Origin: Pocillopora damicornis
Taxonomy: Eukaryota
Direction of reading: 5' to 3'
Length of the DNA: 64,000 bases
Assembly: GCF_003704095.1 (NCBI RefSeq)
Contig: NW_020843717.1
Location: forward strand, 124,001-188,000
The position numbers were made by a program, and so were the translations under genes. The notes beneath the pieces were generated by a model. It did no database searches. It was not told the DNA's origin and saw only the letters and a list, made by a program, of their open reading frames with translations. Of this stretch, positions 1-64,000 are shown piece after piece (position 1 is the stretch's first letter; each line of letters starts with the position of its first letter).

Positions 1-276
1 CCTTGATTTTCATTCAGAGGAAAAAGTTAGGTTAAGGTGACCAGTCATGTTACCTTTGGTTTGGGGATATTGAGCTGTCATCTGAATAGGTTCATGATGC
101 ACACTCTGTTAATTGGTGATATGAAAATTGGTACAAGTGAATCAAAGCATTCAGCTTTTACCTTACTTTTACATTCAGCAGTTACATTACTAACACTAAT
201 GATTGCTATGCTTGCAGTAAAATGTCCATTAAACTATAATTGTTAAAAGCTAAATTGAAATTTTACTCTCTGGTAG

Positions 277-3200
277 GTTCAATGCCCCCCCATTCCCATT
301 CAGTCTTTGATGAGGGAGCTGTATTTATGTCATTTAAATTGGTGGAGAAAGGAATCTTTCAAGAAGAAGGTAATCATCTCATCTATGAGTGTCTTGAAGC
401 AGCAATCCCATTGTTTTCTTGGAATTCCCTGTCCACAATTTATTTGATCATGACATGTAGTTTTTGTGATTGACTAGCTCTAAAGGTAAAGCTGTTGGAG
501 CCTGCTAACTACGCAGGTTGTAGTGGAAGTCGTAATTTGCAGGACAACATTTCAGACTTAAAGGCACAGGTGGCTGCAAATCACAAGGTAAGGGGAATTT
601 GCCTCTCTTTTGATCCACTGAGCACCTAGGTTTCCCTATCATGATACAACTTATTACTTCTTTGTCTGTACCCCTTTACTTCCCATGAGTGACAAAACTA
701 AGACAGAATTTCTTCCTGCAACATCAAGCAGACAAGTGATGAGAAGAGAGAAAAATGTAAATTAGGGGATTGCTAGAAGATCCAATAACAAATTCTTCAA
801 ACTAGCATTACAGGAATTGTTTGGCAGACAGTGAGGAGAATTACTTTTAAGATCTGGGAGTGAAATGGATAAACAGAGTGTGCAACAGTCTCATTTGGTG
901 TCTCATGGGTTTCACGTCTGTGGTAGTAGGACCATTGAATGAAAATTTCACATCTTTTTACTGTAGGGAATCAACCTCATAAATGCACTTATAGATGAGT
1001 ATAGTCTTCCTGTTGTGCAAGCCTACATGGGTTACATTCAGGTATGGTAACATTTTATTGTTACTCTGAAAAGTGATTACATTTAGTTATGGCATCACTA
1101 TAAAACCTCAAGTATACTCCAGTTTTGACTGCTTTGATCTCAGTTTTAAGAACTTCACTGGAAACATGCTTCAATAAAATAAGTATAAATGAAATATATC
1201 AATTCTTTTGTTCATGAAGTTCAGTTGAACTTTTTTTTGTGGAAGTTCATCATAATTATACTCAAAGTTTGTCAAGAGTATGTTGAATTTCTGTAAGAGT
1301 ACTAACAAATTTTATCAATCTTTCTTTTTAGCAAAATGCTGAGTTGGCTGTTAGAGAAATGCTCACAGAAATTGGTCTGAAAACAAAAGTAAGGATGAAA
1401 TGAGTGCTATGTTATTCTTAATTAATAATTAAAAATAATGTTATTCTTAAAATTTAACTGTGTTCTAAGCAAATGCTATGTTTTGTCAAATTTGTATATG
1501 TCAATAAAAGTAGTCTAACAGTAACTGCTTCCTGTAATAGGAAAGAACAGGAAAGTCAGTACTGCATGCATTGGAACATATGGATGATGGGACTCCAATT
1601 AATCTTACAATTTCTATTGATGAAAACAAGGTACCTACAGTTCATTTTGAATGGCTTTTTTTTTTTTTTTTTACTTTTTTGTTGCTTCTTGTTTTATTTT
1701 TGCTAAGGATAGGATTGGTGCAGAACAAAAGACTCTCTGCATCGATTCTATCTTCTCTTACCTGCTGGATTATAGCAAAAATTATTTAATAAACTCATTT
1801 AAAGGCGATTGTACCTAAAAGAAGACATCAATAATTTTTGTATCTGGTTACAGGGGTCAGCAGTATTTAATTTTGCTGGAACAGGCCAGGAGTCATATGG
1901 AAACTGTAATGCTCCACGGGCCATTTCTCTTTCTGCTATTATCTATTGTTTACGAAGCATGGTTAAGCATGATATTCCTCTTAATCAGGTACAAGAACAA
2001 ACAATTGTAAAGCCTAATGAAAGTATTTTTACATAATTATTAAACAATCAAGAAGTGTGATGAAATATTCATAAAAGCAAACCTAATTCAAGCAAAACTG
2101 GTCTCTTTGAATGTGTTGGTTGTTGTTGTATACAAGGAGCACCCGGACTGGTAGCATTTAATTGGAGCCGGTGCATAATGAAATTTTGATGGTAACTTTG
2201 AACTTGCGGTCAAACCTGGGCAAAAACATTTTATTTGCAATGGGTTCATGTTAACTTTCTTGGTGGAAGCATGATCATCTCCTGATTTATCCATTATGCA
2301 TAAAATCAAGCAGTTTGAGCATGGGTGTTGGGCTGGGTAATGGTATAGTGTTCTGGTACTGAGCGAGACCCTTATCCCTCTTTTCCACAAGTTCATCCCT
2401 GTCAACTCTTCTGGCTTGTCTTGGGTTCTCCAGGACTTGGAAAAAATCTTCTGGTCTCTTATACAGTTGCCTAAATATCCTGGATAATATTAAGTGGGGT
2501 GCAATAAGAAACTTTTGGTTTGTGGGGAAAGACTCAGATAAAGCAGTCAATCAACAAATTTTGGCTAGGGAGGGGATCAAACAAAAAGAATCCTCCAAAT
2601 TGCAGATGTTTAAGTTACTCAACAAACTTCTGTGCTGTTTCTTGCAGGGTTGTCTGGTGCCAGTAAAAGTACATATTCCTCCTGGTTGTCTTTTAGATCC
2701 TTCACCCTCTGCAGCAGTGGTTGGAGGAAGTGTCCTGACCTCACAGAGGGTTGTGGATGTCGTTCTCAAGGCTTTTGGTGTATGTGCAGCGTCACAGGTA
2801 TTAAAAAGTTAACATTCTTATATAAGTTACTTGAGCCTTGGAGAACTATCCTGTGTTATCAGTAAAATCCCTTGGGTTGCCTGCAAACTGGCCTGAAATG
2901 TTGGTTATCTTACTTCAGTTATCAGCAAACTTACCAGGGTCAATAACAGACTTGTTTGAGAGGTTAGTTAATTGCCACAGTGGTTGGCAAACGGTTTTTA
3001 AGATTTAGTTGAAATTGCCAGAGTTATCTGCAAGCTTGCCTAAGTTGATTTGTCTGCAAACTTGCCTCAAACTAGGTAGGGTTGTCTGTAAACTTGTCTT
3101 AGTTGTTGGCAAAATGGCATAAGTCGCAGGCAAGCTGTTGCAAGTTGTAAGTGATCTCACAAACTTATTTCCTTTTTCAGGGCTGTATGAATAACACAAC

Positions 3201-4364
3201 TTTTGGTGACGAAGGTTTTGGCTATTATGAGACTGTGGCTGGTGGTGCAGGCGCTGTACGTTTTCAACTAAAAATGCTCTCTAGGCATGTTTATCTTTGA
3301 CATTGCCATCTTCATGCATCATTACTGCCATGGCAATTGTCATTGTCATTACTTTAAAGCATACAAGGGAAGTAAACTACAAAATAGTTCTGATTATACA
3401 CACACACACACACACACATACAGCAATAGCATTTGCATTGTGACATACCTTTTGAATATATGATAGAAATGAGTTGGAGTTTCTGTTAAGGGTCCTACAT
3501 GGATTGGACGAAGTGGTGTCCACACCCACATGACAAATACACGGATAACAGACCCTGAGATCATAGAGCGAAGGTATGTAAAGAGAAAGTAGTACTGCCT
3601 GGAGTATCCTCAAAGGGCACAACAGCAACAATTATGAAAGTATTTAAATGTTATTGTGATCCAAAGAGAAGCTACTTAGTAGCTAATTGTGTTTCTTCTT
3701 GGTTAACTATGAACATTTCAGTTTGCCCCGGTCTGCCATTAGTCAACTTATTTTTAGTTTTGCCATCAACTCTGAAACTTATTAAAACTAACAAGTATAC
3801 TCTGGTGTTCAGTCATTTAAATTTTTGATATGTTGAAATCACTCTTAACCTTTTGAAGATCAAGGCTCTAGTTTGGGCAGCCATTATTATCCTCGAAAAA
3901 GAAAAAAAAAGGCTGGAGCAACGAACTGAAGCAAGTTCATATGATCACAAAACAGTAACAGCCAATTCATTGGGAGACAAATAAATTAAAATCCTATGAT
4001 TATAAGCTAGAACTGCTACACTATATAGATAGTGCCACAAAATATTGGACTGACAAGCAGGCTGAGCTGCAAACATTTTGGGGAAAGGCAGATCACAATT
4101 GCTGCAGTGTATTCATTTGCATTTGCATTTGTATCCTACCCAGAAACTAGTCCCATACTACATGTGTCCAATATGTTACATTCCTTGTCATTCCCTATAG
4201 GTATCCTGTCATTCTTCTTCACTTTCATCTCAACCCTGGTACTGGAGGTGATGGTTTTTACAAGGGAGGGGATGGTGTCATTCGAGAGTTGATGTTCAGA
4301 AGAAAACAAGTCTTGTCAGTTTTGTGTGAGAGGAGATCAGCATTTCAACCCTATGGACTACAAG
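277..4364 (+). CDS. OPLAH: 5-oxoprolinase (ATP-hydrolysing), copy A; partial, hydantoinase B-domain exons only (5' part lies outside the window, last exons lost in gap 4372-4471)
   Basis: GT-AG exons 277-369, 478-587, 967-1041, 1332-1388, 1541-1630, 1854-1988, 2648-2797, 3181-3255, 3491-3573, 4201-4364 splice in frame. They give [102 protein letters not shown], all typical of eukaryotic OPLAH. Confidence 0.95.
671..872. mobile_element. Degenerate MITE family 1 copy
   Basis: CCCTTTACTTCCCATGAGTGAC..AGACAGAATTTC..CAGACAAGTGATGAGAA..GATCTGGGAGTGAAA. Confidence 0.7.
3398..3418. repeat. (CA)n microsatellite
   Basis: Run of ACACAC... directly visible. Confidence 0.85.
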
Positions 4365-5452
4365 GTATAGANNNNNNNNNNNNNNNNNNNNNNNNNNNNN
4401 NNNNNNNNNNNNNNNNNNNNNNNNNNNNNNNNNNNNNNNNNNNNNNNNNNNNNNNNNNNNNNNNNNNNNNNAACTACCAAGATCTAATAACCATTTGGTA
4501 AATTAACTGTGTTTTATCAAGGTGAGTTTGATTATCCTCCTCATCTCTTTCCTGGATAACAATGATGTTATGTTAATCCCCTCTAGAAGTTATAGCATCA
4601 AAAAAATGTTGCTGGAGTCAAACTTTTTCAGGTAAGTAGCAGCTTATTTTGACCCCTGCCTATTTATAGCTACTTTTACTACTATGTTTGTCACTTTAAA
4701 ACAGATCTGTCATGCAAATTACTTTACTTAAAAGAAGGAAAAAAAAATTGTGGACAGCCCTTCAGAATCATTAAAAAAAAAATCCTTCTTTAAAATTTAA
4801 AAAATACTTTTAGACTATACAAAATATGGTTTAGTTCTAATAATAAAATGTAAAAAAAGACTTAAGTTGCAGGTACACACTTGCCAACTATTGGTGTAAC
4901 TTAACATTTGTTACTTTTGAAGGTTTCTATCAACATACACACAAATTAAAAAGGGTAAGAATATTAATTGAGGGTAAAAACACACAGCAGGAGACTTGAT
5001 CATTAAACATCTGGGAGGTTCCACTAACTGACATCAAAATGCAAAATGGATAGAACTCTATACTCCAAGAATCCTGAGTTAAAAGTACTCTTTGTAGAGA
5101 TTGCATTGCTAATATCATTTTGGTGAACATCCTTCTCTATCCCAAGATTTTTCTGTGACCAATGTCTCATTTAAATAAATTAGCTGATGGTTAACACTTC
5201 CATTCCCGGGAGCAAAATATTAATTGTTCACACTGTTTGCAGTACACTTCTTATAATTTTAGATCCGAGTCTTTCTGTGTTAAATAGAGCAATGTTGCCT
5301 GATTGGTGTTGAATTCAATTTTGATGGCTCCTTGGGGTTAACACCATGAGGAGAGTGCCATAATATTGGGCTCAAATTGTGAAAACCCCCTAATAAAGTA
5401 TTCTAAAGATGAAACAGAGCATGAATAAAGTTTAACATGGACCTAATTTGTT

Positions 5453-8400
5453 TCATTCTATCATTATGACAGAGTCTAAGGCAGGTTTTTTTGTGCTGCT
5501 TGGTGGGGTAAGTGGTTTAAATGATTCGATGTTTGGAGATCTTGACCTGTTTTCTGCTGTTTCTTTACCAAGAGTGCTTTGAAGAGCTAAAGCTTTATCC
5601 TGAAAAGGAATTATGACATTTTACAATTAAATACAATAACAGTACTAATTTCCTAAGGTACCTCCTTGATTATTAACCCTTTAACTCCCATGAGTGACCA
5701 AGACAGAATTTCTCCTTACAATACCAATACAGCATCAACCAGACAAGTGATGAGAATAAAGAAAAACATCAATTTGGGGATAATTAGTTGATTCAATACT
5801 AAATTGAATCAACTAATTAATCAATACTCTGAACTAACATGAAAACTGTACGATTAACAGTAAGAAGAATGACAAATTTAATCTGGGAGTTAAAGGGTTA
5901 AAGACGAAAACTTCTTGAATTCACATTTTGATTATATTTGCTTTTAACACTAGAAACCTTTGGCCAGGCCCCTTCTAAGCAAAAATTTACAAATAGTTTA
6001 TTTTTAATATTTAAAGGAGGAAGCCACTGAGAGGTGTACAAAAGTGAGCAACAGTGGTTTGATGAAATGGAAACTTGATTTTAGATCATGATCAAGTTTG
6101 ACTTCTGTACATGGGTAGGTCTATTAATACCACTGCTGGTCACGATATGGAGAATACGATGACCTGAAGTACTATTATAGACCACTAAGATCCTAATATT
6201 TCCCTTGAACTCTATACACTTCAACATCTATATGCATATTCTCCACACTGCTCTCTGTACATTTTCCAAGGAGCCAGCAAGGAGAATTTGGTTAACAATC
6301 AAGGGGTTCTTTAGTTGGTGATCATTTCCTGTATTCTCATGACCTTCAACTTTGATTCAGGGGCAATGGGTAGGGAGAAATTAGATGCTAGTCACTCTTA
6401 GGGGTGAAAGGATTAAGCCAGTAGTAGAGGTATGAACAAGTGCCATCATCATGTAAAGATCTTTTTAAGTTTTCACTTACAAGTGATGCTATGTCTACTG
6501 CATGAGTTTGGATGTTGTGAGCATCTTCACGTTGAACTTGTTCAAAACTTCTGATGGTCGCTGCTCCTTTTTCCATTATGATGTGGGCAAAAGATGTCAT
6601 CCACTGAATACATGGGTGAAGTTCCTCCCGTGAATGTCCTGGAATTCAATGTAAGATAACTTAAATAACTAGTAGAGCACAATAATTATTGACCTTTCTC
6701 ATGAGCTTTGGCAATGGTCACAAAGTCATATTGTTGCTTGCAAGGAGTTTGAGTCGCTAAAAGTTCATCAGGGTTTTCTTTTAAAAATGTAGCAGCGGGA
6801 AAATGGATCAAAGTCACCATAGAATTCTGTGAAAAATTTTAACCCTTTAACTCCCAAGATCTCATTAGTAATTCTCCTTACTATCTCCTATACAGTTCTT
6901 GTGATGTTAGTTTAGAGGATTTAGTATTGGATCATCTTATAATCCCCTAACTGATATTTTTCTTTATTCTCATAACTTGTCTGCTTGATATTGTTTTGAT
7001 ATTGTAAGGAGAAATTCTTTCTTGGTCACTTATGGGAGTTAGAGGGTTAAACAAGCTAAGGTGCTGGAGAATTCCCTGATCTCCAATGGCTGATCAACAC
7101 CCTGTCCATACAAGACTGCCTCTTGAAGAACTGAGCAAAGTTGTAGTTACTGTATATCACAAATATGTTGCAATGCAATTTTGCCAATACCTCTCTATGT
7201 GCAGGAATCATTGTCTTGCAACAGTTACATCATCCATTACCTGAACACAGGATGTTATTGCAAGGCTGATCTTTGTTCCTTACCTGTAACTTGTTCAACA
7301 TTAACTGGAAGCATGTGGTAAAGAGCTGACGCAGCTAGAATACTGTAGGAGAACTGCAGTGAACCCACATCCAGGATGCACAGATCTAAAAGCTAGAAAA
7401 AGAAATAAAATTAAGGCAGCAATCAACACTATTCTCAGATAGTACCACTGGATGTATTTTGAAACCTAAAGCTGAAATATTAGTAAATGGAATATTCTTA
7501 GCAGCAGAAGAATAAATCCCCTGTTAAGTGGTTGTAACATTATGTTATGAGCATACATTTTACTCAATGCAGGTATTTTTCCCTCCCCAACAGGGCTCAC
7601 AAAAACATCACACAACTTGCATAATATGAATTGATGTCAGTATCAAAATATCAGGTTAATTTTGGGTTAGGGATTGGGTGGGTGTGCAGCTGCACTAATA
7701 AGACATAAATGCATCTATGCATACGTGCATAGGTACTTAAAACAAAGAAAAAGTTAAAGACTAAGAGGCAACCGATCACACATTGAATAGACAATAAATA
7801 TGCAAGGGAAGACCTACTTGTGCAACTTCAACAAATCTTGGTTGTGAGTAGTTAGGGATGCTGAAGTTTGATGTTTTACCGTTTTTACTTGTTACACAAG
7901 ACAACTGTAAATAGATATTTAACCATGAATTGACAGTGATTGGTGTTAAATTCCAACACAACCCCTGTAGACAAGAAAGCAATAAATAGATGAGTGAAAA
8001 GTGTGTTTACTAAGTACATGCAAGTGGAACATTCCATGGTATACCACAAGAGAGTCTTGGAATCAATGTCAGTATCTGACCAACTGCACACCTATCCCTT
8101 CCCTGATCCAACAACAGTCAAATTGTAACAGGTTAGGGTTAGCATTGGGTTAGGGGAAGGTAGATGTGCGGCTGCTCAGATACTGAAATTGATCCAAGTG
8201 TTGCATGACTGTTTTACACATGAAATGCAATAGAAAATAAAGCAACTAATACTTAATATCAGAATGCAGTTCAAACATTCAAAGTTCAAAAACAAAATGG
8301 TTTGAAAGCAGAAATGAGACTTCTCCCTAAATGCATGCTGGGAAGGTTTGGGTTGATACCATTGAGTGTAAAAAGCTTTCTTCCACTCTGATTGACTTTC

Positions 8401-11400
8401 ACTTTACCATACCACATTGATAAAGGTTACTTAACTTAACTGATTAGCTGTTATATCTCTTGTGAAATGGTATAAATAATACTGAAACCACAGAAGCATC
8501 CCTAACATGAATTTTGTGGGATTAAAATCATTTAGTTACCTTTAACATGAGCAGTTCTTCATGTAGGATCTCATTTTCTGTACAGGCACCATCAGTGACA
8601 TATGCAAATTCACTTATTTTGGGAGGGTAAATTTCCTGTAAATATTGAAAACAGTGTAAAGAAACACATTACACACTTAACTCGCACCTCTTTCTTGGAA
8701 AGAAAAATAATAATAATAACAATTGTTTGAAACCAATTCTTACCTCCATTTTAGCAGCAATAAACAATGCCGTTGTTCCAACAAGTTGTAGTCTTTGCTT
8801 GGCAATGTCATGTTTAACTGACAGGTATCTATCAACAAAGTCTACTGCCAAATAATATGTTTCCCTGTGCAGTCTATAAACTTCACAAACCTAGACACAA
8901 AGAAAGATAAAGAATGTTAGAATGTTGTTCAGCACATTTGTGAAATACTTTGCTCTCTCTTTAAGGAGCATGTTTGTGCGATGAGTAAAGAGGAGTAATC
9001 AGGGGTTGTTTGGAGTGCGCTCATTTGTTTTGTTTACAGTAAGTGGCTGTTTGAGCCTTTCCCTCCAACACACAACATGGCCAAATTCTTACACCTCCAG
9101 CCATGGATTAATTCAAACTTCTTAGTTGTGTGATTTTACCAGATATATATATTTTTTTACTTAAAGCAGACTCCCCCCCCTCCTCTACTCCTTTATACAT
9201 GTCAGCTTTGCCTTAAACTTTCATTCAAAAACTAAGTTTTGTAGGGGGGGTCCTCTAATGTATGCTTGGATGCCTTCAAGGCTCTCACTTAACACTTATG
9301 TACAATCATTATAGTTATCAAAAGGAAAATAAAAAGAAAGTGTTAAAAGTATTTACCTCTGTTAGCCAATCCAGTAGAATTGCCCGCATCCTTGGCTGAA
9401 TAAATGAATGTTTTCTAAAATATAGAGGGTCTCTTGAATACTTCCTCTCTTTCTCAAGCATTTTTGCCCACACTTCTTTGGGATCTGCCCAGTCAAGCTC
9501 AGGAAGAGGCATCACACTTTTGACAACCGGTATAAAGTAATTGCTGAAAGTAAAACTACTAGATTTCCCAAACTCGGGGAGAGCGTTGCTCGCTGTGTGT
9601 TCCTTTAATGCCTTTGATTGTCGTTGACTTCTTGTTTCAATCCTTGAGAATCCACTGATGCTTCCCTCAGTGCTGCAAAATGGTTGCACAGACATCTGGG
9701 TTGTCTAAAATGAAGAAATGATGGTAACAAGTTTACCAGTCATTTTTAGGTGAATAAATGAATGCATGTTATCTGTAATATCTTAAATATAGGGAGCTAA
9801 TAATTGGCTGTAGATCATACTATAATTGATGACATCTTCAGACAAAATAGTATTTGAAACCTGCAAAATATTTTTTCTTAAAATAAAAGTAGAAATATAT
9901 TTCCAAAGTTTAAATGTAGGTGTAAACCCTTAAAAATACTTTAGGGTGGCAGAAGGGGTATAAAATGTTAACTAGGTGTATTTTGGAACATTGAAATAAG
10001 GAGTAAAAAACATACATCTCTTTTAAAAGTGTAGAAACACCAAAACAACTAGTATTGCTCAAAAAAGTGCTGATTTAATCACTAATTCCTTCTTTATATT
10101 AACAATATTGCAATACCAAAATGATAGGCTGGGATACCCAAGAAACAAAACAAAAACTCTCTGACAATGGCATGCAGTTATGAACTATTTATGGCTCATT
10201 GAGCATGATGACTTGAAAATGAATTTGGGTCATCATCAAACAGAGACAAAGTTTCCAACATGTAGATTCCTATCTGAGATGAGAGAGATACAGATTGAAA
10301 AAGGGAAGAATATCCTGGCCAATAACTTCTCTTTATACTCTAGTTCAAATATGTGCCCCTTAAGAGAAACTTGTGTGACTTTTAATTCTTTTCTAGATTA
10401 CCCACAAACTGTCACATATTTTTTGCATGAAACACTGTTAGGTTTATACAGCTGCGAGGCAAAGTTTAAGCTGGATTTCTGTTACCCATATCATATTTAA
10501 GCAAATTATCTGGAAGAATGTTTAGTTTATTTATTATATAATAAGTATGCCAAATAAAACTGAATTATTTTCCCTTAAAGCCAAAGTAAACATTTTTTTT
10601 TCAACTTGGGTAAGTTGCTTTCTATAAAATGGTCGTTTTTCTGTGCATGTCAGGTGAGTAACGTAATTATAAAGAATCTAGGGGAACAGATGGTGGAAAT
10701 CTGTTCCCAGACACTAAGAAAGAGCCACTTAAATAAAGATATTAAACACCAGCCTATGTAGATTTCGTTAAAATCCATCCTGGATTTCTTAACATTTAAT
10801 CTTCAATATCAACTGGTTTCCTCTGTATGTTGAATATTTTATTATTTGACCTTTAATTTCAAGCGTAAGCCATTCCAAGGTAACTTGTGCTGAAGCCAAT
10901 TATTTATGTTCAGTTGGGCAATTAAACAAACATGGTCAAGAAAACTAAGTGACAGTGGTATTTACTTTTTAATCTGACATATTACACAGTAAAAATTAAT
11001 CAAGGTTGAAAAATGGTATTTGTCTGTTGATTAAATTTTGGTGATCTCTTTATCTGACAATTCTGTAAAGATTAAAAATTTTATTTGTGGAAGTCAACTA
11101 TGAAACACAATCTTGACTAATTGGTTTTTGCTTTCAGTTTTTTTTTTTTAACATCTACATACAAAGGAATCCAAAATTTCATTGTATAGATAGCTTTGGG
11201 TATTTTTTTTCAACAAAATACAAAGGCTTTAAAGAAACTAAATTGAAAGTCGTAATAGAAGAGAAAAGAACCCAGGGATAAGTATTTCAGTTAAGATTTA
11301 CCGCTGGATTTTTTGTAATATTTACATATTCACCCTGTGCTCAAAGCTTAAAATAATAGAAAATAACAAGGTCAACCTGAGGTTATCCACTGAAGCAGAA

Positions 11401-12934
11401 ATTGTGCAAAGTGGCAGAACACTCTATAACGAAAAAATGCTTTGCTCATTTGCAACATGCTGAAGTCTTGTGGATATCTAGCATGTCATGTATTCTTTAA
11501 ATGGGAAACTGTTATATAACTGAAATGAATATCATAAAATTTATGGAATAACTGAATTTCATATTGCAAAACCAGATTAAGAACAAATAATATAAACACT
11601 GGTGGTCCTCTAGAACAAACAGAAAGCTGTTATTATTTTTGCAGTAACCGTGATACCTAAAGTAAACAACCCATCATGAAAAAATGAAATGGACTGATGA
11701 ATTTTTCAAAAATATTACACCAGTTCGTATGTGGCAACCACAAAATTTCAAGAATTTGCCATTGAATGTTGGAATAAAAAAATCATTGCTCTTTTGCTTC
11801 GAGTAGAAATCGACAACACTACGAGAGATATTACAACTTTTCATTTAACATCTAATAAATTTTGTAGTTAAACTCCTTTGCCCACGAGGAGAAATTAATA
11901 TCACTTAAATTATATAATTATTAAAAAGAAACAAATAATCATACCCATGCAATTTTGGTCTTTCAAAGACAAAGGAAATTACCTCCTTAGAAGAACGAAT
12001 CAGTCAAAAAATCTATTGAACACGAAGTTAGATAAAACCAGTTTAATTAAGCGGCGACAAGATTTGGTGAACGATCATGCAAAGATTTCCTGCATATTAC
12101 ACGAATGTCCATCTCTTAAGCTATTTTGTTGTAGAATAAAGTGAAGCATGTTAGGTCAGAGAGACGCTTTCTCAGAACCACCAGTTCAGATAAATTGGTA
12201 ACTGGTTACTCAGCAAGTCGTAATCACAAATATCTGTGATTTTGGCTCAATCCGTCAATACTACCACCAGTTTAAGAGCGAGGGGGTAAACTAACCACGC
12301 CAGTAGTAGTAATTAGAGAAACTCAAATCAAAATTCCGTCTCTCCCGGAATGTAGATCCCTTGAATCATTTTTGTTCCTTTTTCACGAAAGCACCGTGGT
12401 TCCCGATTTATTTGTATCTAGTGGAAATATCTCACTAGCAAATTAGAATGAATGAAATATCTACTCTATCAAGACTTAGCACTTCGTCTTGTTCGGATGA
12501 GCAGTTCTTATTAGCACATTGGGGGAATGTAATTGTCGAAATTTTCCCGATCTTCGCATTCCGCCGAAAGATTAAATAAGCAGGCAAACGACATTTTCGT
12601 ATTTAACCAATACGAAATTTAAGCTCAGAGAAAATGATTTCAAAGCAAACTTCTCGATCATACCGAACAATGACTGTCCAAAATGGCGGGAGGCTTTCGT
12701 CCATGGCGGGAAAGCAAAACATTGTCTTACCTTCTCTTGCAGTGCCGCTCTCGTCCGCTTGCTAGAAGCTCCTCTGGAGCAAGAATCCCTCTACAAGTGA
12801 ACGAAAGCTTCGTCAAATCTGTATTACGCACAAAAGTAGCGAAAACACATTTCATACTTACCTTCCTCTTTCGTATGTTCGCTTCGTCGACAGATTCCAA
12901 ACTCAAATGGCGGAGGTCTTTCGCTGTACAGTCA
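5453..12934 (-). CDS. CCNE: G1/S-specific cyclin E (start-codon exon uncertain; candidates 14685-14722 or about 16221-16240)
   Basis: Exons 12862-12934, 12731-12790, 9357-9704, 8744-8890, 8540-8635, 7818-7964, 7284-7392, 6481-6638, 5453-5599. Cyclin box [66 protein letters not shown], an N-terminal RKRK basic patch and a C-terminal LTPPSS degron. Confidence 0.93.
5673..5901. mobile_element. MITE with TTAA-CCC termini (piggyBac-like), family 1
   Basis: Terminal inverted repeats TTAACCCTTTAACTCCCA ... TGGGAGTTAAAGGGTTAA. Confidence 0.8.
6839..7050. mobile_element. MITE family 1 copy, opposite orientation to 5673-5901
   Basis: TTAACCCTTTAACTCCCAAGATC ... TGGGAGTTAGAGGGTTAA; the interior is the reverse complement of the 5673 copy. 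Confidence 0.8.
8057..8197. mobile_element. Short palindromic (MITE-like) repeat
   Basis: ATCAATGTCAGTATCTGA..CACACCTATCCCTTCCCT / AGGGGAAGGTAGATGTG..TCAGATACTGAAATTGAT inverted arms; fragments at about 7630-7695 and 62575-62645. Confidence 0.65.
12680..12713 (-). promoter_or_regulatory. Paired E2F-like sites in a 5' intron of cyclin E
   Basis: GGCGGGAAA at 12705-12713 (TTTCCCGCC on the gene strand) and GGCGGGAG at 12685-12692, the latter overlapping YY1-like AAAATGGCG; the surrounding sequence is CpG-rich. Confidence 0.5.
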
Positions 12935-15900
12935 CTAGAAATATAATTACAACCAGCTATGTGAGAACTGAAAAGTTATCGTGAGTTGTGAAAAAACACT
13001 TTCTGGACAAGAAAAATCTCAGGATCTAAAAGATTAGTTGCCCAAGGGCAAAGCAATAAATAAGTTCGATTCGCCTGTTGATATGGCATACAGAGGAGGG
13101 TTTACAATTAACTTGCAATCACAAAATAAACAATCACGGCTTTTTTTACGATCCTAACCTTTCACTTGCCATCTACTAAATCAATCGAAAAGCAGACTGA
13201 TCGATGTAGTGCTAGAAGAATACAAATTTTGTTTAAGCTTTTTACAGATGAGCCGTTTGATCAGTCAATCGAGACCTTCACGGGACCAGGTCTCCTGTCG
13301 GAATGAATGACTGATTTTTGCGCGAATACTTTGTGTGCACTTTTTCCACGTGCCCCTTTTTGAACAAATTACCCGCCATAATTTGAACCAATCAGGCCAC
13401 GCATAACAAACCCCCGGGACTCTGTCACGCTTTGTGATTACTTCCAGTGAATTTTTTACCAGCAAATGCTAGCGTTGTCAGCCTGCGATAGGCTTCGGCA
13501 ACGAAAATAACTGAGGGGAACGGGTGAAAAAAGGGAAAAAATGAAAGGTGTTACAAGCTCTAATAGGTAGAACCGAAAGGGAAGGCATTTTGAACTTTCA
13601 CAAGTCTTGGCTTGATTTTATTGACCTATCACGTGCGTTGATTTTCAACACATCCTTAAGTAACCCGAACATTAGGCTTAAAATGCGGAAATTCTAGGTT
13701 CTTCCATGTTGATCTTCTTTGGATCACAAGTGCCAAGGATTTGGTAAGAACACCATGAGTTTTGGATGATGAAATTTTCATTTGAATATTCAAAACTTTA
13801 AGAGGGACCCCCGCATTTAAATGTTAATTACATTACTCAAAAAGTAAACAAAAGATTTGACGTCTATAATACATGGAAACTACTAATTAATCACACGGTT
13901 GACAGAGCTTAAGAGAACCTCCTATTTCAAGAAAACAAACCATGAAAGCTTCCATTCCAAAGCAACAGTTGATAAATTCTGAACGCATAAAAAGATTCGT
14001 ACTCAGAGGTAGGTACTGAAGTGTGATGTCGCTCGATGCGATAAAGACATGAAATCATGCTCGTTCCATATTCTCGGCTTAAATCGGATTAAGTTTACTT
14101 ACGATTTAATGGGGTATTAAATCAATTTTGGTTTTTATAAGTTTTCCGCATATTGCGGACTATCGCATGTTGCGCCATCGTCGGTTAATCTTTCCCAATT
14201 TAGATTCAATTTGTGTACCAATCCTCTTGTCCATCTGACACCGTCAATACTGCAACTGTTAAGATAAACTGTTCGAGGCAAAGGCAGAAACTACGATATT
14301 TACGCATCACGACAACTGCTGAAAGAACATTTGATTCAGCCAAAAGAGACGGTGGTTGAAAGAAAAGAGGGGCGATAGTGTAATATCTATCGAACCGCGC
14401 CTTACTTTATCTGTGTGCCGAACTGCAGACCAACGAGGGAATTTTTTATCATCACAAATGCGCTTTACTCGTATCTCTTTACATTTTTTTACAAGGGAAT
14501 CCCTAAGCCTCTAGTTAAGCAGTACCGTACAGAAAGGGTGTAACAACAGCTGTTCATGGCTGTTGACGTGATGGTAATTGTATTTTTTATCATTTGTTCA
14601 ATTTTTTCTCTTTTCACGTAGAAGGAACTTCCATTTTCACTACGTTTATTGGGTTGGTCGGCGTCTTCCGTGGGTTCAATCTACCGTTCTTCCATTTCAA
14701 ACTCTGATGAGATAGGCGACATGAAACCTCGGTAATTGTCACTAATCCTGGCAGAAAGCTATGCCGGCACGGATATAACTTTCAGGTTTAAACACTTTGA
14801 TAAATACGCAAACAGGAGTCAAATATTGTTCTATACGGATGTTATTGTCTCAGGAGGTTCTGAAGGAAATTTTAAGCATGGATAATCTGGATTGTTTTGT
14901 TGTCTCAATGTTTGAGCCTGTCTTAAGGACAGGTTAGAGGCAGAGGGGAAGACATGTAAAAACTCACGTCCAAGATACATTTCCCGTTCAAGCGTTTTTT
15001 AAGGTAAGGCATGCTCGGCTTCGAGAAAGGACGCTTAAAACTGACCCGTTTTTCTTCTGCAAATTTACTCTTTCCCAAAGCGTAAAAAGTGTATTTAATA
15101 CAATTCAATAAAACTGGATCATAAACCGAGAACCATTTCCTTATTGATTTTTGGGTTATTTTTTGTAACAGGTAGAAAAGAATAACAGTTTTGTTTGTTT
15201 CACGAAAAAGGGAACAATAAATAGTCACGCCCGTCTATTGTGTCCATGAGGTCTTTTAGGTTCCACCAAATTCATCCTGAGTATGCCTTCACAGGTTCTC
15301 CAGCGTTTGTGGCTCCATTTATGATAGGCTAGTAATCAGGCGTTCGGATTCATGAAACAGTTCGACGAAAAAGGGACTCGCACGAGTATATTTAAGTGCA
15401 ATTAATGAATGAATGGTTTAAGTGTTATACTTCCGAAGTATACCATTGAATAACCGGAAGCCCACCCAAGAAATAAAACTCGTTATAGCCATCGAGCAAG
15501 AAGATTAGAAACCTCTTTAATTATCTTTACCACTTACGCTGGTTTTTTTTTAATACTGAGAACCTTGTTTCAGGCAGAGATTAGCCAAAATTTTTAAGAA
15601 CATACGAAGAATATACCCAGGCTAAGAGTCAGTTTAGAACTATATAATTTTGTTCGTTTTTTTGTAATAAGTATAAATAAAGGTAAAAAAAAATGTAAAA
15701 CTGTGGTCTAACAGGAAAATTAACTCACGTCCGAACTTTACCGCACAACCTTGAGAATATATTATATTATAAACGTTTTCAGGCTCAAATCGCAGAAAAA
15801 AATTAGAACGTTTAGCCTCAGTACCCAAATTAGTCGTTCTTATGAAAAAAAAGAGTGTAATTACTTATCATTTTCTTGTGCTTACGATGCAAACGGTTTG

Positions 15901-17621
15901 CCTGTTTGCACCAAGTGATATCTTTATCATTCTGTCTGTAATTTACATCACGACACTTGATAGTCACCCAGACCTCCCATGGCGAAATGTGCTTGTAGCC
16001 AAATCGATAAAGGAGGGTTCTTTTCTTTTATGCATTCAAAGTGGTGGGGCGTTTGAGATTTGAGATCAATACCACATATACAATCCCCTTCATGAACTTA
16101 GCCTTTGAGGACAATACGCGGGCTATCGTGTAATTCGCGGCTTGGGCAGCCACAGACGATACGCTAGGAAGCCTGAACACAAGGATTATCGGCGCACGAA
16201 GAATGCTTGGAGCATACTCACGTAAAACTCTCCTTCATCCACTGTTGTAGTTAAATCATGAGCAAGTGGCACACGTGCATGTCTCGTCGACTTGTCTGCC
16301 ACTAAACGTTTTACTCAGAAATGGGCCGCCTTCATGTCTGGAATTTCAGCCAGGGTGTCATCATTCCTCTTATTAAATGCAAATAGTAGTCGCAACCCAC
16401 AAAGAGGCATTTAAATTCGCGACACTTTTTGATGCTCCAGAGGGACTACAATGGTTAAGGTGTTTTTCTCCTGCCCTTGCGCTTGATTCCATGCCCAATT
16501 AGCCTTCTCTCCGGACAATAGAAAAGTCAAAAGTTTGCTTCTACAGAGACAAGGGAAAGGGCTAATGGAATGCAACTAGCCACCACATCGTTAAAGAGGT
16601 GCTCGATATCCTTGGGTTTCATTGAAGTTAAAAAAAATTAAACACTAACTACTGAATAATCACTAATGCATCCCACTTTCTCGACCAGGATTAAGAAAAA
16701 TAGAGAAAAATGACACTCAGCAAGTTAAATCTCGTTGGATCTTGTTTCCACCCTTGTAAATACGCAAATGAACACAGACTATACCTAGTCGCCTCGCTCT
16801 AAGCTCGGAGAAATTATTATTTTCCTAACTTATGTAAGCGATTGGCGAAACCTACTAACATAAATTTGCCTTGACTGTTTGCATCTGTGTTCTTAAACAA
16901 CCGAGGCTTAAGTTGTTTCTTACCTTAATCCAATACCTCCATTTCACTCACTATTGGTCTCTATTCTGAAGTAAAACTATTCCAAAAGTCCTGTCCTGCT
17001 TCATTTTAATTGGAAAGGTTTTGTACGCAGTGAAGTGCAGTAGACCTCATTTGAAGATGTTGACGCTTAACAGCTGTAATTACCGTGTTTGGGCCCTCCG
17101 TTGCGCCGAAGGTCACGCAGGTGTGGTTGCGGAGCTAGGCTGTGCACATGTGCTCAGCAATCATTTCATTTTTTAGCATACTTTGTTATTGTTAGGTTAT
17201 TCGAAGTCACGTTTTCTAAATTTGCAATGGTTGGCCTGTTTTGAAAATGAAGATTAATAAATGAAGATACAAAGTGAAAAGTTCAGGACGGCCCGTTGGG
17301 AAAAACTGGCGCATGACTGGTCCGTAAACTTCGAAGAAACAAAGAAGAATTTTAATCTTAATCTTGCCTTGGGGAGAATTAATTAATCCTGCCAACCTGA
17401 AAAAAATTTAGGTTACGTTCATTCGTGTTATCTTTATCATTGCTATGACAAAAAAATCCAGCATGACATTTTAGAGACTTAAATGCTGAGAAATTTAGAA
17501 CTCAGTTATATTCATTCAAAANNNNNNNNNNNNNNNNNNNNNNNNNNNNNNNNNNNNNNNNNNNNNNNNNNNNNNNNNNNNNNNNNNNNNNNNNNNNNNN
17601 NNNNNNNNNNNNNNNNNNNNN

Positions 17622-20600
17622 GAACTTGCTCTTTTCTAAACAGCAGCTCGCGTATAACACCGTCACCACCCCTGTGAAAACCATTCCCACCAGTACCGGG
17701 GTTGAGATGAAAACGGCGCAGAATCACTGGAAACCTAGCAAGGGCGGAAAACATATCAGTCTAGAGCCCAGGCTTACTCTTTCTAAACCTTTTCAAGTGA
17801 CAACAAACCAGTCGAGGCCTTCACTAGTTTTCCCTAACCCAACTAATCCTTGTGGAGTTAGAATGTGCCAAGTGTTCTGAACTACGTTTTTTCTTTTTCG
17901 TATTTTGAACAAACTTTGTTCTTTCCTCTTTTGAGTCCCAATATCTAATTAGTAATTCTCCTTTTAAATCTGACACACGTCTCGAGGTAAATATGTTGAA
18001 AAATTTTGGAAAATAATCGAGACTGAGGTCGCGTAACATCCCATCCTCCCACTGTTCCCCCGGGGTAGCCGTTAATCTCGTGAAAATTATCAGCTAAGCT
18101 ACCTTCTTTCGATTATCTCTGGATCTGTGATCCTTGTGTTTGTCATGTGGACATGAACTCCACTGCGTCCGTCCCATGTGGGTCCCTGCGAAGAGGATAG
18201 GTGCCTTCTTTCAAAAATTAACACAGTATCATCTACATTTATGTCTACAATTTTTTTAAAAAGTACTCATTTGTTTTTATTTGGCCACCAATAAGATGGT
18301 TGAATAAATTTAGGTCAAAGAAACGCAAACAACAAACAAATCTCAAGTTTGCTGCTGGGAACAAACAAGAAAGACTGTAGAGCGCTTTTCGACTGAGATT
18401 CGTAAAACCAAACCTTCAAGAGAGAAATAGCCAATCTGAGCAAAGGTCAACAACACAAGTAGCCAATGGAACTTAACATTACCAAACTCAAGGGCGGACA
18501 TACACGCATTAACAAGTCACGACTGGTTTACTTTTGTATCTGTTTGGACGACAGGTTTTCCGAATTTATCAGAGAGCCAAATGTAGCAAAACCATACAAA
18601 GCTGGATTATTTTCGACACTCAATTGAACACTTATCTTTCACATAACTGATCAGATCATTCGTCCTTAAGTGACCAGTAACTTAAAATCCTTAGTGGAAA
18701 CAACTCACCGCCCCAGATCCTCCGCAGATTGTCTCGTAGTAGCCGCATCCTTCGTCGCCAAAGGTCGTGTTATTCATACAGCCCTGTCACACAGGTGGAA
18801 AGTGAATTAGACAGACAATAAACACACTTACCGCCCCGGATCCACCACTGATTGTCTCAATATACTGGCAATGCTGATCTCCAAACGCGGTTATGTTCAT
18901 ACATCCCTATACAAAGCGATACCTCGCTGTCAGTAGTACACATTCCTTTTAGGCTTTGCGGCTATAAGTTGAAATTAAGTGTGCGAGACATTCCAGGGCA
19001 AGTGACATAACACGTGACTTCTCACTAACCTGTGACGCAGCGCACACTTCAAAGGCTTTCAGCACCACGTCAACAACTCGCTGACTAGTCAATACGTTCC
19101 CGCCAACAACTGCCGCAGTTTCCGTTGGATCAAGAACGCTAGCAGGCGGAATAACTACTTTTACTGGCGTCAAACAACCCTGAAGGAGGGAAAAAACAGT
19201 GTTGACGGGTCTAAAAATTTTCATAGTATTGAAGCCTCTGAAGGATTTGGTAAATTATCTAGATAAACGCAAGGAAAACAGACGCAGCTTATAATTACCT
19301 GGTTCAGCGGTATCGAGTGTTTGACCATGCACCGCAGACAGTAAATAATGGCAGAGAAGGTGATGGCGCGAGGTGCATTACAGTTCCCGTACATCTCGGG
19401 TCCAGTTCCTGTGAAGTCAAAGACTGCGCTGCCCTGAAACGAAATAGTAATAACTTCATCGAAAAGTACCCTTCGCTGAAACCTTTACAGCTTTATTTTT
19501 TACACTGAGTACAAGTCTTAAACAAAGAAAGTTGTTCACTTAAATTAACGTTACAGGAGGCCGTTCAGTCTTGGAAGACTGAGAACTTTGTTGAATGACC
19601 TTAAAATTTCAAAATTCTGCCCCAGTATACTTGGACAATTGATTTGGTTATGGATTCCATTAAAAATCTTATATTGAACTAGAATTCCACGTCCTCATGT
19701 GAAGACTATCTACCTCTTTCTCGTCGATGGAAATTGTAAGTTTAATGCGCGATCCATCATCCATGTGATCCTCGGCGGATAGTACTGTCTTTCCGGTGCG
19801 TTCCTGCCGATTTGACAGGAAAACAAAAGTCACAAATAAAAACTCTACCCGCAAAAGATTTGTCAAGATGAAATGTCAAATTTTTTCGGGTAAAGAAAGA
19901 CGGGTATCCCTCTCTTTTTGCTGTGCATCAATAGCTGTTACCTAAGGTTTCCTGATTAATTCTGCTGCAAAGAGCTTTTTCCAATTAAAGCTAGTCACAA
20001 CAACCAATCAGAGCAAGAAAAACATCACATAGAGCCAATGAAAACAAAAAGTGGATATGACGTAGTCGACCTGAAGCGCGGGAAACACGAATGACAAAGT
20101 CACGATCGGTTTAAGTTTTGTATCTGATTGGCTGAAAGAATGGCGCGTTTCTAGACCAATCACAGGACGCAGTGAAACAATACCTATGCAATCATGCACT
20201 GTTCATGTAGTTCTGTCATATTTCCTCACCTTAGTTTTTGCAGCAATATCTTTCAGCATTTCTCGAACAGCAACTTCGGCATTATGCTAAAATAAACGCA
20301 AAAAAAATTCACTGAAATAAGAATTATTAAAACAATCTTCAACACAGACCAAGTTACTTTTATATTTCGTTGGAACAGCTTCTGAGAATCTCACCTGAAT
20401 ATACTTCATGTATGCCTGCACCACGGGCAGGCTGTATTCTTCTATCAAGCTACTAATCAATTTGATTCCCTATAAAGTAAAAATACCAAATATGCTATCA
20501 ACGAGCCGAGATATCACATAATCATCGCCCAATCACAGGGCACACGTCTCTATTGTCACCTGTGTAATTAGACTCGATTGAATTTAAATATAAGACTATC

Positions 20601-23600
20601 AAAAGATGGAAGGCTAGGGGAGGGGAGGGAGAGGACTAAACATGCCCGTACCTTATGATTAGCCGCCACTTGGGCCTTAAGATCAGACAGGTTGTCATGG
20701 AGATTGCGCGTTCCACTGCATCCGGGATACTTGCTGGGCTCCATAAGCTTTTCAATCAGTGCTGTAGAACGAAGACGTCAGATTAAAATTACTGGATTGA
20801 TCCTTGTCCCCTTCACAATACAACTACGGGTCATTTCGAATCTGGACGTTAACTGCTGCTCGAAGTTCTATTGTGATTCTGGTTAAAAAAGGGCAACCTC
20901 CTTTTCTGGAAAACATTCTATCGGTATCTGTTCACTTAGTTGCGTTGGCGAGCATTAAGTTATCATTCAACATTGTAGCTCAAAAGCACATTACCAGAGA
21001 AGAGTGCCTGAGTTTAAATTTGGAGATGTGAGGTACCGAGTTCGAAAAGTAACGTTGTACCTTCTTCTTGAAAGACACCTCCTTTAACTATTTTAAATGA
21101 TTTGAACACGGCTCCTTCTTCAAATATGGAATGTGAATCAGGCGGCATGGACCCTGTAAGGGAAAAAAATGTATAAAATGTTTTCTCATATGTTTAAATA
21201 TAGAAAAGGTTTATGAGACAAACATAAGGATAATTTCAACACACAGGATAACATCTGCGCTCAAAAATGGACGAAACAAACAAATACAGGAGAAGAAGCA
21301 ACAGCAACAATAACCTTTTCCGGGCTCTTTATCGTGGTATCGAGAGAAGTGCTTAGGACCTGGGAAAGAGGAAAGTGCATTTCTTGTTTCCCAGATCCCA
21401 GCCGTTCAGTGCTCGTGTCTCTACTAATCGAGAGTCTAGCGTAAAGTACAACAACAAAAACTCTTGTAAATGAACCTCAAGAGCCTTCATAAAATGCCTC
21501 ACCTAAGAGCTAATCAAAATCATTGTACGGAATCTTGGGTTAAAAGACATACGTTAAGGAGTTTGTGAACGCTGAATAGTTCTTGACAGTCAATATCGTT
21601 CTGATAAGCTAAAAAGGATTGGTACAGACCTGGAGCAGATCCTCCGATATCTGCATGATGGCCACGGCTTGCGACAAAGAACACGGGCTTTGATTGACCA
21701 GGATAGAAAACCTGAACAGCAGAAGAAAAGGAGCGAGAGACAACTGAGTCTTCCTTAGTTAAATTAAAATTTTGTTTCCATACTGATTCTAAATCTGTGA
21801 ATTTGCGTTGCGCCAGAGTACAATTTTTTTCGTCTAATAGGCGTAGCATGATAAGCTGGTTGTCGTGTGCACCATGCTTTATCCCTATCAGAAAATTCTT
21901 TATTTTAGGATGTCTATCTACCTTGGAAATTTTCTTTTAATCGAATGTTTTTCCTATGTGATTCGATTTCGTAAGTTTCGAAAATAAGACCTAAGTTGCT
22001 TCCACCCAAGCCACTTTTTTTTAAAGCTTCGTGTGAAATTTAGGTTTAGCGGTTTTTGTAATGGTCGTGTTAACTGTGGGTCCATAGGTGTCCTAAAAAG
22101 GAGACTTTATAGTTCTCTGGATCGAATATCTTCCTTACCGGGGTGATGACAGTTAAATCTGGAAGATGTGTCCCGCCTGCGCTCGGGTGGTTACTGAGTA
22201 AAACATCACCTTCCTTCAGATCATCTCCTAAAGTGCGAATCTAAAAAGAATTCCAGGTCATGATTAGCCATGAAAGAATCTCGACGAAGAAGGCAATAAA
22301 ACGACATAGATCAAATTAAAAAAAATTATTAAGTAGTATTTAGTTGAAAATAGTGTTGTTTAAACCTGATATTGCACAGTTTCCTGCATGGAACCGAGAT
22401 GAACTGGGATGTGTGGGGCATTGGCAACCAGGCCTCCATCTGGTCCAAACATAGCACAGGAAAAGTCGAGTCGCTCCTGCAAAAAGTGAAAAGGTATAAC
22501 TGTAATCAGGAAATTTCTACTCCATTGACCAAAGAAGCCATGATAGAAACTCAGCCCCTCTGTATCAGGTCTCGTAGATCGGTGACTTGGATTCAAGTTA
22601 GTTCAGTATAAACGAAAAAGTTAGTCTCAGCCGCAGAAACAAAACCATTTAAAGCAATAGACCAACCTTGAACGCCAAAACGTCCCTGAGATAGATACGA
22701 AAAATTTAACGAAATAACATTCAGTATTATATCTCACCTTGATGTTAGTTGAAATTGATGTACGCTGAAGAACTCTGACGAATGCGAGAAAAAAACAGAA
22801 TCAGGTATTCTGTGTAAAAACTCACCACAGAGTTGAAATAAATCTCATTTTACTCACCGGCCCATCTGCTCAGCTGTACTCATAAAACGATGGGAAAATA
22901 TGGAAAGCTGAGAAATAAAAGAATGAAACTAATCACGAAACACAAGCAAACTGTTCTGTGGCAGAGGTTACATGGAGGAGAACACCTTAAAAGAACTGCC
23001 TCGGAGGCACAGAGATAACTTTTTTTTGAGTGTGACCCTTTCACCGACATCTGCACCCTGAGTGCATTGATACACAACCTTGGAAACTGTACGTAGTATT
23101 TGTTAAGAATCATTGTATCTGACCAAGTGGCTGTTTACATCCCTTTGAATCCATAACGTAGTTAACGCAAATAGAATGCCCATATTTCTTATGCAATAAC
23201 CTGAGAATTCAGAAACGTTACTCTCACATAAGCTAGTCATAAAATTGATTCAAACAGTACCTGAATCGCATCTAGTTCTGTTCCAATACTCTTTTTGCCT
23301 TGGTTTCCTCCAATCTAAAAAGTAGTAGCGACCATACTGGTAAGTGATATTCAATTGTGTTGTGTGATTGGTTTGGAAATTTTGCACCACCCTCTCGTGC
23401 AGGAGAAGAAAAACGAAATCTCATCACAACATTAGTTCACTTCAGTCCCTTTTAACTGCGGTTTTCATTTTGAGTTCTCAGATGTTTCACGATAATGTCC
23501 TTTGTTCCAAAGGAACGTAGTTGTTAATTTCGTTTTGGTTTTTTGACGCCCAACTGAGAGGTGCTCAGAAAAGACTATCTTTGTTAAGTTAAACTTGTAT

Positions 23601-26600
23601 GTAATTTTCAGACCCAGTATGTCGTGTAATGAACATTGCAGTTAAGTTTAGAACGTTAAACGCGTTACACCACTTCTGTTTCATTTTCAGATTCAAGATG
23701 GAGTTTCGTGCGAGGAGAAGGAAGCAAATGGTTCAAGAAAGCTGCAACTTACTTACTGCCCGCCGCGCCTCTTGGCGCATATAGCAGCGACGAGATCAGA
23801 GAGCTGCAAAGCAGGCGTTTTTAAGGAAGCGCATCGACCGCTACCTTAGTGCCTATTCATGTCTCGCCCAAACCATGCACTGTTTTCACAACACACATTT
23901 CGCTTAGAAGAACATCAAAAATTAGTCGGGAAGCTTTCCATTAGACAATATACCAATTTACTAATAAAGCAAACAAAACCTCAATCTTGATGTCTCCTGA
24001 TGAAGTGATAGACGCTTTGCATTGTGGTTCAACAAGAACGGTACTGAAAAACAAACATCAATTTAATGAATACTCTTCTTGTGTTTGTTTGTGATTAATG
24101 TGTGGTTCATTTTAAACCTCGTTCACCTGGTATTATTTACGATAATGGCCGGTCCATCTATAAGCTGGCCAGCGGACAACTCCTCAAGGAGGTACACCTT
24201 CGTGTCATGAAAACCATCTTCAAAGTAACATTTCGTTGTCTAGTGTAAGAAAGAAAAGCGTAAGCAGACCTTGTGTTTTCGTGGCTATTCCAAAGAAACC
24301 TCAACCTGATGGCCACTTAGTTGCCTCTAAAAGTCCCAGTGATTGACATGTAACTTCTCCCCAAAATTGCAATGTCTCATCCAACAGACAGGTGATGAGA
24401 ATAGAGAAATTGGTCTACAAGTTACCAGACCATTTTCTCTTGACTTATTTGCAAGGAAATTTTTGGCAGCCAGGAGAGTAGAATTATTTAAAATCAGATT
24501 CAAAGAGTTGAAATTCTCTTATTAAGATTTCATTGGATCTGCGATTTTTCCCTTAAGAATCTTATCCATGAGACATGGGTGTAAACTTAAATCTGAAAGA
24601 CGTTCGTAAGAATACCTTTTTCACCGGGGGAGGGGTGCTCGCTTTTGGTATTTCATGTGATACGGATGTCTTAGAGTGTCCAGTCCCTCTCACTCTGATG
24701 TCATCAATTAGGATCTGTCTGTTAGGTATCGTGAAACCAAATTCCCGAACGTATCTTCAGTAATAAAAAGAAGAAAAAAAATTCAAGATTAAATTAAGGG
24801 GGAAATATACATGAAAACACAAATCATTTTAGATAAAAGTCTTTACCGTTCCTTAAACGCCTGTCCAAAATCACCATGGCGACAGGTTTCTCCTTCCTAG
24901 AAAAAGAAAGCAATCAATACTACTTTTTCTTGATTCCCGTTTGGCACGATGGACGATGGACAATGGACATCGTAAATGACGAAACTTTTCACTTACAGCA
25001 AAAAAGACGCAGAATTGTTTTTTTAAACCAGGTTAAGCTGGAGATGAGGTAAACAAAAAAGTCCTACCTTTGTGTCTTTCTGAGGATCAGCAGTACACAT
25101 GAGCGCGCAGTCTGTTCCACTGTACCGCATATGAAGGAATGCTTCTGTGGAGATCTGGTTCCTTAAAANNNNNNNNNNNNNNNNNNNNNNNNNNNNNNNN
25201 NNNNNNNNNNNNNNNNNNNNNNNNNNNNNNNNNNNNNNNNNNNNNNNNNNNNNNNNNNNNNNNNNNNNAGCAATTAGTTGTCTTTCAGGCCGAGCTAAAG
25301 GGTGCGGGAATGTTTGCAAAAAAGTCTTTGGAAAACCGGAAGTTGTAGAAGAGGAACCTTTTGATGGCCATTTCCAGTTTTCGAAATTTTAGCATACTGT
25401 TCCTTTACTTCACGCGGGGACACAGTCACAAATGAAGATTACTCAAAAACGAAACAGGTTCCCCTGTAGAGCGCTTTTCTATTCAGTGCCGTGAATTCAA
25501 AACGAAAGTGTTTACATTAGCCAAGCAGAAACAAATATAACAAAAGAATCCCATACAACCTTAGATAGATCAGCCGAATGGACCTTAAGAGAGAAAACGC
25601 AAGTGACCAAGTTGAGGTTAGGTGTGGTTTTACATCTATTTTTCGTAGAGGATGGTGTGCCATATCAGGTTACTGTCGACACCCATTGGATTATTGTTTC
25701 ATTCGAACGGCCCCATGTTATTAACTTATTTCTTCAGCTAATTTTTTCTGTTTTCTATTCCAGGTAAATGAATTCCTAGCCTCCCAGGACGACGGCGCAA
25801 AGAAGGATCCTTTAACGGTGGAACAGGTTGCCATGGGGTTCATTACAGTTGCTAACGAGACCATGTGTCGACCAATCAGAGCGCTTACTGAGGCCAGAGG
25901 CCATGACACTTCACGTCATGTTTTGGCTTGTTTTGGTGGGGCCGGTGGCCAGCATGCTTGCTCCATTGCACGGTCCCTGGGAATGTCATCTGTGTTCATT
26001 CACCGGTAAGGAGAAAACATCAGTTTTTCGCAATTCATGTAAAAAGAGGAAAGCATTCGTCATTCTTATCCTCAACCGCCTTTTTGGTCCATGAACACTT
26101 TCTATTGAGTACTAGAAGTTATTCTGAGTTGCTTTCCTTTTTCTTCCTTTTTGATTGGTTCTTGTTAAACATTAACGCGTTTGGTTTTCACTTTGAGTTC
26201 CCATTGGCTCGTTGTGAAATTTTTTCCGTTGTTTTGATTGGCCGTCTTAATTCCGTTGGGTTTGGTGTTAAAAGCGCCCTCATTTACGTTTTGGCATTCG
26301 ACACTACTGGGTCAGGATTACACGGATACAGACCAAGGATACGTTTTTTACGGCGATGACGAGATTTAACGGATGGGGCTGTCGGCTTTATCGCCCTCTC
26401 TGTGAATAGTGAAAGAGCATTTGTAATACACCCCACAAATACAGCACCACAGATTCTTTAGAAACTTACCCCCGCTATTCATATTGAAAACTAGTTGAGA
26501 CTGAAACTGTAACTCAAGGCTAATATTTAAATAAACTGTTGTCTTACTCAATCCATTATTACAAATAAACCGAGAACTGATACAACTTTTTCAAACAGAT

Positions 26601-29600
26601 TTGGTGGTATTCTGTCCGCGTACGGACTGGCCTTAGCAGATGTGGTTCACGAGGCGCAGGAACCGTGTGCACGTGAATACAATAAAGGTAACAGGCTAAT
26701 GTTTCTTTTATATGATTTGAGTTCAGTAAAACGTCCAGCNNNNNNNNNNNNNNNNNNNNNNNNNNNNNNNNNNNNNNNNNNNNNNNNNNNNNNNNNNNNN
26801 NNNNNNNNNNNNNNNNNNNNNNNNNNNNNNNNNNNNNNNTTTCATAAAAGAACAGCATATACGTCATACTCAGGTAGAATCCTGCAAAGCACTAGGTTTG
26901 CATCTGTCACAGCCAATGGACCACCTAAGAAAATTAACAGATTTTGAAATTGCTTCTTTTAACTTTGCCTTCTAAACTCTTGGCTAATTACAATTATAAT
27001 GAGTCACCATAGACGGGTGTTGGTAAAAGCATGGAGAGGGAAAAGAAGTCACAAAGTTCCCTTAGGGGATGGGAGGGAGGAGGAGAGAGTGTTGTGTGAT
27101 GAGCCATGACCCTTTAACACCTAAGAGTGACTAACATCTAATTTCTCCTTACAACATCACCCCTGAATCAAACATTAAGGTCATGAGAATAAAGGAGATG
27201 ATCACCAACAAAAGAAGCTTTTGATTGTTGAACAAATTCTCCTTGTCAGAACCCTACGAAATGTCTGGAGAGTGGTATGGAGAATATTCATACTGACGTT
27301 AGGGAGTAAAGGGTTAAGGATGGCTAGCAAGGAGACCAGGTAGAAAAAGGAGAAAAAAGCAAACCATCTGTTCTTCTTTTCTGTTCTACTTGTGAGCATA
27401 AACTCACCTTTTCGGTAACAAACAGGTCCTGGATGGGCACTGGCTGACTCAGGTCCAACAACGAATAGCCCCGCCCTGAAAAATAGGCGAGATCCACCTC
27501 CTGCTGCCACAGTGTTGATGTCCAGCTACAAAAACAATTATCACAAAAAACAGTCTTTCAAGACCAGTTCATATTAACAAATTTCAGTTGGTAACTCAGT
27601 CCACTGATTTCTCTGAGTGGTTTTTTAATAGGCCATTTTGCAGTTGTGTACTTAGTTTCCAAGCCTTTGATTTGGAGTGAGGCTGAAGTTGACCATGTTG
27701 TGATAGAGACCAGTATGTACTTAGCATGATGACATTAGAAAAACAGTATGGTTTGTATCATAACAAGGTCACCCTTAGCCTCATTCCTGTTCAAAGGCTT
27801 GGCAACCAAGCATGCAACTGTAAAATGAACTATTCCAAGGAAGGACTACAATTTTTCTTTTTCATATTCAATGCATAAGTTGTTGTCATAATTGTATACT
27901 TTGAAGTTTTGACTCCAAAAAAGTAAACTTGTGTGAGTACCAGACAGACCAAGATACACTTCTTACTCTGGTTTGCATTTCAGCATTTCAGATGATATCA
28001 TGTTACTTTAAATTAAGTTTTCCCTTTTCTAGTAATATCTGAAAGTATTTGATTAAATGAAGATCTGATGGATAACAGAACAATTCATACATGAAACTAT
28101 GGGTGTCAGAATTCAGAGTTCTTGAGATACCACAATGAGAAAGAATGAAAATTATCCAAACCAAACCTCATACCTGCGGTGCCTGTATAGTGATTCCTGC
28201 TGTTGTTGTCTCAAACACATGTTCATATTGACCAGCAAATCGAGACACATCTGTTGATGTTCCTGAAGAAAAAAACTGTATAGTTACTCACCAGTATGCA
28301 GCTGCAAAAAAATACTTAACTAGGACATTACATTACTTTGGTAAGAATTATTTAGGAATATGTTGAGATTTAAATCTAGGATGTGAAGAAAGTCTGGCTA
28401 GGACAAATTACTGTTATAGGAGACACTGCATCACAAAAAAAATTCTCACCGAATCATCTCAATCAATGTAATTTGGGACTGCACTCTTTCTTCAAACATT
28501 TGGTGCAATATAATTAAATTGAAAATAGAGACACATTCTTAACACTACTTTTACCATCATTTTAGCTGTAACAAATTTCCAGTAAAAATATCAGACCTAT
28601 TCAAGATCAAATAACATGATAATGTTTTATTCTTTTATTACCTCCCATATCAAATCCAATGACTGGTTGCTCTGTCTCTCTGTGAAAAGTTGTCATTGCA
28701 TAACCAACCTGAGCAAAAAGCAAACTCTATTATCCTTTTGGAAAAAAAAGTCAAATGAATAAAACTTTGGAACCTACCACACCACCTGCAGGTCCAGACA
28801 AAATGGCCCTTGATCCATAAAACCTGCAAAAACACATTACAAATTACTGTGCAATTAATTGGAAACATGTTAAAATATCCAGTGGATATCACTTCCTTAA
28901 CTACACATACCGTAAATGACAATTACAGTATAATAGCAATATTAATAACAATAATAATTAATTGATTGATAAACAAAATGACAATAATATCAATTACTTA
29001 TAAACTTTGTTGACACAGTTCATTTAATTCAGGTTGAGGTAGAAAGCAGGGCTTAACCCTTTAACTCTCATGAGTGACCAAGACAGAATTTCTCCTTACA
29101 ATATTAATATAACATCAAGCAGAAAATTAATGAGAGTAAAGAAAAATATTAACTAAGGGATTACTAGTTGATCCAATACCAAATTCCCCAGACTAACATC
29201 ACAAGAACTCTACAACAGACAGTAAGGAGAATTACTCACGAGATCATGTGAGTTAGAGGGTAAAGTATAATTATACAGTAAAAAAAACATTGTAATGCTT
29301 TTCTATAAATTACCACTTACTTTGACACAGGAGTCAAGCCGCCATCAGACTGCATAAACAACACTTTGTCCTGCAAAAAGATCAATCATAAATTAACACT
29401 GTAATACAAAAATAACACTGCGCTTCACAATCTACATTGTTATCAAAAGCAATGGCAAATTATTAAACACACAACATGACAATGACACAAATAAACCATC
29501 TTGTCTTGAGACAAGGTTCCTCACCCCACCCTTCCCAGAAATATTTGCACTCTGTGATTTCACAATAAGCTGCTCTGAGAGTGGATAAAAACACAGCTTT

Positions 29601-32600
29601 CTTAAAATGAGATATTATTAATAATGATTGAAGTCCCGGAGGGATATGTGAACTGGCATTCAGTGAGACAAATCTAAATGCTATACCTGCCCAGAACCTT
29701 ATTTTCATCAGGTTTGGCCAGTGGCACAAGTTACCTTTCCTCTCAAACTTATTGGATATATAAAATTTTCGCACACACAGTAACCAATCAACCAACCTGG
29801 ATGCCATCTTGAAAGCCAGCTGTAAATCCTCTGATATATTTCTTTATACAAGGGGTTAAATAAGCATCGGCAGAAGCTACACATTGTAAATCAAACTCAA
29901 ATTCAATATGTTGTTAAAAAAAACTAACAACAACGGCAATAACAATAACAGCTGATGATTCTGAAATCACAAGGTCTTCATGCAAAGGAGCAAATAATAA
30001 TTACTGTTGTAACTTGCTATTGTAAAGAACACTAACCTGTGTAACCTCGGGGTACAATCCTAACCATGGGCATTATTGTAGAAGAGAGTGACACCTGATC
30101 AAAACCCATCTCTAGGGCAATTTCACCAACTTCTCTTTCATGTACATCATACCTGAATATGTGACAAATAATACCTGGTAAGATTTAACACTTGAACTTC
30201 CATTAGGGAATTATCAGTTATTGAGTAACTTCTCCAGACAATTATCTAAGAAACGGCTTACAACCATAGATCCCTTCATAAAATGACTGTACACCAATGT
30301 TAACATTACTTTTCATATCATTCTAAAGGGCACACTAGAATGTAAATGATTGCCTAAATCAAAATTATTGAAATGGTCTGGGTTGCCTCTTAGAGTGGGT
30401 TAAAATAACTTTTTAAAGGAAGCTCTAACTGCTGAAACAAGTTGGCCCTAAACTTGTATTATGAAGATCCTTTTGCAAAATAATTGGGGAATGGGAACCA
30501 AAACATATAAAAAGTGGAAACAGATCCAACCAATATTTACATGTTGGCCCTAAACTTGTATTATGAAGATCCTTTTGCAAAATAATTAGGAAATTGGAAC
30601 TGAAACATAAAAAGTAGAAACAGATCCAACCGATATTTACATGTTTGGATTTCCAGGTGAGCACCATTTTGGATTGTTTGGCATAGACTAGTTGCCATCA
30701 TTATCATTATCAAACAATGCTACAGTTCACAAGAGTCACTAAAGGATCATGCATGTAACAGAAGCAACCATAAAACATTTCATAATCAAACATGCCAGCA
30801 TGCTCAATTCCAGTCCCCTTTATGAGATAATAGATACTTACATGTAAGAGTGCATGAGCACAACAGCTAAACTCTTGATTCCTTTATCAAGGACTCTCTG
30901 TAAAAAAATATAGTGTTTTCTTCCAGTGTCAAGTTTTCTTCATTTGTACCTTTACTTGTATAATGTCGGTGAAATGACAAATGCAGGATTCCACTACTTT
31001 TGAGTGATATTACTTGTATCTAGTGCATATCTATTCAGTAATAATTATATTAAAGTCAGTCATAATTACTTGTTATAATAAAGATGTTATACTTATAATA
31101 AAAATGTTATACTTGTTATAATAATTATACATGATAATTCTCTCAGTTGATCCAGATAACGAAGTTCAGGTTGATAGACTGTCAGAAGATTACCTGTAGG
31201 TCTTTTCTAAGCTTTCCTTTGTCCAAAGGTTCCCACTCTTCAAGCTACAAAGAAAGATATATATAGTAAGCATCCATCATTTTCTTCATGTGTATAAGAA
31301 TGATTTAATATCTTATTTAAAAAATTGGGTTAATAGGCCATTTCTCAGTTATGTACACAGTTGCCAAGCCTTTGATTTAGAGTGAGGCTGAGGGTGATCT
31401 TGTTGTGATAAAGACCAGTATTTAGTTTACATGATAACAAAGTTATTTATATTTGAAAAGCAACAAGGTTTGTATCATAACAAGGTCACCCTTTGCCTCA
31501 CTCCTGTTCAAAGGCTTAGTAACCAAACAACTGTAAAATGGACTATTTTCAACTGGACATAACAAGTAAACCAGGTAGTATTTGCTTTGATTTTAACTAT
31601 GCTCCAGGATTGCTTTAGAAAACTTGTATTTATCTCAAACCAACGAGATGCAAAAAAAAAAGTACAGACTTGTTTACTTGCATTTTCCTATTTAAATTTT
31701 AATATCGATCAAATGTTAATATCAATAAAATGTATGAAAAATCATTTGAAATTCTGTTAAAGTGGTAGGAAAAAAAGGAAGCATTTTAGTGGAATTTCTG
31801 AAGCCAAACTAGAATTCTGGAGGAACTGTAAATTATAAAAGGAAAATCACAATTATAATGTTTGTCATAAAACTATTTCTTTTAAATCTGAAATTAATTC
31901 ATTGCTATCTGCCACACACACCTTTTGCCCAGTACTTCCAGACACTATTTTACAGTTTTGTGGTCTTTGAATTTTACTGTCATCTTGCTCTAAAACCAGT
32001 CTACCTTTCACAACAATAACATCTTCATGCAGTACCTCTGGACATATAACTTTCTGCAAAAGAGCAATTAGTCATCAACTGTAAGAAATCATATATCAAC
32101 AAATTTCTCTTTAAATTTTAATCCAATCTTAAGTGCACAGGTACTACAATCTTCAGTTGAGAAAGGCTCAATGGAAGTTTTTCAATCATGCAGTTTTGAC
32201 ATTCAAATCGTGTTGTTGTCATCCAGCACCTGGCTGTACTTCCAAATGCCTAAACAAGTGTTGATGGCATAGGAAAGCCTCTTGCAACCTTCACTCAAAA
32301 TGAAAACACTTCTTTTTCGTGTTTTAAAAGGATTACTTACTAAATCAAATATATTAGGTCTTGTCTGATTGCCAATATGCAACAAATCATGGAATCCTTC
32401 AGTAATAACCAGAGCCATTCTTTCTCCCTTTCGTTCCAACAGAGCATTTGTAGCCACTGTGGTCCCCATCCTTATCCACTCAATGTACTTTGGATCAATT
32501 GGCTGATCTGCAGGCATCTTTACTCCTGTCACCTGAAAAACAACAGTTATCCACTCTCCATTAGTCATATAATTGAAAGCATTGGGAATTCTACCAAATG

Positions 32601-33693
32601 ATAAAACAAGCTCCCCAAATTTTCAGGGGAGACAAGGGAAAAATTTTCACACAGCCCTATACTTCATTGTGTATCCACATCTTACTGGTGATACACTAAA
32701 TAATAAATCCCCATATATGGATACATAAGGAAGTACGGGGCTATGCGGAAATTTTGCAGGACCCTGTTAACCATTAACATGTATGGATAATTTGGTGTTA
32801 TCAACTGCATTGATAAATGTAAATTGTCCACCATCAAGATTTTCTAAAGCTGATGTTTCAATTGTTCGTCCCACACCAGAGCAAATGCCAAAGTGTAGTT
32901 GATGTTTCTTTGCAATAAAAGAAATATTTACATTTGTTTTATTACAAGGAAGCATGATCTAGTCCTGATTCTTAGTTATGTATGGATGGTTGATCAACTC
33001 CTCTAGCTAGGAGTCTTAAGAATTTTTGAAAGGTCTTTACTAAAATATTTTTAAATCACTGGTTTGTGTCACTGATACCAGACACGGGTCATGGTAAAAA
33101 AAAATATCAAAAAGTAGAAAACGATACAAATAAATACCAAGCTTAGAATCAAAAAGTCTGTAAAACCATCAAGGTATAATATATAGATTTAGCCAAGCCT
33201 AAAAGCGGAGCTCGCATTTTTTTTTCCCGCACGTTACTATTATTACAGAATAACCATAAAGCAATAAATTATATTAGCACTGGTAACGGTGTGACGATCT
33301 TCAATAGGTCAACTATTGGCAAGTTTAAGTTATCTCTTCAAGCTAAATTTAAAAATCCTGCCAGAGTTTTTAAATCTCGATAACTTCTTCCACGATGCCT
33401 AGTCACGTGACCAAATTAACTGGTACCTATAGAGATTGCTGAGTTAATCCAGGTTGTTATCTTTCTCGCTTTTTTATAGCTTAGGGACAAAGAAACACTT
33501 TTACCTGCTCTATAATCCGTCTTATTCCTTCCCTAGGTGCATCAGGATATGCAGGATCAACTGACAGTAGCTTCATCACTCTTACTTCTCCGTTGGGACA
33601 TTCTGAGTAAACGTCTGTGAAGGTCCCACCTCGATCGATGGCGAACCTGAACTTGTCACGATTCTCGCCGGGCGAATCTTGGCGGTTTGACAT
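17622..33693 (-). CDS. OPLAH: 5-oxoprolinase (ATP-hydrolysing), copy B; more than 30 exons, nearly complete, 3' end and some internal exons lost in gaps
   Basis: Exon 1 33505-33693 ([18 protein letters not shown]). Then 32341-32532 ([17 protein letters not shown]), about 27408-27525 ([19 protein letters not shown]), 22366-22476 ([21 protein letters not shown]), 21630-21711 ([11 protein letters not shown]), 19030-19179, 18832-18906/18709-18783, 18103-18185, 17622-17734. Intron positions match copy A over the shared region. Confidence 0.95.
20020..20190. repeat. Dispersed CCAAT-rich repeat; related copies at about 18378-18630, 25468-25690 and 26140-26280
   Basis: Shared CCAATCAGAGCAA..AGCCAATG..AAGTCACGA(T/C)(C/T)GGTTTA..TTTGTATCTG(A/T)TTGG blocks. 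Confidence 0.55.
25764..26687 (+). CDS. OPLAH: Two internal exons of OPLAH copy B on an inverted contig (25764-26005, 26599-26687)
   Basis: Encode [42 protein letters not shown] / [22 protein letters not shown]. This segment is missing from the minus-strand gene between the exons at about 26872 and 25161; the contig is bounded by N-gaps on both sides. Confidence 0.9.
27107..27317. mobile_element. Related TTAA-type MITE subfamily; reverse-orientation relatives at about 6215-6416 and 41545-41700
   Basis: CCCTTTAACACCTAAGAGTGACTAACATCTAATTTCTCC ... GGGAGTAAAGGGTTAA; the interior matches the reverse complement of 6215-6416. Confidence 0.7.
27627..27834. mobile_element. Foldback MITE family 2
   Basis: AATAGGCCATTTTGCAGTTG ... 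CAACTGTAAAATGAACTATT with long internal inverted arms (CCAAGCCTTTGA / TCAAAGGCTTGG). Confidence 0.75.
29053..29263. mobile_element. MITE family 1 copy
   Basis: TTAACCCTTTAACTCTCATGAGTGACCAAGACAGAATTTCTCCTTACAATA ... GAGTTAGAGGGTAAA. Confidence 0.8.
30441..30643 (+). repeat. Tandem duplication, two ~102-bp units
   Basis: GTTGGCCCTAAACTTGTATTATGAAGATCCTTTTGCAAAATAATT..GAAACAGATCCAACC..ATATTTACAT twice. Confidence 0.9.
31332..31547. mobile_element. Foldback MITE family 2, second copy
   Basis: AATAGGCCATTTCTCAGTT ... CAACTGTAAAATGGACTATT; collinear with 27627-27834. Confidence 0.75.
33402..33411. promoter_or_regulatory. Palindromic E-box (CLEAR/USF-type) in intron 1 of OPLAH copy B
   Basis: Perfect GTCACGTGAC; related CGCGTGAC and TTACGTCA motifs lie upstream of the ATG at about 33849-33904. 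Confidence 0.35.
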
Positions 33694-35117
33694 TCTCCAA
33701 ACTCACTTGCACTCGAAAACTAATGTGTGTACAAAGTATTGAAACCAGTGATACTAACAGAGTTTTTAAACTCTAGAAAGTACTTGACCAGTCTCTCATG
33801 AAACTGACAAATGAACTGGTAAGAGCGTCGTTATTTATCCATTCGTGTCGCGTGACCTCACTACGTAAATCAGGGACTGGTGATATTACGTCAGAGCGCG
33901 TGACAAGCACGAGATCACACAACAACTAAGCCATTGTCTCGTTTCACTCGTAAAGGCGAGGTAATTTCGAGAATTTAAATCAAAAGGCCCCTTCTATCAG
34001 AGCCTTAACTGGTTAACATAAAAACCTTTGTTTTACGAGGTACATTAAGAAAGATCATCAGGATAAAGATGAAAGACTGAACCCTTAGAGGTATTTTCTA
34101 GGTACTTAATCATAAGCTTTGAAGCAAACAACTCGTGACTCAGTCGTGATAGCAACAAGTACTATTCTCGTTCTAGAATCAGCACATATTGAGAATTAAG
34201 AGGATTAAATTCCATGTGGTTGCCATCATTGAAACTTTAATTAATGAAGCTTCTAATTACCCATTACTGAGCATATGTTATTTTTTGACCAAACAAATTT
34301 TATAAAAAGCTTATATAGCAAAATAAGAAAAGATAAATGAAAGTAAAATGTAATAACATTTTAATATTAATTAAGTATTGAATAATAAAGAGAGGGTTGA
34401 GTTTTTATTTCATTAATTCATTCTTTTTTTTTGCTGCTGTCCAAGCAGTACAAAATTTTTCAGACAATTGCCTGTTGAGTGAGACCCACTTGTGGATTTC
34501 TTTCTAGTGGCATGCAATCCAAAAATGTCAGAAAAGGCCATAGAAGGAGCTTCTGTCTTTATTTAATTATAAAGTAATTGTACAAATTGTTTCTCAAATT
34601 AATCAATAAACATTTCTCAAACACAGTAAAGGAATTTTAACATGGAAAACTGAGCTTTTCAATACTTTGTTTAGCAATACACCCTGAAACTGCCAGACTA
34701 TGCCATTTCTATGTTTTTAAAGCATTGTAGTGTAAAATGTATAACTGGCTTTTGATGCTCCTTGCATCTTTTCCTTGGTAGTTCTTTTGAAGTTGAAAAT
34801 AAGCAATACCAATACCTATACAAAATTTTCACAAAACCAAGAATTATCTCTTTAAAGATGAAATTATTTTTCATTTGAACTTTTAACTTGAGAATGGAAC
34901 CAGACATCTTTCAAAAGGGCAACTTTTTCAAAAGGTTGAAACCACAAACCATCCCAGAAAGGTGAAAAGGTGCCATTTTTTCCATCCAAGCTTCCTCATA
35001 TCTTATGTTAGCCAAAAAAAAAAGAAACTGGCTGAAATAATAATTGCATTGGAAATTTGTTGATAGTTGCTTGAATAAAATTATCCTCTTTCAAACTTTA
35101 TCTAAACTCTCCCAAGC

Positions 35118-36955
35118 TCACTGAGTCAGCATCTTTCGCAGTACAGGAGATGCAAGATTCTTTTCACCTGCCTTTTCCTTTCGTGGCTCAGTGATGATTT
35201 GCACTGACTTCTCCTCAGGGCCTGATTTCATTTCCCCAGTTTCTTCATTAGCAACAAACTCAACCTGACACCAAGTACCATGTCCACTGGACTCAATAAT
35301 GGCATCAAGGACGGTTCTGGTATAAAGGCCTGCAATTTGAAGAAACAGTCATCACAGTGTTAATTAAAAACACCTGTAATGGAATGAAGTTATTCTCATC
35401 CTCTATTGATTCTGACCTTGTATTGAGCTAAGAAGCAACATGCTAATTATAGAGGGTTACAAGTTCATCAGCTTTGGCTATTTAGTATAAAATCCCTAAT
35501 TAAAGTCTTTTTTTATTAATATTATTATTATTATTACTATTATTATTATTATGCCTTCATTAAAAAAAATTGATTCTTAATCTATGATTTCTTGTCACAA
35601 GTTAGACAAAAAAAATCAAGCCACATGTTAATTGTGTTAGCTACTGATTTTTTGAATGCATAAGTAGGCAGTTGTCTGAGAAAGAGTCCTGCAACTCGGT
35701 GTCTTCCCATACACAATGTTGATAAAACAAATTGTGAAAAACACAAGGGTAGATATTCTGCCAAGTCAAGTGCATCTTTTAAATAAAATAACTTCCACAC
35801 TACACTATATGGAATTTTGACCCACCAGTTTTTTTCAAGGGGCTCAGTCCCTCCCCCCATTCCCCCCCCCCCTCATTCCCCATACCCCTGTGCCTTCTCT
35901 TCTACCCATGTATTATCCAGGATATCAAACTGACCATCATGAAATGAAGCTGCACTGGAAATAGTCTGCAGATCAGCAATTCTTCGATCATCTTTATCAA
36001 TGGATTCTTCAAATGCTCTTTTTATCTCTGACACCCACACTTCAAGACCTGTCAGAAAGATACTGGGTGGGAGTTTCTCCACATTGAACATACCCGGGAT
36101 GCGGGCAATGTCTCCATAAATGAGTTCTTCTTTGCCACCATTCTTCACTCCATATAAACTACCATTCCTCGCGATCAGCTGCCCCTTGGTACCATATATA
36201 GTGACAGTTTGAGAGTAACGTCCTGGAATGTGGGCATTAAGAGAAACTGTCGCAAAAGCCCCTCCATTCAATTTCATCTGAAAAGCTGTATAGTCATCAC
36301 TGGATATATGACGAAAGCCTGAAACCTCATCTGTTTGAGGAATGAAGGTTTTTAGAGTACCATGAACTTCTACAGCTCTTTGGTTGGTTAAGAAGGAAAC
36401 AAGATCAATGATGTGGGCCCCAAGATTGGTCAGCACCCCACCACCCATGGCCTGATCACACATCCAGGTGTAATTGTTACCTAGCAATGAACCCATTTCA
36501 ATCTTACACTCGCAGATTAGTGGCTTGCCACAAAAACCTTCCTCCACGTATCGCTTCATTTTGATAAAGGCGGGAAGAAACCTGAGTTCGTGTTTGACAA
36601 GAGAAAGAAGCTTAGGATAATATTGAGCAGCCTGGACCATTCTCTCAGCTTCATCCTTGCTAAGACCTACAGGAGAATCACAGAGGACGTGTTTTCCGAT
36701 AGAAAGAGCTTTCACCGCCACTTCAGCTCGAACGTGAGGTGGGCAAAGCACACACACTAAATCCACGTCTTCACGCAGAAGTAATTCGTCTATTTTAACT
36801 GTATGGAATGGAACTTTGTACTCCTCCGCCATCGTCTTCGCTTGCTGTTTTGAAGCACCCCATATTCCACTGACTGTAAAACCGGCTGAGCGTAGAAGCG
36901 GCAGAAGTATTCGAGATGAGTTCCCTGTGTCGACGACACCGACCGAGGGTAGCAT
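35118..36955 (-). CDS. GFOD1: Glucose-fructose oxidoreductase domain-containing protein (GFOD1/2-like, Gfo/Idh/MocA family), two exons
   Basis: Exon 1 35935-36955 (MLPSVGV.., YYPKL, LRFLPAF, MGGGVL, SDDYTAFQM, DDRR). The donor after AASFHDG joins exon 2 35118-35329 (LYTRTVLDAIIESSGHGTWCQV..MLTQ*). The last ~20 aa of the ORF-track protein are intronic read-through. Confidence 0.9.
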
Positions 36956-38155
36956 TTCGATCTGTTACAGAATTATAATCACGGCGAAAAGAAAAGGTCA
37001 TTGGCTCGCAGCTGACGGCAGTCATCTTATTTATTCTCGGTAGGGACTGGGTTGAGACAAACCGAATTTTGATCATCCCCCCTCCCCCTTCCTCCTCACC
37101 TTTTTTTTTGTTGTGTTATGTTTTTGTTTTTTGTTTTTTAATATAAAATAATTGTAAAGGTCTTTTTCAGGATTTCTTTCCCGACCCTTTATTAAGCGAA
37201 TTTTATAACATTAGCCCAGCTTAGTCAAACAGCTAGTTTTAACTTCTGATCCAACAAATAAAAAGGCTTGATGTGAAAAAATACATTTACAATCTTTCTA
37301 TTCAGCGCTTAGTCCGCGTCTCACACTTTTGAAAGCCCCTCAACATTCATTGACATTTGGTAGCCTTTTTTTCCAAATGACACAACTGATTAAATTTCCT
37401 CTCAGCCAGAAAACGTCTTGAAAGAAATTAATTCGAGAAAATATTTGGATTAGCCCTTATGAAGCTGTACTCTCCCCTCCCCTTCCATTCCACTCTGTAG
37501 GGAAGGGTATGGCCACACGTGAGCTACAACTGGACGGACTCTCCCCAGACCTACCGGTTAGAACACTTATAAACAAAAACGAAAAAAGAAAAAAAAAAAA
37601 AAAGGCCACATCGAATGAGGCGAATAGACCTTTCAACCAAATGTAACCAGGCTAAAAATCTGACTGATATTTGCAGCAGTAATTACTTGCTCATGATTTA
37701 ACTCTGTCTGTTCTGTTAATGTTAAAGGTTAACTGATGGCTTGAAGCTCAGCCTGACAAAGTCCTCTTTCTCCCCTCGCAAATCATTTTAAAATTGCGAG
37801 CATTAGTTTCGAATTAATGATTATTCCAGGTTGTGACACCATAGTACGAGGTATTGCCAAAACTGGAACTATCGAACAATCAAAGATCCAACTTGTTGAC
37901 ACAGCGAGATACAGGAATTTCGAAATAAACACTCAGCTGATCACGTGCCGTGTTTAACACCGTGAAACCACTGGTGGCTAGTACAAACTATCCGGTTCTC
38001 AGGTGATTTAGATCGGTTTGCGTATGTACTGTTCCTCATTGGTCTTCGGAATACTTGTTACTCTCTCCATAGCCTGGCTTTTTGGTACACAGAAGGATAA
38101 AGAGCTTTTGATAAATAGTAAGTGGACTGCTGTTGAAAAAGCCTTTTAACTCTCT

Positions 38156-41100
38156 ATGCAAGGTAGCCTATCTACTTCGAACCGGCTTATCCGATCCAAG
38201 CGAGTCATACATAATTTTCCTGTTGAAATTTTGGAACCGGTCATCGTTGATTACCTTTTAGTGCAACCGGCGCTCTATGCAGTTACAATCGTCTGATGTC
38301 GCTGAGGATATTTCAGCCTGTGCAATGTTGTTTACCCTTTCCTGCAAAGCTAACGAACACGAAAACAATTTTGGCGTTTTTCGCTGAATTACCATCTCTT
38401 GGTCTGTTTATTCTTGTGTTACATGTTATTTTCAGCCAAATTTTTTTCGAGGGAAGCGTTGGAAGATTTGTTCTTAAAATATCTTTTCATTTTATTTTTC
38501 TCTTTTTTTTGTCAACGTTGCAGTTGAAACAAGATATTTTCAGTATATCGAGTGATTTCGCTGTGTGCAATCCTCGACGATGTTGGCGTAGACGAACAAT
38601 AGAATAATAGAATTTTAAAATTTGTCTTTTCAGAGAAGTAACATGAAGGCAGATGTACAAATTTTCTATGTCAACTCTCCATTTAAAAGATTTGGAATAA
38701 GTTTTCTCCATCAATTACATTCCATAAAGCAGCTTGTCTTAAACTAAAACGAAACTTTTTATTGCTTCATTAAAAAGAGAGGCATATTGGGTGTCATTGC
38801 GAGCATTTTAAGATGAAGACAGATGGATATTATTTACAAGTTATTTTTTGCACTAAAGAACGAGGCCAATATTTAGCCCAATTGCCTGAACAAGGCTGGC
38901 CAATAAAGAGAAATTGTTTTTAATCGACTTGTGTAGGCAGTTTTTTTATTGTCAGAAAGTATATTGTTATAATTTTTATTTTTATTATTGGGGCAGAATA
39001 GCGGGGAAATGAACCTAATTTTTGCCCATTTTTTTAGTCATGCAGATTATGGGAATAGCCTTAAATTGGTTCCTTGGGAAAATTGTTTTTTACAGGAAAA
39101 GACTTTCTGCAACGTTTCAAAAAAGCTTGTTTTAAGTGACCCTAAACTGTATCCATTTACCTGAAAAGCCATGTTATTTTCAGTGGCAACACTTGTAGAA
39201 TCCAACCAGACACGCGACCAAATGACTGAGTTTTGGAACAAACACTCCATGGCTCAAAGCGTTGAGGAAATGATGTTGGACAGTAAGGCAGAAACCTTGA
39301 CGCAGGATGAGCACCCAGAAGTCATGGGAATGCTGCCAAATATCAAAGGAAAAGATGTCCTGGAGCTGGGAGCAGGAATTGGGTAATTAATGAAAATATT
39401 TTCCAATAAGGTGTTGCTTTTTGTTATGTGGGCTGCATGTTTTTGTGCTTGAATTTAAATGAGTTTATCTTAATTCAGGCAGAAAATTAGGGTTAAATTT
39501 CTTAAACCCTTCAACTTTCTCAATTAATTATTATGCAACTTCTCCCTATAATATCCTACATTATCCAGCAACAGGAATTGAGAATACTTAAACTTATCTG
39601 CTGGAAATTATTATCTTGATTTAATGCCAAATTCTCACAACTAATTTATGATGAAATGTTTAGCAGCTAGAAGGGAGAATCAACAATCAGATCTGGAAAG
39701 TTAAAGGGTTACACTAGTTTGCTTTTTGTCTCTAGAAGTATGACCTACAGTGAATGTTTCCTTAAATATAATTGGTACTATATTTCCCTAAAGAACCACC
39801 AGGCACTTACTTAAAATTTTGACTTAAAAGAGGGTAACTTGTTGGAAGGAAGAGGCTTAATCAAGGGGACCACTAAGAAATTATTATTATTAATTATTAA
39901 GAAATTATTAACCTGTACTGATCACACTGTAGTTGAAGGTTAAATGGTTAAAAAAATAAATTGGCAATAGACGCAGGGTTTTCCATGTAGCCCTATTATA
40001 AGAAAGTGAGGGAGAAGGGGAGTGCTTGTGACCTCAGGGGTAGGCACTTAGTTAGGAGAAGGTGCCTATTGGAGGGTGGGTGCTTATTTAAGGAAATACC
40101 GTATTCAATCTCAGTGATATCAAATTTTCCTGTGTGCTGACAAAATGTTTGTGATCACTTTTCCAAAACACCAAACTTGAGCTTGTAAAATCTCCTCAGT
40201 TTTAATTTCTCTAAAAGACCACTTTATACAGGCAGCTGAATAGGCTTGGCATTTTGGGTGATTGCTAAAATAAAGTTTGACTATTAGTAAAGTCATCAAA
40301 AATTTTAGCACCTTGACAAACTTAGGGTATATAAAGCTTTCCTTTCTCATTGGATAGAAAAATTTGGGAACTTATACAGGCAATAGCCCTTCCCTTTAAA
40401 TTAACTTACTTACCTTTTCTTCTATATCAGGATTTTAATTGTGATTCATGTTGTGTTGTTATTGTTTCATCAAGTGTTGATCAGAGGAGCCTCTTGAAAA
40501 CCACCTGTCTGGTGATAGAGGCTATCCTCCGCGCCCTGCGCTGCACTCAGAGTCAGTATGTACTTGACTGTTTGCTGATGAAGGTAAATATGTCATGGTA
40601 CTGGTATCATCACATCCATGGTGATGGATATTATTTACTCTATGTTAAAAATCGTGCAATGATCTTATGATCTAGTATATGGGATTTTTACTAAAGCAAG
40701 ATTTCTTAGTTTTGACCAAATCTGTATAAATCATTTAACTTAGACATGCTATTATTATTAACTTCGGAATGTCAATTGATAAGGGTTCATATATTTAGAT
40801 TAAAAAATCTTTCAATTACAGTACTTTGGATGATTGTTACATCTGTAACCACATAACATTTTTTAAGAGATAAGTCAATTCCCTTGGATTGATTAAATAG
40901 ATTATTTAGTGAAACACAACACTAAGCAAACATATCATTTGTGGCATCTGTATTTACTGATTTGGAAATAATAATTGTGGCAATTTGGAACCATTTGGGT
41001 AGACATGGAAAACAACATGGAATATCCTTAAAGGAGAATTTTGTTGAGTGTACAGAGTAAAAGCACCAGATAAACTGATTGATGCATTATGAAAATATTC

Positions 41101-44100
41101 TCTTACAATATGTCACTATTATTGTGAAGAAACAGTCCCATAGTGTAACTGTTCCCATAGTCAGGCCACACTTGACTTGAAGCTGGATGCAACAGGTATG
41201 TCAAGACTGTGCCTTTTTTTGTTTCTTACCAGACGTTTTACTGGAGATATTGCACAGGAAGCTCGTCATGTTACTGCTGTTGATTTCATGCAGTCATTTA
41301 CTGACAAGAACAAGGAAGTGAATGGCGCTAAGTTCAACAACATTGACTTTGTTTGTGCTGATGTTACAAAGCTGGAATTGCCAAAAGGAAGGTAAATATC
41401 TCACAGTGAAACCATTTTATCAATATTTCCTCTGATGTTATTGAAAAGCATTATATAACAGTTGGAATTTTTACTGTCCAACTAAACTGGTGAACATCTA
41501 TGGAAATGGATTAAACAAGGTAGCCTTGAGTCAGACCTAAACACTTTACACCTTAACATCAGAATACATATTCTCCATACTGTTCTCTATACATTTCCTA
41601 AAAGGCCAAGAAGGAGAATTTTTTAATCATCAAGAGCTTCTCTCAGTGGTGATCATTTCCTTTATTCTTGTGACCCCAATGTTTGATTCAGGAGTGATGT
41701 GTTTTTTTCTGTGACTGGTTAAATACAGTAGGGTATTCTAAGGAACAGGGTTGAATATGAGCTCTGTATATATCTCTTTATTGCGCTTGCAGACAAAACA
41801 GTGCTGTTAGATATTTACATATTAATTGCATGTATACATCTTACTTCACAAGTTTGAGGTCTATACTGAAAGTTACAGACCAAGATTTGTCAGCAGACAA
41901 AACAAGGTTCTGTAACTTACAGTACAGACGGAAAAGGAGGTTAATAAGATACTTGGTATATCTCTGGGTGTAAATAGAGGGGGAGGGAACTGCTGAACTG
42001 ACCAATCATAGCACCTGTATTGACTGAGATATAATAAGATAGAGAAAAGAGCTTCTGAATAACCCAACTAACCTTCATGTTATCACCCTTTCTGTCGCAG
42101 CTATGATGTGATTTTCTCCAACTGGCTTCTGATGTACCTTTCTGATGAAGAACTTGAGAAGTTAGCTATGAACATGCTTCTGTGGCTACGAGATGGTGGC
42201 CACCTTTTTTTCCGGGAGTCTTGCTATCATTCCTCAGGGGACATGAAAAACTCAGAAAATCCCACAGTGTACAGGACTCCTCAAATGTACACAGAAGTCT
42301 TTTCTGCTGTCAAAGTGAAACTTCCTAATGGTAATTCCTCTTCCCTGGAAGTGGTGACCAAGCGTTCAGTGGAGGCATATGCAAAGGTAACCCCAGTCAG
42401 TAAATATGTTATGAAAGGGTACATACGAAATGTCTTTCTTTGACACCATTTATATGTCAAACAGTCAGTTCTACCCAAGTAATGGAGGGTGTACAATTTG
42501 GAAGTCACTTCTCCCTCAATTCCATAGTGAGGTTAACACACTAAAACTTACCAACACACTAAAACTTACCAACACACTAAAACTTGCAATAGATATCAGG
42601 GAATTCAGTTAAAATCAGAAATTGAAGAATTTTCCACCCACATGGCAGAATTTTCTGGTAAAATTCAATGGCCTCAGCTATTTCAATTTCAAACCTGCAG
42701 AGTGTTTTCCTGTTTTTATACTACTCTCTTGCTACCACATTTGTCTATGTAAACCCTGAATTACACCAGTTTGCCCCAGCCAGACCAACACTCAAAGTCG
42801 TAAAATAACTGAGGAGAATGTGCTACCTTTCTATAATGTCGAGAAATGGATAGACATTCTAGTCTTCTTGGATAAGGACGAATAAACCGTAGGTCCTGTC
42901 TCCTGCTTCTATTAATTAGTCAATTTGGTTAGGCAGGGAACATTAAAGAACCCACTCACGAGATTACTGTGATGTGGTCTGGCCTGTTTACTGGGAATGT
43001 GGGAGGGGGTCTGGCCTTGTCATTGTTAATGTGGGATCCACTGTAATTGGCTAAAGCTGTAGTGGTCTCCCTGCCTGAGATTATTGCGCAAAGCTAAATA
43101 AAAAATTTTAAAAATTGTTTAAAAAAATTTCTGTGGCAAGAAATGGTTAATATCAAATCTGCTATCCCTTTATTTGATGAAGAATGGTTGCATGTAGCAT
43201 TTTTAAGATTTTCTCAACAATTTACCAGTACCTATTTCCAATTCATGTTGGACAACGGCATAGAGATAGTCAACTTTCATTCCCAAGAATGCAGAATTAT
43301 AATCCTGTTCAGGCCTGCTCCTGATGTAGTGTAATATATTTTGCAGCACAAACAAAACAAGCACCAGTTTTCCTGGTTGTGGAAAAAGGTGATGTTAAAA
43401 AATGGAAGCAAAGGAAACATGCAGGAATTTCTTGACAACAATCAGTATAACAAGGCAGGGATCCTCATGTATGAAAGAGTGTTTGGAAAAGGCTTTGTGA
43501 GTCCTGGAGGGATGACAACAATGAAGGTGTGATGACATGCATTGAAATCGGAGGTTATATCTTCATTTTACAGGGTAGTAGCTTCTTGTAGCTGTGATCA
43601 AAACCTTGACAAATCTTTCATCCTTATCTCATTTTGTGTTTCAAGGAATTTGTTGGTCGACTGAATCTTCAGAAAGATCAGCACATCCTAGATTTGGGGT
43701 GTGGCATAGGTGGAAGTGCCTTCTACATTGCTAATGTGAGTACCAACTGAAGGATTTCTGATCAGTTATTCTTTTTGTAACAGTTTGTTGTACACTAAAT
43801 TAAAGGAATTGCCATGCACATCTGAGTCACAACTGTCCTATATCATGAAATTGTTTTGTTTCAGACATACCACGCTCATGTCCTTGGTATGGACCTGTCC
43901 ACAAACATGATCAACTTTGCTCTTAAAGCATATGAAAGTTCTAAAAGTAGCCAGGTGTGTGAAGAGAAGCAATGGTTTTTTTTTCTGCCAATCTTGAAAT
44001 CTTTTGTGTAACTTGGTCAAAGAATAATATTCATTTGCTGTATTGAAAAGGTCCAATTTGAAGTAAGTGATGCCTCAACAAGAGAGTTTCCTGCTGAAAG

Positions 44101-46151
44101 ATTTGATGCAGTATACAGCAGAGAGACCATTCTTCATATAAAGGACAAAAAAGCCCTTCTCAAGAAGATTCTGGTGAGACATACTTGGCTTATTTCTAGT
44201 AGTCCTTTATTCTGTTAAGGGAAACATCAATTATATTTCTTACATTAGTCTTTTGTATTACTGGGTAGTGTGGTATTGTAATAGGATATTTGTAAAAATC
44301 TAACCGTAATGTTAGTTACAAGGAATCAATAACATTGCATAATATATTTGGGATGTCTATAGCTCAGTGACCTTTTACATCATACTGAAAACAAGCCCCC
44401 TTGACTTAACTTTTTTTAGGTAAGCAACCAACCATTAATTTGGACATCATTTAAGCATTTACCTCTAAAGATCTGGTTAATAATTCTCCTTTCTTTTTTG
44501 TCATGCATTTTAAACAACTGAATGTAGATGAAAATGATTTCATATTAATGAGACACCCTCCAGCTGATAAGTTCCTATTCTCATCATCTGTTTGTTAAAT
44601 GATTTACTGGTGCTGCTAAGATAAAAATTAAGGGTTGGATGTCAATTACGAAATGTTTGATAGCTTGTTTCAGCTATTCAGTTAGTAAACAGAATGTAAC
44701 AGGTGGACAGAGAAGATATTGTAACCCATTTACCGACTGCACACCTGATGCAAGCCACAAAATTGATGGAAAATTGTACTGAGTGTAACTACAGGAAACA
44801 TCACATGCACCTTTTTTCAAGTCATTCATTCACAAAGACACAAAATGAAAATGCACAAAATGCATGCCTGATGCAAGCCACACAATTCATGGGAAATTGT
44901 AATGACTGTAACTACAGGAAACATCACATGCACCTTTTTTCAAGTCTTTCATTCACAAAGACACAAAATGATTGTTTTATTTCACAACAGAGTTGGCTCA
45001 AGCCTGGTGGACAGTTATTGATCACAGATTACTGTTGTAGTCGTGGTGAACACTCCGAGCTATTCAAAAAGTACCTGGCAGAACGCCAGTACCACTTAAT
45101 TGATGTTGAAAGCTATGGAAAGGTGAGTGTGTTCAGGTTTAGTGTAGCCAAAGTCTGGTTCTTAGTCAGCAAAAGAACAGATGAACAAAATAGCAGGGGA
45201 GTTGCAATAAATGAGAACCTCTTACATATGCTTTAATCCATTCACTGCTGGCACTGGAGACGTAAAATAACCTGGCCTCTCAAACTCAGAATAAGTTAGA
45301 TATATGAAAAAAAAAGGCAATATACTTTGGCACAGAACTTTTCGCTCTTCAACCCCAATTTTGGTATACTAGATTTAAGTTTCTATTGGTATGGCTGCGA
45401 GAAATTAATTCATCTTTTTCAAAACTTGATATTCTGTTTGAATCTTTGCACAGATGTTACGTGAAGTTGGATTTGAGGCAGTCACAGCTGAAGACAGAAC
45501 AACACAGTTTACACAGATTCTCGAGAGTGAACTGAAAAATTTTGAAAAGTCAAAGGAGGAGTTCATCAAGGTAATTTAATCGCTACTTTGTTTTTTTTTC
45601 CTACAAAAATCTTAGTTTGTTCAATGTTAAAATATTGAGAAAAGAAGGAGCTGGTATTTTGAAGGAGGTATTGCAAAATTTATTTAAAAAAAAAAATACA
45701 GCAGGACATGAAACTCTACCCTCGTAGTCTAGGGGTTTCAATAGCAGCTGGTTACCAGTGGTCATCCCTCACTTAGCAGACCTCTTACCACAATCTTTTT
45801 AGCCTGGGAGTAGGCTCTTTGTGTTCATGTTTCATCATGCGGCACCTTTTCAGGCATGGCAGACCATAACACCATTAGCAGCTGCTATGGAAAAAGTTAT
45901 TTAAACCTTTGCCCTGTTTGTCTTTCTCCTCAACCTCTCCATCAATACTACACTTTGAATTTTATGTTATTTATTTATTTATTTATTTATTTTATTTGCA
46001 TCTTATAACTTTGCTTATGCTTTCCATCCAGGACTTCTCAAGTGAAGACTACAGCTCTTTAGTGAATAGCTGGACGAACAAACTAACTAGATGTAGAGGT
46101 GGTGAACATACATGGGGAGTTTTTTATGCCAGGAAGCCAGTTACTTCATAA
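38156..46151 (+). CDS. PMT: Phosphoethanolamine N-methyltransferase, two tandem SAM-methyltransferase domains
   Basis: Tentative start micro-exon 38156-38162 (ATG CAA G, phase-compatible), then 39184-39382, 41233-41391, 42101-42386, 43347-43526, 43646-43735, 43865-43954, 44051-44173, 44991-45122, 45454-45570, 46032-46151. Motifs [71 protein letters not shown]. Confidence 0.93.
42534..42585 (+). repeat. 18-bp tandem repeat, about 3 copies
   Basis: AACACACTAAAACTTACC repeated. Confidence 0.85.
44744..44971 (+). repeat. Tandem duplication, two ~105-120-bp units, in a PMT intron
   Basis: CCTGATGCAAGCCACA..TGTAACTACAGGAAACATCACATGCACCTTTTTTCAAGTC..CACAAAGACACAAAATGA twice. Confidence 0.9.
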
Positions 46152-47436
46152 CTGAACAGATATGTTCATGCCAGCAACACAGTTGCTTCTGGATTGAGAT
46201 GTAGAGGATCCATAGCAGTCACCTCTAGCAACCTTAAATGAAACCATAATCTGTGTTCTGAGAATCATAGGAGTATCTAGGGGCCTCTCAATATTGGCCC
46301 ATTCAAGTGGGCTGGCTTTGCTCACATGACTCCACCTCACAATTCTGTTCATAGCAAAAATTTGGTTTGATTTGGTGGGTCAGCCCATCATTTTTCTCAT
46401 GATGATCTCTGAAGTGGGGCGAGAAAATTTCCACATGATTACTCCAGCGCTGTTTCAGTGTGGCTGGTGGCCCTATTGATGATTTACTTTTCTTCTTGTC
46501 GATCAAGTTGTAATTTTTGACATGAGTACTTTAAGAAGGCTTTAATTTCACCTTGATTATCCTATTCTGGCTGTTGGTCAGTGGAGACAAGTGTAATAGT
46601 GAAGTAGAAGTTGGGGGTAACTCCTAACACTGCAACAATTCTTTCTGTACTTTTTTTTTTTTTTTTTTTAATCTTCCTCAATTATAAAGAGTGTGTCACA
46701 GGCTAAACCTTGTTACACATAATTAAATTTTCTACATGAACAAGCATGGCCCAGTGATCAGGCTTGCGCAAGGAGGCCCCAGGATAAAGATGTTGGCAAA
46801 ACAAACTCCAGGTTTTCTGTCCACTTCTCTCAACAGCTGGTTTAGGGCTGATTACAGTGCTCTTAGCTGGATGTGGACCAACAAAAGTCACATATTTCAT
46901 AAGAAAGATTCTTAAATGAATGAAGAAACCTTTTTATGCATAACTACAAACAGAAGAGTAGTTTTACTGTAAATTGATAGACATAACGAGACAGATTTTC
47001 ATACGAAAAATAATTTTAAAAAGGTATATCCTATCGTCCGTATGACTTTATTATTGAGTTTATTTAATTAAAATTTGTGCTTCCTGTTTTTCTAATGGTG
47101 TTGTTTTGTTGTCATCATGAATAGATCATATGATTTCTTGAAAATGAAGGGAGAACCTTCAGGCAGCTGCGAGAATAGAAGCGTTCTTTCGCGTTGGTGC
47201 TCAAACCTTTCGATTTCAAACAGTGACTTGGCCTTCAAAACCCATGTGGGGGTTATTTTTGAAGTAATTTTTTCAGTATCATCGCCTAATACTAGTTGTT
47301 GTAAAGAAAAATAGCCCCTCTTTGTTTCTGTCCTTTGTCAAAAGACATAAACTGTTCCGAGAACCTGATAGCCCTCCAAGAGCCGAGCTCATCTAATCTT
47401 TTGAGCCCCAAGAGGATGATGCTCGTCATTATATAT

Positions 47437-47516
47437 GCATGTTTATTTTCAATTTTTTTATTGTTGAATAGGTCATGCATGTTTATTTTCAATTTTTTTT
47501 ATTGTTGAATAGGTCA
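47437..47516 (+). repeat. 40-bp tandem duplication
   Basis: GCATGTTTATTTTCAATTTTTTTATTGTTGAATAGGTCAT twice. Confidence 0.85.
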
Positions 47517-47776
47517 TAAAAAATAACTAATTCACATCTCTTCGAAACGTTCAGTTTGTTATACTGTTGCATCCTCCTTGCGCGATGTGTGGGTATGAGA
47601 ACGGTTAAGGGTGTCGACAATATTTCGCAGATCTATTTGACAGTAAGAAGCATAAATATTCCTCAGCCGGGACCTATTCACTTTCGTGATTCTTCTTGAC
47701 CAACCACAGACAATCTGATGATTGAGACCTCAATATTCACTTCCGTTTAAATCGCGTCGGTGAGAGAGTGTGACAA

Positions 47777-47949
47777 GGTAATTTGGTATTATCAACTGAG
47801 TTGATATCGTGAATTAATCACTGTTGAGTTTCAAAGCTGACTTTCAAGCGTTAGCCCTTCGTCGGAGCGAAAGACGAAGGGCTAGCGCTCGAGACTCTTA
47901 ACGGTGGCCAATTTTACGTTATCAACTCAAGTATAATAACTAAATTACC
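47777..47949. mobile_element. Inverted pair of Penelope-like terminal repeats
   Basis: GGTAATTTGGTATTATCAACTGAGTTGAT..GCGTTAGCCCTTCGTC / GACGAAGGGCTAGCGC..ATCAACTCA..AAATTACC; a single-arm copy lies at about 32785-32870. Confidence 0.55.
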
Positions 47950-48313
47950 TTAATTATAAGCGGTGCATGTGCTCACAACAATGTTAGGGATTTTCAAACC
48001 TTTGATCAAATCCCAAATTCTCTTATCAATTCAGAATGAGTACTCAGCTGTTTGTCGCTTAATTTTTCTTGCTTAAATTAAGGTAGTCGTTAATTGTTTG
48101 AACCATCTGATTGGTCCGCGATTTCTAATTATCACGTTCTTACGCTAAGGCGAGGCTCGTGTGAAAACCTCTTACATCACCACTGTGCATACCTTACTCC
48201 TTTTTAACATACAATGGATCATGTGAATTCATCAACGCAAGTGTAGTACGGGTCTTGTTCGGGTGCATATCTGACTTCTGACACTGTAAGCCACCACGTA
48301 GATCAAAAGAAAC

Positions 48314-57407
<9,094 letters not shown>

Positions 57408-57423
57408 TGGTGGAATTTTTCAG

Positions 57424-57530
57424 CAAATATATGTGAAGCAATACTCACTTCTAATATTTTATGCACGAGAAAATCAAATATATGTGAAGCAATACTCACT
57501 TCTAATATTTTATGCACGAGAAGATCAAAT
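57424..57530 (+). repeat. 51-bp tandem duplication in the lyase 3' UTR
   Basis: CAAATATATGTGAAGCAATACTCACTTCTAATATTTTATGCACGAGAA twice. Confidence 0.9.
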
Positions 57531-59897
57531 GATCTTATTATTTAACCTGCACTACTTCGAAAAAAGGACTTTAAGAATTGTAAAAGTCACCTTATAAGAG
57601 AGCGATAAGAAGGGGATTTCAATTACGTTTCAGAATTATTAAAGATAATAAATGTGATGTAGTTTTATGTCTCAAAACGTATTTCTTGTGAAGTGCTTTT
57701 CACTCTGAGATAACTGAGATACTACGAGCGTTCTGATTGGTTAAAAACTTATCGTTCATTGCACCAGTAAACCAATAGAAAATTATTTTATAAAAGCAAT
57801 CGACTGCACTCTCTATCAGTTTACCGGCGTGATCACCCCTGGGGGATGTTGGGAGAACACGAGAAAAGTCTCCCATCATGCACCTCACGTCGGTTATTAC
57901 GCCGGATAAACCTTTAGGAAGCGCATTCTATTGCTTAAAAAGGAGTCAGGTGTTAGTCTTAAAGTTTTAGAGGCGCCAATTTCCTACCCGCTGAAAACTA
58001 TCACTCGCATCGTGTTTTGAAACGCTTCCAAAAGTTTCTTTGTGAAGTTAATTCCCGGTTTTACGTTAACTTCCTCATTCTCTAAAGGCATTTTTAAAAT
58101 ATAGTCCAACATGTTTGCAAATTGCGTTGAAGCATGTCTACGTTTTCAAATGTTGATTGTGAATTGCATTCTTAATTTTGTCCCTCACTCTTTCCAACAT
58201 TTTCCCACACTCCCACCTTTGCTTGGAATTGGTAAAATTTCATTAATAGGGCCAAAGAATTAGAATGGACGACGTTTAAAGGGGGGCATAATTTTAACTC
58301 CTCCAGCCCCAATAAGCTTTCTGTCTAGAGGTAGATAACATGGTTGGGTTTTCGGGATTTAAGTCGACCGTATGCGACAAACTTACGACAAATTGTGATG
58401 ATGAATAAGTCAACTTTCAACCAACGACCGCTGTCCACTGGAGTCTCGTGCATAAATGTCACGTGTGGAGTTGTGCTGTACGTGCCTCCACACATAGAGG
58501 AGGCTTAGAAAAGGTCAGGCGAGTCCAAATCTTCCTCCTATATCTAGGTTGAGTTAAACAGTTGCCGCTGTAAAAGGAAATGAGTATTTTAATATTTTAT
58601 CCAAAATGCATCTTTTCTCTTTGGCAGACGTTTCACGTTTAACTGATCTGTGCTGTCTAATCCAAAAGCGTCATTTAAAAGTGAAGAGGTGGGCCTTAAG
58701 ACGGAGCAACCCCCAAAAAACATCGCCCAGCTCTTCCTTCCCAACCCCCCCCCCCTCCCCGAACAGATTCTTTTCTTAACAGTGGTATCCCATGAACACG
58801 AGTTTATTTATATCTTGGTATTCTTCTAATATACAAGTAAATCCTCACATCTACCTTTAAACCCGATTTCCGAAGTTATCTGGGGTCCAGTCTTTGATCT
58901 TTTCTAAAAAGAGGAAGAGAGCGGGCTCATTCCCCAAACAGGCGCTTGTAATCGGGTCTAGTAACTTGTAGGCTTAAGGAACTTGAGTGTGACTTCATTA
59001 AAGGATTGCGTCAAAAGTCTCACTTACCTGTAAAAAGAGAGCGCAACAGTAATTATAAACCTTTTAAAACGTGATAAAATGTTGCTTTACCTCATTCCCA
59101 CACACAGTTTACTCGAGTTCCCTCTTAATCACTCTTCAAAAATTCTTCCCATGTGAAAATTAATCACTAAAATGCGAACTGTGAGACGTGAAGTGCTAGC
59201 AAGCTTTGAAAAGCTCTTGGGTTCGTAATCCCCTGATTGCAATTACTAATGGCAAAGGTCAACTGTGAGACACGAAGTCTAAACAAACCATGTGATGCCT
59301 TTAGGCGCCTGGTGCCACTTTTAAGAAAGTTTCGCCTGATGACTCCTGTTTCGACCAACCTGCTAAAGAATTTAGAACCCCGTGTTTCAGTTGAACTTTA
59401 CACGGTTTTGGTACCGCGCGTTCATCAAATGCGACATTACTGAACGATCTAATATAAGTAAAGGATATCCCTCAAACATACGGGTTCTGTAATGTTGTTT
59501 TAACCCGTTATTGTTAGGAAAGATGGTCTTCTAAATTATTTACATATTGCTTACTTAGTATTTAACACGTAATAAACCTTGGAGTCACATCCGTGGGTGA
59601 CGAACAAAGGGAAAAGGAACTCGAGTGAGGTGAGATACAAATGTAAATATTGCAAACGAACCTGACAAAAAATATGTTATTGTGTACCAATTTCGTGACA
59701 GCTTCGTCAAGTTGTGTTAGGAAAAGTTAACACTAATTTCAGAGTAGTGTAGTAGTAACAGTGAACAAAAAATTGAATCAATTGTTATAGAAGGACGATC
59801 ATTTTTTCAGTCACGTTTTAGCGAATAAGATAAAAAAGTAAATAATGCTAAAAAAATTTGTTTTTCCTTTTTCTAGAATTAAAGTCCAGATTTCATC

Positions 59898-64000: not shown

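Follow-up and report, generated by a model that had tools for sequence, protein, structure and literature searches.

One of the two 5-oxoprolinase genes of the coral Pocillopora damicornis carries a tandem pair of homologous 75-nt coding exons, X1 and X2, which is ancient and maintained by selection. We consider it likely that the two exons are mutually exclusive through steric hindrance, X2 being the default and X1 a diverged alternative, and that a by-product retaining the short intron between them (the mini-intron) is non-functional. The pair lies on the minus strand of the window, the whole stretch of 64,000 nucleotides that was analyzed. According to this model, a 75-nt exon of paralogue B would have been duplicated in tandem in the ancestor of the sampled stony corals, and both copies would have been kept as coding exons since then, X2 with the ancestral sequence and the default role, X1 diverged yet conserved. 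A productive mRNA would have one of the two between the constitutive exons E and D, X2 in the form E>X2>D and X1 in the form E>X1>D.

Exon-by-exon analysis with Pfam placed all Hydantoinase_B matches of the whole genome on this contig, in two genes, paralogues A and B. Copy B carries the Hydantoinase_B (PF02538) and Hydantoinase_A (PF01968) domains in a single gene, as in the fused OPLAH type, and tblastn showed it to be collinear, from about 33654 down to 17635 on the minus strand, with residues 4-1181 of a 1282-residue insect 5-oxoprolinase. The exception is residues 437-551, found on the plus strand at 25761-26704. They belong to a plus-strand segment (25269-26739) that contains two copy B exons and fits exactly between the 100-N gaps at 25169-25268 and 26740-26839, for which reason it is most likely a contig flipped in scaffolding and not a real inversion or a broken gene. 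Another 100-N gap (17522-17621) falls in the 3′ part of copy B. Since an RNA contig from run X11, one of the runs described below, spans it with 1177 letters of its own, about 1.1 kb is probably missing from the assembly at this place, perhaps with the last coding exons in it. Short translated similarities (16-38 residues, 52-75% identity) between 5692-6890 on the plus strand and 24337-29260 on the minus strand tie the region 3′ of copy A to copy B introns; they show no collinearity with the gene and probably represent repeats present in both places. A homologue search with the beetle protein P0066 returned insect and vertebrate sequences only, owing to the beetle origin of the query, and did not reach a coral full-length protein or annotated isoform; the primate proteins among these hits were left aside.

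The upstream constitutive exon E (19030-19179, minus strand, 150 nt) encodes 50 codons ending in CAASQ, matches Pfam Hydantoinase_B and was also covered in the tblastn search with the full-length 5-oxoprolinase; its RNA joints are 19178>19298, 18782>19029 and 18905>19029. It is separated from X1 by intron 1 (18907-19029, minus strand, 123 nt), in which a branch-like CTGAC motif, seen in the alignment of the orthologues, precedes the X1 acceptor by about 25 nt. Exon X1 (18832-18906, minus strand), the variant cassette, comprises 75 nt in phase 0 (25 codons), flanked by a tttgtatAG acceptor and a GTAAGT donor, and its open frame in the window extends over 38 residues. The mini-intron that follows (18784-18831, minus strand, 48 nt) opens with this GTAAGT donor and contains, at 18806-18810, a branch-like CTAAT motif separated by 25 nt from the donor and by 23 nt from the acceptor, as well as an in-frame TGA at 18787-18789. 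Exon X2 (18709-18783, minus strand), the ancestral-type cassette, again has 75 nt in phase 0 (25 codons), here between a gtgtgacAG acceptor and a GTGAGT donor. Intron 3 (18186-18708, minus strand, 523 nt), also covered by low-depth unspliced RNA contigs, leads to the constitutive exon D (18103-18185, minus strand), with joints 17732>18101 (cut +2), 18184>18708 and 18184>18831; the RNA joints thereby confirm 19030 and 18185 as the borders of E and D that face the pair. The original prediction had described two homologous phase-0 exons of 75 nt, 48 nt apart and each with its own AG and GTRAGT, opposite a single exon of this kind in copy A (3181-3255, plus strand); this anatomy proved right in every detail.

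X1 and X2 are identical at 50 of 75 nucleotides and 18 of 25 residues and differ at about 13.5 of 16 synonymous sites. Compared with the homologous exon of copy A, X2 gave a dN of 0.10 versus 0.33 for X1. A single cassette exon was also found in the copy-A-type orthologues (L037-L039) and in a more distant 5-oxoprolinase (L025), which assigns the duplication to the copy B lineage. The pair recurs in 19 independent contigs of other coral-derived assemblies, so that it is not a chance feature of the sequence, and an artefactual duplication in the assembly was rejected on the same ground. A retro-copied origin was also considered, as hinted at by an 11-nt likeness between the end of exon E (ctgcgtcacag) and the end of the mini-intron (ctgtgtgacag). 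This likeness was taken as chance, other lineages matching at 5-9 of 14 positions; it does explain an odd loose end in the RNA contigs, described below.

Exon E, searched against protein representatives, returned open frames called on genomic contigs of related animals. Nine copy-B-like frames of this kind were looked up for their orthologous loci, and eight further loci came from JGI metagenome contigs scanned with a profile of X1; the nearest outside contigs came from Tara coral metagenomes. When the 46-residue frame of locus L014, orthologous to the X1 frame, was used as a query, just three short proteins were found. All 19 orthologous loci keep X1 followed by X2, each exon with its AG and GTRAGT, and neither a stop codon nor an indel was found in X1 or X2 in any of them. 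The sample is deep, as indicated by a synonymous divergence of the flanking exons E and D above 1 between the main lineages. The loci contain 15 distinct nucleotide sequences of X1, encoding 12 distinct peptides in which 20 of the 25 residues are invariant (C-terminal consensus [IV]ETISGG[SA]GA), while X2 is nearly invariant.

The variable sites of X1 are distributed 5/3/18 over codon positions 1, 2 and 3 (chi-square p 5e-4), and the codon model gave an omega of 0.20 for X1, with twice the log-likelihood difference reaching 31.3 against an omega of 1, and of 0.043 for X2. The comparison of relatives and the dN/dS calculation proposed with the original prediction thus found both exons everywhere, with decay or absence of X1 in none of the 19 loci. 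Gene conversion was rejected as the cause of this coding-like conservation, because the synonymous differences between X1 and X2 are saturated and because the X1-specific residues (I5, A7, Q14, I/V16 and S20) are common to all lineages. On the strength of the deep conservation and of its omega, X1 is a coding exon under selection. Between deep lineages, synonymous divergence was 0.3-0.9 for X1 and 0.5-1.0 for X2, versus 1-3 for the constitutive flanks, in a small sample; such a lowered value is common in alternative exons carrying splicing signals.

These data bear on a first rival explanation, in which X1 would be a decaying or unused pseudo-exon left by the duplication and its inclusion splicing noise. 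Exon X1 had no coverage in the assembled contigs of two of the four RNA runs (X1 and X5), it alters residues that are invariant in other 5-oxoprolinases, and its acceptor in the window is the weaker TAG, all as expected of such a relic. A relic would not, however, have remained intact together with its splice sites in 19 loci whose lineages exceed a synonymous divergence of 1, free of stops and indels, with an omega significantly below 1 and with the same specific residues in every lineage. The pseudo-exon reading is thus already contradicted by the conservation, and we regard it as very improbable.

The preferred reading, in which X1 and X2 exclude one another sterically, draws on the dimensions of the mini-intron. 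Its length over the 19 loci is 37, 48, 51, 52, 55, 56, 57, 58 or 59 nt (the 37-nt mini-intron, in locus L024, was read by eye), compared with 108-876 nt for intron 3 and 123-768 nt for intron 1. Introns of about 47 nt are spliced in some animals, and this counts against the steric reading. In all eight loci examined for it, a CTAAY motif lies 25-34 nt downstream of the X1 donor and 23-25 nt upstream of the acceptor of X2. It is accepted that with less than about 50 nt between donor and branch point U1 and U2 are sterically prevented from assembling on the same intron (PMC5740500, PMC7969005). With the branch point predicted from the motif, the donor-to-branch distance falls below this value, as in the steric class of mutually exclusive exons, and the mini-intron would stay in the transcript because the predicted branch site, 25-34 nt from the X1 donor, leaves less than the roughly 50 nt that U1 and U2 need. 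Reading through the mini-intron leads to a stop codon or a frameshift in 19 of 19 loci.

Splicing was followed in assembled RNA contigs, in which rare variants are dropped and which show presence, not absence or ratios. Out of 22 runs from 11 studies, four runs (X1, X5, X11 and X17) from four studies were compared over 17400-19700. E>X2>D splicing was found in all four. The X2>D joint (18709>18185, listed as 18184>18708) was recovered in each run, and the E>X2 joint (19030>18783) appeared as joint rows in two runs (X1 and X5) and, in the other two (X11 and X17), as 17 loose letters at 18794 matching 19041-19057, 11 nt from the end of exon E. The E>X1 joint (19030>18906, listed as 18905>19029) was present in two of the four runs, X11 and X17, so that at the level of these contigs the proposed junction check did not return an exon X1 that is never included. 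The X1>D joint (18832>18185) was found in run X11 only, in one contig, at a depth of 18.1 versus 41.5 for X2>D. Just 23 letters support this joint on its shorter side, and such joints carry a caution, even if a branch in an assembly graph of 31-mers would be expected to leave sides of 23-30 letters. Mature transcripts containing one exon or the other were therefore recovered, the X1-only form being thin, with a single contig and this 23-letter shorter side. No joint between E and D, skipping both exons, was found in the assembled contigs of the four runs.

Runs X11 and X17, the two with exon X1, carry a 3-nt insertion (AAC after 18821), giving a mini-intron of 51 nt, and differ from the window in a few other places; their source is a close relative or another genotype. 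A 35-nt deletion in intron 3 (18464-18498) distinguishes the same two runs from the window, and it and the AAC insertion are length polymorphisms between close lineages. Elsewhere in intron 3, at 18378-18415, contigs of several runs match over just 35 nt and run into unrelated sequence at either end, which suggests a short element, repeated and expressed elsewhere.

The same contigs speak to a second rival, in which both exons would normally be included and add a 25-residue repeat to the enzyme. As both exons have 75 nt and phase 0, the frame would indeed be kept if the mini-intron were removed. No joint removing the mini-intron (18784-18831) was found in the assembled contigs of the four runs, though, and routine spliced inclusion of both exons, which would have told against exclusive use, was accordingly not seen. 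This explanation is already contradicted here by that result, and the mini-intron, with 37-59 nt, is at or below the usual steric limit, read-through ending in a stop or frameshift in every locus; we find it barely credible. The constant shortness of the mini-intron, the lack of a splice joint across it in these contigs and the contigs that retain it make it most likely that the mini-intron is unspliceable, which would render X1 and X2 mutually exclusive by forcing the choice of one of them in any productive mRNA.

Both exons nevertheless co-occur in a third form. In runs X11 and X17 the mini-intron was retained, giving an E>X1>mini-intron>X2 transcript with a stop codon, a form that the original prediction had not anticipated. 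The retained contigs cover 18758-18860 in run X11 and 18758-18905 plus 29 nt of exon E in run X17. In the latter run, this stop-containing form was the sole form of X1 recovered, with a depth of 66.9 for the retained contig, whereas exon E reached 117.6 and unspliced intron 3 stood at 8.6. As the retained contig is far deeper than unspliced intron 3, most such molecules must already have lost intron 3, and the retained form is thus an end product and not an intermediate. It would arise when splicing uses the acceptor of X1 together with the donor of X2, which leaves the mini-intron in place and introduces the stop codon or frameshift; such a product presumably has no function and would be subject to nonsense-mediated decay. 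The exclusivity is consequently not clean at the RNA level, and the use of X1 is partly unproductive and, judging from run X17, can be mostly so. The idea of mutually exclusive use is supported insofar as X1 and X2 are alternatives in RNA with no X1>X2 splice in these contigs, and is qualified insofar as the retained mini-intron joins them in runs X11 and X17. Similarly, exclusion through short spacing agrees with the short spacer of every locus and with the lack of a removing joint in these contigs, while the retained form suggests that it leaks. Steric hindrance is the probable cause of the exclusivity, and its leakage would yield the unproductive form as a frequent by-product.

The retained form could also be given the main role. 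Exon X1 would then serve chiefly as a regulatory poison cassette, the stop in the retained mini-intron lowering the output of paralogue B, and no X1-containing enzyme would matter. The E>X1>mini-intron>X2 contigs of both runs, the exclusive recovery and depth of the retained form in run X17 and the stop or frameshift found on retention at all 19 loci are what this explanation would predict. It requires, on the other hand, no conserved frame or peptide, whereas X1 keeps 20 of its 25 residues, varies mainly at third positions and has a low omega, and the X1>D joint of run X11 has a depth equal to that of the retained path. We therefore consider a purely regulatory X1 unlikely, and retain the coding alternative with an unproductive by-product as our working model.

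Regarding the protein, X1 departs from the family at strongly conserved positions. In 84 distinct 25-residue cassettes from other 5-oxoprolinases, N5 was found in 84, T7 in 82, G14 in 83 and Y16 in 84, and X1 carries I, A, Q and I/V at these four positions. The proposal that X1 changes conserved residues, MNN to MNI and GYYET to QYIET, is borne out in that N5, G14 and Y16 are near-invariant. In a family-profile alignment of low identity, which may be one residue off, the cassette corresponds to residues 363-396 of the caprolactamase subunit CapB (6YRA). The pocket of CapB involves residues A365, I368, V386 and S389 (PMC8453981), which in this low-identity alignment fall on cassette positions 3, 6, 15 and 18. 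X1 and X2 do not differ at any of the four (M, T, Y and T), and the changes in X1 adjoin them. The alignment places the cassette at the predicted start of the distorted-barrel domain of the hydantoinase-B half, beside the metal and the substrate pocket, so that the two isoforms should differ in this region; exchanging X1 for X2 would change the neighbourhood of the pocket in a conserved way. A solved structure was not found with the 25-residue cassette alone as the query, and no publication on the N-methylhydantoinase structures (7HK5 and related entries) emerged from our literature search.

More tentatively, the X1 isoform, present in each of the stony-coral lineages sampled, might be a neofunctionalized 5-oxoprolinase, a possibility that we raise from the sequence and hold with less than even confidence. 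The replacements N5>I, G14>Q and Y16>I/V, beside the pocket-lining positions, could allow the enzyme to act on a different lactam or to couple ATP use differently. Alternatively, X1 might yield a subunit with altered catalysis which, paired with paralogue A or the standard isoform, would tune the flux of the glutathione cycle. If X1 were neofunctionalized, then X1, X2 and the stop-containing retained form could constitute a regulated three-way switch.

Exons 2 and 3 of alpha-tropomyosin are a mutually exclusive pair enforced by steric hindrance. Exons 4a and 4b of OGDH are another (PMC7969005), and 57 candidate clusters of mutually exclusive exons have been listed in human (PMC5740500). Like the alpha-tropomyosin and OGDH pairs, the coral exons are adjacent and homologous, equal in length and phase, with fewer than 50 nt between the donor of the first and the predicted branch site of the second; the intron between them has been kept short over long evolution, and the exons provide alternative versions of one structural segment. 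Unlike in those pairs, the coral intron measures 37-59 nt in its entirety and is not an intron of ordinary size whose branch point lies far from the acceptor, both exons have lengths that are multiples of three so that the reading frame does not enforce exclusivity, the retained-intron form is readily assembled from RNA, and the host is a cnidarian metabolic enzyme. The pair also resembles exons 3 and Ab of U2AF1 (PMC5224494), a tandem duplication with one near-ancestral and one diverged copy, both conserved, but the regulation of U2AF1 relies on shared repression and branch-point choice in larger introns (PMC5224494).

At the protein level, the likeness to the CapB/hydantoinase-B fold (PDB 6YRA; PMC8453981) lies in the alignment of the cassette with the pocket-lining start of the barrel, whereas 5-oxoprolinase is a fused single chain and the bacterial enzymes have no alternative splicing. 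The E>X1>mini-intron>X2 form, with its premature stop or frameshift in every lineage, recalls poison exons and intron retention coupled to nonsense-mediated decay; X1 differs from a pure poison exon in being under purifying selection as a protein sequence.

Tandem-duplicated mutually exclusive exons are a known type; our literature search did not turn up a described case in 5-oxoprolinase or in any coral. Insects, nematodes and vertebrates have been the subject of much work on mutually exclusive exons, which are, to our knowledge, barely documented in cnidarians. The coral pair is a clean example, conserved in depth, whose likely mechanism is very simple, the intron being too short for splicing, and could be used to test the steric rule in early-branching animals. 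It offers enzymology a natural pair of variants with which to probe the role of the conserved GCMNN...GYYET segment. For the coral itself, 5-oxoprolinase, an enzyme of the glutathione cycle, exists as two paralogues, one of which can apparently swap a segment predicted to lie beside the active-site pocket, and the pair provides an isoform-level marker for coral stress and redox biology.
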